From Candidatus Hermodarchaeota archaeon (GTDB taxonomy: Archaea > Asgardarchaeota > Lokiarchaeia > Sigyniarchaeales > SOKP01), in contig JBHLLO010000007.1 in the NCBI GenBank assembly GCA_048885535.1, positions 1 through 64,000 of the forward strand: DNA of 64,000 nt. Direction: 5' to 3'. Under the pieces are notes generated by a model. That model had not been told where the DNA came from. It made no database searches and worked only from the letters and a program-made list of their open reading frames with translations. A program made the translations under genes and the position numbers. Position 1 is the first letter of the stretch, and each line of letters begins with the position of its first letter. This document shows, piece after piece, positions 1 through 64,000 of this stretch.

Positions 1-130
1 AGTTTTTACGTATATGTTTTAAAATAATTGCTATATTTTAATTTATTAAGCGTATTTTAAAAAATTTGGTTTTATGTAATTTAACCAGATTTTAGGCTAT
101 TAAAATTGAAATTATAGAGATTAGTTTAAC

Positions 131-430
131 ATGTGTGAATTTAAAATTATAAGTAAAAATGATGGGTCTCAAATATTAGAGGATATAGTCATCCTATCCT
201 ATAATGAAAATTATGAATTAAACTGCAAAGATGTATTAGGTATCGGTGAAAGCTTAAAGTCAACGTTGATTTTGAATGTAAATACTTTGAATCAAACTTG
301 TATTGTGCTGGAGCATCCAATTATTCAAGATTTTCTAAAGTTAGTAAATGATATAAATAATAGGTCTATTACAAAAGTACAAATAGATGATTTCCAGAAT
401 CAATTAGATAAAATTAAAGCTACCATTTAG
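131..430 (+). CDS. CooT-family nickel-binding protein with a C-terminal extension
   Basis: Starts MCE (Cys2 is typical of CooT), followed by 'ILEDIV...KDVLG' in a small beta-rich domain, then a ~35 aa helical tail. Confidence 0.6.
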   Translation: MCEFKIISKNDGSQILEDIVILSYNENYELNCKDVLGIGESLKSTLILNVNTLNQTCIVLEHPIIQDFLKLVNDINNRSITKVQIDDFQNQLDKIKATI

Positions 431-489
431 ATTAAGAACTTTCTTAAAAGTAGAGTAGAATTATTAAGAAAATTTACTTTTTTAAGAGC

Positions 490-1359
490 ATGGAAAGGAA
501 ATTTTATACTGATATTGATGAATTTAATGAGTTAGTTTTTGCATTTTTAGTACAAAGAGAAGCGGAGAATAACTTAATCTTAGCAATTTTAGATGGTCTT
601 AAAAAGGATATCCATAGGTATGGACAAGAAACCCCTTTGCTGTTTCTAATCAGTGAAAATGACCTAATTAAACTAGTTTCGATTAGAACACCTCCATTTG
701 ATTTAATAATTTCTTACACCGATGATTTAAATACCATTGACCTTCTTATTGAAAAATTAATACAACGTGGTGAAATTTTGCCAGGGGTATTAAGCTTTAA
801 GGATGCAGCAGATAAGTTTTCAAGAATCTGGGCTAAAAAGAGCAAAATAAAATCAAAATTATTAAGAAGTGAACGGGTGTATAAACTAGAAAAAGTAGCT
901 GAAAATACAATTGGAGATAAGGTGTTTATTAATGCAACAAAAAAATATGAGACTTTTGTTTTAAAATCCGTTAAGGAAATGATGTTAGAAGCTTTAATTG
1001 AAGTTTCTGAAGAGAGAGTACAAGAAACTGTACAATTTTTTAGAAATCAAATGGATGAAGGAAGGAGCACGATTTATTTACTTATAGGTGATGATAATAA
1101 TCCCTTGTCAATAGTAAATAAAGCAGGAAAGACACCGAATGGAAATTTCATCAATTTTGTATATACGCCTCCACATTTAAGGAAAAAAGGTTATGCAACA
1201 GAAATTGTTGCCAAAATAAGTAAAATGCTTTTAGAGGAAGGAAACAAATATTGTTTTTTATTTACAGATTTAAGTAATCCAACATCGAATAGTATTTATC
1301 AAAAAGTTGGTTATCGTCCAGTGATTGATATGAATCACTATAAGTTTACTTCTATTTAA
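490..1359 (+). CDS. GNAT-family acetyltransferase (FR47-like C-terminal domain)
   Basis: VYTPPHLRKKGYA acetyl-CoA motif and LFTDLSNPTSNSIYQKVGY. Confidence 0.85.
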   Translation: MERKFYTDIDEFNELVFAFLVQREAENNLILAILDGLKKDIHRYGQETPLLFLISENDLIKLVSIRTPPFDLIISYTDDLNTIDLLIEKLIQRGEILPGVLSFKDAADKFSRIWAKKSKIKSKLLRSERVYKLEKVAENTIGDKVFINATKKYETFVLKSVKEMMLEALIEVSEERVQETVQFFRNQMDEGRSTIYLLIGDDNNPLSIVNKAGKTPNGNFINFVYTPPHLRKKGYATEIVAKISKMLLEEGNKYCFLFTDLSNPTSNSIYQKVGYRPVIDMNHYKFTSI

Positions 1360-1430
1360 AAAAAGAGAATAAAAAAAAATAAACGAGAAAGTCTCCTGAT
1401 TTTCTCCTGATTAGTTAGTTTTTACTTGAT

Positions 1431-1727
1431 TTATTTTTTTGGTGGAATTATTTCAATTTCAATAGATGATACATTTGTTTCAGTATTGTCTTCATTAGTT
1501 ATCGTTTCGGTATCAATTTTAATTTCTCCATAAGTACTTCCAGGCACAAACTTATTTATCAGAATTTCAGATACATCTACTGCCCTGGCTATTGATCTGC
1601 CTCGAGCAAGAATTTTTACAGGTCTATTATTAAGAATTACCATTGCTGCCATAACATAACTCATTGATTTCTTTTTACCGATAAACACTTTTTCTGTATC
1701 ATCTTCAACTTTCTTTTTCTTAGCCAC
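1431..1727 (-). CDS. albA: DNA/RNA-binding protein Alba
   Basis: VFIGKK..MSYV, ILARGRSIARAVDVSE and NVSSIEIEI; GTG start preceded by the SD-like AGGTGA. Confidence 0.93.
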   Translation of the reverse strand: MAKKKKVEDDTEKVFIGKKKSMSYVMAAMVILNNRPVKILARGRSIARAVDVSEILINKFVPGSTYGEIKIDTETITNEDNTETNVSSIEIEIIPPKK

Positions 1728-1958
1728 TTTCCTTCACCTATAATCGAGCTAATTTTAAATTTTCTTACGATTTTCAGCTTTTTTAGTCAAAGATTGGTTT
1801 TTCATATAAAAAATATGCAAAGTTAGTTATGGGTAATTAACTTAAACCATGATTTAAAGATTGTGTATATTAACTTATCTTGTAAAAATTTTACTAATTA
1901 TTATATTAGGATAGAATTTTCTATTGATACCTTTCCGTGGAGATGAACTTATAATCAT

Positions 1959-2744
1959 TTAAGGTTTCCAATTAAATTTTTCTCTAAGATTTTCAATCAT
2001 CTCCTCTTTATTTTCAAACTTATACCAATCTGATCCAATTTTTTCTAATTCATACCCGACTTTAAAGCTTTTATCGAGTAAATGATTACTAAACAATTTT
2101 ATTGCATTTAAAACAGTTTGATTTTTTGAGTAGAGAAATTTTACTTTATCCATTGCTGCTTCCATTAAATCAACCTTTGAAGATACAATCTGGTCAATTA
2201 ATCCTATTTCTAAGGCTTTTTCAGTATTAATTTTTTCTGAAAAAAGTAACATCTTCTTAGTCCAAGAGATCCCTATTATTTTGGAAAACAATATTATACA
2301 ACCTGTACCAGGAAATATAGCTGAGTTAATTTCAGGCATTTGGAAATAACTATCCTTTATAGCAATACGATAATCACAACAAATCAGAAAAACAACTCCT
2401 TCTCCTAAAGTTCGACCATTTATTGCACATATAGAAGGCTTTCCATTGTATAACAATTCACATATCTGAGCTGCTAATGTTTCTAGCTTTTTAACATCCT
2501 CATAGCTATATGATGTGACAGCCGCTAAGTCCATTCCTGTACTAAAGCTATCTCCATTAGCAGTGAGTATTAAACCTTTAATTTTTTTATTCTGTTGGCA
2601 ATACTTTATTGCTTTTTCCAAAAATTCCAGTTGTTCAATTGTAAAGGCATTTGATTTATGTGTTCTATTAAGAGTTATTATTCCAAATCTTCTTTGAATA
2701 GAAAAATTAATATATTGTCCAAACTCCAAATCATCAGAAGACAT
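1959..2744 (-). CDS. Enoyl-CoA hydratase/isomerase (crotonase) family
   Basis: ITLNR..KSNA, FSTGMDL, KPSICAING, CDYRIA and MPE motifs. Confidence 0.9.
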   Translation of the reverse strand: MSSDDLEFGQYINFSIQRRFGIITLNRTHKSNAFTIEQLEFLEKAIKYCQQNKKIKGLILTANGDSFSTGMDLAAVTSYSYEDVKKLETLAAQICELLYNGKPSICAINGRTLGEGVVFLICCDYRIAIKDSYFQMPEINSAIFPGTGCIILFSKIIGISWTKKMLLFSEKINTEKALEIGLIDQIVSSKVDLMEAAMDKVKFLYSKNQTVLNAIKLFSNHLLDKSFKVGYELEKIGSDWYKFENKEEMIENLREKFNWKP

Positions 2745-2851
2745 AATTTAAATTAATTTTCTCTTAATAAAAAATAATAATAATTTGAATATCATTTGAA
2801 TTTTGTAGTAAAAATAAAAGATATCTATAAATACAAAAATACGTTTAGTTA

Positions 2852-4963
2852 ATGACAACTAAAATAACTGATTACCTCAAGGAAAAGCCAAAAGTTTTGA
2901 GGAAAAAAGATCTGATAAAAGTTCCAAATTTAAAAAAGACTTTTACACAAATAAATCAGCATCTTTATGGAAAATTAAGATACACTAACACTGATACAAG
3001 GTCAAGATCCAAAGAAATAATAAACTTGTTATTATGCAAAATAATCGACGAAAAAAATAAAACTCCTGGAGAACCCGTTGATTTCTGTATTAAAGAAGGA
3101 GAAAAAGCTTATATTTTATCCTTAAGAATTAAAGACTTTTTTAAGAAAAATGTAAAAGAGAAGTATCAAGATATTTTTGAAAAAGACGAAAAAATTAATC
3201 TAAACAAGGAACTAATCTATTTGGTAGTAAAGGAGTTGCAAAATATATCATTGTTAAACTCTTCTCGAGATATCTTTAGTGATGCTTTTGAGATTTTCGT
3301 AAGCAAGGTACTAAAAGACGAGGGTGGACAATTTTTTACTCCCTCAAATGTAATAAAATTTATGGTAAATTATTTGAATCCAAATATAGATGCAAAAATC
3401 CTCGACCCCGCATGTGGGCATGGAGGTTTTTTACTCGAGACTAAAGATTTACTTTGGTTGAAAATCGAAAATGAGATTAAGGATAAAAATGAAACTCTTG
3501 AACAAAAGAAATTTGAAATTATTTCTAATTTGTACGGGATAGATAAAGACTCCTTCCTAGTCAAATTATGCAAATTATACTTAGAAATTTTGAGTGGAGA
3601 AAAGTCTTACATCTTCTGCGAGGATTCATTAGATATTGATAAATATCAAAAATATGCAAGAGAAACCATAAGGGATGATTTTTTTGACTATATTATAACT
3701 AACCCCCCCTTTGGTTCAAAGATTCCAATTGATGATAAATCTATTTTAGCCCAATACGAACTCGGACATATGTGGAAAAATGATAAAGGTAAATGGAAAA
3801 TGCAAAATAGAATTGTAAAACAACAGCCTCCACAGATTTTATTTATTGAAAGATGCATTCAATTACTTAATAATGAAGGGAAGTTAGGAATAATCTTACC
3901 TGAAGGTATATTTGGTAATCCAACAGATCGGTATATTTGGGAATATTTAAATTCAAAAGGTAAAATTTTGGGGATTATTTCATTAGATCAAAATACTTTT
4001 CAACCTTATACATGTAATAAAACAAGTATTTTATTTTTTCAAAAATTAAAAAATGTGCCTAAAGATTATAAACTAGATTTTGCAATCGTTGATAATGTTG
4101 GACATGATAAGGATGGTAAAACTTTATACAAATTAAATAAGGATGGAACTAATAAATTAGATACTGAGGGAAAACCCATAATAAATGACGAACTAATTGA
4201 TTTAAACGAAAAGTTGATGAATTGTGAGGAATTTGACTACTCAACAGACCAAAAAGTCTTTAAAATCAATTTTAGTCAAATAAAGAATAGTATATTCATT
4301 CCTTATTATTATATAGGGGTAGAAAAAACACTTAAAAAGTTAGAAAAGGATAAAGATTTCATATTATATTCAATGAAGGATTTAGCATCAAGAAATATTA
4401 TTTTTACAAATAAAAGTGGATATCTCCCTAGAGGAGATGAGATAGGATCGAATGTGTATGGATTAGGGGATATTCCTTTTATACGTACAAGTGATATAAA
4501 TAATTGGGAAGTGAATTTAGCTTCACATAAAAAAACTAGTAAAGAAGTATATGAAAGATATAAAGAAAAGCAAAACATCGAAGTTGGAGATCTACTTTTA
4601 GTAAAAGATGGTGGACCTAATCTCATCGGTAACACAGCCTATATTACAGAATTAGATACTGAAATAATAATTCAAAGTCATATATTTCAAATCAAAACTA
4701 AACCAAATAAAGAACAAATCGACTCATATTTAGTTCTTTATCTACTAAACTTGGATATTGTCCAAAAGCAAATTCAAGCAATAACATTCATCCAAGGAAC
4801 TATTGCCACGATTGGAAATCGTATAATGGATGTATTATTACCTATACCAAAAGATATAGATAAAAGAATAGACATTTCAAACTTTGTAAGACAAATTATT
4901 GAGGAAAAAATAGAAATAAGAAAAAAACTTTATAATATCTCTTTGAATGATTTTTTTAAGTGA
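2852..4963 (+). CDS. N6-adenine DNA methyltransferase (HsdM-like) fused to one HsdS-like target recognition domain
   Basis: GQFFTP, ILDPACGHGGFL (motif I) and ITNPPFG (motif IV); C-terminal 'IPFIRTSDI...GDLLLVKDG...IG..A' TRD pattern. Confidence 0.88.
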   Translation: MTTKITDYLKEKPKVLRKKDLIKVPNLKKTFTQINQHLYGKLRYTNTDTRSRSKEIINLLLCKIIDEKNKTPGEPVDFCIKEGEKAYILSLRIKDFFKKNVKEKYQDIFEKDEKINLNKELIYLVVKELQNISLLNSSRDIFSDAFEIFVSKVLKDEGGQFFTPSNVIKFMVNYLNPNIDAKILDPACGHGGFLLETKDLLWLKIENEIKDKNETLEQKKFEIISNLYGIDKDSFLVKLCKLYLEILSGEKSYIFCEDSLDIDKYQKYARETIRDDFFDYIITNPPFGSKIPIDDKSILAQYELGHMWKNDKGKWKMQNRIVKQQPPQILFIERCIQLLNNEGKLGIILPEGIFGNPTDRYIWEYLNSKGKILGIISLDQNTFQPYTCNKTSILFFQKLKNVPKDYKLDFAIVDNVGHDKDGKTLYKLNKDGTNKLDTEGKPIINDELIDLNEKLMNCEEFDYSTDQKVFKINFSQIKNSIFIPYYYIGVEKTLKKLEKDKDFILYSMKDLASRNIIFTNKSGYLPRGDEIGSNVYGLGDIPFIRTSDINNWEVNLASHKKTSKEVYERYKEKQNIEVGDLLLVKDGGPNLIGNTAYITELDTEIIIQSHIFQIKTKPNKEQIDSYLVLYLLNLDIVQKQIQAITFIQGTIATIGNRIMDVLLPIPKDIDKRIDISNFVRQIIEEKIEIRKKLYNISLNDFFK

Positions 4964-5436
4964 CTTTTGATTTTTTATCACAATTTATTGTGTTATTAAT
5001 GGAAATTGAAAAATTTACGATTGAGAATTACGAAAATATTGTTCAACTTTGGAAAAAAGTAGATTTAAGTATTACTTCATCTGATTCAAAGGAAGAAATC
5101 GAAAGAATGATAAAAAAGAATCCTAATTTGTCCTTAATTAGTAAAATTGGGGGAAAAATAGTTGGAGTTGTTATGGGCGGGTTTGACGGTAGAAGGGGGT
5201 ACGTCCATCATTTAGCTATTGATCCAAAATATCAGAAAAAGGGATTTGGCAGGAAACTTATGGATGAGTTAATGGAAAGGTTTCGTCAAAAAAAAGTGCA
5301 TAAAGTACATTTATTCATTGAAAAGCGTAATAAAGATGTAATTACATTTTATCAAAAATTAGGATGGGAAATGAGAAACGACTTAGTAATGATGAGTTTT
5401 GTCCCAGATAAAAATCTCTATAAACCAAAAGTTTAA
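4960..5436 (+). CDS. GNAT acetyltransferase (YpeA-like); likely true start is the ATG at 4999
   Basis: VMGGFDGRRGYVHHLAIDPKYQKKGFGR. Confidence 0.88.
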   Translation: MTFDFLSQFIVLLMEIEKFTIENYENIVQLWKKVDLSITSSDSKEEIERMIKKNPNLSLISKIGGKIVGVVMGGFDGRRGYVHHLAIDPKYQKKGFGRKLMDELMERFRQKKVHKVHLFIEKRNKDVITFYQKLGWEMRNDLVMMSFVPDKNLYKPKV

Positions 5437-5494
5437 GTAATACTAATAGTAAGGAATGAACTGTTAATATATTTGTATAAAATGGTTAGATAGT

Positions 5495-6106
5495 ATGAAT
5501 TTTAATGAACTGATGAGTTGGATAAACTTTATAGTTCTTAATTTGAGTATTATCTTAAGTTTTTTGTTTTATGGTTTAAGTGTTATCCCCATTACCCGTG
5601 AAGAGAAAATTGGGAAGAGTGTATGGAGGCAAAGCAATATTTTCAGAATTTTATCTGATATCATATTCTTAATCCTAATAATCACAATTTTTATGTGGAT
5701 TTGGTTCCCTATTCCTGTTTTTAATTGGAAAATACTAAATCATTACTATATTTTGATAATCCTCTCGATTTTGATTTCGATGCCATCGTTCTATATTCTT
5801 ATAAGAGCATTAAAAGATGCAGGAAAAGAAACTATTGAAACATCTAAAGAAACTCAAATGTACGGAGGAATTTATAAACATATTAGGCATCCTCAAATTT
5901 CAGGTTCTATACTGATGTTCTGTATGTTCTGTTTCATAATAAATACTCTTTTTCTATTAATTTGGATAGGAATTTTGATGATATGTATAGTTCCAATTGT
6001 AATACACTTCGAGGAAAAAGATTTAATAAAAAAATTTGGTCAAAAATATTTAATATACAAAAAAAATACAGGAGCTTTATTTCCTAAATTTTGGCAGAAA
6101 ACATAA
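5495..6106 (+). CDS. Isoprenylcysteine carboxyl methyltransferase / PEMT-family membrane methyltransferase
   Basis: Several TM helices; GIYKHIRHP and EEKDL..KFG..Y..YKK.TGALFP. Confidence 0.8.
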   Translation: MNFNELMSWINFIVLNLSIILSFLFYGLSVIPITREEKIGKSVWRQSNIFRILSDIIFLILIITIFMWIWFPIPVFNWKILNHYYILIILSILISMPSFYILIRALKDAGKETIETSKETQMYGGIYKHIRHPQISGSILMFCMFCFIINTLFLLIWIGILMICIVPIVIHFEEKDLIKKFGQKYLIYKKNTGALFPKFWQKT

Positions 6107-6157
6107 TTCATTTTATTATAGTTAAATAGAAAGAAAATGAAATTAGAAAAAAAAAAA

Positions 6158-7675
6158 TTAATGCTTAGAATTAATTTTTAACTTTAGTCTTTTCTTAGAA
6201 ATTAAAATTGTAATCCCTATCATTAATGTAAAGCCTAATAAAAAGATAGGATATCCTGGAATTTCACCTTCCCCGATACTGAAATAAGCCTTAAAAACAG
6301 GATCGTGACTTAGTTTACCACCAGCACCTTCACCGTAATCTGGGTAACATGTTATAAAAAAAGCTGCGGTTTCATTTGGTTGGAGACCTGTCCAAACATC
6401 ATCAAATGGAATGCCATATGTAAAGTGATTCGTTTGATTAATTGCATAACAAGCTATCAACCTCCCAAAATCACCAACTAATGGGAGCATACCCGACACA
6501 AAACTAATAAATTCTTCATCGGCATTAACATCTAAACATTCATACAGAGCATCTCTATCCCCTAAATCAGTTCCATTAATATGAGTTAGATGATAAGTGG
6601 GTTTCTGGCTAAATGCAAAATCAAAAGCATGTAAACCTCCTAATGTTGTTCTTACTTCCGTTAACCCAGTTTTATGCACTGTTGCATTAATTTCTCCCTC
6701 TAAGAGATCTGTTAATGCCCAATCTTGATCGGCATATATAAAACTCCATGTACCCAAACACATTGCCCAATACTGGGGCATATAACCTTGATCCCCCTCA
6801 AAAGCTTGATGCCACGTATCAGTTAAATTTTCTCTGTACATTAAAACCCCAAAATCCCCAGTTTCATAATCTTGGTATAATGTTGCCTCACCAGCGGCAG
6901 TATCAACTTCTAAAGTATACTCATAGTATACATAAGTTTGGTTTCCAATAACTTGCGACCCATCGATATAAGTTCCTGGATCTGAATAGTTAAATCCCCA
7001 ATCAAAACCTCTTCCTAATGGAGCCACAGCCATAGTACGATTGGTTTTTGGGACATAAAACACAATATCACTATAATTATATCCCCAATTGTATGTAATA
7101 ATAGAACCACTTACACTTCTTTGAAGAGGCTTTGCTATTGTTTTTGGATTTGAATATATTCCAACATCATTTCTTAATCTTGGACTGTTTGTACCCATAT
7201 AAAAAAATGGATTGATTTCCTCGTCAAGAGCCTCATCATAGGCATCGTTATTATTTTGATCAGCAAATCCAAACCACGCACAATGCATTGAAGCAATCCA
7301 TATTTCCGAACCCCATAAATATGCATGTTGCCACCACATTTGAGCAGGTGTTATATAAGTTACATCAACCCCACCTTCCTTATGTGTATGGTTAAGAAAG
7401 GCCAACATTCCCATTTCAAAATTACCTTCTTTAATCCATTTTACATTCCAAGTGTTATTCAACCAGCTTCTCATATCATCTACTTCTGGATGATCCCAAT
7501 GAGAATTGTTAAAGATATTTATATCCCAGTAATTTTCATCAAATGTATGACCTCCAAACGCATCCTCAGGGCTGGGAGGACCATCTTGTGCCATACTAAT
7601 TGGCGTATATATCCCTGTAAATATTAGAAACCCCAAAAAGAAGAAACTAATTAAACATTTTATTGATGTCTTCAT
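6158..7675 (-). CDS. Secreted surface protein with a Loki-CTERM-like sorting signal
   Basis: N-terminal signal peptide; acidic/aromatic body with N-glycosylation sequons; C-terminal IPGY + TM helix + basic tail (KKRLKLK). Confidence 0.75.
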   Translation of the reverse strand: MKTSIKCLISFFFLGFLIFTGIYTPISMAQDGPPSPEDAFGGHTFDENYWDINIFNNSHWDHPEVDDMRSWLNNTWNVKWIKEGNFEMGMLAFLNHTHKEGGVDVTYITPAQMWWQHAYLWGSEIWIASMHCAWFGFADQNNNDAYDEALDEEINPFFYMGTNSPRLRNDVGIYSNPKTIAKPLQRSVSGSIITYNWGYNYSDIVFYVPKTNRTMAVAPLGRGFDWGFNYSDPGTYIDGSQVIGNQTYVYYEYTLEVDTAAGEATLYQDYETGDFGVLMYRENLTDTWHQAFEGDQGYMPQYWAMCLGTWSFIYADQDWALTDLLEGEINATVHKTGLTEVRTTLGGLHAFDFAFSQKPTYHLTHINGTDLGDRDALYECLDVNADEEFISFVSGMLPLVGDFGRLIACYAINQTNHFTYGIPFDDVWTGLQPNETAAFFITCYPDYGEGAGGKLSHDPVFKAYFSIGEGEIPGYPIFLLGFTLMIGITILISKKRLKLKINSKH

Positions 7676-7820
7676 TACTATACCACATATATTCTTTTAT
7701 TAGATTATCTTCAAAAACATAGTTTAATACTTATTTAAACTTATCTTTCATTTTTCTAATAATTTCAATAAAATTACTTAAATTAATTAAAAAATAATTT
7801 GAAAATTAAGAGTATTTGAA

Positions 7821-8843
7821 TTATGAAATCCGAGAACATAACTTTTTTAGTATTTTCTCTGCTCCATTACAAAAATTGGTAATAATATTATCAACATCCA
7901 TTATGGAATCAATAAGTCCGCACGTTTGACCAACAGGTACTGCTCCATTTTCAACATCTCCTTTGGTATACACTATCTCGTAGGCACAAAGGTCTTTTAA
8001 ATATTCATCCATTTCATATGCTAACTCTTGAGAGATTTTCTGCTCTTTTGACATTACCTTGCCATGTTCTAATGCATATTTATTTTTCAATAACCTAATT
8101 GGACCAAATCCTCCAGTTGTTAATAATGTATCCTTAGATGTTGCTGGAGGGATAAGAGCTTTGTAATTTGGGTGAAATTCACTTTGGTTAGAGGCAATAA
8201 ATCTAGTACCCATTGCTATAGCGTCTGCGCCCATAGCTAATCCTGCAGCGACTCCTTCTGGACTGGAAAAACCTCCACAAGCGACTATAGGAATATCTGG
8301 ATATTTCCTTGCGGCTTCTTGAACAAGAACCAGAGTACTAATACCTTCATAACTCTGATGACCTCCTCCTTCTGTACCAGTAGCCACGATTCCATCACAT
8401 CCTGCACCAACAATCTTATCAATTAACCATAAAGCGGGTCCTACATGAAAATGTTTGATTTGAGGTGCTTTTTGTTTCAGCATTTGACTAGCAAAACGGG
8501 CTGAACCTGCACTTGTAAGTAAATATACAAGCTGTTCTCGCAATTTAGGATTTTCCTTACACCACTGAGTAATTTTTCTTAACATGATTTTATGATCAGT
8601 TTGTATTCTTGCGGTTCTGATATTAACCCCAAATGGTTTATCAGTATGTTCTATCACATATTCTAATTGCTTCTTCATATCTTCTAATGAATTTTTTCCC
8701 CTTAAAGTAGCGTGACTAACGACACCTAAACCACCCACCTCAGAAACAGCTATACATAATTCTGTAGTATAGAAGGGACCCATTGGAGCACTTATTATAG
8801 GATATTTTAATCCAAACAACTCTGTTATTCGTGTTTTAATCAA
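7821..8843 (-). CDS. Nitronate monooxygenase / FabK-like FMN enoyl reductase family
   Basis: KTRITELFGLKYPIISAPM, GTEGGGH, PIVACGG and MGTRFIAS. Confidence 0.88.
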   Translation of the reverse strand: MIKTRITELFGLKYPIISAPMGPFYTTELCIAVSEVGGLGVVSHATLRGKNSLEDMKKQLEYVIEHTDKPFGVNIRTARIQTDHKIMLRKITQWCKENPKLREQLVYLLTSAGSARFASQMLKQKAPQIKHFHVGPALWLIDKIVGAGCDGIVATGTEGGGHQSYEGISTLVLVQEAARKYPDIPIVACGGFSSPEGVAAGLAMGADAIAMGTRFIASNQSEFHPNYKALIPPATSKDTLLTTGGFGPIRLLKNKYALEHGKVMSKEQKISQELAYEMDEYLKDLCAYEIVYTKGDVENGAVPVGQTCGLIDSIMDVDNIITNFCNGAEKILKKLCSRIS

Positions 8844-9010
8844 TTTTTATTCACACATAAAAAATCTATAAGTATGGTTATGATTACTCTTTCGCACTTA
8901 AAAAAATTATCAAATTGGCTTTTTTCAATATTTACGTAAATAAATTTTTTCAATTTAACATAAACATTCTAACAAAAAAATAAGAGAGGAAAGGTCTAGG
9001 TCTGTGATAA

Positions 9011-10693
9011 TTAACTATCCCAGCCACCTTGCGCTCTCGCGAGCTTAATATCTTCATCAACTCTAGATTGTAATGCCACATAATCCGTTTTTGCTACTCG
9101 ATTAAGCGGAAACTCGCCTAAAAATACCACCATTGAGGGTCTTTTATAGGATGCCATCCCCTTACAGTGTTCCAATACTTCTTGTTCTGTTAGTGTTTTG
9201 CCTTCTTTTAATTTAATATAAGCGACGATTCCTTCAGTAAAAACCTCATGTTTAGCGCCTATTACTCCCACAAACTCAATTTGGGGTAATTCTGCGATAT
9301 GAGCCTCAACTTCAGGAGGAAAAACTTGATATCCTTTCGGCTTTATCAGAAACTTCCTTCGTCCTACAAGATGGAGCCCTTTTTCATCAATATAGCCCAT
9401 ATCTCCTGTATATAAATACCCCTCTAATGATAAGGTCTTCTGTGTCGCTTCTTCATTTCCAAAATATCCTAAAAAAGTTTGAGGTCCTTTATAACAAATT
9501 TCTCCAATCTCTCCCCTTGATAATTCTTCTCCCGCGCTTCCATCTTTATTCATAGGTTTTCGAATAGACATAGGATAAATTGGAAAATCATAGCCTAAAG
9601 TACCTATAAATTCATCCAAAGAAAGGTCTGTGGGTGTATAAGAACAAAAACCGGAAGTTTCAGTTAATCCAAGTCCGGTAAACAAATTAGGGGCCATTGT
9701 AGTCAATCTTTCCAAAAAAGGTTTATCAACTGGTTGACCTGCTGCGATCGCATATTTTAGTGAACTAAGATCATAATCATCAAAATTTGGAAGCCTCCAT
9801 TCCATTACGAATAATGCGGGAATCTGTCCCATGACCGTAATCTTATACTTTTGAATGGCATCCAGACTTTTAGCGGGATCGAAAATGTGAAGTACAACTA
9901 CCCCTCCCCCCTTAAAAATAGGGGTCATAAATTGCTCAGTTGTTCCCCCAACATGAGAGGGTGGTAAATTGACCAACATGATGTCATCCTCTTCGGAGTG
10001 AAGTCCCTTTGCTAAACACATATTCTGGCAAGTGATTCCCTTGTTTGTTAACATAGCAGGTTTTGGATATCCTGTGGATCCTGTGGTAAAAATAATTAAT
10101 ATTGGATCATCCTCGCCTACCTTTCCACATTCTGCTATAAATTCTTTCATAGTTTCTGAGTCCATTTGTGCTTCTTCAAATTCTTTTTGAGCTTCTTGCA
10201 TTAACTGAAATGCGGGGATAATCCCTTTCCGATATTTATCATCAGGAGAACTAAATTGGACTACATATTTTAACCATGGATTATTTTTCATAACAGCTGC
10301 TCCAATCATTCCAAAATTTGCAACAGAAGTTTTACCCAGATGGCAGTACATTTTACATTTTTCTTGCAACAAACCCAAGTTTCTCATAATTTCTGGAGGT
10401 TTCAAGCGTAAATCCATGGGGCACCACATTACTCCTAATTTTGCACAAGCATAACCTAATACTATATGTTCATAAAGGAAAGGTAAGGAGGTTGTAATTA
10501 TGTCACCTTTTCTAAATCCTAAATTATAAAGCTTAAATGCCATCATAGTTATGGCATTATAAAAATCTTTAAAAGTATATTTCTTTTCTGTATCATAGAA
10601 AATTAACGCAACTTTATCTGGCTTTTCTTTAGCCCATTTCTCTATAATTCCATTAATTGTATGAGGAACAGTTTTAAATTCTTCCCAGGACAT
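9011..10693 (-). CDS. Acyl-CoA synthetase (AMP-forming)
   Basis: IIFTTGSTGYPK A3 motif, GLGLTETS, YTGDMG and PLNRVAK. Confidence 0.9.
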   Translation of the reverse strand: MSWEEFKTVPHTINGIIEKWAKEKPDKVALIFYDTEKKYTFKDFYNAITMMAFKLYNLGFRKGDIITTSLPFLYEHIVLGYACAKLGVMWCPMDLRLKPPEIMRNLGLLQEKCKMYCHLGKTSVANFGMIGAAVMKNNPWLKYVVQFSSPDDKYRKGIIPAFQLMQEAQKEFEEAQMDSETMKEFIAECGKVGEDDPILIIFTTGSTGYPKPAMLTNKGITCQNMCLAKGLHSEEDDIMLVNLPPSHVGGTTEQFMTPIFKGGGVVVLHIFDPAKSLDAIQKYKITVMGQIPALFVMEWRLPNFDDYDLSSLKYAIAAGQPVDKPFLERLTTMAPNLFTGLGLTETSGFCSYTPTDLSLDEFIGTLGYDFPIYPMSIRKPMNKDGSAGEELSRGEIGEICYKGPQTFLGYFGNEEATQKTLSLEGYLYTGDMGYIDEKGLHLVGRRKFLIKPKGYQVFPPEVEAHIAELPQIEFVGVIGAKHEVFTEGIVAYIKLKEGKTLTEQEVLEHCKGMASYKRPSMVVFLGEFPLNRVAKTDYVALQSRVDEDIKLARAQGGWDS

Positions 10694-10864
10694 TATATAT
10701 AACCATATATCATTTTAATTATACATTATTTAATCTAAAAATTTTTATATTTTTCTTTTCGAATTTATTGTCAAATATAGTAATAAAGAACCCTTCTTTT
10801 AAAAATTAAATACAATAAGAACCAATCACTAATTATTCTAAAAAAATAATTAAGTGAAAAAATT

Positions 10865-12121
10865 TTGCAAAAAGTAGCAATAATAGGGATAGGGATTACT
10901 CCTTTTAGAGCAAGATATTTGGATAAAACATATTTTGAGCTTGCTTATGATGCAACAAAGCTGGCTATTGAAGATGCAAATAAGAACGGAGCAGAAATAA
11001 CTCATAAAGATCTTCAATCTACTGTGTATGGCATATACAATGAACTATTTGAGCGTCAATTTATGCCAGATATCTTCACTAACAGTTATCTAGGAATGAA
11101 TAATAAACCTGGTACCAGAGTAGCAACAGGTGGAGCAACAGGAGGATATACTGTTCGAATAGCATTTGCAGAAGTAGCATCTGGATTGAGCGATTTATGC
11201 CTATGCATAGGACTTGAGAAATGCAATGACTGTTATGACGAACAGACGGGTACTACTACTCCTGAAGTTTTGAATGCCATTGCCTATTCAGCTGACATGA
11301 CTTATGAATATCCGATGGGCATGATGGCAGCAAGCTCTTATGTATCGATGGTAAATGCACATTATGAAGAATTCGGAAATCCAACTGAAGAACAAATGGC
11401 ATATGTCAGTGTTAAAAATCATGGTAATGCTATGTTAAATCCAAAAGCTCAATCTCCTATGGAAATAACAGTAGAAGATGTACTCTATTCAAGAATTATA
11501 TGTTATCCTTTCAAAATGTTAGATTGTTGTCTTTATTCAGAAGCTTCAGCCGCATTAATATTAGCAAGCGAAGATAAAGTTAAAGAACTCAAGATAGAAA
11601 ACCCAATTTGGATTACTGGAGTAGCTGCTGCAAATACTGACTGTTTCATTGGTAATCGGGAGGATATGGGTAGATTATATTCAAATATATATGCTGCAAA
11701 AGCAGCATACAAAATGGCTGGTTTAGATTATAACAATATAAAGAAACAAATTGATTGCGCTGAGCTTCATGATGCCTTTTCAGGACAAGAAGTCATCTCA
11801 TATGAAGAGCTTGGATTTGTTCCCTTTGGAGAGGGTGGACCTTGGATTGAAAAAACTTTTGAACACCCAGGAGAGGGTCCTTGGCTAGAGGGGGAACTTC
11901 CTTGTTGTCCCTCAGGAGGTTTAATAGGATGTGGACATGCGGTCGGTGCTACTGGTATTATGAGTACGGGGGAAGCAGCTCTTCAGCTAAGAGGCGAAGC
12001 TGGTAAACACCAGGTTACTATTGAAAAGGGAAGATCCATAGCCCATTCAATAGGTGGTCCCGGAGCAGCATACGCTGCGGTTATTGTAATGTCAAATCAG
12101 GAGGGGTTGAAAACATCATGA
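10865..12121 (+). CDS. SCP2-type thiolase-fold protein
   Basis: KVAIIGIG, VKNHGNA..NPKAQ, AELHDAF and PSGGLIGCGHAVGATG. Confidence 0.9.
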   Translation: MQKVAIIGIGITPFRARYLDKTYFELAYDATKLAIEDANKNGAEITHKDLQSTVYGIYNELFERQFMPDIFTNSYLGMNNKPGTRVATGGATGGYTVRIAFAEVASGLSDLCLCIGLEKCNDCYDEQTGTTTPEVLNAIAYSADMTYEYPMGMMAASSYVSMVNAHYEEFGNPTEEQMAYVSVKNHGNAMLNPKAQSPMEITVEDVLYSRIICYPFKMLDCCLYSEASAALILASEDKVKELKIENPIWITGVAAANTDCFIGNREDMGRLYSNIYAAKAAYKMAGLDYNNIKKQIDCAELHDAFSGQEVISYEELGFVPFGEGGPWIEKTFEHPGEGPWLEGELPCCPSGGLIGCGHAVGATGIMSTGEAALQLRGEAGKHQVTIEKGRSIAHSIGGPGAAYAAVIVMSNQEGLKTS

Positions 12122-12612
12122 TTGGAGAATTTCAAGATCATCAAATCCGAGATCTTATTAAGATTGATTATAAATACACAATGGGAGGTCAGTCTCGATT
12201 TTTTATTGAACTAATGAACAATAAGAAGTTATTGGGCACAAAATGTACTAATTGTGGTAAAACGTGGATGCCTCCTAGGATTAACTGTTCTGATTGCTAT
12301 AACCCAGCACATTGGGTGGAATTAAAACAAACTGGAACAATAGAGGTTAGTACCATAGTCTGGTATACTACTTCAGCTTTTATCAAAGCGATACCTTATG
12401 GTATAGGATTTATAAAGCTTGACGGTGCAGAAACTGCTTTACTTCAGGGTATTTTTTCTGAAAATTTAGTTCCATCCAAAATAAGAAAGGGAAAAAGGGT
12501 TAAAGCTGTTTTTAGCAAGGAAAGAGAGGGTAAAATGACTGATTTTTTCTTTGTACCTGAGGATGAATATGAGAATTGGATATCAAAACCAGAGTATGAA
12601 GGAGGAAAGTGA
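12118..12612 (+). CDS. DUF35 Zn-ribbon/OB-fold acyl-CoA-binding protein
   Basis: CTNCGKTWMPPRINCSDC plus OB fold; ATGA overlap with the thiolase gene. Confidence 0.9.
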   Translation: MIGEFQDHQIRDLIKIDYKYTMGGQSRFFIELMNNKKLLGTKCTNCGKTWMPPRINCSDCYNPAHWVELKQTGTIEVSTIVWYTTSAFIKAIPYGIGFIKLDGAETALLQGIFSENLVPSKIRKGKRVKAVFSKEREGKMTDFFFVPEDEYENWISKPEYEGGK

Positions 12613-12986
12613 TTATGGAACAAGCAAAAGATTATTTGAATAAGATTATAGAAAAATTGAACACGATTCCAAAAGCACAAGATGTTTTCGTAACAAATGT
12701 TTCAGGAAAAGATGTAGATTGGGAAATGTCATTTCAATTCAATCTTGATAATCAAACTCCTTTCTTTATCGAAATCAAAAATCGAAAAATTGAATTATTT
12801 AATGGTACAAAATCCGATGCACTTGTCTTAATGTCTGGAGATCCCTCAGCCATAGTGAGAATTTGCGAAGGAAAAGGAGATTTTACTCATGCTATTTCCC
12901 GAGAACAAATTACAGTTGAAAAAGGTAAGGTCATGGATGTAATCCGTCTAACAAGAGCCATAACGATAGTATTAAAGACAAAATAA
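12609..12986 (+). CDS. SCP2 sterol/lipid-binding domain protein
   Basis: 'FQFNL...FFIEIKN....G...D..V.MSGD...I..G..D...A.....I.V.KG' SCP2 pattern. Confidence 0.75.
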   Translation: MIMEQAKDYLNKIIEKLNTIPKAQDVFVTNVSGKDVDWEMSFQFNLDNQTPFFIEIKNRKIELFNGTKSDALVLMSGDPSAIVRICEGKGDFTHAISREQITVEKGKVMDVIRLTRAITIVLKTK

Positions 12987-13154
12987 GCCTTTTATTTTAC
13001 TGTATTTTTAATTCTTTACGCAATTTAAAATAAAAATTGAAAAAATATTTATATTCAAATACTTTAATCAATCAAAAATCAACTTTTAAAAATAAAAAGA
13101 GCAAAATAATAAATGAACAAAAAAAATGAATTAGAACTAAAGAAGTGAATGTAA

Positions 13155-14852
13155 ATGAGCAGTGAGAAATTTTGGTTAAAGTCATATGATAAACATGTAC
13201 CCCCCACTTTAACGTACCCTAACAAAGATCTAGGAACTATTTTGACAGAAACTATGACCACATTTGCAGACAGAATTGGATTTCATTTTATGGATCGTTC
13301 TTTTACTTTCTCTGAAATTTTAGAGCATTCCCAGAAGTTTGCAACATTTCTACAAAAAAATGGTTTACGAAAGGGTGAGGTTGTTGCAATATGCCTTCCA
13401 AATACGCCTCAATTTTTATTTGCAGCTTATGGAACCTATATAGCAGGTGGAACTGTATCTGGATGTTCACCTCTCTTAAGCGCTGAAGAGATGGCTTACC
13501 AACTTGGAGATTGTAATGCTAAATTCGCGGTTACTATGGACATTATTTACGAAAAGGTTTTTTCTAAATTTTTGAATAGAGTACCAAATTTGCAGGTAAT
13601 TGTTCCTACAAATGTTTCTGAATTTATGGGATTTTCTGGATTTAAAGTGTTTATGGGTAAACTCTTTAAGAAGATACCTAAAGGAAAGATGGATCCGTGG
13701 CCAGGGAAAACGGTAGTCCCATTCTTAGAAGCCATAGATATTGAAATTGATGTACAAAAATTCAATATTGATCCTAAAAATGATTTAGCTTTAATTCAAT
13801 ATACTGGAGGAACAACAGGTCTACCTAAAGGAACTGAAATAGTCCATGCTAATTTGGTTTCAAACATGCATCAATTTGACACTTGGCTTAATAGAGAAAA
13901 AGGAAAAGAAATAACTTTATCAGCATTTCCATTCTTTCATATTGCTGGATACTTTATAGGATTATTTTTGAATTATATCGGGGGAACGCTGATTTTAATC
14001 GCAAATCCAAGAGACACTGACCATATTATTGAAGAAATTATTGATAAGAAGCCTACTAGTTTTGGGAATGTACCAACACTGTTTTTAATGGTACAAAAAA
14101 ATCCAAAGTCAAAAGATATTCCACCCGAAGTATTAGATAATATCACATTATATGTTAGTGGTGCTGCACCATTTCCGCCTGAAGCTATAAGAGAATTTGA
14201 GAAGCAATTTCATTCTGAAAACAAATTTGTAGAAGTATATGGGATGACTGAAACAGCAGTGTTAGCCACTGTAAATCCAATGTATGGAGAGAAGAAGATA
14301 GGATCTGTTGGATTACCTTTACCAGATACAGATATCAAACTTATTGACGTAGAAACCGGTGAAGAAGTAGGTATTGGAACACCAGGTGAAATCATAATCA
14401 AAGGTCCTCAGGTTACAAAAAGATATCACAATAAACCTGAGGCGACAGAAAAAACTTATGATAAAGATGGATATGTTCATACTGGAGATGTTGGAGTTTT
14501 CGATGAAGATGGCTATCTAAAAATCGTAGATCGTACAAAGGATATGCTAATAGTTAGTGGTTTTAAAGTATACAGTGTTCATGTTGAAGAAGTTATGACT
14601 AAACATCCTGATATAGCAATCCTAGCAATCATTGGAATACCCAACCCTGATCGCCCAGGGGCTGAAATTGTAAAAGCAGTTATTCAGTTAAAGGAAGGTG
14701 TAAATGCAACTGAAGAAGTAAAAGAAAGTATTAAGAAGTATGCTGAGGAAAACTTATCAAAATATGAAGTTCCAAAGATATGGGAATTCCGAGAAGAATT
14801 ACCTCTTACTACAGTAGGAAAAGTTTTGAAAAGAGCATTGCGTGAAGAATAA
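13155..14852 (+). CDS. Long-chain fatty acid-CoA ligase
   Basis: QYTGGTTGLPKG, YGMTET, HTGDVG, DRTKDMLIVSGFKVY and LPLTTVGKVL. Confidence 0.92.
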   Translation: MSSEKFWLKSYDKHVPPTLTYPNKDLGTILTETMTTFADRIGFHFMDRSFTFSEILEHSQKFATFLQKNGLRKGEVVAICLPNTPQFLFAAYGTYIAGGTVSGCSPLLSAEEMAYQLGDCNAKFAVTMDIIYEKVFSKFLNRVPNLQVIVPTNVSEFMGFSGFKVFMGKLFKKIPKGKMDPWPGKTVVPFLEAIDIEIDVQKFNIDPKNDLALIQYTGGTTGLPKGTEIVHANLVSNMHQFDTWLNREKGKEITLSAFPFFHIAGYFIGLFLNYIGGTLILIANPRDTDHIIEEIIDKKPTSFGNVPTLFLMVQKNPKSKDIPPEVLDNITLYVSGAAPFPPEAIREFEKQFHSENKFVEVYGMTETAVLATVNPMYGEKKIGSVGLPLPDTDIKLIDVETGEEVGIGTPGEIIIKGPQVTKRYHNKPEATEKTYDKDGYVHTGDVGVFDEDGYLKIVDRTKDMLIVSGFKVYSVHVEEVMTKHPDIAILAIIGIPNPDRPGAEIVKAVIQLKEGVNATEEVKESIKKYAEENLSKYEVPKIWEFREELPLTTVGKVLKRALREE

Positions 14853-14962
14853 AAGATAATTTTAATTTTAATTTTTTTATTAATTTTCTCAGAATTAATT
14901 TAAAAACATATAAAAATTGGAATATATTTCTTTTTCTAAAAGTTTTATTTTAATCTTAAAAA

Positions 14963-15778
14963 ATGAAAATTGAAGACATTGAAGATATAATTTATGAAAA
15001 AGAAAAAAATGGAATTTGTACAGCAACTATTTCCAGACCTGAGAGAAGAAATGCAGTTTCTCCCATATCATTCTTAGAACTATACACAATTTTAGAAGAT
15101 ATGGAAAGAGATGCAAATACGAAAGTTTTAATCATTACAGGAGACCCAAAAGGGAGAGCGTTCACTTCTGGAGGTTTCTTCAAACCTGAAATGTTTGAAG
15201 AAATTAAAAAGTATCCAGAAATCGATATCATGGACATTGCGCAAAAAAAATTATGTATGAAACTCTGGGACTTCAATAAACCAGTTATAGTCGCAATTAA
15301 TGGCATGGCTATTGGAGGAGGTATTACTATGCCACTCTCAGGAGCTGATCTGATTTATATGTCTGAAGATGCTTGGCTTGGATTCTATTTTGTAAAAAGA
15401 GGAATAATTCCCGAATTTGCTAACTCATTTATATTACCATTTTACTTAGGTTTCCAAAAAGCTAAAGAAATCATCTATTTTGGAGATAAAATAACAGCTC
15501 AACAAGCACTTGAATTAGGTTTAGTTAATAAAGTATTACCTCCTAATAAATTAATTCCTTATGCAAAAGAACAAGCACTAAAATTGATCCCTCCTAATGG
15601 TCCATACTTATCAATAAAGTTAATGAAAAAAACCATGCATAATTATTTCAGATCAATACTTTCGGATACTCTAGATTTGGAAAATAAAGCACTAAGAAAA
15701 ACTTTCAGATCAAAAGATTTTAATGAATCGATACTAGCACTTAAAGAAAAAAGAACTCCCACTTTTATTGGGAAGTAG
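14963..15778 (+). CDS. Enoyl-CoA hydratase/isomerase family
   Basis: ISRPERRNA, KPVIVAINGMAIGGG and ALELGLVNKV. Confidence 0.9.
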   Translation: MKIEDIEDIIYEKEKNGICTATISRPERRNAVSPISFLELYTILEDMERDANTKVLIITGDPKGRAFTSGGFFKPEMFEEIKKYPEIDIMDIAQKKLCMKLWDFNKPVIVAINGMAIGGGITMPLSGADLIYMSEDAWLGFYFVKRGIIPEFANSFILPFYLGFQKAKEIIYFGDKITAQQALELGLVNKVLPPNKLIPYAKEQALKLIPPNGPYLSIKLMKKTMHNYFRSILSDTLDLENKALRKTFRSKDFNESILALKEKRTPTFIGK

Positions 15779-15883
15779 TTTAAAACGAAAATTTTTTTTA
15801 ATTAATCCTAAAACCAAATCCTAAAATGTCAAAATCAGATTTAAATCTATAATTTTAAATGTTATCGAATAGAATGATCTTTA

Positions 15884-17437
15884 ATGATAAATAGTAATTA
15901 TGATGAAAATAGAGTTCTTTCTACATATCCCGTTATTGTTATTGGCGCTGGACTTGGTGGACTTGGTGCTGCATGTCAATTGGTATTAAGAGGTGAAAAA
16001 GTTTTATTACTTGAGAAGCATAACGTTCCAGGAGGTTTTGCAACCTCTTTCGTTAGAGGGCGATTCGAATTTGAAGGAGCACTTCATGAAATCAGTGAAA
16101 TTGGAACAGAAGATAATAAGGGCAGCCTTTATCGCTTTTTAGAAAGATTAGGAATCGTTCCAGATAGATTGAACTTCAAACAAGTACCTGAGTTTTATCG
16201 AAGCGTTTATCTCGACGGATTTGATGTGATTATGCCTTTGGGCGCAGATAAATATACTGAAAAGCTAATAGAACTCTTTCCTTCTGAAAAAAAAGGTATA
16301 GAAGAATTTATGGAGATGTCTGAAGCTGTTTTAAAAGGAATTGAGTATTTGGCCTCAAAGGGGGGCAAATTCACGCCTCAAGAAATTCTCAAAGAACACC
16401 CCTGGCTACCACGCGTTTCAGGTATTACCTTATCTGAATTATATTCTAAATTCTTTACTGATAAAAAATTAATGTCGTTAATATCGCAGCTCTGGGGCTA
16501 CATTGGAATACCCCCTGATCGGATAAATGCATATGCATTCGTTGCTATGCTAATATTCTTTTTAAAATGGGGTGCCGCATATCCTTTAGGAAGGTCCCAT
16601 TCATTAGTTAATGCAATGGTAGAAGCTTTTGAGAAATTTGGCGGAGAAATAAGATATAATGCTTTAGTGAATAGAATATTAGTAGAAAATAGTAGAGTTT
16701 TTGGTGTAGAATTAATTAATGGAGATATTTACAAATGTAAAGCAGTGATTTCTAATGTTAATCCAATATGTACTACAATGAAAATGCTACCCCCTGAAGT
16801 AGTCCCTAACGATTATAAAAAAAAAATCTATTCTCCAGAAATTGGACCTTCAGGTTTCTCTGTTTATCTTGGATTAAACGCGCCTTATCAGGATTTAGGC
16901 TTTACTGCTCATGAAACTTTTATCAATGAAAATTATAACATGAATAAAGCTTTTGAAACATTTCATAAGCTAGAAGCACCAAAATATCTTGTAGCAGCAT
17001 GCTATAATCGTATTTATGAAGATATCTCCCCACCAGGGACTACAGAGTTAGTGTTGACAACTCTACAAATGGGGAAAATGTGGCAAAATGTACCCCCTGA
17101 CCAATATTTTTACATTAAAGATGAAATTGCTAATAGCATGATATCTTTAGTTGAAAATACAATATGTCCAGAGATTCGAGAATATATAGAAGTCGCTATT
17201 GCCGCAACTCCATTAACATATTATCGATATTCTAAAAACATTGAAGGAGCAATTTATGGAACAACTCAAGATGTTATCAATGGACCATTATTTAGATTAA
17301 AAAGTAGGGGTGCAATTCCTGGACTTTATCAGGTTGGTGCTTGGACTAACTTTGGTGGAGGTTTTTCTACTTGTATTCTTAGTGGTCGAATTGCTTCCGG
17401 TCTTTATTTAAAAGATAAAATTGAGGGGAGATGGTAA
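15884..17437 (+). CDS. FAD-dependent oxidoreductase, phytoene dehydrogenase / retinol saturase family
   Basis: VIVIGAGLGGL, LLEKHNVPGGFATSFVRGRFEFE, ATPLTYYRY...GAIYG and GLYQVG. Confidence 0.88.
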   Translation: MINSNYDENRVLSTYPVIVIGAGLGGLGAACQLVLRGEKVLLLEKHNVPGGFATSFVRGRFEFEGALHEISEIGTEDNKGSLYRFLERLGIVPDRLNFKQVPEFYRSVYLDGFDVIMPLGADKYTEKLIELFPSEKKGIEEFMEMSEAVLKGIEYLASKGGKFTPQEILKEHPWLPRVSGITLSELYSKFFTDKKLMSLISQLWGYIGIPPDRINAYAFVAMLIFFLKWGAAYPLGRSHSLVNAMVEAFEKFGGEIRYNALVNRILVENSRVFGVELINGDIYKCKAVISNVNPICTTMKMLPPEVVPNDYKKKIYSPEIGPSGFSVYLGLNAPYQDLGFTAHETFINENYNMNKAFETFHKLEAPKYLVAACYNRIYEDISPPGTTELVLTTLQMGKMWQNVPPDQYFYIKDEIANSMISLVENTICPEIREYIEVAIAATPLTYYRYSKNIEGAIYGTTQDVINGPLFRLKSRGAIPGLYQVGAWTNFGGGFSTCILSGRIASGLYLKDKIEGRW

Positions 17438-18627
17438 ACATGATGGAAGATATAAAGAAGTATCAAAAAGCTGAAAAGCTAAAAAAAATACGTGAAGAAA
17501 TTCAATCTATACCCTGGTATTATGATGGCTTAGAAAGCTTGTGTGATAGAATACATCCTGGAACTCAACTTTTAAAAATAACGGATATAAATAAACTTTC
17601 TCATGATACCAAACTATTTCGCTTTATTTCAGCAAGACCGAAAAAGGCTTTAGCACCATTTCGAGCTGGTCAATATATAGGACTTACTGTAGAAATTGAT
17701 GGTGTTAGGACATCACGTCCATATTCATTAGCGTCCTCACCTAATCAACTTGCTTATTATGAATTAGGTATTAGAAAGAAGGAAGGAGGCTTTGTAAGCC
17801 CTTATTTATTTAATCATGCGAAAGTAGGAGATATATTTGAAGCAACAGAACCCTTAGGAAATTTATTTTATAATCCTCTTTTTCATGGTGAAAATCTTGT
17901 ATTTATTGCTGGAGGATGTGGGATAACACCATTTATCTCAATGTTAAGAGAAATTTCTGAGAAAGTCTTAACTTTAAATGTCTCATTAATTTACGGTTGC
18001 TTAACTGAAAAAGACATATTATTTAGAGATGAATTGGAAGATATACAAAAGAGAAGATCAAATATTAGCGTAAAGTATATTTTATCAGAACCAGAATCAG
18101 ATTGGAATGGAGAATGTGGCTTTATTACTAAAGATAAAATATTAAATGAAATAGGCTCAGTTAAAAATAAATATTTCTATGTAGTGGGAAATCTTCCAAT
18201 GTATGAGTTTATTAAAGAGGAAATGAAAGTATTAGGAGTTCCCGAGCATAGGGTCTATTATGAGGCTTTTGGAGTTCCAGAGGATATAACACAGATTATG
18301 GGATGGCCAAATGAAATTGAAACCTCAAAAAATATTAAAATTAAAATTGACTACAGAAAAGCAAGTGGTAAGGAGAGTATCGAAATTTCTGCTTCTTGCG
18401 TAGAACCACTTCTAAATAGCATAGAACGTGCAAAAATAACACATATCAATATTGAGAACGGATGTCGTTCAGGTGAGTGTGCCTTATGTAGAACAAAATT
18501 GCTATCTGGTAAAATCTTTGTACCTCCTAGCGTTACTATTCGTGAAGTTGATAAAAACTTTGGTTTTATCCATCCTTGTATTTCTTATCCTTTAACAGAT
18601 ATCCATCTAGATTTAACCTTAACCTAA
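17431..18627 (+). CDS. FNR-type flavin reductase with a C-terminal 2Fe-2S ferredoxin (KshB/PaaE/Hcr architecture)
   Basis: FRAGQY, RPYSLAS, GGFVS and AGGCGITPF; CRSGECALC...C; overlaps the upstream gene. Confidence 0.88.
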   Translation: MVNMMEDIKKYQKAEKLKKIREEIQSIPWYYDGLESLCDRIHPGTQLLKITDINKLSHDTKLFRFISARPKKALAPFRAGQYIGLTVEIDGVRTSRPYSLASSPNQLAYYELGIRKKEGGFVSPYLFNHAKVGDIFEATEPLGNLFYNPLFHGENLVFIAGGCGITPFISMLREISEKVLTLNVSLIYGCLTEKDILFRDELEDIQKRRSNISVKYILSEPESDWNGECGFITKDKILNEIGSVKNKYFYVVGNLPMYEFIKEEMKVLGVPEHRVYYEAFGVPEDITQIMGWPNEIETSKNIKIKIDYRKASGKESIEISASCVEPLLNSIERAKITHINIENGCRSGECALCRTKLLSGKIFVPPSVTIREVDKNFGFIHPCISYPLTDIHLDLTLT

Positions 18628-18704
18628 ACCTTTTTGAAAAACACTATAAAATATTAAATATTTAAAATACAAAATAAAAAATTATTATTTTTAGGGAGAT
18701 ATGA

Positions 18705-19106
18705 ATGAAAATCTTAACAAAAGAATGGTTAGATGCTTTTGGAAAAGCTATTAACGAAAATCCTGCATATAAAGAAGCAGCATCTTGGTGGGAAGGTGAT
18801 ATGCTTTGTGTAATTGAACCTAGTGGTCCATTAGATCATGAAGTCCGATTTTTTCTTGGACTTTATCATGGAGAATGCACAGGTGTGAAGTTATTGGAGG
18901 AAGGTGAAGAGGTTGAAGTAGAATTTACTCTCTCTGGACCATATGATAATTGGGTATTGATTGCCAAAAAGGAATTAGACACAATTCAAGGTGTAATGTC
19001 TGGGAAATTAAGACTTGTAGGGAATATGGCAAAATTAATGCGAGCTACTAGAGCTGCTCAAGAAATTGTAAATAGCTTACAAAACGTCGAAACAGAATTT
19101 TTATAA
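18705..19106 (+). CDS. SCP2 sterol/lipid-binding domain protein
   Basis: EW...F..AIN.NP.Y..AA..WEGD and GVMSGKLRLVGNMAKLMR. Confidence 0.85.
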   Translation: MKILTKEWLDAFGKAINENPAYKEAASWWEGDMLCVIEPSGPLDHEVRFFLGLYHGECTGVKLLEEGEEVEVEFTLSGPYDNWVLIAKKELDTIQGVMSGKLRLVGNMAKLMRATRAAQEIVNSLQNVETEFL

Positions 19107-19178
19107 TCCAAAACCTAAGATTTATCTCTTTTTTAAATTTATAAAGATTTTATAATAATACAGAAGTGATTTATAGAA

Positions 19179-20378
19179 ATGTGGTACTTTTTTAGTCCAG
19201 ATATAATTTATGGAGAGGACGCATTAGATTTTTTAGAAAATATCACGGGAAATAGATGTTACATCGTAACAGATAAAGTTATTAAAGAATTAGGATATCT
19301 AAAGATTTTAACAGATAAATTAAAAAAGTTAGGAAAATCATTTGAGATTTTTAATGAAGTACAACCAGATCCAAGAGAAGAACTTGTATTAAAAGTTAAA
19401 CATTTATGTAACTCTTATGCACCCGACCTAATTATTGCTCTAGGAGGAGGGTCTGTTATTGACACAGCAAAGGTTATTTGGGCAATGTATGAATATCCTC
19501 AATATGGAATAGACGATCTTCATATCTTTAACAAAGATCTCTACGATTTGGGGAAAAAAGCTAAATTTATTGCTATTCCTACTACATCTGGAACTGGAGC
19601 TGATGTTACTTATGACGCTATTATTTCAAGATATAATGATGGAGTATGGCAAAAATTGATACAAGCCCATAGAGGATTAGTCCCCTCATACGCTATATTA
19701 GATCCTATTTTCCCTATAGGAATGCCTCCTAGTTTAACATTGGATACAGGTATGGATATAGTAGCACACGCTATAGAAAGTATGATAGCAAATGGGAAAA
19801 ATGAATTTAGCAATGCTCTAGCTACTAAAGCAATTGAGTTAAGCTTTAAATATTTACCTATTGCTTACAAAGATGGAAAAAATAAGGAAGCAAGAGATTA
19901 TTTACATCAGGCAGCTACAATGGCAGGATTAGCATTTGGTAATGCAAATTTGCACATTGGACATACCACAGGACATTGTCTTGGAGCTGTTTTTACCCTG
20001 CCTCATGGAAAATGTGCTGGAATTATGCTAAAATATGCAACACAATATTGTATGAATAATCCAAATAAAGATGATAAAACAATTCAAATCTATTCAAAAA
20101 TGGCAAAACAATTAGGTTGGGCTAAGTGGGAGGACAATGATACAACAGCAGCTAATTCTGTTATTGAAAAACTAAAAGAATTGCCCAGAGAAATAGGATT
20201 TCCAGAAAAAATTCAAGATTTAGGTATTTCAAAAGAAGATTTAGATAAAAATCTTGAAACATTAGTCAATTTATGCTTTCAGGATGCCAGTGGCTCAATG
20301 AGTCCAAGATTACCGTCTAAAGCAGATTTCGAAAACATTTACAGATATGCATTTGAAGGAAAAGATATCGACTTTTAA
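19179..20378 (+). CDS. Iron-containing alcohol dehydrogenase
   Basis: ALGGGSVIDTAK, IPTTSGTG, D..AHAIE and H...H.LG....PHG. Confidence 0.92.
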   Translation: MWYFFSPDIIYGEDALDFLENITGNRCYIVTDKVIKELGYLKILTDKLKKLGKSFEIFNEVQPDPREELVLKVKHLCNSYAPDLIIALGGGSVIDTAKVIWAMYEYPQYGIDDLHIFNKDLYDLGKKAKFIAIPTTSGTGADVTYDAIISRYNDGVWQKLIQAHRGLVPSYAILDPIFPIGMPPSLTLDTGMDIVAHAIESMIANGKNEFSNALATKAIELSFKYLPIAYKDGKNKEARDYLHQAATMAGLAFGNANLHIGHTTGHCLGAVFTLPHGKCAGIMLKYATQYCMNNPNKDDKTIQIYSKMAKQLGWAKWEDNDTTAANSVIEKLKELPREIGFPEKIQDLGISKEDLDKNLETLVNLCFQDASGSMSPRLPSKADFENIYRYAFEGKDIDF

Positions 20379-20409
20379 ACCAGAAGAATAAAAAAAGGAA
20401 AATTAAAAA

Positions 20410-21234
20410 TTATTTCCATTTCCATTTTGGTTTTATTTTTTGTAATCTTGCTAAAGCTCCAGAAACAGCATCTTTAGTTTGGAGTAATTGAGAGCTTACT
20501 AAAGTCTCCAATTCTAATCCAAAAGAAGTATCCTTACCATAACAATCATCAATTAACTTTTTACCCAGACCAACTGCGAGTGGAGCACTACTTATAAGCT
20601 CATCAGTATACATCTTGATTATTGAATCTAATTCCTGATGAGTTTTAGCAACACGATTTACAACTCCTAGTCTATAAGCCTCATTTCCATCAAATCTACG
20701 GCCAGTTAGGGCTATATCTTTAGCATTTGGAATTCCAACCAGACGTACCAGCCTTATACAACCCCCCACATCAGGCGTCATACCGATTTTTGTTTCTAGC
20801 ATATGAAACTGGGCTGATTCAGTGCAGAATCGAAAGTCACATGCCAGAGCGAGCTCAAATGCCATTCCAAAACAATAACCATTGATTTTAGCGATTACTG
20901 GTTTTTCTATCTTTTCAATTTTTGTGAAAATTGGTTGTATCCAAGTATTAGCGAAATATCTGAAATTTCGAGGAATGCGTAAATCGGGAATCACACCCTC
21001 CGGATCTTTTTCTTGTCCTGTTAGAAAGTTCAAATCAATACCAGAGCTAAAGATTTCATCTCCCCCAGTAATGATGACAACCCTTGTATCTGTACGTTCC
21101 ACCTTATCTATAGCTTTGAGAAGTCCAAACATTATTTCGTGATTCATTGCATTCTTTTTAGCAAGTCGATTCATTTTAATTGTGGTTATGGTTTTATCCT
21201 CATTTTCTTCTATTAAAATAACATCTTCATTCAC
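20410..21234 (-). CDS. Enoyl-CoA hydratase/isomerase family
   Basis: FSSGIDL, KPVIAKINGYCFG, ELALACDFR and ETKIGMTPD. Confidence 0.9.
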   Translation of the reverse strand: MNEDVILIEENEDKTITTIKMNRLAKKNAMNHEIMFGLLKAIDKVERTDTRVVIITGGDEIFSSGIDLNFLTGQEKDPEGVIPDLRIPRNFRYFANTWIQPIFTKIEKIEKPVIAKINGYCFGMAFELALACDFRFCTESAQFHMLETKIGMTPDVGGCIRLVRLVGIPNAKDIALTGRRFDGNEAYRLGVVNRVAKTHQELDSIIKMYTDELISSAPLAVGLGKKLIDDCYGKDTSFGLELETLVSSQLLQTKDAVSGALARLQKIKPKWKWK

Positions 21235-21307
21235 ATTAAATCAATTCCAGATTTTTATTATTTTTAAATTTATAAATAAGATAAAAAAAATAGAAATTAA
21301 TCTTTTA

Positions 21308-21757
21308 TTATATTGGTTTAAAATACTCAATATCTAAAATTCTTTTTCTTGGTTTTTCCTTAAAAACAGCTTCAACTTTCATACCAACTTTTAGCTTATT
21401 AGGATCACTTTCTTTAATCAAATGTACAAAATCTGTATCTGCTCCTTCTAATCTAATTCTGGCATAAGCAAACGGAGGTTCCAATGGCAATACAGGCGTA
21501 GAATGGGTGATAATGGTAAAACCTGTTATAGTTCCTATGTTTCCCACTTCAACCCATTCTACCATTTTCTCAAAACATTCAAAACATATCATTTTTGGTG
21601 GAATAAACACTTTCTTACATTTCGGGCACTTCACTCCCATAATCTTTTGATTTTTACCAATATCTGTAATAAATTTCTCTACATAAGCGCCTGCGGTATG
21701 TTTGTAAGGAACTTTTATTCTACCTTTAAATATTTTCTTTTCTATTTCTTCTCCCAT
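21308..21757 (-). CDS. DUF35 Zn-ribbon/OB-fold protein
   Basis: CPKCKKVFIPPKMICFEC; ATG at 21757 follows a GAGGTG SD (ORF track extends to 21766). Confidence 0.9.
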   Translation of the reverse strand: MGEEIEKKIFKGRIKVPYKHTAGAYVEKFITDIGKNQKIMGVKCPKCKKVFIPPKMICFECFEKMVEWVEVGNIGTITGFTIITHSTPVLPLEPPFAYARIRLEGADTDFVHLIKESDPNKLKVGMKVEAVFKEKPRKRILDIEYFKPI

Positions 21758-21770
21758 TATGCCCACCTCT

Positions 21771-22259
21771 TTATTTTTCCTCTTCTATAATTCTAAAATA
21801 TGGGATATCACCAATATTACCTTCTCTTTCCTCTTTAAATACAGCCTCAACTCGCTGACCAACACGCATTTTGGTATGATCGGTTTCATCCAAGAAATGC
21901 ATAGTATATGTATCCGCACCATCAAGCTTGAATATAGCATACCCATAAGGAAAAGGTCTCATACCACCAGTATTAGGATCAATAAAAGGATAATTCACTA
22001 CAGTAAATCCCATTAACGTACCTTTTGTGGATAATTCCACCATATCATCAAGATTCATTTCAACTAAACAATCTGCACATACAGCTCTTGGAGGAAAGTG
22101 AACTTTGCCACACTTTGGACATTTACTTCCTAAAATTTTCTTATTTAATTTTAATTCTTCAAAAAACTTAACTGCAAGTTTTCCTATTGAATATCTATAT
22201 GGAAGATCAGTTTTCCATTTTATCTCAAATACTTTTTCTTGGTCTTTTCTTTTACTCAT
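21771..22259 (-). CDS. DUF35 Zn-ribbon/OB-fold protein
   Basis: CPKCGKVHFPPRAVCADC; ATG at 22259 follows a GAGGTGA SD (ORF track extends to 22268). Confidence 0.9.
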   Translation of the reverse strand: MSKRKDQEKVFEIKWKTDLPYRYSIGKLAVKFFEELKLNKKILGSKCPKCGKVHFPPRAVCADCLVEMNLDDMVELSTKGTLMGFTVVNYPFIDPNTGGMRPFPYGYAIFKLDGADTYTMHFLDETDHTKMRVGQRVEAVFKEEREGNIGDIPYFRIIEEEK

Positions 22260-22264
22260 TAAAT

Positions 22265-23431
22265 TCACCTCATAGGCTCTTTACCTAATATTAATAATTC
22301 AGTCCAAAGACTTCCTCCAAATCCCATTGAAAGAGCTTTCTCTACATCTGGGACTTGCCTTTTCTCACCTCTACCCATTACCTGGATTGCGGCTTCTGCT
22401 ACTCTTACTAAAGCTGTAGCTCCAATGGGATTAGTACTTAAGACTCCACCTGATGGATTAACGGGTAATTCACCACTCATCTGGGTAATTCCTTCATCTA
22501 ATATTTTCCCCCCTTCTCCTTTTTCACAGAACTGTAGGCCTTCTGTCCATGCTAACTCACTCCAAGAAGTAGGTTCATATATTTCAGCAACGTCTAAATC
22601 TTTGACAGCATTTTTAATCCCAGCTTTTTTATAAGCTACTTTTGCGGCTATTGTAGCAGAAGGTAGATCATACATTAACGTATCAGTTCCATATGTATAA
22701 TAATGAGCTGTTGCAACAGATTGAACCCAAGCAGGATTATCTGTTATCTTTTTCGTTTCTTCCTCATTAGCATATATAATCGCACATGCACCCTCACTTT
22801 GGGGACAACAATCATGCAATCTTAGAGGAGGTGATATTAATTGAGAACTCATAACATAATCTACAGTGATATTGGGCATCTGAAGATGAGCAAATGGGTT
22901 ATTTGCAGCATTACTTCTATTTTTTACAGTTACCTTCGCTGCTTGTTCTGGTGTAATTCCATATTTTGCCGCATAAGTACTTGCCATCAAAGCAAGGGGA
23001 CCTAAGGCTCCTGCTAAAGAGGGTCTTTCCCAAACAGGATCAAAGGCAGTAATAATTCCTGTTGTTGCACCCCCTTCATTTAACTTTTCCCAACCAATTA
23101 CTAATACTTTATTATAAATCCCCGATGCAACATTATAGTATCCACAGATTGCTAAAGAACTCCCAGTAGTACCTCCTGTTGCTACTTTAACAACTGGTTT
23201 CAAATATCCAGGTGCAGCATCAATCCCACACCATAATTCAGAGAAATTAACTCCTTCAAAATGGTCCATATTACCAATAATTATAGCGTCAATATCTTTA
23301 GGCTCAAGTTGAGCATCATCCAACGCCATTTTTGTAGCTTCGTAGATCATTTCAGGTATATTTACATCTCTACGTTTACTTCTAAATTTTGTTTGACCAA
23401 TTCCAACAACTGCAACATCATTTTTAGTCAT
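22265..23431 (-). CDS. Thiolase-fold protein, Ltp3-like
   Basis: VAVVGIGQTKF, KVATGGTTG (no Cys), AEIYEP.SW.E and NPSGGVLSTNPIGATA; ATG at 23431 follows GGAGGTG. Confidence 0.88.
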   Translation of the reverse strand: MTKNDVAVVGIGQTKFRSKRRDVNIPEMIYEATKMALDDAQLEPKDIDAIIIGNMDHFEGVNFSELWCGIDAAPGYLKPVVKVATGGTTGSSLAICGYYNVASGIYNKVLVIGWEKLNEGGATTGIITAFDPVWERPSLAGALGPLALMASTYAAKYGITPEQAAKVTVKNRSNAANNPFAHLQMPNITVDYVMSSQLISPPLRLHDCCPQSEGACAIIYANEEETKKITDNPAWVQSVATAHYYTYGTDTLMYDLPSATIAAKVAYKKAGIKNAVKDLDVAEIYEPTSWSELAWTEGLQFCEKGEGGKILDEGITQMSGELPVNPSGGVLSTNPIGATALVRVAEAAIQVMGRGEKRQVPDVEKALSMGFGGSLWTELLILGKEPMR

Positions 23432-23432
23432 T

Positions 23433-24590
23433 TTATAATTCACCTCCAAAAATTAAAACACAATTTCCTTGAGAACAAATCCCATTCATTCCATTTGCTA
23501 ACCCTAACTTTGCATCATTAATTTGCCTTTCACCTGCCTTACCCATTAATTGTAAAGCAATTTCTGCCACACGAATTAAGCCATTCGCCATTGTTGGATT
23601 ACTTGAAAGTACACCTCCAGATGGATTTACTGGTATATTTCCAGTCATTTGAGTTTCACCACTATCAATAAATTCGCCACCTTTTCCTTTATTGCAGAAA
23701 CCCAAAGCTTCATAAATCATTAGTTCATGAACTGAAAAAGCATCATAAACCTCAGCAACATCTAAATCCTCTGTAGGCTTTTTTATTCCTGCCATTTTAT
23801 ACGCTTCTTTAGCAGCTAGTTCAAGCCCAATTAAATCTGTCATAGACCGATGACCTAAATAATATGCATCGGTACAGCTTCCATATCCTTTTAACCAAAC
23901 AGGATTATCTGTTAACTTCTTCGCCACTTTTTCATTGGTTAGTAGCATTGCTACAGCACCATCAGAAAAAGGAGGAAATTCTAGCTCTTTTAAAGGATAA
24001 GCCATTAATGGAGAATTGAGAACGTCCTCTAAAGCAACTTCTGTCCTTAAATGAGCAAAAGGATTGTTGAGAGCATTCTTCCTATTTTTCACTACCACTT
24101 TTGCGGCTTGTTCTACACTAACACCATATTTAGTCATATACATATTTGCCATTAAACCTGCAGAGGATATTTGATCTAAACCTAAATGTCTTTGGTAATA
24201 AGGATCAAATATAGTATTATTTACAAGATACTGATTTACCTCTGAACACTTACAATGTGACACAACCATAACAGTATCATATTCTCCAGAAAGAATTCTC
24301 ATTGCTGCATATATATAAGCGAAAGCACCATCACCAGAAACCCTAGACTCTGATTTTCCGACTGTACCTACAGCATCTTGAATTGCCATATTGGCAATAG
24401 TTCTGCCATCATTAAAATCATTTGAACTTGTTATAACAGACCCAACATCATCATTATTTATTCCTAGATCATTATGTAATTTCTTTACAACTTCAAAGAC
24501 AAGCTCCATATAAGTCTGATCTATCTTCTCTGCCTCATATTTGGTCTGAGCAACTCCCACTATCGCAACTTTATCCATCTTAACATACAT
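23433..24590 (-). CDS. Thiolase-fold protein, Ltp4-like
   Basis: ESRVSGDGAFAYIYA.MRILSGEYD and NPSGGVLSSNP. Confidence 0.85.
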   Translation of the reverse strand: MYVKMDKVAIVGVAQTKYEAEKIDQTYMELVFEVVKKLHNDLGINNDDVGSVITSSNDFNDGRTIANMAIQDAVGTVGKSESRVSGDGAFAYIYAAMRILSGEYDTVMVVSHCKCSEVNQYLVNNTIFDPYYQRHLGLDQISSAGLMANMYMTKYGVSVEQAAKVVVKNRKNALNNPFAHLRTEVALEDVLNSPLMAYPLKELEFPPFSDGAVAMLLTNEKVAKKLTDNPVWLKGYGSCTDAYYLGHRSMTDLIGLELAAKEAYKMAGIKKPTEDLDVAEVYDAFSVHELMIYEALGFCNKGKGGEFIDSGETQMTGNIPVNPSGGVLSSNPTMANGLIRVAEIALQLMGKAGERQINDAKLGLANGMNGICSQGNCVLIFGGEL

Positions 24591-24759
24591 AATTATTTTA
24601 TGTCATTTAAATTAAAATTAATATATTATTGATTAAATCTTATATAAATAAATTTTTAATTAGATAAATAGAATATCATAAATTAATGATAGTTTAATTT
24701 CCTGCTAAAAGCTTTAACAGATTTGTTCAAAATAAAAAAAATAAAAAATTTTTCTAACT

Positions 24760-25728
24760 TTAATAATTGACCTTATCAAGACCTTTAAGTTTGAGCATTT
24801 TTCTTGTTTCATCAGGAGTAGCTATATCACGTCCAAGGTCATTAACTATCCTTACCATTTTCTCAACTAATTCAGCATTACTTTTTGCCAAAATTCGCTC
24901 TTTCTTTTCGACATCATAACCTAAAGATACATTGTCTTCCAAACCAACTCTTATATGCCCACCCATTGTTGCTGATATAGCTCCTAGATGGAATTCTCTG
25001 GGATATCCTAGTCCAATTACTGACCAAGTAAAACTTTTTTCTCCAAGGAGTCTAAAAGCTTCAGTATGTAAATGCATCAACTCCCATGGTGTATTTCCAG
25101 TTCCACCTAGTACCCCTAAAACAAACTGCATATGAAGAGGAAGTTTTAGCCATCCAAATCTAACCATAGCTCCGGCATTCCAGAGACCACTGGTACTATA
25201 AATTTCAAGTTCAGGTTTCACATCATTTTCATACATCGTTTTAACAAACTTCTCTAGATCTATAAAACTGTTCTGAAAAACCAATCCCTTACTCATATTT
25301 ACTAATGCTTTCTCCCATGGAAATTTCCATTCTTGAATTTTTTCTGCTAATGGAAAGATTGAAAAGTTCATAGATTCACAATTAAAAGAACACATTTCTG
25401 GCTTAAACTCAGGAACAACAGAAATTCTCTCTTCTGCTGTCATTCCAGCACCTCCTCCTGTAGTGCAACAAACCACTACATCTGTTTTAGCTTTAATTTT
25501 TTCGAGAGTTTCCCTCCAAATCCCTAAATCAGAAGAGGGCATAGCAGTTTTAGGATCTCTAACATGAACATGAACAACAGCAGCACCTGCATCACAAGCT
25601 TTTTTAGCTTCCTCAGCGATCTCATCTGGAGTTATTGGTAAATAAGGAGTTTGAGAAGGTATGGTAGCTGAACCTGTGAGGGCACATGTAATAATGCATT
25701 TATCCCTCCAAGCTGTTAGTACAGACAT
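24760..25728 (-). CDS. Beta-keto acid cleavage enzyme (BKACE/DUF849, Kce family)
   Basis: IITCALTG, PYLPITPDEIA, AGAAVVHVHVRD and GGHIRVGLEDN. Confidence 0.92.
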   Translation of the reverse strand: MSVLTAWRDKCIITCALTGSATIPSQTPYLPITPDEIAEEAKKACDAGAAVVHVHVRDPKTAMPSSDLGIWRETLEKIKAKTDVVVCCTTGGGAGMTAEERISVVPEFKPEMCSFNCESMNFSIFPLAEKIQEWKFPWEKALVNMSKGLVFQNSFIDLEKFVKTMYENDVKPELEIYSTSGLWNAGAMVRFGWLKLPLHMQFVLGVLGGTGNTPWELMHLHTEAFRLLGEKSFTWSVIGLGYPREFHLGAISATMGGHIRVGLEDNVSLGYDVEKKERILAKSNAELVEKMVRIVNDLGRDIATPDETRKMLKLKGLDKVNY

Positions 25729-25916
25729 TTATCTATCACTCTATTTTTTTTATATATGTTTGATAATTCTAATTTCAATTTACTTGTTAATACTATAGGT
25801 TTATAATTTATCGGATTTAAAAAATATAAATATTTCTTTAACTTGATTCGAAAATAGCTATTTAGATTACAAATTTAAAAAAAAAAGATTTTAAAAGTCT
25901 TAAAATGAAATAAATT

Positions 25917-26996
25917 TCAAATCTCATTACTACTTTCTTTAAAATAACTAAATACTGTATCAGTAAATAATTCTAAGGCTTGAAAGTATTTTCCAACTCC
26001 CCACACTTCAATTAAAAAATGCTCTACACCAGCTTTAATATACTCATCAATTTGTTCAATACATTCTTCTGGACTCCCCGAAATAACCATTGAATCTATA
26101 ATGTCTTGGGGTATATTTTCTTTAGCAAAGTCAGTAATCTCCTTTTCTTTTTCTTTATTTTCCAATTCTTTCATTGTTTCCTTATAATAACGTCCGTGAA
26201 CAATATTATCTGGTATTTTTATATGCAAATCTTCAAGAATATAGGGATTTACGCTTATTGAAAGACCTCCCATTCGAGCCATCTGTCGAGCAAGTTCAGG
26301 ATTATCTCTACTAATTACTACAAATACTTCACAAGCTTTCTCAATTTCATCTAATCTCCCTGCTTTTCCTAAGATTTTCAAATTTTTTTCATATAACTTA
26401 GCATTATGAGCACTTGGAATCCATCCATCTGCATATTTTCCTGTAAATTCAATTAATCGCGGTCCATTTGCAGCTAACCAAATTTCGGGGAGTTGCTTTA
26501 TTGAGTACTGTAGACGAGCATTATTTAGGCTAAAAAATTTACCTGAATAATTAACAGTTATGTCTCTTGATTGAGTTGTTTTCCATAACTCCTTTATAAC
26601 TTCCAATGATTCAATCAATCTTGAAACAGGTTTGTTCCAATTTATTCCAAAGTCATTTAAATTCATTGCTTCTCCAGCACCTAAACCTAAAATGAATCTG
26701 TTCCCTGATAACTTTTGTAATGTTAATGAATCTAAAGCTATTTGAGCCGGATGTCGTCTATGTGAATCACAAACGCACGAACCTATCTTTATATTCTTGG
26801 TTTCCAAAGCAGCAATAGGTAATAAAACATTACAGCTGGGAACTTCTTTAGTATCTGTTGCATTTAAATGATCCCATATAAAAGTAGAGTCATATCCCAT
26901 TTTTTCAGCAAAAGCAATTGATTTTATGTAGTCTTTAGTTTTCAATCCTAATGTACCAACATTTGCACCATGCTGAATCCCAAATTTTACATCCAT
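25917..26996 (-). CDS. LLM-class (luciferase-like, probably F420-dependent) oxidoreductase
   Basis: AEKMGYDSTFIWDH, RRHPA, GNRFILGLGAGE and IWLAANGP. Confidence 0.88.
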   Translation of the reverse strand: MDVKFGIQHGANVGTLGLKTKDYIKSIAFAEKMGYDSTFIWDHLNATDTKEVPSCNVLLPIAALETKNIKIGSCVCDSHRRHPAQIALDSLTLQKLSGNRFILGLGAGEAMNLNDFGINWNKPVSRLIESLEVIKELWKTTQSRDITVNYSGKFFSLNNARLQYSIKQLPEIWLAANGPRLIEFTGKYADGWIPSAHNAKLYEKNLKILGKAGRLDEIEKACEVFVVISRDNPELARQMARMGGLSISVNPYILEDLHIKIPDNIVHGRYYKETMKELENKEKEKEITDFAKENIPQDIIDSMVISGSPEECIEQIDEYIKAGVEHFLIEVWGVGKYFQALELFTDTVFSYFKESSNEI

Positions 26997-27175
26997 GTTT
27001 ATCTACATATGTATTAATTGGATTATATTTAATTCAAAAATAAATAATAATGTATAATCTATTTTGTTCCTTAAAACATTTAACACTAATGGAGAAAAAA
27101 ACTTGAAAACTTGCTGAAAATTACAAAATGGTTTTGAAAAATTATTGAAAAAATAAAATAAAAATTAGTTAAAGA

Positions 27176-27655
27176 TTACAATTCTTCCCAATATAAAATA
27201 TCTTTTAGTGTTCCTTCCCGTTTATCTTTAGATCGTAAAATAGCTTTAACCTTTAGTCCAACAAAGTCCTTATTAAGGTCGTTAGTCTTAATGATGCCTA
27301 GCATTGCACTAGTAGTACCTTCAATATCAATAAAAGCAACAACTTTTGGACTTGCTAAATTAACACCATGAGCATTAAGTTTAGCTACAGTGAATAACCT
27401 TATAGTACCTTTAGCAGGTACTTCATTCCAATTGCTATTAGGAATTTCTTCAAAGCAATCTTCACAATATAAACGTGGGGGACAATATATTTTACTGCAT
27501 TTGGTACATTTACACGCTAAAAAGGTATCTTTACTCATAAGATGCTTAAAAAATTTATCACCAGCAATTCCGCTTGAGTAAAAATAATCCGCTTGCATAT
27601 CCCCTCGCCAATGCATTGGAGTAGTTGGATCCGTTTGTTTTTCTAAAAATCCCAT
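27176..27655 (-). CDS. DUF35 Zn-ribbon/OB-fold protein
   Basis: CTKCSKIYCPPRLYCEDC and REGTLKDI. Confidence 0.9.
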   Translation of the reverse strand: MGFLEKQTDPTTPMHWRGDMQADYFYSSGIAGDKFFKHLMSKDTFLACKCTKCSKIYCPPRLYCEDCFEEIPNSNWNEVPAKGTIRLFTVAKLNAHGVNLASPKVVAFIDIEGTTSAMLGIIKTNDLNKDFVGLKVKAILRSKDKREGTLKDILYWEEL

Positions 27656-28194
27656 TAATCTCCACCTCCTTTCAAAGGTTTGAAGTATTTAATATCTGTT
27701 ATTGAACCTTCTCTTTCATTTTCTGGTTTCCATACAGCTTTAACTTTCATCCCTATTTTAATCTCATCTTTAGTCATTTCACCAAAATAAGTCATGAATC
27801 CATGATGTGGAGGTGTACCATCGAGATCAACCACTCCTACGAGAATTGGTTCTTCAATTCTTCTTGCATCAGGGTCTAAATACGAGATTGAGAATGTTTC
27901 AATAATTCCTGTATCTGGTAATTCTATCCATTCTTCAGTTGGGCCAAAACAGTATTCACAGAACATGCGTGGTGGTACAATAATCCTCTTACATCTTTTA
28001 CAATGAATTCCATAGATTTTACCTTTTTTCAATCCCTGTAAAAATTTACTCATCGCTGGACCTAAAGACCAACTATACTGAACCTCAGGTTCCCACCAAG
28101 TATATGTAATCTTTTTATCGCTTATATCACTCTCATGAACATGAGTTCCTGGAGCATAGGGAGGCCATTCCTTATATTTTTTCTTTTCTACCAT
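27655..28194 (-). CDS. DUF35 Zn-ribbon/OB-fold protein
   Basis: CKRCKRIIVPPRMFCEYC and EREGSITDIKYF; ATG at 28194 follows a GAGGTGA SD (ORF track extends to 28218). Confidence 0.9.
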   Translation of the reverse strand: MVEKKKYKEWPPYAPGTHVHESDISDKKITYTWWEPEVQYSWSLGPAMSKFLQGLKKGKIYGIHCKRCKRIIVPPRMFCEYCFGPTEEWIELPDTGIIETFSISYLDPDARRIEEPILVGVVDLDGTPPHHGFMTYFGEMTKDEIKIGMKVKAVWKPENEREGSITDIKYFKPLKGGGD

Positions 28195-28214
28195 TTTTTT
28201 ATCACCTCTCTTAA

Positions 28215-29378
28215 TCACCCTCTCCTAAGGAGTATCACAGTTCCCATTTGCATAATATCACCCCAAGCTTGACCTACCCCAATCCTTGGGTCTCCTGGGA
28301 TTTGCCTTTTACCTGCCACTCCTTTTAATTGCCAATACAATTCACAAACCTTCTGAGCCATCGTTGCTGCAATTGGATTTCCTACACCTAATAATCCTCC
28401 AGAAGGACAAACTGGAAGATCCCCATCCCGCTGCGTAACACCCTCACGTGTAATAATGGGAGCCTCTCCTTTCTTACAAAGCAAAAGACCCTCAAGGTGA
28501 TGCAATTCTTTATATGAAAATGGATCATAAGGTTCGGCAAAATCGATTTCCTTTATAGGATTTTCAATTTTAGCCATCTTATATGCCATTTTGGCTGCTT
28601 GTGCAACATAACGTGGAAAATATAAATCTCTATTAGTCCACATTGTACTATCGATACTCCATCCTGTACCAGCAACATAAATTGGGTCATCTGTAAACTT
28701 ATGTACAATATCTTTATTACAAAATATTAATGCTGCTGCTCCATCACTAGGAGGACTAATATCTAATCTGTTCACAGGCCACGCCATTATCTCAGAATTT
28801 AAAACATCTTCTACAGTGATGTTTGGATCTGCCAATTGTGCACAAGGGTGACCAACAGCATTTCTTTTATTCTTAACGGAGACCAATGCAATGTCTTCTT
28901 TCTTGATACCATGAACTGTCATATAACGATTCATTTCCATAGCAAATAACCAGACAAGGTTAGGTGTGAGGGGTCTATCTAAAATTGGATCCCAAATATG
29001 CCTGAAAGCTGTTTGAGGATGAGGATAACAATTACCCATCTTTTCTTCACATACAACTAAGCATATATCTGCAACACCAGAGGCTACATGCCACCATCCA
29101 GCAATTGGAGCAAAAACACCAGTGCCACCACCATTAAATACTCGAACGTATGGCTTGCCCACAGCAGCTGAACCATCTATTAGGTTTTCTCCTTTCATAT
29201 GGATGCCATCGAAGGCATCAGGAGCACTACCCATTACGACCATATCAATATCATCTTTTTCTATGCCGGAATCTTCCATTGCCATTTTCGTAGCTAAATA
29301 GGAAAGTTCTTTTCCACTTTCCTTTAAATGTCTACGGAAAAGGGTCATCCCGGCTCCTATAACTGCTACTTCTTTCAC
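28215..29378 (-). CDS. Thiolase-fold protein, Ltp3-like
   Basis: RVFNGGGTG, AEPYDPFSYKELHHLE and PSGGLLGVGNPIAA. Confidence 0.88.
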   Translation of the reverse strand: MKEVAVIGAGMTLFRRHLKESGKELSYLATKMAMEDSGIEKDDIDMVVMGSAPDAFDGIHMKGENLIDGSAAVGKPYVRVFNGGGTGVFAPIAGWWHVASGVADICLVVCEEKMGNCYPHPQTAFRHIWDPILDRPLTPNLVWLFAMEMNRYMTVHGIKKEDIALVSVKNKRNAVGHPCAQLADPNITVEDVLNSEIMAWPVNRLDISPPSDGAAALIFCNKDIVHKFTDDPIYVAGTGWSIDSTMWTNRDLYFPRYVAQAAKMAYKMAKIENPIKEIDFAEPYDPFSYKELHHLEGLLLCKKGEAPIITREGVTQRDGDLPVCPSGGLLGVGNPIAATMAQKVCELYWQLKGVAGKRQIPGDPRIGVGQAWGDIMQMGTVILLRRG

Positions 29379-29392
29379 TTTTTTACACCTCC

Positions 29393-30637
29393 CTAACCTC
29401 TCTTAAATATTGCTACTGCACCACTCCCAGAAGGGATACCTCTCCAAGCTTGAGCAAGGCCAACTTCTACATTAGTGACTTGTCTCTTACCAGCATGACC
29501 ACGAAGTTGCATGATAATTTCAAGAGCTTTTTGCATTCCAGTAGCTTCAAAACAATTTCCCACACCTAATGATCCTCCAGATGTGTTCGTAGGAAGTGAA
29601 CCATTGATTTCTAAAGCTCCCTCCTCTATTAATTGTTTTGCTTCGCCAGGTCTGGCAAGCCCTAAAGCTTCGAGATGTTGAAGTTCTTTATATGAAAATC
29701 TATCATCAACTTCAGCAATATCAATTTCTTCTCTAGGTTCTGAAATGCCAGCCATTTTATATGCCATCTTCGCTGCTAACCTGGCATATCCAGCATTCAT
29801 ACCTCTTGTACCCAACCAAGGAGTTTCTGAAGAATAACCAAATCCCGCTAAGTATATAGGTTCAATTCCTAAGCTTTTTGCGGTTTTACCATCGGCAAGT
29901 ACAAAACATATAGCACCATCAACATTTGGACTAATGTCTAATCTTTTGACTGGTTTAAAGAGATATTCAGATTTCATTACATCCTCAATTGATATTAGAG
30001 CTTCATAATCTGCATATGGATTAAAGAACGCATTTTTTTTATTTTTTACAACGACAGCAGCACATTGTTCTTCCGTAGTTCCTGTTGTCTTTAAATAATG
30101 TTGCATTTCTATTCCTGCCATAAAATATGGATGAATTCGCTCCTTTTCATCAGAACTTCCTATTAATGGCTTGGGAGCCTCTGGAGTATACTCCGGACTT
30201 CCTCCATAATTAGGTCTTTCAACAGGTCCAGAAACAGGTCGTTCAAATCGTGGATCAAAAGCTTGTAACACAATATCCCCAAATGTAAGTAAATCAGAAA
30301 TTTTACTATGTGCTTCTACTGCAACGACATCTAGATGTCCTGTTTTAATTTGCATATAAGCATTTGCTAACCCGAAAAGGCCATCACCACATACAGTACA
30401 ACAAGGTCTCAAGACTGCGCCAACTTGATCTGGCACAAACTCATCGAAAATGCTGAAGCCTTCCCAATAATCTTCTGCACATGTTATGAAACTATTAATG
30501 TCCTTTCTAGCATTAATACCTGCATCGACATAAGCTTTCTTACATGCTTCATACATTATTTCTTTCCATTGTATATCTGGTGTCATGGAATTAAAATTAG
30601 TATGCCCAATTCCAATGACACATACTTTTCTCGCCAT
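29393..30637 (-). CDS. Thiolase-fold protein, Ltp4-like, with a Pro/Gly-rich insertion
   Basis: TVCGDGLFGLANAYMQIKTG, AEVDDRFSYKELQHLE and NTSGGSLGVGN. Confidence 0.85.
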   Translation of the reverse strand: MARKVCVIGIGHTNFNSMTPDIQWKEIMYEACKKAYVDAGINARKDINSFITCAEDYWEGFSIFDEFVPDQVGAVLRPCCTVCGDGLFGLANAYMQIKTGHLDVVAVEAHSKISDLLTFGDIVLQAFDPRFERPVSGPVERPNYGGSPEYTPEAPKPLIGSSDEKERIHPYFMAGIEMQHYLKTTGTTEEQCAAVVVKNKKNAFFNPYADYEALISIEDVMKSEYLFKPVKRLDISPNVDGAICFVLADGKTAKSLGIEPIYLAGFGYSSETPWLGTRGMNAGYARLAAKMAYKMAGISEPREEIDIAEVDDRFSYKELQHLEALGLARPGEAKQLIEEGALEINGSLPTNTSGGSLGVGNCFEATGMQKALEIIMQLRGHAGKRQVTNVEVGLAQAWRGIPSGSGAVAIFKRG

Positions 30638-30802
30638 TATTTTTCACAATATTTTTTGTTAATTTTTAATCTATTCCTTAATTCGTTTTTGTAGTTAGAT
30701 TTTTAATAGATTTGATATTTTATTGTTATGTTTTATTTTGATTAAAACATTTCTAATAATTAAAATTCTAATTTTAAATTACAAAAATGTTTATGATGTT
30801 AT

Positions 30803-32092
30803 ATGGATACAAGAATCAGTGAATTTGAAAAGATTAAAATCCAACGTTATGTTCCTGAGTTAGATTTATTGACCAATCCGGTACTGAATGCCAAGGAAAA
30901 AGAATTTCTAGCGGAATTTTATGAGTTCATAGAAAATGAGCTAGATGATGATTTAAGAAAATTAGAGGAACTTAATTATTATATCGAAGAACCTACTGAA
31001 GACATGAAGAAAGAAATTGTAATCGGAATTATGAAAAAGCTTGCTGAAAAAGGATATTATTCCACTATTTTAAATTCTGAAGATTTTGAAGTAGGAAAAA
31101 TTACAAGAAATGCCTTAATTGCTTACGCATTATGTGGAGGACGTTGGAGTGAACATAGCGAAAGATACATCGCTGGTAACTATAGTATTGAGATGGGAAG
31201 ACTAGCAGGAGGTACATTATATTGCAATCCTGTTAACTATGCTTCAAATGATTGGCAAAAAGAAAAATTTCTAGTACCAGTTGCTAAATATGGACAAATT
31301 GGGGCCTCAGCTATGACAGAATTCAATGCAGGGTCAGACATCTTTAGAATGGAATTAAACTTGCATAATACAGATGATAAGATAATTGCAAGAGGTAAAA
31401 AATTGTTTATCACTAATGGGATGATCGCAGATTATATTATATTATACGGTAGACTTGATAATGGAGAACTTGCTGCTGTGGTTGTTGATACTGAGCAACA
31501 ACAATTAAAAAATTTTCAAAGTACAAGAATTAGTACTTATGGTATGACTGATGCATTTGTAAGTCGGTTAATATTTGATGGAACCGAAATTCCGAAAGAA
31601 AATCTCCTTAGCGGTCATGGTCTAGATATTGCCTTTCATCAACTAACAGAAGAAAGATTAGTTATTAGTGCTGAAGCGTTAGGAGATTCAATGAAAAAGT
31701 TATTATATTCTCATGCATATGCACTACAACGTATTCAATTCGAAAAAAGATTACATCAATACCAAGTTATACGATATCCAATATCAGAAAAAATTCGTGA
31801 ATTAAATTTACATATTTCTGCACTGATTAACTACGCAAGAGAACTCGATGAACACCCGGAGTTGGGAAGTTCAAAATTAATGGCAGCTAACGCTATGGGT
31901 CTTAAAGTCAGCGCTACAGAATTAGGTTTTGAAAGTTCCATCCACTGTTTCAGAACTATGGGTGGACGTGGTTTCACAAGGCAATATGCTAATGAAATAG
32001 GGCTTCTAGACCCCTACTGCATGGTGCATGGGGGAGGATCGAATTATGTGTTAGAAGATAGTGAATCTAGAAGACTTTTTAAGTATAAATAA
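30803..32092 (+). CDS. Acyl-CoA dehydrogenase family
   Basis: AMTEFNAGSD, GKKLFITNG, EERL, YA..R.QF...L..YQ and MGGRGF. Confidence 0.88.
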   Translation: MDTRISEFEKIKIQRYVPELDLLTNPVLNAKEKEFLAEFYEFIENELDDDLRKLEELNYYIEEPTEDMKKEIVIGIMKKLAEKGYYSTILNSEDFEVGKITRNALIAYALCGGRWSEHSERYIAGNYSIEMGRLAGGTLYCNPVNYASNDWQKEKFLVPVAKYGQIGASAMTEFNAGSDIFRMELNLHNTDDKIIARGKKLFITNGMIADYIILYGRLDNGELAAVVVDTEQQQLKNFQSTRISTYGMTDAFVSRLIFDGTEIPKENLLSGHGLDIAFHQLTEERLVISAEALGDSMKKLLYSHAYALQRIQFEKRLHQYQVIRYPISEKIRELNLHISALINYARELDEHPELGSSKLMAANAMGLKVSATELGFESSIHCFRTMGGRGFTRQYANEIGLLDPYCMVHGGGSNYVLEDSESRRLFKYK

Positions 32093-32227
32093 TAACATAT
32101 GGAATTAGCAAAAAATATTTGGAAGACAAATTTCTAATTTATCTTGTTCAACTTCAACTATTTTTAGTTTTACTATAAATCTTTAGAGAATTACTTCTTA
32201 AATAATCCAGATTAATTAGAACAAATA

Positions 32228-33199
32228 ATGGACTACTATAACAATTTTGAGGACATTAATATATCTCCTTTAATTAAGGGCTATGAAGGAGCGAAATTAG
32301 AAGATCTATTTCAAAATCATGAAATTATAAATAATTCCATGGGCGAATTCATGGAATTGACATGGAATGAATCCCTCTGTCTGCCTTGCATCAATCTTAA
32401 TAAATCAAAAAGCACCTTATTGCAAAATCTTAAAACTGTTTATTATATTGGAGAAAAAGTCGAACGGAAACTAATAAGACGAGGGGTAAAATCACTCTAT
32501 GATTTGAAAATAAATCTTAAATATATGCATTCAGTAAATACACTTTTAAACCTAATTAAGAAAAAAGATTATACTAGTCTATGTGACAACCGATATATCA
32601 ACGATTTAGATGTAGCTTTCTGTTTTGAACTAGAGGACTTATTATTTCTCGATATAGAAACAATGGGCACATATAGTAGTCCAATCATAATAATGGGTTT
32701 AGGATTTTTCAGAAATAAAAATTTTGAAATTCACATCCTATTTGCCCGAGATTTTTCTGAAGAAATTTCTATACTTGAGTATTTTCAAAAAGGAATTCTA
32801 CCTCATTTTAAGTGTTTTGTATCTTATAATGGAAAAAGTTTTGACATTCCCTATATTGCTAATCGATTTCTTTATTATTTCGACAGTAATCCAATGATTA
32901 CAGAAAAAGATATTCCCTATGAAACTTCAAATACGAAATATCATCACATTGATCTATACCATAATTGTAGAAGGAAATTTAAAGAAGAATTTGGGGGATT
33001 TACTCTTACAAATATTGAAAGGAAGATATTAGATATTAAAAGAGAATTTGATATTCCAGGAGTTTTAGCAGGTTTTTTTTATAGGAAATATCTAGAAGAT
33101 CCTTTTAGATATGGTGGATTAATCAAAAAAGTTATAGAACATAATTATTATGATATCTATTCAATACCATTACTCCTGCACAAATTAATAGAAGAATGA
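32228..33199 (+). CDS. RNase H-like (YprB/RNase_H_2) DEDD exonuclease
   Basis: FLDIETMG, VSYNGKSFDIPY, HIDLYH and EHNYYDI. Confidence 0.82.
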   Translation: MDYYNNFEDINISPLIKGYEGAKLEDLFQNHEIINNSMGEFMELTWNESLCLPCINLNKSKSTLLQNLKTVYYIGEKVERKLIRRGVKSLYDLKINLKYMHSVNTLLNLIKKKDYTSLCDNRYINDLDVAFCFELEDLLFLDIETMGTYSSPIIIMGLGFFRNKNFEIHILFARDFSEEISILEYFQKGILPHFKCFVSYNGKSFDIPYIANRFLYYFDSNPMITEKDIPYETSNTKYHHIDLYHNCRRKFKEEFGGFTLTNIERKILDIKREFDIPGVLAGFFYRKYLEDPFRYGGLIKKVIEHNYYDIYSIPLLLHKLIEE

Positions 33200-33229
33200 T
33201 TTATTTTTTAAGAAATCTTAAAAAATAAT

Positions 33230-33871
33230 ATGAGAAACAGAATAGATATCATATCATTAAATAAGAGAGCATGGAATAATCTAGCAGAAAGGTACGAACA
33301 AATAGGTTATGGGAAAATTAATCCGTTAGTTGAGTATTTTTGTGAAAAACTTCCCAAAAGTGGTTATATTTTAGACTTAGGTTCTGGAACAGGAATCCCT
33401 TATACTAAATTTATGATAGAAAGAGGTTTCAGAGTACTTGGTATTGATATATCAGAAAAGATGATTGAAATCGCACAAAAAAATGTCCCTCAAGCCACCT
33501 TTAAACAATTATCTATGACTAATATAAATTTTGAAAATGAATTTAATGGCGTTTTTTCTTCATATTCAATGCTTTTACTTAATCCACCCCTTTTTAGGGA
33601 TGTTGCGAAAAGAATTGTATGCTCACTTAAAAATCGAGGTTTATTTTATCTATCTTTAAATGAACCCCGTATAAAAAACATAAATTTAGATGATGAGGTA
33701 TTTATTGAAATTATGGGAGCAAAAATGTATTCACGTCCGTATACTGAAGAGGAAGTTTTAGAAATATTTAAACCATTAGGTATGAATCATCTTAAAATTT
33801 ATCGAGAAGTTCAAAGCTCTAAAGAATTTGGAGTTGAATATATGATTGCATTTATATTTGAAAAAATATAA
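33230..33871 (+). CDS. Class I SAM-dependent methyltransferase
   Basis: ILDLGSGTG and VLGIDISEKMI. Confidence 0.88.
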   Translation: MRNRIDIISLNKRAWNNLAERYEQIGYGKINPLVEYFCEKLPKSGYILDLGSGTGIPYTKFMIERGFRVLGIDISEKMIEIAQKNVPQATFKQLSMTNINFENEFNGVFSSYSMLLLNPPLFRDVAKRIVCSLKNRGLFYLSLNEPRIKNINLDDEVFIEIMGAKMYSRPYTEEEVLEIFKPLGMNHLKIYREVQSSKEFGVEYMIAFIFEKI

Positions 33872-33947
33872 TGTTGACTATTAAAAATACAAAATTTTTA
33901 AAGATAATATGTCAACAAACTTAATTTATTTTTAAATATTCTAATAG

Positions 33948-35645
33948 ATGATATCTATGAGTGATTTAGAGGAAAAACTTTTTGACCAAACTTGGAATCA
34001 TAAGTCAAGAAATTCAATTTTAAATAAATTGAAACAAAAGAATTATGATATTGTGGTAATTGGGGCTGGCATTACGGGAGCAGGTGTAGCAAGAGAAGCC
34101 GCAATGAGAGGATTGACTGTCGCTATCGTTGATATGCAAGATTTCTCCGCAGGAACATCTTCGAGAAGCTCAAAATTAGCACATGGCGGTATTAGATATT
34201 TAAGTCATGGAGATATGGATTTAGTTAAAGAGGCGACGAGAGAAAGAAATTGGATGAGAGAGCACATTCCCCACTTAGTTCGCCCAATTCCATTCCTCTT
34301 TGTAACTTTAGAGAATGGGAAATACAAGAAACGTGATATAGTAGGGGCATGCAAAATCTATGATTTTCTAAGCGATAAAGACTCAGAATTTAAGAACTTC
34401 AAAAAGCATAAATGGTACTCCCCTGAAGAGATTTTTGAAATGGAACCAGAGTATATTAGAGAAGGAAATTTAGGTGGTGCTGTTTATTATGATAATAATG
34501 TTGACGATGCGCGATTAACCCTAGAAATAGTTAAGGAAGCCGTAATTAGGGGAGCTGATGCACTTAATTATTGCAAAGTAACTGAGTACATTAAAGAAAA
34601 TGGTCAGATTATTGGGCTCAAATGTAAGGATTTGATAGAAAATGTTGAGTTTAATATAAAAACCCGATTAGTAGTAAATGCAACTGGAGTTTGGACAGAT
34701 CAATTAATAGAAAGTTATCCTGAAGAGATTCCAAAACCTTTAATTCGACCTACCAAAGGAGTTCATTTACAGTTTAAGAGAAAGCACATAAAAAATAATA
34801 TGGCATCAATCGTATTTTCGATATCAGATGGAAGAGCCTTTTTTGTATTACCGCGAAATGAGGAATTTACTATAATTGGAACTACAGACACGGATTATAA
34901 AGAAGATTTAGCAAATCCTTTCTGTAACAAAGAAGATGCTGACTATTTAATTGAATCTGTTAAGTATTATTTTCCAAATGCAGAATTAGATTACAATAAC
35001 ATTTTATCTACATATGCAGGGATAAGACCCTTAGTTATGCAAAAAGGGAAATCTGAAAGCGAGGTTTCCAGAAAGCATATAATATTTTTTTCAGATGATG
35101 GACTGCTAACTATAACAGGCGGAAAGCTTACTGAATGGCGTGCTATGGCTGAAGATTTATTCAACTATATTGAAGAAATGCATATATTTTCAAATATTAC
35201 GAGACCAAAACACTTCTCTAGACAAAAATTTATTATTGGGATAGAAAGAGAAGCGTGGATTAAGAGGTTAAAAGAGTCTGAAATAGAGTTACAAGAGGAT
35301 GTCGCTGAGCATTTATACCAGCAATATGGTAAAGGTGCGATTGAAATACTTGAATTGATAAAAAAAGATGAAGCACTTAAACAAAGGATCCTTGAAGATT
35401 ATTATTTCATCCAAGCTGAAATCATCTATATATTAAGATATGAATTAACCACTCATTTAATTGATGTATTTTGCAGAAGAACTGAAATGGCATTATGGAT
35501 AGATCACCGAAGAACTCCAGAAGCAGCAGAAAAAGTTGCAGATATAATGGTAAAAGAATATTTATGGGACGATAATAAAAGATCTCAAGAGATAAGGGAT
35601 TACTTGGATTATATCGCAAAAACAATTGCATTTATGAACGAGTAA
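33948..35645 (+). CDS. glpD: FAD-dependent glycerol-3-phosphate dehydrogenase (GlpD/GlpA family)
   Basis: GAGITGAG, DFSAGTSSRSSKLAHGGIRYL, DDARL, IGTTDT, SRKH and GGKLT. Confidence 0.88.
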   Translation: MISMSDLEEKLFDQTWNHKSRNSILNKLKQKNYDIVVIGAGITGAGVAREAAMRGLTVAIVDMQDFSAGTSSRSSKLAHGGIRYLSHGDMDLVKEATRERNWMREHIPHLVRPIPFLFVTLENGKYKKRDIVGACKIYDFLSDKDSEFKNFKKHKWYSPEEIFEMEPEYIREGNLGGAVYYDNNVDDARLTLEIVKEAVIRGADALNYCKVTEYIKENGQIIGLKCKDLIENVEFNIKTRLVVNATGVWTDQLIESYPEEIPKPLIRPTKGVHLQFKRKHIKNNMASIVFSISDGRAFFVLPRNEEFTIIGTTDTDYKEDLANPFCNKEDADYLIESVKYYFPNAELDYNNILSTYAGIRPLVMQKGKSESEVSRKHIIFFSDDGLLTITGGKLTEWRAMAEDLFNYIEEMHIFSNITRPKHFSRQKFIIGIEREAWIKRLKESEIELQEDVAEHLYQQYGKGAIEILELIKKDEALKQRILEDYYFIQAEIIYILRYELTTHLIDVFCRRTEMALWIDHRRTPEAAEKVADIMVKEYLWDDNKRSQEIRDYLDYIAKTIAFMNE

Positions 35646-35770
35646 TTGTTTTGTCAAGGTTCATTTCTATTCTAATATTATGAATTATTGGACTCCACTA
35701 AATATATATTTTAATCAGATGATTATCTATATAATAATAAATCTTAATTCAATTTATGGAGTGAAATAAA

Positions 35771-36445
35771 GTGTTTTTTGAATGGAATTTTGTTGATAAT
35801 TTTTTTAGACCTTTGGGTACATACGCTGGTTTTTTTCTCTTGATTTTAGGGATAATGTGGTTGATTTATGCTATCTATGAGACTAAAAGAAGAGGTTCCT
35901 TTGAAAAAAGAAAGGTAGAAGAGTGGGAGCATGCTGAAGCATCAAAGTTTTTGAAGGTGTTAACCTATTTTGGATTTGTAGTTGGAATTTTTAGTTTGTT
36001 ATGTGGAATTTCTGGTTTAATGTATAATGCTGCACCGAGCCAAGCATATATAAATGTCACAGGAGATCACGCAAGCACTTTTACTTCAATTTTCTTAATA
36101 ATATTTGGAATTCTTACATTTTTAAAACCTTCAAGTGATTTACCTATTCCAACTATTATAGGATTATTAGCCGCAAGTGCAGTAATTATCATTCTCGTGT
36201 CAGTAATGCCTCAGAGTGCTTACCAAGTCGTTGATGTATTTATATCGGCTAAATGGTTTTTTATAATATTATTTATCGTCATTTTTGCAGTAGTTGCGCT
36301 TACAACAAAATTTTATATTGGAGCATTAATGAAAATTTCAAAAGGAGTATCTTGGCCACCATTAGCATTTATAATTGCTTCTTTTTGCATACTCCAGGGA
36401 TTTCTTCTTTTGGTTGTAGGAGTTTCAATTACAGGGCTTTTCTAA
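35771..36445 (+). CDS. Hypothetical polytopic membrane protein (~6 TM)
   Basis: Multiple hydrophobic helices; GTG start after a GGAGTG SD. Confidence 0.7.
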   Translation: MFFEWNFVDNFFRPLGTYAGFFLLILGIMWLIYAIYETKRRGSFEKRKVEEWEHAEASKFLKVLTYFGFVVGIFSLLCGISGLMYNAAPSQAYINVTGDHASTFTSIFLIIFGILTFLKPSSDLPIPTIIGLLAASAVIIILVSVMPQSAYQVVDVFISAKWFFIILFIVIFAVVALTTKFYIGALMKISKGVSWPPLAFIIASFCILQGFLLLVVGVSITGLF

Positions 36446-36491
36446 ATTAATTATTCTTATATTTAGTCTTATTTTTTTCATTTTTAATAAA

Positions 36492-37604
36492 TTAAAAAAA
36501 GCTGAATCGATTAGAGGTAGACTTATTGATTTCTCCGATAATTTCCTGGCTTAAGTTATAACCACAATTTGAACATTTTTTTTTTTCAGTAATGTTTATA
36601 TTAGTAAAACTATATCCTCTTCTTCCAATAATCAAATGATTACAGTTTGGACAATAAGTGTTTCCACCTTTCTCATGAGCAATATTTCCCACATAAACAT
36701 AATACAAACCCGATTTTTTAGCAACATTGTAAGCAAGATTTAAAGTTTCATACGGAGTTCTTTCCATTGAAGGCATTTTATAATCAGGATGATAAGCTGA
36801 AAAGTGAATGGGTGTATCCTTTCCTAAATTGTTGACTATCCAGTCCGATAATTTCTTAAAATCTTCTTGAGAATCGTTTAACTTTGGTATGACCAAATTA
36901 GTAATCTCTACATGAATTCCATTAGATTTGAAACTTTTTACCGTGTCTAAAACAGGTTGCACGGATTTTACTGCACATATTTCTTTATAGAAATCATCAG
37001 ACATAGATTTTATATCAATATTTGCAGCATCTATACCAACTTCTATCAATTCTTTTGTTGCCTCAGGTGTGGAATATCCATTACTAACTAGTATTGTCTT
37101 AATATTCTGTTCTTTCAAGAGTTTAGCAGTGTCTAAAATCCATTCATGCCATATGAGTGGCTCATTGTAGGTGTATGCTAAAGTTTCTGCCCCACTATTT
37201 ACAACTCTCTTTATTAATTCATCTGGTTTCATTTCTACTAAAGAAATTCTGCGATCTTTATAACCTTCGAGCTCAAAATAACCATTTTTTCCATTCTCAC
37301 CTGGAGTAGCTTGTGATATATTCCAATTCTGGCAATTTTGACATTTAAATGAGCATCCTATAGATGCAATTGAGTAAGCTGTAGCTCCTGGCCAAAAATT
37401 ATAAAGTGGTTTCTTCTCAATTGGATCTAAGCTTCCTTTAGATATCAATGATCCATATATAAGTGTAAATAGTTCACCGTCGAAATTTTTTCTAGTACGA
37501 CAAATTCCTACTTTCCCAGGCATTATTAAACATTCATTTGCGCATACATGACACTTAACCTTACTATCTCCTATTGATTCCCATAATCGTGCTTTTTTTT
37601 TCAT
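36492..37604 (-). CDS. amrS: AmmeMemoRadiSam-system radical SAM enzyme
   Basis: CHVCANEC..GICRTR, DPIEKKPLYNFWPG, CSFKCQNCQNW, AYTYNEP, YVYVGNI and C-terminal CPNC/CSNC. Confidence 0.9.
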   Translation of the reverse strand: MKKKARLWESIGDSKVKCHVCANECLIMPGKVGICRTRKNFDGELFTLIYGSLISKGSLDPIEKKPLYNFWPGATAYSIASIGCSFKCQNCQNWNISQATPGENGKNGYFELEGYKDRRISLVEMKPDELIKRVVNSGAETLAYTYNEPLIWHEWILDTAKLLKEQNIKTILVSNGYSTPEATKELIEVGIDAANIDIKSMSDDFYKEICAVKSVQPVLDTVKSFKSNGIHVEITNLVIPKLNDSQEDFKKLSDWIVNNLGKDTPIHFSAYHPDYKMPSMERTPYETLNLAYNVAKKSGLYYVYVGNIAHEKGGNTYCPNCNHLIIGRRGYSFTNINITEKKKCSNCGYNLSQEIIGEINKSTSNRFSFF

Positions 37605-37695
37605 TTTAATATCATATTATTTACCAATTATTAAATAAATATTAGGTAAGGATTGTTATAATTATTTGTTAGGTAAAAAGATTAATTAGTAGTTT

Positions 37696-38628
37696 TTGAT
37701 TACAATTTATCTTAGAAAAGATATCATGATGAATAAAGAAGAGATTGAAAAATTAGTTAAGGAAACAAAAGATAAGCTCGAAGATTTAGAAAAATTTGGC
37801 AAAGATTCCAACTATATCAGAGAGTTAAGTAACTTAGCGCTTCTACAGATTGAATTAGAGAATTATAGTGAAGCAGAAGATAATTTATTCACATGCTTGC
37901 ATCATTTTAAGCTTCAGCGTGATAATTTAGGAAAAGCGGCCGTCTATGGAATGCTTGGTGCTTTATATTTTAAGAAAGGTGAGTATAATAAATCAATTGA
38001 ATATTATACAATGGCTTTTGAGATATATAGACCATTAAAACAAATTCAAGAAGAAATTACATGCCTGAAAGGAATTGGAAATAGTTATATTAAATTGAAT
38101 CACTTAGATTCGGCATCTGAAATTTTCTTAGAATGTAGCGCTATCTGCTCAGATGCTGAAGATATTTATAATCTGTTAGATTGTTTAGGAAATTTGATAT
38201 ATATTTATGAAAAACAAGAAAATTGGGATATTTTAAATGAATTATATTTGAAATCACTAGAAGCTTTCAAACAGCTGAGAGATAATAAAGGTATAATAGT
38301 AACTAATTTCAATCTAGGTATTATTCAAAAGAAAGAAAGTAAGCTTAAGGAAGCATTGAACTATTTTAGAGAAGGCACGGATCTGGCGAGTAAAAGTAAT
38401 TATTCTGAATTAATTATTAAGGGTTTAAGTTATACTGGAGAAATTCTATTTCTTCAAGGTCAGATTAGAAAAGCGAAAGACAAATTCATTAAAGCACTCC
38501 AGTTAGCGAATCAAGTGAAAGCTAAGAATGCAATTATTCAATTGAAGATTCTCTTAAGATCCCTCGGCTTAAATGAACAAGAATTTGAGGAAATATTACA
38601 TAATAACAATAAAAATCTTAATCAATAA
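37696..38628 (+). CDS. Tetratricopeptide repeat protein
   Basis: Repeated ~40-aa 'LG.LY...G.Y..A..YY..A' units. Confidence 0.85.
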   Translation: MITIYLRKDIMMNKEEIEKLVKETKDKLEDLEKFGKDSNYIRELSNLALLQIELENYSEAEDNLFTCLHHFKLQRDNLGKAAVYGMLGALYFKKGEYNKSIEYYTMAFEIYRPLKQIQEEITCLKGIGNSYIKLNHLDSASEIFLECSAICSDAEDIYNLLDCLGNLIYIYEKQENWDILNELYLKSLEAFKQLRDNKGIIVTNFNLGIIQKKESKLKEALNYFREGTDLASKSNYSELIIKGLSYTGEILFLQGQIRKAKDKFIKALQLANQVKAKNAIIQLKILLRSLGLNEQEFEEILHNNNKNLNQ

Positions 38629-38704
38629 TTTAAACAAACATTTAATGAAAAATAGTTAAGATCAATAATTATAAATAGAGAAATTATTATTTTTCTAATA
38701 TCTA

Positions 38705-40126
38705 ATGAGCCATACATGTCCTTACTGCAAAGAATTAGTTGAAAGGCATTGGTTTTATTGCCATAAATGTGGAAAACCCTTAATTACAAACTTAGACAAT
38801 TTTTTAAAAGATGATTCCTCCTCTTCTTACAAAGAAAGTTCATCTTTTTATTCTAATTTTGAAGAAGAAGAATTGGATCCAAGCCTGATAAAAAACGAAG
38901 AACTGGAATACCAACTGATGGATATTGATAATGAGTTACGACAAAAAGAGATTCAAGGGGAATTAATGGGAAATTTATTGTTAAAGAAAGCAAGCATATA
39001 TTACAAAGCAAGAGATTTTTCAAATGCTATTTCAAATCTGGAATTAGCATTAAAAAACTTCTTAGAGGGAAAAGATTTATTACAAGTGGCTATATGTCAT
39101 AATGAAATAGGTTTGATTCATGAAGAAGGGGGCTATTTTGATCAAGCAATTTATCATTTTGATGAGGCTTTGAATACCCTTAGACAATTAGAAGACCACA
39201 TTAAGATAATCCAAGTATTAAATAATTTAGGAAATGTGTATTACATCATAAAAGATTTAGAAAAATCCTATGAATATTACCAACAGGCTCTAACATTAGC
39301 AGAAGAGCATCATTTTGAATTAGAAGCGGTTAAGTCTGCTAGTAATTTAGTGGAGATACTTTTTAACTTCAAAGATTATGATAGAATATCGAAAATTTTG
39401 AAAAGAAATTTAGAATTTTTTGAAAGGGACCAAGATCTATATGGAGTGATTCAGACACTTGTGAAATATGGAAAACTAAATTACTTTCTTGGAGAAATTA
39501 ACTATGAAGAATCTTATCAGTATTTTAATAATGCCTTGAATTTAATCGATAAAATTCAGGATCGCATTTCTATTTATCTGAAAGCTAAACTAGAATGGGA
39601 ATGTTATTTTTATAGAGGTAAATTAAATCTTCTATGGGATAATGAAGTATTAGCAGAGGATAATTTAGTTAAAGCCTTAGAAGCAATTAGGAAATTTGAA
39701 ATAGAAGATCATATAAATGAAGGGATAGTTTTAGAAGATTTAGCGGATTTATATTTACTTAAAGGACAATATAAGAAATCCATTGAATACTTAAATTTTA
39801 CTGCCGAAATTTTTAAAAAGTATGGAGATAAAGCTAAGATTGCAGAAATAAAAAGAAACATCGCTAAAATTTATAGTTTCAATCTACAAAATGCCATGAA
39901 AGCACGTGTAATTTACGAACAAGCTTTAGAAATATTTGAAAACTTAGATTACATAAAACAAGCAGCAGAAATTTTAAACAGTTTAGGTGATTTATGTATA
40001 AATGAAAATAACTTTCAAGATGCATTAAATTTTTTTAAAAGATCTAAACTTTATTATCAGGATTTACAGGATCAATACAATATTGATTTATTAACAGAAA
40101 AAATTAACTCCTTGAAAGAGTATTAA
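38705..40126 (+). CDS. Zinc-ribbon + TPR repeat protein
   Basis: N-terminal CPYC...CHKCG, an acidic Ser-rich linker, then TPR repeats (NNLGNVYY). Confidence 0.85.
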   Translation: MSHTCPYCKELVERHWFYCHKCGKPLITNLDNFLKDDSSSSYKESSSFYSNFEEEELDPSLIKNEELEYQLMDIDNELRQKEIQGELMGNLLLKKASIYYKARDFSNAISNLELALKNFLEGKDLLQVAICHNEIGLIHEEGGYFDQAIYHFDEALNTLRQLEDHIKIIQVLNNLGNVYYIIKDLEKSYEYYQQALTLAEEHHFELEAVKSASNLVEILFNFKDYDRISKILKRNLEFFERDQDLYGVIQTLVKYGKLNYFLGEINYEESYQYFNNALNLIDKIQDRISIYLKAKLEWECYFYRGKLNLLWDNEVLAEDNLVKALEAIRKFEIEDHINEGIVLEDLADLYLLKGQYKKSIEYLNFTAEIFKKYGDKAKIAEIKRNIAKIYSFNLQNAMKARVIYEQALEIFENLDYIKQAAEILNSLGDLCINENNFQDALNFFKRSKLYYQDLQDQYNIDLLTEKINSLKEY

Positions 40127-40139
40127 TATTTCAAATAAG

Positions 40140-41300
40140 TCAAATTATTTCTTCAAGATTTTTTTTACTTATTATTTTTATCAACCATTCAAGGCTAAAT
40201 TTTGTTTTAATATATCTTTCCCATAAATAGATAATAAATCCAATCGCAATTAAATAAGTTAGTGAAATTACAATAAATATATCATAATTTAATGATTGAT
40301 TGAATATTGGTAATAAAAGCCACTGAAAGAACAACAAAGTTATTGCAATTTTTCCAAAAATGATTAAAATTTTAGAAGCAATGCCTTTTTTATTTTTATA
40401 GTCTATTAAATAAAAAGTTAACCCAATAATTAATAAAGAAATCCCCGTTATGAAAAAAATGTTTTGAATTGTACCTTTTACAAACGCTTCTGGTATTCCT
40501 GGAATATAATAAATATTAGTTCCTCTTAAAATTGGTAAACTATCGATAAATGGATATGTATTTGGATCATAACTAAATGGTTCAACAAATGGGAGTAATT
40601 GAGTAGCAGAATAGATGAAAGCTAAAATAATGAATATAAATGCGTATTTTATAATTGAACGTATTGCGTTTAAGTTGGCTACATCCGACTCTAAAAGCGT
40701 GGATTCATAGATTAATTCGGCAAAAATAGTAGAAAAAAACCATAAAGATACAAAAGGTAAGAAAGGATAAATTGGAGTCGAAGATACAAATATGGTATGG
40801 AGAATACTGATAATTATATTAGTTTCTTTCCAAATGAATAAAAGCTCTCTAATATATGGCGTAATTAATATAATAGTCAAACCAAATACTAATCTTGCCC
40901 ATCTAACTAGCTTAAATATATAATAACAAATGAATTGACCAAATCCAATAAAAATTAATATATTCCAACCCCAGAATATTATTGCCCCACTTTCAAAATA
41001 TTGAAAAATTAAATTATACGCAATACCTAATAAAACCAAGGAAATAGATTGTTTGAAAAGTTTATTTCTATTTTTTCTATCTGGACGCTTACCCATTCCT
41101 TTCTTTAATGTAAATATAATTGAAAATGAAAATAAAAAAATTAATAGAAAGGCACCAAATATTTCCAAAAATGTAATTAATATACTGAAGAAAATTCCTA
41201 ATTCAGAACTAAAATTTAACCAATAATTTAAGGTATTTGTAAACAAAATACAAATTATAGCGATCCCTTTACATAATTGAATACTATTAAACCCCTTCAA
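40140..41300 (-). CDS. Membrane protein, DUF1624 / heparan-alpha-glucosaminide N-acetyltransferase-like
   Basis: N-terminal 'SIQLCKGIAI' resembles the 'SID.LRG.A' family start; WNILIFIG, YPFLP and ~10 TM helices. Confidence 0.6.
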   Translation of the reverse strand: MKGFNSIQLCKGIAIICILFTNTLNYWLNFSSELGIFFSILITFLEIFGAFLLIFLFSFSIIFTLKKGMGKRPDRKNRNKLFKQSISLVLLGIAYNLIFQYFESGAIIFWGWNILIFIGFGQFICYYIFKLVRWARLVFGLTIILITPYIRELLFIWKETNIIISILHTIFVSSTPIYPFLPFVSLWFFSTIFAELIYESTLLESDVANLNAIRSIIKYAFIFIILAFIYSATQLLPFVEPFSYDPNTYPFIDSLPILRGTNIYYIPGIPEAFVKGTIQNIFFITGISLLIIGLTFYLIDYKNKKGIASKILIIFGKIAITLLFFQWLLLPIFNQSLNYDIFIVISLTYLIAIGFIIYLWERYIKTKFSLEWLIKIISKKNLEEII

Positions 41301-41332
41301 AACAACGGCACCTCTTATTAAAGAACTTACTT

Positions 41333-41989
41333 TTAATTAGATCTATTACTTAATTCAAAATCTTCACGTTTATAAATCTTAGTGTCAAATTCTTCAAATC
41401 CTAATGATTTAATAAAATTATAAGAAACTTTATTTTCTTTATAGACTTCGCATCTTAGCTCTTTTATCCCTTTTTCTTTTAAATAATTCCAAGCAATCAT
41501 TCCAATTATAGTCCCTAAACCTTTACGTTGAAATCTTGGAAGTACTCCCAACCCTGCAATAACTCCATATTCATTATTTGATCCCTCTAAATCAAGTATC
41601 ACAAATCCGGCATCTATACCATATACTTTTGCGATTAACATCTTAATTTCTGGAAACTTAAACAGGCTCTTTAAAGATTGAATTGTTAAAGGAGAGAACG
41701 GAGTGCAAGAAGTCATCCAACTTCTATTATGTAAGTAGACTATACTTTCTAAATCATTTTCTGAGGCTTCACGTACTTTTGCTTTAAGAATATTTTGTTC
41801 CACTTTTTTTTTAATATTTTCTTCAAAATCAGGTGTGATTTTTTCCACAGGTAATCTCATTTGAATATATTCCATTCCATTAGTAATTAATTCATCCTCT
41901 ATATCTTCTCTAGATATTCCCTTTTTATCTGAAGCCAAAAATAGGCTTCTAACCCTTTTTTTTTTAAAACTTATCTTCGAATTTGACAT
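41333..41989 (-). CDS. GNAT acetyltransferase (paralog of 42057-42731)
   Basis: GLGVLPRFQRKGLGT and CEVYKEN..S..F...LGF. Confidence 0.88.
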   Translation of the reverse strand: MSNSKISFKKKRVRSLFLASDKKGISREDIEDELITNGMEYIQMRLPVEKITPDFEENIKKKVEQNILKAKVREASENDLESIVYLHNRSWMTSCTPFSPLTIQSLKSLFKFPEIKMLIAKVYGIDAGFVILDLEGSNNEYGVIAGLGVLPRFQRKGLGTIIGMIAWNYLKEKGIKELRCEVYKENKVSYNFIKSLGFEEFDTKIYKREDFELSNRSN

Positions 41990-42056
41990 AGATTTACTTT
42001 AAGAAAATTACTTTTCTGTTTAGATAAAGAATCAGAATTTAAAAAAATTTTATTTT

Positions 42057-42731
42057 TTATGCGTCTTCCAACTCAAAATCTTCATTATGGTAAACTTTCT
42101 CTCCATATATTTCAAAATTAAGCGCTTTTATAAAGTTGAAAGATCTTTGATTTCCTTTATAAACTTCGCATCGAAGTTCTTTAACTCCTTTCTTTTTAAA
42201 ATAATCCCATGCTGCTAAACCAAGTACTGTTCCTAATCCTTTTCTTTGAAATCTCGGTAAAACACCTAAACCTGCAATAATACCGTATTCATTATTTTCG
42301 CCTTCGAAGTCTAGGATGACAAAAGCTCCATCTATTCCGTATACCCTTGCAATTAAAAATGAAGTATCAGGATCAGCAAAAATCTTCTTTATGGTCTCAA
42401 GAGTTATTGGTCTGAATGGAGTGTTTGCGGTTAACCATGATTTGTTATAGATCTCAACAATACTCTTAAAGTCTTTTTCTATCGCCACCCTAATATTAGC
42501 ATGAAAAATATTATGTTCTATTTTCTTTTTTATTTGATCTTCAAAATCTTTTGTTATTTTATCAACTGGTAATCTCATCTGAACATATAACATGCCCTCT
42601 TCAAGAATTTGGGTTTCAAGCTCACTAGCCTTTCCTTTTTGTTTATCTTTTTCAATGCTTAAAAAAAGTGATCTTAATAATTTCCTTTTTAAGAAGACTT
42701 TCTTACTGAATTTCTTTTTTTTCGGAACCAT
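42057..42731 (-). CDS. GNAT acetyltransferase (paralog of 41333-41989)
   Basis: GLGVLPRFQRKGLGT and ELRCEVY. Confidence 0.88.
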   Translation of the reverse strand: MVPKKKKFSKKVFLKRKLLRSLFLSIEKDKQKGKASELETQILEEGMLYVQMRLPVDKITKDFEDQIKKKIEHNIFHANIRVAIEKDFKSIVEIYNKSWLTANTPFRPITLETIKKIFADPDTSFLIARVYGIDGAFVILDFEGENNEYGIIAGLGVLPRFQRKGLGTVLGLAAWDYFKKKGVKELRCEVYKGNQRSFNFIKALNFEIYGEKVYHNEDFELEDA

Positions 42732-42751
42732 AATCTTAGAAAAAGTTAGAG

Positions 42752-44383
42752 TTATAATATTAAATTGAGTTTCTCTCTTATATTATTCTCAATCTGACTA
42801 TCTATAACGGCTTTCCCCCTTAAAATTGAAATACCCTGTTGAATTTTTTTAGTGAAACTTTTATCCTTAGCTAGATTCTTATTCTCACATGAAAATTCGA
42901 AGTTAGATCTTAAGGCCATGTCTTTTTCAATCTTTTCAGAAACAAAAATGTTCAAGTTTTTCATTGCGTCTGATATCTCTGCGTAGAGATCTAGAACATC
43001 AGCTCTAACATTGCCAGGGAAAATTAACTTTATGTTTTCTTCATTTGTGTTCTCATTTTCAATGACTATTCCATATAAAGGCATGTAAACCCATTGAATT
43101 GGCCTAGAAAATAACTCTGCTTGAGCATCGTTTAAAGACCATGCAATTAAGTCTTTAGCTTCTTGTAAGCAAGTTCCTTGCTTTTTCTGAATGATAGCCT
43201 TCAATTCTAAGAACAATTTTTCTATATTATCTTTTAAGCTTAGGATTTCAGAGATTTTTTCTTCTTTTTCTTTCTCAAAAACAGATAGATGTTCATCTCT
43301 ATCCCTTAATTTTATTTTTAATTCTTCTGAAAATCTTTCTAGCTTCTTCTTAGCTTGTTCGTTTACTTGATATGCACGTTCCTTGAATTCCATATATTTA
43401 GCAGTAAGAGAATTAACGACCTCTAAAAATTTATTTCCTTCATTTAGTAAAAAACTAAAGTGATTTTCAAAATCTTCTGTAATATCCTCAAAAATTCTGC
43501 TTTTTAAGGATTCTGTGTTAGTAAAAAATTTATTCTTTTTAAGGATTTCTTCTAATTGTCTCTCAACTGTTTTAAATAAGACCGAGATGTTTTCAATAAC
43601 AACCTTTTTCTCATTTACCTTCCATTGATCAATTTTATCACTTTCCAATGCTATTTGTTCTTTAATCTGATCAGAATCGATAGTTTGAGACGTTTTAGTT
43701 ATCTGCGAGCTATATCTAGTTTCGAGATCTTTCAGTTTAACGTTTAAATTCACTAGCCATTTTTCAACTTCCTTTTCAATAAGTTCAATTTGAGCATTCC
43801 ATCTATACGCATTACCCTTCATATAATCAATTATATTTCTATACTTGTCTGCAACCTTCAGTGCTTCTTCAGTGGTTAATCCATAATCTAATGGCATAAA
43901 AGGTGAAACTGGTTTATACTCTACTAGGTTAATTAGTTGTACTAATGATTGTAGAAAATTTGGATTAATCAACCCATCTATTTGAATTCTTTGGAATTCT
44001 GATTCCTCTCCTTCACCAATCTCTTCTGCTTCCACATCTTTATACAATAAAATTTCTTTTACTTTATTTAATTGTTCAATCTCAGTTCTATTATCAATAT
44101 TTCTTAGAATATGTCCAATTAGTGGTTGTCGAGGTGGATTAGATAATTTATCTTTTTTATTAAACACATTAAGTCCATCTAAAATTATATGGGTACCAAT
44201 TACTCCTTGAATGCACAAAAATGGCCATAATAGTCTTGAAAAAGATATTATTTTCTCATCAGGCTGTAAATCTCTTGATAAGAGATAAAAAGCTAAAGCT
44301 AATTCATCATTCTCTTTAATTGGAGCAATTGTTGGAGGTGTATTAAATAATGGTAATATATATTGATTTCCATGAATTGACAT
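42752..44383 (-). CDS. Hypothetical protein with a long central coiled coil
   Basis: 543-aa ORF with GAGGT SD; residues ~190-410 rich in E/K/L heptads. Confidence 0.75.
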   Translation of the reverse strand: MSIHGNQYILPLFNTPPTIAPIKENDELALAFYLLSRDLQPDEKIISFSRLLWPFLCIQGVIGTHIILDGLNVFNKKDKLSNPPRQPLIGHILRNIDNRTEIEQLNKVKEILLYKDVEAEEIGEGEESEFQRIQIDGLINPNFLQSLVQLINLVEYKPVSPFMPLDYGLTTEEALKVADKYRNIIDYMKGNAYRWNAQIELIEKEVEKWLVNLNVKLKDLETRYSSQITKTSQTIDSDQIKEQIALESDKIDQWKVNEKKVVIENISVLFKTVERQLEEILKKNKFFTNTESLKSRIFEDITEDFENHFSFLLNEGNKFLEVVNSLTAKYMEFKERAYQVNEQAKKKLERFSEELKIKLRDRDEHLSVFEKEKEEKISEILSLKDNIEKLFLELKAIIQKKQGTCLQEAKDLIAWSLNDAQAELFSRPIQWVYMPLYGIVIENENTNEENIKLIFPGNVRADVLDLYAEISDAMKNLNIFVSEKIEKDMALRSNFEFSCENKNLAKDKSFTKKIQQGISILRGKAVIDSQIENNIREKLNLIL

Positions 44384-44488
44384 GAAACAGACCTCTTGAT
44401 TTTAAAATGTTTAATAATAGGGGGTTAAAAATACCTAATTAATTATTCCTAAAAATTTTATTTCTTTAGAATAAATTACATTAGAAAT

Positions 44489-45346
44489 TTATCTTAATTG
44501 TTCATAATTATTTGCTATGACAATAATTAGCAATGAGAGTAATATTAACAGAGGGGGTAGAATAGCTCTCACATGATACCACTCAAACGTGTCAAGAACT
44601 CCTTGAAGAATTCGACCGATAAAGTAAATTAGAAATCCAATAGCATTTAAGGCATAAGATCTCCGTAGAACCCCAAAAGTCCTGATCGCCAGATTTATAA
44701 ATAAAAATGGAATGATTGCTACAAATAAGGGTAATAAAATAAAATTCAATACAGCTCTCCCTGCCGGATATCCAAAAACGGTAACTAAACTATTAGGATC
44801 AACTCCATATCTATCTACAAAATCAGGATCCATAAAAAGTGAATCTGGTAAGGTCAAAGCAAGTATACCTATAACAATTGGGATTAATATTAATAATATT
44901 TTAAAAAACATTCTTGCTTTTGTATTTCTTACAAATTTCTTAAATTTAGTTTCACTTTTGATGCCAGATACTTCTGTTTCTGTTATCGGAGGAAAAATTA
45001 AAATTCCAAATACTCCCATTAAACTTGCAATTCCTAACCATGTTGAAAATGTTGCCAAACGATATTCTAACATTAAAGTATTTACAAGCTCAGTATTAGA
45101 GATAACACCTTCCAGTTCAGGAGCATAAAAATAATAAATTATAAAAAAAACGCGTCCACCTGCCAAACATAAAAATAATATTGAAAAATATAACCAAAAG
45201 TATTTCTTTGAAGTTCTAAACCTCATTAATAAAAAGTATGCAAAAATTAGAAAATAGTATCCTACGATCACATAATATAATCCTGATTCAATTGCATCCC
45301 AAATATCAAAAAATTGAAAATAATCTTGAAATATCATAATTATCAA
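44489..45346 (-). CDS. Hypothetical 7-TM membrane protein
   Basis: Seven hydrophobic segments counted by eye. Confidence 0.7.
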   Translation of the reverse strand: MIIMIFQDYFQFFDIWDAIESGLYYVIVGYYFLIFAYFLLMRFRTSKKYFWLYFSILFLCLAGGRVFFIIYYFYAPELEGVISNTELVNTLMLEYRLATFSTWLGIASLMGVFGILIFPPITETEVSGIKSETKFKKFVRNTKARMFFKILLILIPIVIGILALTLPDSLFMDPDFVDRYGVDPNSLVTVFGYPAGRAVLNFILLPLFVAIIPFLFINLAIRTFGVLRRSYALNAIGFLIYFIGRILQGVLDTFEWYHVRAILPPLLILLSLLIIVIANNYEQLR

Positions 45347-45515
45347 TTTATTATTGTATAGTAATAATTATTTTGTAATTTCATCTTAAATTATATTAAT
45401 ACTATCTTTTAGTTATATAAAAATTTATATTATTAGAATAGATATCTTGAATTCTTAAAATACAAATATAATTAAAAATTTCTAAAATCAATAATAGAAG
45501 AGAATAGAGAAAAAA

Positions 45516-46997
45516 ATGAAAATAAATGATAATATAGAAACTTTTAACTCATTATTGAAACGTCGAGGGTTCATCTGGGGACCAAGTCCTGAAATTTATG
45601 GTGGTTTAGCTGGTTTTTACTCATATGGTCCAGCAGGAATGGAATTAAAAAACAATATCTTATCAATATTTAGAAGAGAATTGAGATATTTTGGATTTGG
45701 AGAGGTTGAATGCCCCACCATAATGCCCGAAATCGTATGGAGTGCTTCAGGTCATCTAGACCGTTTTATCGATCCTGTGATAAAATGTGAAGATTGTAAC
45801 TCTCTTTATAGGGTAGATAAACTACTAGAGGAAAGCTTTCCTGATATAAAGATTGACGGCTTATCTTTCGAAGAAATGGAAGATTTAATCAAAAAAAATA
45901 AAGTCTCATGCCCAAAATGTGGTAAAGCTTTCCAAAAAATTGAAAAATATAATTTAATGCTTAAAACAGTAATTGGAAATGATACTATTGCATATTTAAG
46001 ACCCGAAACAGCAACGACAACTTATCTACTTTTTAATAGATTAGATCAAGACGCTAGAAGGCAATATCCAATAAAGATTTATCAATTTGGTAAAGCTTAT
46101 AGAAATGAAATCTCTCCAAGACAATTAATACTAAGAATGAGAGCATTTGATCAACTTGAACTTCAATTATTTATAGGTAAAAAACAAGAAATGGATTTTG
46201 AAGATTATTATGAGGTTAAAGATCAAAAATTACCACTATTAGATTGGAGAATTCAAGAAAAAAAGATAGAAAGGCCTAATTTTATTCCTCTAGAAAAGGC
46301 AATCAAAGAGGGGATAATTAAGAAGCAAGCCTTTGCATATTGTCTTTATTTAGGTTATTATTTAACAAAGAAAATTGGCATCCCCGATAATTCAATAAGA
46401 TATAGACAACACTCTCCTCAAGAGAGATCCCACTATGCAGATGATGCTTGGGACTTAGAAATAGCAACCAATCAATTTGGGTGGATTGAAATCTGTGGAG
46501 TACACGATAGAACTGATTACGATTTAAAAAGACATGGGGAATATTCAAAGCAAGATTTCAAGATAAGTATGGGAACTGATACAAATTTAAGAGAAATTCC
46601 ACAAATCCTCGAGATTGCGTTTGGAATCGATAGAATCATGTATACTTTGCTGGAAAATGCTTTCAATGTAGAAGAAGGCAGAATTAATCTAAAATTAGAA
46701 AAGGAGTTGGCACCCAATACTATAGCTGTTTTTCCATTAGTAAAAAATAAGAAAAAAATTAGGAACTTAGCATTAAAAATTCATCGATATTTACTTGAAC
46801 ATCGTATTAAATCTTTCTATGATGAGGCAGGTTCTATTGGAAAGCGATATCGTAGACAAGATGAATTAGGAACTCCGTACTGCATAACTATAGATTATCA
46901 GTCCCTTGAAAATAACACTGTCACTATTCGAAATAGAGATTCTATGGATCAATTTAGAGTTAAAACTTCTGAGATTCTAAATACTGTGAATAAATAA
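45516..46997 (+). CDS. glyS: Glycine--tRNA ligase (alpha2, archaeal/eukaryotic type)
   Basis: KRRGF...EIYGG..G.Y.YGP.G, YLRPETA, GKAYRNEISPRQ, SIGKRYRRQDELGTPYCITID. Confidence 0.95.
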   Translation: MKINDNIETFNSLLKRRGFIWGPSPEIYGGLAGFYSYGPAGMELKNNILSIFRRELRYFGFGEVECPTIMPEIVWSASGHLDRFIDPVIKCEDCNSLYRVDKLLEESFPDIKIDGLSFEEMEDLIKKNKVSCPKCGKAFQKIEKYNLMLKTVIGNDTIAYLRPETATTTYLLFNRLDQDARRQYPIKIYQFGKAYRNEISPRQLILRMRAFDQLELQLFIGKKQEMDFEDYYEVKDQKLPLLDWRIQEKKIERPNFIPLEKAIKEGIIKKQAFAYCLYLGYYLTKKIGIPDNSIRYRQHSPQERSHYADDAWDLEIATNQFGWIEICGVHDRTDYDLKRHGEYSKQDFKISMGTDTNLREIPQILEIAFGIDRIMYTLLENAFNVEEGRINLKLEKELAPNTIAVFPLVKNKKKIRNLALKIHRYLLEHRIKSFYDEAGSIGKRYRRQDELGTPYCITIDYQSLENNTVTIRNRDSMDQFRVKTSEILNTVNK

Positions 46998-47127
46998 TAG
47001 ATTGAAATTAAAGTTAAAATATCTCAAAAAAAAAGAGATTTTCAGAAAAAAATTTTAAAGAGAAGAAAATTTTTTAAAAAAATATAGCTTTAATTTATAA
47101 AAATTTAAAATCTAAATAATTATCAAT

Positions 47128-49890
47128 ATGAATCTCACTAACACTTCTACTTTTTGGAAAAAACATAGAAGAACTGCGGGAAAAAAGAAACAATTCATGA
47201 TTTTGCTTATGATTTTCACCATAATGATAAGTACTTTATTTTTTCTCAAGGATTTCTCTCGATCTGATGGTAATCTAACCATTCTAGAAAATGAAATTGA
47301 TAATAGAGAGATTACTTCTCCAAATTCAGCAGATATTGGTTATCTATTTCAAGATCCTTTTAAACAAAATTTTGAGGAGATTTGGCAATTTTTTAGGAGT
47401 AATTATGTATCCGATTTAGAATTAGATATTGATACTTATTATAGAGAAGGTAATAACGTGGGTACAATACTCGATGATAAGGTGTATCCCATCGATAATT
47501 TATTACTCTATAAATCTTTATTGAAAGAAGATATTACTCCAACAGAAACATACAATAACTATTTAAAATTGAAAGAATCTCCTTTATGGTTTGAAGGAAA
47601 TGTTAATCAGTATAAATATGGGTTTGTTAAATCAGTTGATAATAGCACAAAAGAAGTATTTGATGATAATAGATATTTAGTTGATAATTTAATGCCCATT
47701 TTTCTATTGATTGAGAATATAGGCGCAGAAATAGACAATATTAATGTTGGAGGAACATATCCGAAAGATTCCATCGAAGAAGCATTTTTCCTTTTAAATT
47801 CTTCGGAATTCTGGGATTATACAAATGAAGGATTTTATCACCATAACTCAACGACAGACAAATATACAGAAAGTAATTTATATGCAATTTTAGCAAATTT
47901 GGAGCTTAATAAATTATATAAAAAGCTGAATATTGCGCCGACAATTAGAAATAGAGCTTTTGAGTTAGCAGAAACAACAATGAATAGACTTCTATTAGAA
48001 GTATGGGATCAAGTAAATGGTGGATTTGAATATTATGCCTTAAACAATTGGAATACAGGGAGTAATTACAAATATTTACATGTTAATGCTTTAGGAATAA
48101 TAACATTAATCGAATTTTGGAAGGAAACAGGTATGGAAAATGATACATATCTTCAATTAGCTGAATACCTTTTTAATAAATTAGAAGTAATGTGGGATAC
48201 AGGATTTAACGGATATGAATATAATCGCGATGGAGTATGGGATATCTCTGGAGCTAATCCTGTTATAGAATTAGAGGCAAATTCAATTATGTTAACTGCA
48301 TGCTTGAAATTATTCGAAACTACTGGAAATATCACATATTATAATCGAGCTTGGCAATTACACGAAACTTTTGAAAACGACTTTTATGATGGAGGAGTAA
48401 ATGCATATAGATTGTCAATAGATTCTCCCATTAATAATAATAAGAATTTTTATGCTAACTTAAGATTAAGTGAAGCATACTTGTATGCCTTTGAAATCTA
48501 TAATAGCACAATTATTAATGCTGAGTACAATGTGTCAGAAACGATTCCAGATTATATATTTAACCAAGAGAGTATGAACATAACTAGTAGTTATGCATTT
48601 GAAAAAGAAGTTGAATATTTTAATAATACAGAAGGAACATACGAGACATATAAAAGTATTTACAACATTGATACTGCTGATATTTCTTATTTATTTAAAT
48701 TTCCAAACGGTACTCTTCTAGAAAAGAGAGAACGTCAAATATTAGGTGATTCAATTACGTTGATATATAATATAAATGATTCAATGCCCATTGGAAATGG
48801 TTACTATCTCCATATCTATGCAAATTCTTCAGTTTTCGCAACTGCTATTACTTTAAAACGTTATAATATTATTTCTGGATTAGTAAATATTAGGATTTTA
48901 GGCTTACCTAGTACTCTTTACCAAGGACCTACATTAAATGTAACTCTTCAAATAAATAATACACGAAAAGATGATGTGACCTTAAATACATCTATGGAGG
49001 GATACGATATCTTTAATGAAACAAAGATGGTCTATTTCCCATCTATGGTCATAACTAATATTTCCTTTAACTTAAGAACAGTACTAGACGCAAATTTAGG
49101 ACCTAATTCAATAATTTTTCAATTGCAAAAAAATAACGTGCTCTATTTAGAAATTATTCGATCTATTAATATTGGATATTCTTTTGATTATTCTAATTTC
49201 TTTTATGAAAGCAGCTCTATAAGTGGAGGGAGTATTGATCTCTCTATAACTCTTATAAACTTTTTACCAAATAGCTCTCAGTATGTTAATATCAGTTTTT
49301 CTGGAGACTATCTTACTCAAGAATTAGTAGATGAAATCGGTTTATTGAAAAGCGAGATTAGAACTTTATATTATACGCTTAATTTAGCAGAAAATATCAC
49401 ACTCAATACAATAGATGTAGAAATGAATATCAAGAAAGGAGATACAATTTTTTATTCAGAACTATTTACCATTCACATTATCAAAAAGTATGAAATTTTA
49501 AGCGTTACTTTTCCTGATATAATACCTCAAGGAGAATATGCTTATTTTATCATGGTTATTCGAAATAATCAAGAAATTTCTGAATTATTTTCCTTGTATG
49601 CTAATGGTGAGAGAATAATAGCTAATATCAATGGATTAAGTCCTGGCGAAAATAGAATTATTGCTAGAATATTACCCACCATAAATCCCTATGATTTTGA
49701 AACAAAATCTTACACTTTTGCCCTAAGAGATAGTTCAAATGAAATAATTGCTCAATATTTTTTCCAGGTAAAAGTTGAATTAACAGCATTCAATTTTGTT
49801 GTTTTTTATTTATTACCTATAATTATTCCGATTAGTATTGTTTTATTCTATAAAAGTAAAGAAATAAAACACAAATTGCTAAGGAGATGA
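47128..49890 (+). CDS. Large membrane-anchored extracellular protein: alpha/alpha-toroid (glycoside hydrolase-like) domain plus Ig-like domains
   Basis: N-terminal TM; repeated W/Y-D-x-x-x-x-G-[FY] motifs (WDYTNEGF, WDQVNGGF, WDTGFNGY); 'KYTESN', 'ETTGNITYYNRA'; beta-rich C-terminal half; C-terminal TM with basic tail. Confidence 0.65.
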   Translation: MNLTNTSTFWKKHRRTAGKKKQFMILLMIFTIMISTLFFLKDFSRSDGNLTILENEIDNREITSPNSADIGYLFQDPFKQNFEEIWQFFRSNYVSDLELDIDTYYREGNNVGTILDDKVYPIDNLLLYKSLLKEDITPTETYNNYLKLKESPLWFEGNVNQYKYGFVKSVDNSTKEVFDDNRYLVDNLMPIFLLIENIGAEIDNINVGGTYPKDSIEEAFFLLNSSEFWDYTNEGFYHHNSTTDKYTESNLYAILANLELNKLYKKLNIAPTIRNRAFELAETTMNRLLLEVWDQVNGGFEYYALNNWNTGSNYKYLHVNALGIITLIEFWKETGMENDTYLQLAEYLFNKLEVMWDTGFNGYEYNRDGVWDISGANPVIELEANSIMLTACLKLFETTGNITYYNRAWQLHETFENDFYDGGVNAYRLSIDSPINNNKNFYANLRLSEAYLYAFEIYNSTIINAEYNVSETIPDYIFNQESMNITSSYAFEKEVEYFNNTEGTYETYKSIYNIDTADISYLFKFPNGTLLEKRERQILGDSITLIYNINDSMPIGNGYYLHIYANSSVFATAITLKRYNIISGLVNIRILGLPSTLYQGPTLNVTLQINNTRKDDVTLNTSMEGYDIFNETKMVYFPSMVITNISFNLRTVLDANLGPNSIIFQLQKNNVLYLEIIRSINIGYSFDYSNFFYESSSISGGSIDLSITLINFLPNSSQYVNISFSGDYLTQELVDEIGLLKSEIRTLYYTLNLAENITLNTIDVEMNIKKGDTIFYSELFTIHIIKKYEILSVTFPDIIPQGEYAYFIMVIRNNQEISELFSLYANGERIIANINGLSPGENRIIARILPTINPYDFETKSYTFALRDSSNEIIAQYFFQVKVELTAFNFVVFYLLPIIIPISIVLFYKSKEIKHKLLRR

Positions 49891-51590
49891 CCAAATTAAT
49901 GGTAAAATGCAAAAAATTAATAGTATCTATGTTTGTTCTTTTAATATTTATATCGATAGTCTTCAACCTTACGATATATCATCAAAAATCTTTAATAAGT
50001 CATTCTAGAATCTCAAATGATGAAAGTTTGATAAATTTACGACCTGCTCAAAATAATCATAAAGCAGTAAATTATTCAGCAATATCTCGGAATGTTTCAG
50101 CAATATATCGTCTATTTGAGTCTGTTGAACTAACTGTTAATATATCAGGGTTTACCAATGTAGATTATACAATAATGCAAATAGATTTCTCTAATAATAC
50201 AGTTAGAAATTATAATATGACTTTTATAGGTAATGATGAATATCAGTATGTTTATTCTCCTAAATCATATGCGCCCTTAGGTTTTCAGAATGTTAGCTTT
50301 TTAATCTATAATACATCGGATCAAGTGATAAATGCTCATACCACATACACAAATTTTACTATATATACGAACTATTTAGCATCTCTTTATAGTTTTGAAT
50401 ATAGTAGAGGTGATATCGTTTATGCTGAATTTATTGTGAATGATTATGATGTATATAATTTCAATTGGAATGTAACTGTTGTTGATAGTATATCTGAAAC
50501 AAACCAGAATAATTTAATTAACCTGGGAAATAACATTCAGCAAGCATCATTTTTATTAGATGATCGATTACCTCAACCTGATAAAATTTATTATATTAAA
50601 CTCAATATGACAGATAATTCTCCATTTATAAGAAAAGCAGCATATGTTCCATTTAAAGTCTTAAATTCAGTTCCACAAATAGTCATATCTTCGATTAATT
50701 TTTCAAAGACAGAATTTAAAAGAACTGAAGAATGTCAGATCTCTTTAAATGTATCTGATCTCGATCCAAATGCGAAAGCAGGGCGTACTAATGTTTCTTT
50801 AATATTAATAACTCCTACAGGACAACGAGAGAGTCCTATTATCTTAACAAATAATAAGGATTGGACTTTTGATGAAACATTCTCCATAGCTGCTAACAAA
50901 CCAATTGGAACATACCAAGCTATATTAGAAGCTAAAGATCAATACACTGGAAAAGGAAAATATAATACTACTTTAAATATAATAAATAATCCTCCAAAAA
51001 TTCATAATTTTTGGATAAATGGTAGATCTATTGAAGAGAGTATTGCAATAAATTATGGTCAAGATATCAGTTTCACTTTTAACATTTCTGATGTAGAAGA
51101 TACAATTGCCTATATAACTGTTGGACTATTAGATGAGAATAACAATTGGTACAATACATCAAAAATGTATACTAACAATTTGGTGATTACATTGAGTTCG
51201 GTCAACTTAATTACGGGAGTGTGGTATGTTTATATATCTGTAACTGATGCTGACGGTGATACAACTTATCTTACTTCTGACTACGGATTAGGCCCAAAAG
51301 AAATTAGAATTATTCCAGATACTTTAAGTCCAATACTACCGTGGATTACATTGAGTATAGGGGTAATTTTTGGAGTATTATTGGGAATTGCGTTCTCATA
51401 TAAACGAATAAAGTCAAAATCCCTAGAAACTCCGAGTATAACTCCAAAGAAAAAAGATATTCCTCCAAAAAGGAAAAAAGTTAAAAAAACCGAAGAATTA
51501 ATTAAAGAGGAGGAAATAGAGAAAGCCGAAATCGAAGAAGAACAAGAACGAAAACCTCCTCAAAGAAAAATTAAAAGAAAATTAAAATAA
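49887..51590 (+). CDS. Membrane-anchored Ig-like surface glycoprotein
   Basis: N- and C-terminal TMs, many N-x-S/T sequons, 'NNPPKI'/'VSDLD'/'TDADG' beta-sandwich repeats, charged tail; ATGA overlap with the upstream gene. Confidence 0.7.
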   Translation: MTKLMVKCKKLIVSMFVLLIFISIVFNLTIYHQKSLISHSRISNDESLINLRPAQNNHKAVNYSAISRNVSAIYRLFESVELTVNISGFTNVDYTIMQIDFSNNTVRNYNMTFIGNDEYQYVYSPKSYAPLGFQNVSFLIYNTSDQVINAHTTYTNFTIYTNYLASLYSFEYSRGDIVYAEFIVNDYDVYNFNWNVTVVDSISETNQNNLINLGNNIQQASFLLDDRLPQPDKIYYIKLNMTDNSPFIRKAAYVPFKVLNSVPQIVISSINFSKTEFKRTEECQISLNVSDLDPNAKAGRTNVSLILITPTGQRESPIILTNNKDWTFDETFSIAANKPIGTYQAILEAKDQYTGKGKYNTTLNIINNPPKIHNFWINGRSIEESIAINYGQDISFTFNISDVEDTIAYITVGLLDENNNWYNTSKMYTNNLVITLSSVNLITGVWYVYISVTDADGDTTYLTSDYGLGPKEIRIIPDTLSPILPWITLSIGVIFGVLLGIAFSYKRIKSKSLETPSITPKKKDIPPKRKKVKKTEELIKEEEIEKAEIEEEQERKPPQRKIKRKLK

Positions 51591-51627
51591 AAATAGAAAT
51601 TTTTTCTTATAAATTAATAAGAAATTC

Positions 51628-52539
51628 TTATCCTAGTATATCATGCAAATGATAGTTAAACTTTCCTAGATTACCACCATAATTTCCTGCAGAAATTTTA
51701 TTAACACCGGGAATCATTACAGCTGCATTTATTCCTAATTTCATTGCCTTTCTAATAGCATCTTCAGTGGCTCCATCCAAGATTACTTCATAAACACAAT
51801 TATCATTTTCATCTAATTCTGAATTCTCACTTTTCCCTCTCAAAGTAGGACAGAGAGGATCATTTGTTGATGCTTTAAGAAAAGAATATTTAGAACCTAC
51901 TTTTGAGCCAGATCTTGCAATACCTCCTGGAAAAGGTGTAATAACGTTCTCAACATCCTTTATTGCATCAATTGCAGCTTCAGCAGCTTTTAACCCTGCA
52001 TCTTGATTCTGAGCAAGTATTAGAAAATTTCCTCCAGCAATACCTTTTCCAACCTTAAAATTACTCTGAACTATAAATTCTCCGTCCATTACTGGAATTT
52101 TCCATACCTCAAATGGATAAAGACCTTCCCCTTGTTCTTCAAATTTGTCACCAAAAAATTTTAGCTTGTAGCCGGTTTTAATTTCAAATTCTTTATCTGG
52201 ATCAACTGAACCTTTAATTGCATCAAAACAAGCTGTAGTCGGACATGTCAAAATACATTGTCCAATCCTGTTCAGTAGTACATTATCCATCTGATCTTTT
52301 TTCGTTTTAAAGAACATTAAAATGACCCCTGGACGTTTATCAGGTGTTTCTTCTGCAGGAACAAAAACATCAATGCCAGCTTCAGAATCACAGTGAATAG
52401 TAGATGTTCCATACCCCGTTGCTACATTTGCGGCAATCTTTACCCATTTCTCATTTTTAGCAGTTACTAATATTCGTGTAAAAACCGAGGCAAAAGCCTC
52501 ACAAAATGTATCTACAATCTCAATTCCATTTATTTGCAT
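51628..52539 (-). CDS. ftr: Formylmethanofuran--tetrahydromethanopterin N-formyltransferase
   Basis: INGIEIVDTFCEAF, TPDKRPG, RIGQCILTCPTTA, PFPGGIARSGSKVGS and SAGNYGGNLG. Confidence 0.95.
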   Translation of the reverse strand: MQINGIEIVDTFCEAFASVFTRILVTAKNEKWVKIAANVATGYGTSTIHCDSEAGIDVFVPAEETPDKRPGVILMFFKTKKDQMDNVLLNRIGQCILTCPTTACFDAIKGSVDPDKEFEIKTGYKLKFFGDKFEEQGEGLYPFEVWKIPVMDGEFIVQSNFKVGKGIAGGNFLILAQNQDAGLKAAEAAIDAIKDVENVITPFPGGIARSGSKVGSKYSFLKASTNDPLCPTLRGKSENSELDENDNCVYEVILDGATEDAIRKAMKLGINAAVMIPGVNKISAGNYGGNLGKFNYHLHDILG

Positions 52540-52709
52540 TTTAAAAACAGCCTTTATTTTTTAATAGATAGCATTTATAATTAGACATCGGTTTTATATA
52601 AAATTATAAAAGTTATGCATCAGAATTTAAAAAAATATTAAAAATAGTGGGAAATTGTAAGTTAAATAATAGCTTAAATAAATATTATATTTTAGAAATG
52701 TGAATTAAA

Positions 52710-53552
52710 ATGATTGAAGAAGGCAAAATACTAAATATCGGCATTCTTAAAAATGGAACAATTGGGGCTTCTGTTTTGCTTGCTTTTCTTCTGGATGAGC
52801 GTGCTGAGTCAACAAGGATAAATGTTCGCGAAGTCACGTCTGGAGCAAAAATGCATCCACCAGAAGAGTGTGTGGAAACAATGAAAAAATTATTAGACCT
52901 TAATCCAGAATTAATCTTAATGTCAAGTCCTAATGCTGCATTAAAGGGACCAAAAGCTGCTCGAGAATTAGCAGGGAATATCCCGACTATAATAATATCT
53001 GATGCCCCCGCAAAAAAAGCTATTGAAGACTTCAAGGAAAAGAATATGGGTTATATTATTGTAGGATGTGATTCCATGATTGGGGCGCGAAGACCCTTCT
53101 TGGATCCTGTTGAAATGAGTTGCTTTAATGCAGATCTATTAAAAGTTCTCGCTATTACTGGAGCTTTGAATGTGATTGTAAATGAAATTAATAAAGTAAT
53201 AATAGATATGTTAGATGGGAGAACTCCTACATTACCTCAGATAGAAATTGATGCTAATATCGCTACTGAAGCTGCTGGATTCACAAATCCTTATGCGAAA
53301 GCAAAAGTGATTGCTGCTTTTGAAATAGCTGCCTCAGTTTCCAAGATAACAGGAAAAGCTTGTTTTGTGTTAAAAGAAAGAGAAGATTATATGCCTTTAT
53401 TAGCTGCTGCTCATGAAATGATGCGTACAGCAGCCATTATGTGTGATCAAGCAAGAGAGATTGAAAAATCAAATGACACAGTATTGCGAACACCACATCA
53501 TGCTAAACAGCATATTTTGACGAAGAGAGCGCTTATGGAAAAAGAAGAATAA
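52710..53552 (+). CDS. mtd: F420-dependent methylene-H4MPT dehydrogenase
   Basis: LLDERAE, SGAKMHP, SPNAAL.GP, MIGARRPFLDPVEM, NPYAKAK and VLRTPH. Confidence 0.95.
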   Translation: MIEEGKILNIGILKNGTIGASVLLAFLLDERAESTRINVREVTSGAKMHPPEECVETMKKLLDLNPELILMSSPNAALKGPKAARELAGNIPTIIISDAPAKKAIEDFKEKNMGYIIVGCDSMIGARRPFLDPVEMSCFNADLLKVLAITGALNVIVNEINKVIIDMLDGRTPTLPQIEIDANIATEAAGFTNPYAKAKVIAAFEIAASVSKITGKACFVLKEREDYMPLLAAAHEMMRTAAIMCDQAREIEKSNDTVLRTPHHAKQHILTKRALMEKEE

Positions 53553-53585
53553 TAATTTTTTTAAACATTTTTTTCATACTTTTTA

Positions 53586-54569
53586 TTAAAAATCAGAATT
53601 CCCTAAATATTTCTTTAAATTTTCAAAATCCTCTCCTGTTAGAGTTTCCATCACACCTGAAAAAACTTCATTAGTTTTATTGTGGGTAACAGCCATCAAG
53701 ACTGAACCATTACTTACTTCCTTAACGAGGATGTAATTATTCTCACTTTCGTAAATAATAGTTGTTAATTCTAAAGGAGTAACCGAACTACTCATAAGCT
53801 CCATAATTTTCGTAAAAATTTGGTAAATATTAGAATCAAGTGTTCCAATTTCAAATTTCATAAATTGAAGAGGTTTTGTTTCAATTTTTCCTAATGTTGA
53901 TGCAATGAGTAAACCATCAGGCTGATTGAATAATAGATACTCTGATAAAGTATTTATCTTAAGTTGATCTAATAAATGCCTTATTTTGCCTAGCTTTTGT
54001 AAAGCAAGTGTATTTTTCTGGATTTCATAATCTAATATTTCTATTAAACGGTGTTGGGCGCTACCTTCTTTTACGGAGACGGGGGTGAATGCCAGCTTTA
54101 CTTTTATATCGTCTGATATTCCTTTAATTAAATAATTGTAGAGCTGATCTTCTTTTGAATCTTGTAAATCAATCTTATTTAATAGAACATAAACAGTTTC
54201 TATCTGCGGGCTAAATTCAAAAATAAATGTCAGAAATTTCTCAAAAATCTCTTTTACTCGAGAATCAATAACAGTAGCCTCCGCCATAAAAATGGCTGTT
54301 GAAACCTCGGAAAATATGAGTTCTCGCTGATTTTCGGAAAAATATCTCTCCATATAACGTTCTTGACCGCCGGCATCCCAGACTTCTCAGAAATCACCGA
54401 ATTGGCGAGATCAGTTGAGTTCCATGATGCCGCGGAAGATAAAATTCTCTCTTGAAATGCCCTTGGTAGGTTTGAGATTCAAAACTTTCATAAAGTTATA
54501 TCCTAAGCATGTCGTCCTCATTAAGCTTGTCTTTCCGGCATTTTGTGGACCAAATAATAAAATCTTCAT
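53586..54569 (-). CDS. Rag/Gtr1-like small GTPase with a C-terminal roadblock/longin-like domain; split gene join(54569..54414, 54383..53586), 317 aa if spliced
   Basis: Exon 1 (52 codons) is MKILLFGPQNAGKTS (G1)...KPTKG (G2)...FRGIMELN. Exon 2 is VWDAGGQERYMERYF (G3)...NKID (G4) followed by roadblock-like 'YLLFNQPDGLLIAST'. The ORF track reports only the 255-aa distal part. Confidence 0.88.
54384..54413 (-). other. Putative 30-nt bulge-helix-bulge (tRNA-type) intron in mRNA
   Basis: UGAUCUCGCCAAUUCGGUGAUUUCUGAGAA with two in-frame UGA. Central helix CUCA/UGAG with 3-nt bulges AC^U and AA^G; cutting after the 2nd bulge nucleotide restores ELN-VWDAGGQ. Confidence 0.85.
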
Positions 54570-54784
54570 TTTTCAACATTATTTAAAATTGACTATATAA
54601 TATATTTCTTATAAGATTGTCTTTATATAATTTTTTCTAATTTATCTACAACTAATAGCATTTAGTAAGAAGACTAAATCTGTACGATTCAATTAAATAT
54701 CATTTTTAATTACTTTTATTAGTATAAACACTTAAAATTCTATAACAAGATATATTTTAAAATGAAAATTAAAGGTTTTTACTA

Positions 54785-55312
54785 ATGGATTTAGAGCAGT
54801 ATATCAGAAACGTTCCAGATTGGCCTAAACCTGGGATTCAATTTAAAGATGTCACAACATTGTGCAAGGCTACTGCCCCTTTTAAGGAATCTTGTGATCA
54901 AATAATTAATTATTATAAAGATAAAAGAATAGATAAAGTAGCAGCAATAGAAGCTAGAGGTTATGTATGGGGGGGCGTAATAGCCTATCAATTAGATGCA
55001 GGTTTTGTTTTAATAAGAAAACCGGGAAAACTGCCATATAAAACAATTAGCGAGACTTATGAGCTTGAATATGGTACTGACACTATAGAAATGCATATTG
55101 ATGCCATTGAAAAAGGGGAAAGAGTTTTGCTATTTGATGATTTACTAGCAACTGGAGGTACAGCAAAAGCTGCTTGTAGTTTGATTGAAAAATCTGGTGG
55201 GACAGTTATTGGAATTGCATTTATAATTGAACTTATTGGAAGTTTACATGGAAGGGATCTTATACAAGAGTATGATATTTTATCATTATTAAAAATACCA
55301 GTAGAAGAATAG
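54785..55312 (+). CDS. apt: Adenine phosphoribosyltransferase
   Basis: IRNVPDWPKPGIQFKDVT, EARG, IRKPGKLP, YELEYGTD and DDLLATGGT. Confidence 0.95.
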   Translation: MDLEQYIRNVPDWPKPGIQFKDVTTLCKATAPFKESCDQIINYYKDKRIDKVAAIEARGYVWGGVIAYQLDAGFVLIRKPGKLPYKTISETYELEYGTDTIEMHIDAIEKGERVLLFDDLLATGGTAKAACSLIEKSGGTVIGIAFIIELIGSLHGRDLIQEYDILSLLKIPVEE

Positions 55313-55472
55313 TATTCTCATAATTAAATTCTAATCTTCCTATTTTTTTGAAAATTAAGCACATATTTTTCCTGAGATTGTTAAATAATTAATTTAAGGC
55401 TGAAAATTTAAATAATTCTTACTACTTTATACTCACAATATTAAATTTAATACACAAAAAGGTGTAGATCTG

Positions 55473-56570
55473 ATGAAAAATAAGACCGAAAACATAAAAA
55501 AAACACCACTTTATGATACACACGTCAAACTAGGTGCAAGAATGGTTGAATTTGCAGGTTTTTATATGCCAGTGCAGTTTGAGAGCATTATAAAAGAGCA
55601 CCAAACAGTACGTTCAAATGCGGGAGTTTTTGATATTTCACATATGGGGGAATTTTTACTGGAAGGAAAGGATGTAGTACAATTTCTCCAATACATAATG
55701 ATTAATGATTTAAAATTACTGGAGCCGTCTAAAGGGCAATATTCGATAATGTGTTATGATAATGGGACCGTTGTTGATGACTTAGTTTACTATGAGGAGA
55801 CTCCCGAAAAGTTTAGAATGATCGTAAATGCTGGGAATATAGATAAAGATTTGAAATGGTTAAACAGTCACATTGAAAATCGAGACGTACAAATTACAAA
55901 CTTATCTGATAAGCGCTGTAGATTAGCGTTCCAAGGAATAAAGTCGGATGAATTACTCCAACCATTACTTGATACTGACTTATCAAAGATCAATAGATTT
56001 TATTTTGTTAATTGTAATTTAAGCGATGTACCTATTTTTCTGGCTCGCACTGGATATACAGGAGAAAAAGGAGTTGAGATATCACTTGAGAACAACCATG
56101 CTGAAAAGGCATGGAACGCTTTACTTGACACAGGAGCAAGCGCCATTGGATTAGGAGCCAGAGATTCCCTTAGACTAGAGGCATGTTATTCTCTTTATGG
56201 TCACGAGATTAGCGATTCAATCACCCCTATAGAGGCAGGTCTTAATTGGCTTGCAAAGCCTAAACCAGGGATAAATTACATTGGTAAAGAAATTATAGAG
56301 AAACAAAAATCTAAGGGAACCGATAGGATTTTAGTAGGTTTAAACTTGATAGATAGGGGAATAATACGAGAAAATTATCGTATTTTCAAGGATGGACAAG
56401 AAATCGGTTATGTAACCTCAGGGGGTTTTTCACCAACTCTCGATAAGACAATTGGATTAGGTTTAGTGAAAACCCAATTCAGCAAAGTAGGTACTGAAAT
56501 AGAAATCGAAATTCGTGACAAATTATTAAAAGGACATATTGTATCTATACCATTTTTTCGAAATGTATAA
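55473..56570 (+). CDS. gcvT: Glycine cleavage system aminomethyltransferase T
   Basis: KTPLY..H..LGARMVEFAG..MPV, FDISHMGE, RTGYTGEKG and GLGARDSLRLEA. Confidence 0.95.
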   Translation: MKNKTENIKKTPLYDTHVKLGARMVEFAGFYMPVQFESIIKEHQTVRSNAGVFDISHMGEFLLEGKDVVQFLQYIMINDLKLLEPSKGQYSIMCYDNGTVVDDLVYYEETPEKFRMIVNAGNIDKDLKWLNSHIENRDVQITNLSDKRCRLAFQGIKSDELLQPLLDTDLSKINRFYFVNCNLSDVPIFLARTGYTGEKGVEISLENNHAEKAWNALLDTGASAIGLGARDSLRLEACYSLYGHEISDSITPIEAGLNWLAKPKPGINYIGKEIIEKQKSKGTDRILVGLNLIDRGIIRENYRIFKDGQEIGYVTSGGFSPTLDKTIGLGLVKTQFSKVGTEIEIEIRDKLLKGHIVSIPFFRNV

Positions 56571-56590
56571 TAAGAAGGATGTGTAAATGA

Positions 56591-56986
56591 ATGGAATATA
56601 AATTCCTTGATAATCTAAAGTACACCAAAACTCACGAATGGGTTAAAATAGAAGATAATGTGGCTATAGCTGGGATAACGGATTATGCTCAACACCAATT
56701 AGGGGACGTTGTTTTTATTGAGTTACCTGATAAGGGCACTAAAATTGAAAAGGATGGTGCAGTTGGAGAAATCGAATCTGTCAAAGCTGTAGGAGAAATC
56801 TTTATGCCTTTATCTGGTGAAATATTAGAAACAAATCAAAATCTTATTGATAATCCAGAACTCCTCAATACTTCACCTTATAACGATGGGTGGATTATAA
56901 GAATAAAAATATCTAACCCTGATGAGATAAAAAATCTATTATCTGTAGATGATTATAAAGATTTAGTTAAAAGTGAAGAGAAATAA
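56591..56986 (+). CDS. gcvH: Glycine cleavage system H protein
   Basis: YTKTHEWV, GITDYAQHQLGDVVFIELP and ESVKA (lipoyl-Lys). Confidence 0.95.
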   Translation: MEYKFLDNLKYTKTHEWVKIEDNVAIAGITDYAQHQLGDVVFIELPDKGTKIEKDGAVGEIESVKAVGEIFMPLSGEILETNQNLIDNPELLNTSPYNDGWIIRIKISNPDEIKNLLSVDDYKDLVKSEEK

Positions 56987-57041
56987 CTTTTTTTTTACCT
57001 ATTAATTCATTTTTTTATTAAATTGTATGAGTTGTTAAATA

Positions 57042-58382
57042 GTGGATTATATACCACATGATGAAAAAACAATTGAAAGAATGCTCAAAATTATTGGCTT
57101 AAATAATTTAGATGATTTATTTCAAGATATCCCAAACGATTTAAAGATTAATAAATTGAATTTACCTTCAGGGTTATCTGAACCAGATTTACTAAAGTAT
57201 TTGAAAAAATTATCCTCACAAAATAAAGTATATTCAAACTGTTTTTTAGGAGCGGGATGTTATTATCATTATATTCCGTCTGTAGTCGATTTTATAATTC
57301 AACGTTCAGAATTCTATACCTCCTATACACCTTATCAAGCAGAATCAAGTCAAGGATTCTTACAGGCTATTTATGAGTATCAAACTATAATTTCCCGAAT
57401 AACTCAGATGGATATTGCGAATGCAAGTATGTATGATGGTTCAACTGCATTAGCAGAAGCTGCAATAATGACTACAACTATTAGTGGTAAAGATTTGATA
57501 TTATTACTAGAAGGGATTCATCCGGAATATATAGAAGTAGTGAAAACATATTGTTGGGGACAAGGAATTAAGTACAAAATTATTAAATTTGAAGATTTAA
57601 AAGATGAGATTACAGAAGATGTAGCAGGATTGTTATTTCAAAGTCCTAATTTTTTTGGTGAAATTGAGAATATTGAGAATTTAGTTGAAATTGTTCGTCA
57701 AAAATCAGGAAAGTGTTTAATTGTTCAAGTAATGACTGATCCAACTTGTTTGGGTATATTAAAATCTCCTGGAGAATTAGATATTGATATATTCGTGGCT
57801 GAAGGTCAGAGTTTTGGAATTCCTCCTTCTTTTGGAGGTCCAGGCTTAGGAATTTTTACAACTAAAGAAAAATTTATAAGAAAAGTGCCTGGTCGATTAG
57901 TTGGAAAAACAAAAGAAATTCATGGAGAAAAAACTGGATTTATATTGACCCTTCAAGCTCGCGAGCAACATATACGAAGAGAGAAAGCAAGTTCAAATAT
58001 CTGTACTAATCAAGCTCTATGTTCATTAGCTGCTTTAATATATCTTTTAGCGCTAGGTAAAACTGGATTAAGAGAGATTGCTACTCAAAATTTTCAAAAG
58101 GCTCATTTTCTTAAAAATGAATTAAAAAAAATTTCAGGTTATGAAATTTTAAACAAGAAACCAACGTACAATGAATTTCTGTTAAAATGTCCCGACATTG
58201 AACGATTAATTAGTGAATGTAAGAAGAAAGAATTACTTCCTCCTTTAAATTTATCAAAATATTATCCAAAATTAAAAAATACTGCTTTAGTGTGTGTTAC
58301 AGAGGCAACTTCTCGAGAAGCAATAGAAAAGTTCATAGATGTAGCAAAATTAATTATCGAAAGTAAAGAGGAGGAAATCTAA
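57042..58382 (+). CDS. gcvPA: Glycine dehydrogenase (decarboxylating) subunit 1
   Basis: YTPYQAESSQG, NASMYDG and REQHIRREKASSNICTNQ. Confidence 0.95.
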   Translation: MDYIPHDEKTIERMLKIIGLNNLDDLFQDIPNDLKINKLNLPSGLSEPDLLKYLKKLSSQNKVYSNCFLGAGCYYHYIPSVVDFIIQRSEFYTSYTPYQAESSQGFLQAIYEYQTIISRITQMDIANASMYDGSTALAEAAIMTTTISGKDLILLLEGIHPEYIEVVKTYCWGQGIKYKIIKFEDLKDEITEDVAGLLFQSPNFFGEIENIENLVEIVRQKSGKCLIVQVMTDPTCLGILKSPGELDIDIFVAEGQSFGIPPSFGGPGLGIFTTKEKFIRKVPGRLVGKTKEIHGEKTGFILTLQAREQHIRREKASSNICTNQALCSLAALIYLLALGKTGLREIATQNFQKAHFLKNELKKISGYEILNKKPTYNEFLLKCPDIERLISECKKKELLPPLNLSKYYPKLKNTALVCVTEATSREAIEKFIDVAKLIIESKEEEI

Positions 58383-58383
58383 A

Positions 58384-59820
58384 ATGAAAACCAATAATCG
58401 TTTAATTTTTGAGAAAAATATTGAAAATCCGAATAAGAATTTCATTCCTGAAATGGATATCGAAAGTAATAATATGGACAAAATTATCCCTCCTAACTAT
58501 GAACGTACAGAATTAAATATACCAGATGTCCCAGAAATTGAGATAATTAGACACTACATTAACTTAAGTCTTAAGAATTATGGAGTAGATAATGGAATTT
58601 ATCCATTAGGCTCTTGTACAATGAAATATAACCCTAAAGTCAATGAATTAGTAGCACGATTACCTGGTTTTTCTCAAATACATCCTCTCCAAGAAGAAAA
58701 CCAAGGTTCATTAAGACTTTTAAATCACCTCTCAAATTTGTTAGGTGAAATAACTGGTATGGATGGATTTACTTTACAGCCTGCCGCTGGAGCCCATGGT
58801 GAATTAGCAGGTTTGTTGATCATTAAAAAGTATTTTGAAAGTAAAAATATTAAGAAAACTAAAATAATTGTGCCCGATTCTGCTCATGGCACTAATCCTG
58901 CCTCAGCAAAAATGGCAGGGTTTTCAATTATAGAATTAGAATCTAATAGGAATGGAGAAATCCCATTAGAACAACTTGAATTTGCTATGAGACAAGACGA
59001 TGTAGCAGGGATTATGTTAACAAATCCAAATACATTAGGTGTCTTTGATCGCCAAATTAAAGAAATAACAAAAATTGTGCATGAAAATGGAGGTCTTTGT
59101 TATTATGATGGCGCAAATTTAAATCCAATGTTGGGAATTTGTAGACCTAAAGATATGGGATTTGACATAGTTCACCTAAATTTACATAAAACCTTTTCAA
59201 CTCCACATGGAGGTGGTGGACCAGGATCAGGTCCAGTTGGAGTAGTTGATAGCCTAATTAAATTTTTGCCTAAGCCATGCCTAGTTAAAACTAATGAAGG
59301 TGTCATTTGCCAAATAGACAACGAAGACTCGATCGGAAGAATAAAAGCTTTTTGGGGTAATTTTGGGGTAATTGTTAAAGCCTATAGCTACATATTATCA
59401 TTAGGAAGAGAAGGGCTTAAACGGGTAGGTCAAATTTCTGTTCTTAATGCCAACTATTTACGCGTTTTATTACAAGAAAAGTATAAACTTCCTTATAATC
59501 GTATTTGTCAGCATGAATTTGTGTTATCAGATCAAGGGATACCAAATGATATAACAACCGAAGATGTTGCTAAGAGAATTCTAGATTTTGGGATTTATGC
59601 TCCGACTATTTATTTTCCCTTAATAGTTAACGGAGCGATAATGATTGAACCTACAGAAACAGAATCAAAAAATTCTCTTGATAATTTCATTAGTGTTATG
59701 TATGAGATATATGAAGAAGCATTCAAAAATCCTGATATTATAAAAAAAGCTCCTCATAATACTCCTGTTGGACGTTTAGATGCAGTGCTAGCTGCTCGCA
59801 AACCCAAATTGCATGATTGA
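58384..59820 (+). CDS. gcvPB: Glycine dehydrogenase (decarboxylating) subunit 2
   Basis: PLGSCTMKYNP, SAHGTNPASA and HLNLHKTFSTPHGGGGPGSGP (PLP Lys). Confidence 0.95.
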   Translation: MKTNNRLIFEKNIENPNKNFIPEMDIESNNMDKIIPPNYERTELNIPDVPEIEIIRHYINLSLKNYGVDNGIYPLGSCTMKYNPKVNELVARLPGFSQIHPLQEENQGSLRLLNHLSNLLGEITGMDGFTLQPAAGAHGELAGLLIIKKYFESKNIKKTKIIVPDSAHGTNPASAKMAGFSIIELESNRNGEIPLEQLEFAMRQDDVAGIMLTNPNTLGVFDRQIKEITKIVHENGGLCYYDGANLNPMLGICRPKDMGFDIVHLNLHKTFSTPHGGGGPGSGPVGVVDSLIKFLPKPCLVKTNEGVICQIDNEDSIGRIKAFWGNFGVIVKAYSYILSLGREGLKRVGQISVLNANYLRVLLQEKYKLPYNRICQHEFVLSDQGIPNDITTEDVAKRILDFGIYAPTIYFPLIVNGAIMIEPTETESKNSLDNFISVMYEIYEEAFKNPDIIKKAPHNTPVGRLDAVLAARKPKLHD

Positions 59821-59856
59821 GTCATTTTGGGATAAAAGGATTTTCTTAAAAATAAG

Positions 59857-60855
59857 TTATATTCTTTCTAATTCTGGTGGAGTATAACCGTAAGTATTGA
59901 AGAATCTTCTCCTAATTTGTTCAATTTCAAAGTTTTGAGTTTGAGCTCCACTTGTTTCAATAACAAATGAACCCATTATAGAGCCTAATCTACAGGAATC
60001 CAAAATAGTCATATTTAAAATCAAACCGCTTAATACTCCTGCTCTATAACCGTCTCCCGCTCCTGTAGTATCCTCTATTTTTACAGGAGTTGCTATTGGG
60101 ATACTTATCTTAAAAATCTTATTTTTATCATCTTTATATATCAACTCTGAACCTTTTGAACTCTTAGTTATAATAATTGCTTTAACAAGTTTAATTATCT
60201 CATCTTCAGTCAATTCTGTTTTCTTTTTTATTTGTTCTATTTCATAAATATTTCCAATGATAATTTCTGATTTTTTTATAATGTTAATTAAAAGTTCTCT
60301 TGGAAAAAGTGGTGTTACTTGACCGGGATCAAAAATTGTAGGAATTTTCAACGTAAATAGTTGATCTGCAAAATTACTCATAGCTTCAACACTCTGCGTG
60401 GAATTGATAGCATAAGCGAATTCCTCAGGATTTTGAATTTTTTCATTTAACTTAATATCTTTACACTTTTCTAAAGCACCACCATGAAAAACAATCATCT
60501 GATTAGATTTAATATCATTTACGATATAACAAGCAGCAGTATATAAATCATCATATTCATCAATGGAGAGTTCAATATTTTTAAACTGTTTAACATGATC
60601 CTTATAACCTAAACTATCAAAATCCTTTCCTACAGATCCTACTAAGACAACCTTTGCGATATTTAATAAGCCTAAATTATAAGCTATATTTCCTGCAGTC
60701 CCACCAAAATGTAAATTACGGCTATCAGCAGTTATAGTGCTTTGATATTCTTCCTTTTCATGATCAATTGATACCGCGTTAACAAAATTTTCTTTAAAGC
60801 TCATAATGTAATCAAAAGCCAATGATCCAAGAACTAGAACTTTTGTTTTAGCCAT
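59857..60855 (-). CDS. PfkB-family nucleoside kinase (adenosine kinase-like)
   Basis: GSLAFDYIM, FGGTAGNIAYNL, FDPGQ and DTTGAGDGYRAG. Confidence 0.88.
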   Translation of the reverse strand: MAKTKVLVLGSLAFDYIMSFKENFVNAVSIDHEKEEYQSTITADSRNLHFGGTAGNIAYNLGLLNIAKVVLVGSVGKDFDSLGYKDHVKQFKNIELSIDEYDDLYTAACYIVNDIKSNQMIVFHGGALEKCKDIKLNEKIQNPEEFAYAINSTQSVEAMSNFADQLFTLKIPTIFDPGQVTPLFPRELLINIIKKSEIIIGNIYEIEQIKKKTELTEDEIIKLVKAIIITKSSKGSELIYKDDKNKIFKISIPIATPVKIEDTTGAGDGYRAGVLSGLILNMTILDSCRLGSIMGSFVIETSGAQTQNFEIEQIRRRFFNTYGYTPPELERI

Positions 60856-61067
60856 AAAACTTCAAAAATATGTATCTCAATATATTATATTAAATATTTT
60901 CTACTTTTAAATCTTATTTTAAGATGGTTCTAAGGGTAATGAAATAATAGTAATTCTTTTATGTATCCTATTTATAGTTCGCTTTATTTTTATGAATAAA
61001 TTATATTAGAACTAGAGTTTTTAACTATATAATATTATGAATTAAAATCTCAAAATGATGAAGGATA

Positions 61068-61817
61068 ATGGTTAAAATAGGAATTATTGGAGGCTCAGGA
61101 TTAGATAACCCAGATATTTTAAAAGATGCTATGGATTTGGAAGTTAACACTGCTTACGGAAAGCCAAGTTCGCCTTTAAAGTTAGGAAAAATTCATGATG
61201 TCGAAGTAGTACTTATAGCAAGACATGGAAGAGAACATACAATTCCTCCAACGCAAGTAAATTATAGAGCAAATATACAAGCACTGAAAGATCAAGGTTG
61301 TACTCACATCCTTGCTACAACTGCTTGCGGAAGCTTGAGAGAAAAAATCGGAAGAGGAGATTTTGTAATTATTGACCAATTTATTGATTTCACACGCCTT
61401 CGGAAAGTCAGTTTTTTTGAAGAATTTCCTCCACACGAACCAAAGCATGCTACTATGGCTTATCCATATTCAGAAAAATTAAGAAAGATCTTAATTGATA
61501 CTGCTGAAGAACTACATCTAAAATACCATGAGAAAGGTACAGTAGTCACTATCGAAGGACCGAGATTTTCAACAAGGGCTGAGTCAGAGATGTTCAGAAT
61601 ATGGGGTGCTGATATTATAAATATGAGTATTGCTCCTGAAACAATTTTAGCAAATGAAGCAGGTATCCCTTATGCTGCAATAGCAATGTCAACTGATTAT
61701 GATTGTTGGAAAGATGATGAAGTTCCCGTTACTTGGGAAGAAATACTTGAGATTTTTGGTAAAAATGTAAATAATGTTATTTCTTTATTGACTAATGCTA
61801 TTAAAAAAATTAAATAA
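61068..61817 (+). CDS. mtnP: S-methyl-5'-thioadenosine phosphorylase
   Basis: KIGIIGGSG, ARHGREHTIPP.QVNYRANI, EGPRFSTRAES and TDYDCW. Confidence 0.93.
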   Translation: MVKIGIIGGSGLDNPDILKDAMDLEVNTAYGKPSSPLKLGKIHDVEVVLIARHGREHTIPPTQVNYRANIQALKDQGCTHILATTACGSLREKIGRGDFVIIDQFIDFTRLRKVSFFEEFPPHEPKHATMAYPYSEKLRKILIDTAEELHLKYHEKGTVVTIEGPRFSTRAESEMFRIWGADIINMSIAPETILANEAGIPYAAIAMSTDYDCWKDDEVPVTWEEILEIFGKNVNNVISLLTNAIKKIK

Positions 61818-61951
61818 TCTAGTCACATAATCTTTCTTTTATTTTTTAAAAATAAATCTTGAATATAAAGAAAAAATTGATAACTCTTGAATGTTTTAAA
61901 TTAGTGAAAATACCCTTGATTTATATAATAACTTAATAATTGACAAGATAA

Positions 61952-63253
61952 ATGGTTAAGATTTCATTTCTAGGAGGATGCAGGGAAGTAGGCCGTTCCG
62001 CAATTGCAATTGAATCTAATAATGGTGAGCAATGCGTATTAGATTATGGTGTAAGATTTAAAGAAGATGATCGCTTGCCCTATGATTCAAATTTTGCAAA
62101 TCTTAAAGCTATTGCATTAAGTCATTGCCATATCGATCATTCAGGAGGTTTGCCTTACCTCATCAAGAAATATAATGTGCCTTTCTTTACTAATCCAATT
62201 ACTTTGAGAATTTCCGAAATTCTTTTAAGGGATATGATAAAAATCTCAAAATACCCATACCCTTTTGGATACCGAGAAGTAGAAAAATTAAGACAAAATG
62301 CCCAATTCTTGGAAAATGGAGTCAGAAAAAAGATAAACGAAGATTTTTATATAACTTTTTACAACGCTGGACATATTCCTGGTAGCGTTTCAATTTTAAT
62401 TGAAGTTGACAAAAAGAAAATTCTGTATACAGGAGATATAAATTTGATTAATACAAATTTAGTTTATCCTGCCGAAACTTCAATTAAAACAAAAATTGAT
62501 GTTTTAATAATCGAATCAACCTATGCTTTAAAAGAACATCCTTCAAGAAAGGAACTTGAACAAAAATTTGTGGAAGAAATATCAAATGTGAATGAAAATG
62601 GTGGTAGAGTACTTATTCCCGCCTTCGGTGTCGCTAGATCACAAGAAATTCTACTTATTTTAAATAAATATAATTTAGATAGCCATATTTATATGGATGG
62701 ATTAGCTAGAAAAGTTGGAGTGACTTATTCAAACTTTCCATTAGCATTTAGAGACTTTGGCATTTATAAGAGATCCTTAAAAAAAGTTCAGTTTGTATCT
62801 GAAAACAATCGGAAAAAAATAGGTAAAAAATCTAAATCAATCATAATATCTCCTTCCGGAATGCTAAAAGGGGGAGCCGCCATTGATTATCTCAAAATGA
62901 TCATAAATGATCCAAATTCAGCAATATTTCTTGTCGGATATCAAGTCGAAGGAACACCTGGAAGAAGATTATTAGATGAAAGGATTTATGAATATCCTAA
63001 TAAAAACATAAACAATGATTTGAATAGAATAATAAAAAGAGCGGATTGTTTAATCGATTACTATGATTTCTCGAGTCATGCTGATAGACCGCATCTATTC
63101 AAGTATCTATATAATCAAGAATTTAATGATAATTCAAAATTTATCTTTTGTTTACATGGTGATGATAAATCAACTACATTGTTTGCAAAAGATTTGGCTA
63201 ATGAAGGCTTTAATTCGGTTGCTCCTGAAATTGGAGAAGTATATAAAATATAG
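61952..63253 (+). CDS. Beta-CASP metallo-beta-lactamase ribonuclease (CPSF-like, no KH domains)
   Basis: LGGCREVGRS, SHCHIDHSG, AGHIPGS, ESTY, PAFGVARSQE, GYQVEGTPGR and FSSHAD. Confidence 0.9.
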   Translation: MVKISFLGGCREVGRSAIAIESNNGEQCVLDYGVRFKEDDRLPYDSNFANLKAIALSHCHIDHSGGLPYLIKKYNVPFFTNPITLRISEILLRDMIKISKYPYPFGYREVEKLRQNAQFLENGVRKKINEDFYITFYNAGHIPGSVSILIEVDKKKILYTGDINLINTNLVYPAETSIKTKIDVLIIESTYALKEHPSRKELEQKFVEEISNVNENGGRVLIPAFGVARSQEILLILNKYNLDSHIYMDGLARKVGVTYSNFPLAFRDFGIYKRSLKKVQFVSENNRKKIGKKSKSIIISPSGMLKGGAAIDYLKMIINDPNSAIFLVGYQVEGTPGRRLLDERIYEYPNKNINNDLNRIIKRADCLIDYYDFSSHADRPHLFKYLYNQEFNDNSKFIFCLHGDDKSTTLFAKDLANEGFNSVAPEIGEVYKI

Positions 63254-63263
63254 ACAATAATAA

Positions 63264-64000
63264 TTAATGTTCCAGCTGTTTTTTAACTGAAATATTACAG
63301 TTCTCTAAAAATTCATCGACTTTATAAGATGGTATTTTTGCACCTGCAGCTAAGGGGTGTCCTCCTCCAAGAGTATCTATATTTGTTAACTTTAACGTAT
63401 CTCTTACTACTTCTGATAAATTTAATCCTTTCTTTAATAATATTTCGTTAGCTCTAGCTGAAACCTTATATATATCTTCATCAACTCTTTTAGCAAATCC
63501 AAATATAGGTTTTGTGTTATCTATCAATTCGTTCTCCTCAAAAATTAACATAGAACAAATGGTGCCAATTATATTTTCTGGAATAACATCTTCACCGAAA
63601 AAATATTGAATGAACTCTTTTTGTTGAATTTTTTTATTTTCATAAATCCATGATAATGCTTTAGAAATAGATTTTTTATACAAAATTAAGTTTTCCTGAG
63701 CTTTTTGAAATGCATTTGTTCTATCACCCATCGCAACGGCAATTCCTAATGCACCGTTATCAGTTCTTCCACACGAATTCAATAAATTCGAAAATTCACT
63801 CAGATCATTAAGTTCTGGTACATTGATTTCATTTTTTAATATATATCTGTTAATTATTAATTTAGTGATTACTTCATTCGGATCAAGATTTAATTTAACC
63901 GATGTATATCTTATAATTGCCGATGAAACTTTTTGTTTTTCACTCTGATTTAACTCATTTAATGTTTTTATGTTTCCATTTGTGTTTTTCATTAACACAC
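63264..64000 (-). CDS. DHH-family RecJ/GAN-like phosphoesterase, C-terminal DHHA1 part (5' end outside the window)
   Basis: EFSNLLNSCGR, KVSAR and GGGHPLAAGA. Confidence 0.82.
   Translation of the reverse strand, partial: VLMKNTNGNIKTLNELNQSEKQKVSSAIIRYTSVKLNLDPNEVITKLIINRYILKNEINVPELNDLSEFSNLLNSCGRTDNGALGIAVAMGDRTNAFQKAQENLILYKKSISKALSWIYENKKIQQKEFIQYFFGEDVIPENIIGTICSMLIFEENELIDNTKPIFGFAKRVDEDIYKVSARANEILLKKGLNLSEVVRDTLKLTNIDTLGGGHPLAAGAKIPSYKVDEFLENCNISVKKQLEH

What the first reader, a model, noticed from the sequence alone, without database searches (positions are those of the whole stretch)
54384..54413. Bulge-helix-bulge mRNA intron interrupting an Asgard Rag-like GTPase gene
Seen: on the minus strand the frame from ATG 54569 reads ...GAA CUC AAC | UGA UCU CGC CAA UUC GGU GAU UUC UGA GAA | GUC UGG GAU GCC GGC GGU CAA. 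Deleting the 30 nt gives ELN-VWDAGGQERYMERYF, the uninterrupted Rag/Gtr1 beta3-G3 segment. Independently, the RNA folds into a BHB: 4-bp central helix CUCA/UGAG, 3-nt bulges ACU and AAG each 3' of the helix, and an inner hairpin (GA/UC plus UCGCC/GGUGA closing AAUUC). Established: the archaeal splicing endonuclease EndA cuts after the second nucleotide of each bulge and RtcB ligates the exons; the classic archaeal pre-mRNA example is cbf5 in Crenarchaeota. Those cuts (AC^U, AA^G) coincide exactly with the boundaries implied by the protein motif. Inference: an EndA-spliced mRNA intron in a eukaryotic-signature gene, which gene callers would miss or call a pseudogene. I know of no description of this case.
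Basis: partly seen in the sequence, partly recalled or inferred. Interest (0 to 1): 0.96.

Follow-up and report, generated by a model that had tools for sequence, protein, structure and literature searches.

The report
Tiny mRNA intron in Asgard GTPase gene
A 30-base insert with stop codons splits a conserved Rag-like GTPase gene of an Asgard archaeon, and it folds into the shape that the tRNA-splicing enzyme cuts, so it is most likely a rare archaeal messenger-RNA intron.

Summary
Window 54384-54413 (minus strand) holds 30 nt with two in-frame TGA codons. They sit exactly between Pfam Gtr1_RagA profile positions 51 and 52. [quoted passage not shown]

The insert is real DNA: contigs of 4 runs span it without a gap. 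54 of 54 orthologous loci lack it. A search of 154 genomes of the order found the same insert at the same site in two other species of the genus, with the BHB kept and the gene under purifying selection (dN/dS 0.128).

I also found a second 30-nt stop-bearing insert of the same layout in a nucleoside/AMP-phosphorylase-like gene of this genome. It is shared by 30 genomes of 7 genera. Its BHB shows strong covariation, including an exon codon third base that covaries with an intron base.

The genome encodes two EndA paralogues and RtcB.

No RNA data were available, so splicing itself is inferred. Six literature searches found no description of this. Best reading: EndA/RtcB-spliced mRNA mini-introns, a new member of the cbf5 kind, now in Asgard archaea.

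The parts
54414..54569 (-). Exon 1 of the Gtr1/RagA-like GTPase gene: ATG at 54569, 52 codons, P-loop GPQNAGKT through ...GIMELN
   Evidence: ORF list. Pfam PF04670 profile 1-51, E 2.7e-4, 20.9 bits, just under the cut-off of 22 for this short piece alone. The exact 52-aa product is called on 3 contigs in the protein collection.
54384..54413 (-). 30-nt phase-0 insert (putative BHB intron) with in-frame TGA at 54413-54411 and 54389-54387
   Evidence: Absent from 54 of 54 orthologous loci. Present at the same site in G035 and G048. Spanned by contigs of 4 runs with no gap.
53586..54383 (-). Exon 2: VWDAGGQ (G3 motif), the rest of the G domain and the C-terminal domain; stop codon at 53586-53588
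   Evidence: Pfam PF04670 profile 52-145, E 1.7e-10. The intact orthologue P0002 aligns to yeast Gtr1 over residues 5-287.
54416..54419 (-). 5' strand (CUCA, exon) of the 4-bp central helix
   Evidence: MFE. Pair probabilities 0.77-0.80 at 37 C and 0.81-0.83 at 20 C in a 230-nt context. Invariant in the 3 intron-bearing species.
54413..54415 (-). 5' bulge ACU; predicted cut after the C at 54414
   Evidence: Unpaired in the MFE of all 3 species. The cut rule (between the second and third bulge residues) is taken from passages of PMC2738675.
54390..54412 (-). Inner intron hairpin: GA/UC (h'), 2x2 internal loop, UCGCC/GGUGA stem, AAUUC loop
   Evidence: MFE. In G035/G048, C-G is replaced by U-A at one pair, and G.U becomes G/G at another.
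54386..54389 (-). 3' strand (UGAG, intron) of the central helix
54383..54385 (-). 3' bulge AAG; predicted cut after the A at 54384
   Evidence: Unpaired in the MFE of all 3 species.
54421..54439 (-). 5' arm of the exon-exon outer stem (UCUU, CCGC, GGCAUC, GGA)
   Evidence: MFE. 17 of 17 named exon-exon pairs form, 10 of them G-C. The 54 orthologues average 13.1 pairs (max 16) and 2.35 G-C pairs (max 6). The structure was derived from this sequence, so the comparison favours it.
54361..54382 (-). 3' arm of the exon-exon outer stem (UCU, GAUGCC, GCGG, AAGA)
   Evidence: MFE. GC3 is 12 of 17 codons round the junction against 0.30 for the whole gene, binomial P 5.8e-4.

Best explanation
The 30 nt at window 54384-54413 (minus strand) are an archaeal bulge-helix-bulge intron inside the coding sequence of a single-copy Gtr1/RagA-like GTPase gene.

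Proposed mechanism: in the pre-mRNA, the last exon-1 bases (CUCA) pair with UGAG near the intron's 3' end. This sets two 3-nt bulges (ACU, AAG) four base pairs apart, held by an intron hairpin and a G+C-rich exon-exon stem. The heteromeric splicing endonuclease EndA cuts after the second base of each bulge. RtcB joins the exons to give ...GIMELN-VWDAGGQ... and probably circularises the 30-mer. Without removal, translation stops after 52 residues.

Shown here: the sequence, the fold, the exact match of predicted cuts and insert ends, conservation in three species, purifying selection on intron-bearing genes, the presence of the enzymes, and a sister intron with strong covariation.

Inferred: cleavage and ligation themselves, the circular product, and any regulatory use.
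For: 1. The exact 30 nt split Pfam PF04670 at profile 51|52. Read through, the domain is one stretch with a 10-residue insert.

2. The BHB is in the MFE in the exact register in G000, G035 and G048. Shuffle nulls gave 0/5000 strict, 3/5000 relaxed and 22/20000 by sequence class.

3. The DNA is real. Contigs of 4 runs span it with 0 gaps and no contig skips it. The truncated 52-aa ORF is on 3 contigs.

4. It is the only orthologue in the genome. The gene is found in 138 of 154 genomes of the order.

5. G035 and G048 both carry the intron and differ by 34 synonymous against 19 non-synonymous changes (dN/dS 0.128). The gene has therefore stayed under selection with the insert in place. Window against relatives gives dN/dS 0.034-0.046.

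6. All 5 differences between the G000 and G035 introns lie outside the central helix, the bulges and the first two inner pairs. One of them is a compensatory C-G to U-A change.

7. Two EndA paralogues (200 and 205 aa, 34% identity) match the C-terminal and N-terminal halves of the two-repeat EndA model. RtcB is present at 560.9 bits. Passages of PMC5829648 say Asgard archaea have the (alpha-beta)2 type with the L1 loop, which is linked to relaxed BHB substrates.

8. A sister case exists: a 30-nt stop-bearing insert in the phosphorylase-like gene of 30 genomes of 7 genera.
- On the alignment, 90.3% of cells pair against 82.9 +/- 0.6 in shuffles.
- 10 pairs change on both sides, and 0 of 500 shuffles reach any measure.
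- The central helix pairs in 120 of 120 cells.
- At one pair the exon His-codon third base covaries with an intron base (UA 21, CG 9).
- RNAalifold finds the same structure unaided.
- Intron-bearing copies of that gene differ mostly synonymously (188:37, 169:59, 183:37, 161:45).
Against: - No RNA evidence of any kind. No RNA run holds the locus, so cleavage, ligation and the circular intron are unobserved.
- For the GTPase intron alone, covariation is not significant: 3 sequences, 1 compensatory pair, 1 pair broken in two of them, and 167 of 500 shuffles reach the observed values.
- The 3' site is not a clean 3-nt bulge in the MFE. One A lies opposite, and the adjacent exon helix h has only 1 contiguous pair.
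- Part of the G+C-rich 5' flank is shared with intron-less relatives such as L003. It also lies in a recombinant tract. It therefore cannot be read simply as adaptation to the intron.
- The covariance model built from the phosphorylase introns does not detect the GTPase intron at E up to 10. The two are not shown to be one sequence family.
- In G000's own phosphorylase intron, the BHB conformer is 2.7 kcal/mol above the MFE and the region's z-score is only -1.0.
Confidence: 0.85

Rival explanations
1. Pseudogene: a chance 30-nt insertion killed the gene, and the BHB-like fold is coincidence.
For: - Two in-frame stops.
- The insert is rare: 3 of 138 genomes of the order with the gene have it.
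- A reader scanning very many windows will meet some coincidences.
- There is no RNA evidence.
Against: - The same insert persists in three species, with no other lesion in 317 codons.
- dN/dS between the two intron-bearing congeners is 0.128.
- It is the only orthologue in the genome.
- The shuffle nulls are at or below 0.11%.
- A second insert of the same layout is kept in 30 genomes of 7 genera, with compensatory changes and mostly synonymous divergence of its host gene.
Confidence: 0.04
2. Programmed translational bypass: the ribosome hops over 30 nt, as in phage T4 gene 60 (recalled), so the insert stays in the mRNA.
For: A stop codon directly follows the last sense codon, and a hairpin sits inside the gap. 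These are features recalled from gene 60.
Against: - Take-off and landing codons do not match: AAC before the gap against GAA as the last gap codon in the GTPase.
- In the phosphorylase gene, ACA/ACT precedes the gap and the last gap codon varies (AAA, ACT, AAC, ATT, AAT, AAG, ACA).
- The covarying helix joins exon bases upstream of the gap to the 3' end of the gap, with fixed 3-nt bulges. That is BHB geometry, not a take-off hairpin.
Confidence: 0.03
3. Stop-codon recoding or readthrough (TGA read as Sec, Trp or Gly) gives a protein with 10 extra residues.
For: - Both stops in the GTPase insert are TGA.
- Asgard lineages with recoded stops are reported (PMC9723677, search listing and abstract only).
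- This genome has a likely Sec TGA in an HdrA-like gene.
Against: - 135 of 138 genomes of the order with the gene have no extra residues there.
- The insert would lie directly before the G3 motif DxxGQ.
- The other ORFs examined round the gene (window 52500-56000) read through under table 11.
- The sister insert carries TAG, TAA and TGA at varying positions in different genomes.
Confidence: 0.02
4. EndA cuts the BHB but the exons are not always religated. The element would act as a switch that destroys or limits the mRNA, or is spliced only under some conditions, in the way eukaryotes use IRE1/RtcB on HAC1/XBP1 (recalled).
For: - The BHB evidence is the same as for the main reading.
- The genes hit are a nutrient-signalling-type GTPase and a nucleotide-salvage-type enzyme.
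- In Haloferax, removal of a 5' UTR BHB intron appears to be needed for efficient expression (passages of PMC7714728).
Against: - Nothing here speaks to conditionality.
- The patchy presence and at least 12 gains or losses on the phosphorylase tree fit a tolerated passenger better than a needed switch.
Confidence: 0.06

Closest known systems
cbf5 pre-mRNA BHB intron of Crenarchaeota (Watanabe 2002, recalled via citations; Yokobori 2009, PMC2738675, passages seen)
   Same: - An intron inside a protein-coding sequence, bounded by a BHB-like motif.
- Predicted cuts between the second and third bulge residues fit the exon borders.
- Often a relaxed motif, tied to a heteromeric EndA.
- Sits at a catalytic-motif codon.
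- A history of gain and loss.
   Different: - Host phylum: Asgard/Promethearchaeota, not Crenarchaeota.
- Host genes: a Gtr1/RagA-like GTPase and a phosphorylase.
- Fixed 30-nt size and phase 0 for the GTPase (the cbf5 intron lies between codon bases 1 and 2).
- cbf5 splicing was shown by cDNA; here it is inferred.
BHB intron in the 5' UTR of Haloferax volcanii HVO_1309 mRNA (PMC7714728, passages seen)
   Same: An mRNA substrate of the tRNA splicing endonuclease outside tRNA and rRNA.
   Different: It lies in an untranslated leader, so it does not interrupt a reading frame. It was shown in vivo and in vitro. The host is a euryarchaeon with a different EndA type.
Non-canonical BHB introns of Asgard tRNA genes (PMC11291895; preprint 10.64898/2026.10.13.758758; passages only)
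   Same: - Same clade, same enzyme and same motif classes (hBHBh', HBh').
- Repeated gains.
- Two EndA paralogues in most genomes.
   Different: Those papers, in the passages I saw, treat tRNA genes only; the preprint has 0 occurrences of 'mRNA'. Here the host RNAs are mRNAs and the exon half of the motif is coding sequence.
IRE1/RtcB splicing of HAC1/XBP1 mRNA in eukaryotes (recalled; RtcB role seen only in abstracts listed)
   Same: Non-spliceosomal removal of a short intron from an mRNA by an endonuclease, followed by RtcB-type ligation. The intron blocks production of the functional protein.
   Different: A different endonuclease and a different recognition structure (paired stem-loops, not a BHB). 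It is stress-regulated. No relatedness is claimed.

Membership tests
Archaeal BHB intron (EndA substrate) | [quoted passage not shown] | tested here: met
   The MFE of G000, G035 and G048 holds CUCA/UGAG with ACU and AAG unpaired. In G000's MFE one A lies opposite the 3' bulge.
Archaeal BHB intron (EndA substrate) | Cuts after the second base of each bulge give the correct exon junction | tested here: met
   The predicted cuts at 54414|54413 and 54384|54383 equal the ends fixed by 54 intron-less orthologues and by Pfam profile 51|52.
Archaeal BHB intron (EndA substrate) | At least one flanking helix (h or h') of 2 or more contiguous pairs | tested here: met
   h' has 2 pairs (G-C, A-U). h has only 1 contiguous pair, or 3 pairs after a 1-nt bulge. 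This is class HBh' by the rule quoted from the 2026 preprint.
Archaeal BHB intron (EndA substrate) | Base pairs supported by compensatory change | tested here: inconclusive
   GTPase intron: 31 of 33 cells paired, 1 compensatory pair, 167 of 500 shuffles as high. The sister phosphorylase intron is strongly supported: 0 of 500 shuffles, 10 pairs with double-sided change.
Archaeal BHB intron (EndA substrate) | Host encodes the splicing endonuclease and an RtcB ligase | tested here: met
   PF01974 matches at 99.7 and 70.2 bits and PF01139 at 560.9 bits. TIGR00324 at 100.8 and 88.8 bits.
Archaeal BHB intron (EndA substrate) | Cleavage and exon ligation observed in RNA | not testable with these tools
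   No listed holder of the locus is an RNA run.
Gtr1/RagA family GTPase | G domain matching the family profile above its cut-off | tested here: met
   Intact orthologue P0002: PF04670 E 3.2e-21, 76.3 bits (cut-off 22). Read-through of the window gene: 62.5 bits.
Gtr1/RagA family GTPase | C-terminal dimerisation (roadblock-type) domain after the G domain | tested here: inconclusive
   The sequence alignment to yeast Gtr1 chains runs over residues 5-287 of 320, E 2e-18, so it reaches into the C-terminal half. No fold was predicted and no partner was sought.
Programmed translational bypass | Matching take-off and landing codons at the gap ends | tested here: not met
   AAC against GAA. In the phosphorylase gene the gap ends vary. 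The rule itself is recalled.
One sequence family with the phosphorylase-gene intron | Detected by a covariance model built from the 30 phosphorylase introns | tested here: not met
   Model R1 scores the C28 intron at 52.1 bits. It gives no match at 54384-54413 with E up to 10 and filters off. Only the layout 1+9+5+9+4+2 = 30 nt is shared.

The most novel reading that the evidence does not exclude
Lokiarchaeia-type Asgard archaea carry a class of 30-nt BHB mini-introns in protein-coding genes. One is as old as a family of genera and has been lost precisely many times. Another is young and has moved between species by homologous recombination together with its upstream exon. On this reading, mRNA splicing by the tRNA-splicing machinery (EndA plus RtcB) is a normal step of gene expression in close archaeal relatives of eukaryotes. 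It may also be used to gate the expression of a Rag-like nutrient-signalling GTPase, much as eukaryotes gate HAC1/XBP1.
Probability: 0.3. Interest if true: 0.93.

Novelty: new member of a known kind. Interest (0 to 1): 0.85.

Why it matters
According to a 2020 paper, the only BHB introns reported in archaeal mRNAs were the cbf5 intron of Crenarchaeota and one 5' UTR case in Haloferax (passages of PMC7714728). The present case adds two coding-sequence introns in Asgard archaea, the closest known archaeal relatives of eukaryotes. One of them sits in a eukaryote-signature Rag/Gtr1-like GTPase.

Practical consequence: gene callers split or truncate these genes. The public protein collection holds the 52-aa and 180-aa stubs. 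Surveys of eukaryote-signature proteins and of metabolism will therefore miscount them as missing or broken.

Conceptual consequences:
- The relaxed-specificity EndA of Asgard archaea appears to tolerate introns in mRNAs over long times.
- There are 33 natural sequences (30 + 3) in which exon coding constraints and BHB constraints can be studied together.
- Experiments become directly possible: cleavage with recombinant EndA alpha/beta, and RT-PCR on sediment RNA.
- It bears on how non-spliceosomal mRNA splicing could arise before eukaryotes.

Tried and rejected
RNA evidence. The run search listed 19 runs, 4 holding half or more of the words. No RNA holder was listed, so expression and splicing could not be examined.

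Assembly artefact. Rejected, because contigs of 4 runs (one study) cover the insert with no gap and no joint. The stub ORFs occur on several contigs.

A second copy or donor of the insert.
- blastn-short in the genome found nothing beyond 14-nt matches (E 0.17).
- The 30-mer with up to 3 mismatches occurs in 1 of 42 genomes of the genus, the window's own.

Metagenome scan for orthologues with any 10-40 nt insert at the site. It returned 28 stretches, all other GTPase families read in another frame or with translated segments. None was an orthologous intron.

Short-protein search with the 52-aa piece. It gave 2 hits, neither with the intron signature.

Rfam. There was no meaningful match in 54200-54650: 3 matches at E 0.15-6.6, all far below their gathering scores.

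Genome-wide ORF-fusion BHB scans.
- A first scan that required an adjacent outer helix gave 11,859 loose candidates. Of those up to 100 nt long, 3 had the BHB in the MFE, and only the window's was strong.
- That scan missed the second intron, which I noticed while checking a wrong candidate.
- Rescans without the outer-helix rule gave 7,366 candidates. Filters by hairpin, coding score, length 27-33 and enclosing G+C stem left only the two introns with credible protein context.
- These scans need 50 open codons on both sides, a stop inside the insert and a length of 12-70 nt. Introns without stops, longer ones or ones near gene ends would be missed, so this is not a census.
- The coding-score filter would have dropped the GTPase case itself (exon 1 scored -3.0).

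Co-conversion round the phosphorylase intron of G000. No local tract is closer to intron-bearing genera, so no lateral-transfer claim is made for that gene.

One sequence family for both introns. Not supported. An R1 hit at window 63488-63519 lies in an intact 244-aa ORF and is chance.

Stops flagged in the order-wide search. 15 rows with '1 TAA' and 2 with '1 TGA' have normal match lengths. I checked only the two TGA cases (G146, G078), and both genes are intact. The 15 TAA rows were not checked one by one.

Exon-stem adaptation. I first read the G+C-rich flanks as adaptation to the intron. The 5' flank is shared with clade-B relatives and lies in the recombinant tract, so I now give it little weight.

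Limits of what I could see.
Supplements of PMC5829648, PMC11291895 and the 2026 preprint might list non-tRNA BHB hits that I could not see.
- All papers were seen as search listings, abstracts and 'find' passages only, never as whole texts.
- 'No description found' rests in the held library only.
Full report
WHAT IS THERE

On the minus strand of the window, a frame opens at ATG 54569 and runs 52 codons (MKILLFGPQNAGKTS...GIMELN) to a TGA at 54413-54411. Thirty bases later the same frame continues with VWDAGGQERYMERYF... for 265 codons, to a stop at 53586-53588. The 30 bases (54384-54413) hold two in-frame TGA codons.

Pfam's Gtr1_RagA model matches the upstream piece at profile positions 1-51 and the downstream piece at 52-145. 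The break in the protein family model therefore falls exactly at the two ends of the insert. Read through with X at the stops, the domain is one stretch carrying a 10-residue insert. The ends cannot be slid by even one base, because the bases at the two boundaries differ.

THE GENE AND THE ORGANISM

Close relatives are annotated in MAGs named Promethearchaeota, Hodarchaeota, Thorarchaeota and the like, that is Asgard archaea. The intact orthologue P0002 (320 aa) scores 76.3 bits on Gtr1_RagA. It aligns to yeast Gtr1 chains over residues 5-287 (E 2e-18) and to human RagA over the G domain (E 1.8e-13). 'Rag/Gtr1-like GTPase' is thus a fair name. I did not fold the C-terminal half.

The genome is a MAG of 3.09 Mb in 112 contigs, 30% G+C, 91.6% complete. 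It has this one orthologue only; the other 9 hits are at or below 34% identity.

THE FOLD

The 81 nt round the insert fold at -32.1 kcal/mol (z -3.05). The fold contains:
- a 4-bp helix CUCA/UGAG;
- a 3-nt bulge ACU on the 5' strand;
- an inner GA/UC pair set stacked on the helix, a 2x2 loop, and a UCGCC/GGUGA stem closing AAUUC;
- AAG unpaired on the 3' strand;
- an exon-exon stem beyond (GGA/UCU, GGCAUC/GAUGCC, CCGC/GCGG, UCUU/AAGA).

In a 230-nt context the central pairs have probability 0.77-0.80 at 37 C and 0.81-0.83 at 20 C. The predicted cuts, after the second base of each bulge, fall at the insert ends. That cut rule is stated for cbf5 in passages of PMC2738675.

One blemish: in the MFE a single A lies opposite the 3' bulge. 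By the class rule quoted from the 2026 preprint (all four central pairs plus one flanking helix of two pairs) the motif is HBh'.

Chance is low. 0 of 5000 shuffled inserts give this BHB in the MFE under the strict test and 3 of 5000 under a relaxed one. 22 of 20000 reach the sequence-level class at the exact ends. If the true insert is moved to other codon boundaries of the gene, 21 of 297 reach that class, because the intron half of the motif travels with it.

IS THE DNA REAL?

Logan contigs of four runs (four samples, one study) cover the 30 nt with no gap:
- a 603-nt contig with no difference;
- a 104-nt and a 120-nt contig with no difference;
- a 522-nt contig with 8 differences elsewhere.

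No contig joins across the insert. The exact 52-aa stub is in the public protein collection on 3 contigs from several sources. Another contig carries a gene call that starts at the same internal MERYF.

RELATIVES

In 58 loci from species representatives, 54 hold both pieces. In all 54 the pieces abut with no insert.

A wider six-frame search of 154 genomes of the order found the gene in 138. It flagged two further genomes of the same genus, G035 and G048, with '2 TGA' and a match 30 nt longer. Their sequences show a 30-nt insert at the identical site, 25 of 30 bases identical to the window's.

The five differences lie in the inner hairpin and loops. None touches the central helix, the bulges or the first two inner pairs. 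One pair changes C-G to U-A, and one G.U becomes G/G. The BHB is in the MFE in the exact register in all three species, although the exon-exon stem is built in a different register in G035/G048 (CUUCCGCG/CGCGGGAG).

With three sequences this covariation is not significant by itself (167 of 500 shuffles).

More telling is selection. G035 and G048 both carry the insert, and their genes differ by 34 synonymous and 19 non-synonymous changes (dS 0.20, dN 0.026, ratio 0.128). A gene dead since before their split would not look like this.

HISTORY OF THE GTPASE INTRON

On an exon-only tree the three intron-bearing genes are not one clade. The window's gene groups with intron-less G010/G018 (100/99). 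G035/G048 group with intron-less G037, G050, G045 and L003 (100/99). A tree forcing the three together is rejected (AU p 0.00024).

The window's gene is a mosaic.

| Region | Differences to G035/G048 | Differences to G010/G018 |
|---|---|---|
| Exon 1 (153 nt compared) | 14 | 29-33 |
| Last 555 nt of exon 2 | 121-124 | 75-77 |

A recombination break at or near the intron is the simplest account. Either the intron came in with its upstream exon from the other lineage, or an old intron-bearing gene had its 3' part replaced. This also tempers my earlier reading of the G+C-rich flanks as adaptation (17 of 17 exon-exon pairs, 10 of them G-C; GC3 12 of 17 against 0.30), since the 5' flank belongs to that tract.

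A SECOND INTRON

While checking a false candidate from my genome scan, I saw that a gene on contig C28 reads ...GMDVYDKHST DIYT**ILLK GGVPGNKVSL.... Its Pfam matches are Glycos_trans_3N, Glycos_transf_3 and PYNP_C, which mark a nucleoside/AMP-phosphorylase type. Again the insert is 30 nt, here with TAG TAA, inside a conserved motif. 18 of 19 loci from relatives are uninterrupted there; the 19th is cut short.

The ends may slide by one base. Only the -1 register gives a BHB class: CAGU/GCUG, with bulges ACA and AAA. In this genome the BHB conformer is 2.7 kcal/mol above the MFE.

A family-wide search (135 genomes, 121 with the gene) then showed 30 genomes of 7 genera with a match 30 nt longer and with stops inside. 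I fetched 29 of them. All have the insert at the same site, with TAG, TAA or TGA at varying places.

On the 30-sequence alignment:
- My named structure pairs in 90.3% of cells, against 82.9 +/- 0.6 in shuffles and 31-54% when slid.
- 10 pairs show double-sided change, and 0 of 500 shuffles reach any of the five measures.
- The central helix pairs in 120 of 120 cells.
- Its first pair is U-A in 21 sequences and C-G in 9. That is, the third base of the exon's His codon covaries with an intron base.
- RNAalifold, given only the alignment, returns the same 4-bp helix, 3-nt bulge and 9-bp hairpin.

On the gene tree (52 rows, 29 with the intron) at least 12 gains or losses are needed, 9 of them forced by well-supported branches. 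The deepest lineages of the family all carry the intron. It is therefore old and has been lost precisely many times. Intron-bearing copies differ mostly synonymously (188:37, 169:59, 183:37 and 161:45 single-difference codons).

Both introns share the layout 1 + 9 + 5 + 9 + 4 + 2 = 30 nt. A covariance model of the phosphorylase introns does not find the GTPase intron, so common descent is not shown.

THE MACHINERY

The genome has two EndA-family ORFs (200 and 205 aa, 34% identical over 89 residues). One matches the C-terminal half and the other the N-terminal half of the two-repeat EndA model. It also has one RtcB. Passages of PMC5829648 state that Asgard archaea have the (alpha-beta)2 type with the L1 insert that goes with relaxed BHB substrates.

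The genome also has intron-bearing tRNA genes. ARAGORN predicts introns in 23 of 34, and 9 of the 23 have a canonical-class BHB within 4 nt of the call. ARAGORN's intron calls are not BHB-aware, so the 23 is soft.

RIVALS

- A dead gene does not fit the selection data, nor the second intron.
- Ribosome hopping does not fit, because the codons at the gap ends do not match and the covarying helix is BHB-shaped.
- Recoding does not fit, because all three stop codons occur in the sister insert and most orthologues lack the extra residues.
- A conditional or destructive use of the cut cannot be excluded and is kept as a minor rival.

WHAT IS NOT SHOWN

There is no RNA evidence. No RNA run held the locus. 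The genome scans that found only two introns are not a census.

COMPARISON WITH WHAT IS KNOWN

The kind is known: the cbf5 intron of Crenarchaeota. A 2020 paper says that cbf5 was the only additional BHB intron reported in archaea, besides its own 5' UTR case (passages).

Six searches of the held library found nothing on BHB introns in Asgard mRNAs. The two Asgard intron papers I could look into deal with tRNA genes, in the passages I saw. Supplements were closed, and subscription journals are not in the library.

VERDICT

This is a new member of a known kind, found in a clade and in genes where it matters. It now has 33 natural sequences to work with and a clear set of bench tests.

Scores: confidence in the splicing reading 0.85; interest 0.85.

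Noticed in passing
G000:C28:21548-21577 (minus strand; locus L098 1148-1177), outside the window: A second 30-nt insert (TAG TAA) splits DKHST|GGVPGNK of a Glycos_transf_3/PYNP_C phosphorylase-like gene. The same insert is present in 30 genomes of 7 genera, with strong BHB covariation.
   Followed up: yes
G000:C50 about 5728-5773 (plus strand), outside the window: An in-frame TGA sits in a sequence reading ...CIVVSA*TPRTHEPVYRGS...NPYFFQMVNVREH. From memory this resembles HdrA with selenocysteine at that place, so it is probably a Sec codon and not an intron.
   Followed up: no
Proteins P0003, P0024, P0028 and many others of 289-292 aa: Many public gene calls for intact orthologues start at Met27 (MKVLNLKPTKG...) and so lack the P-loop. 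The loci I checked encode the full N terminus in frame. This looks like a start-codon choice by gene callers.
   Followed up: partly
G139:C103 (L159) and G139:C128 (L145): One MAG holds two copies of the phosphorylase gene, one without and one with the 30-nt insert. The MAG is listed with 9% contamination, so these may be two strains.
   Followed up: no
window 53586-54569 against G035/G048 and G010/G018: The GTPase gene is a recombinant mosaic. Exon 1 is close to the intron-bearing lineage and most of exon 2 to the sister lineage. The last 140 nt or so are again closer to the other clade.
   Followed up: partly
window 58127-58150, both strands: An A+U-rich perfect hairpin (AAAAAUUU...AAAUUUU) gives the best, though weak, partial hit of model R1 in the window (19.2 bits, E 0.083). 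It matches the hairpin part only and has no central helix.
   Followed up: no
G000:C43:12903-12976 (minus strand), outside the window: An 11-bp G+C-rich stem (UGGUGGGACCU/AGGUCCCACUG) brackets the boundary between two genes. The downstream gene starts ...YDIIVLGGGPTA. It is probably a gene-boundary structure and not an intron.
   Followed up: no
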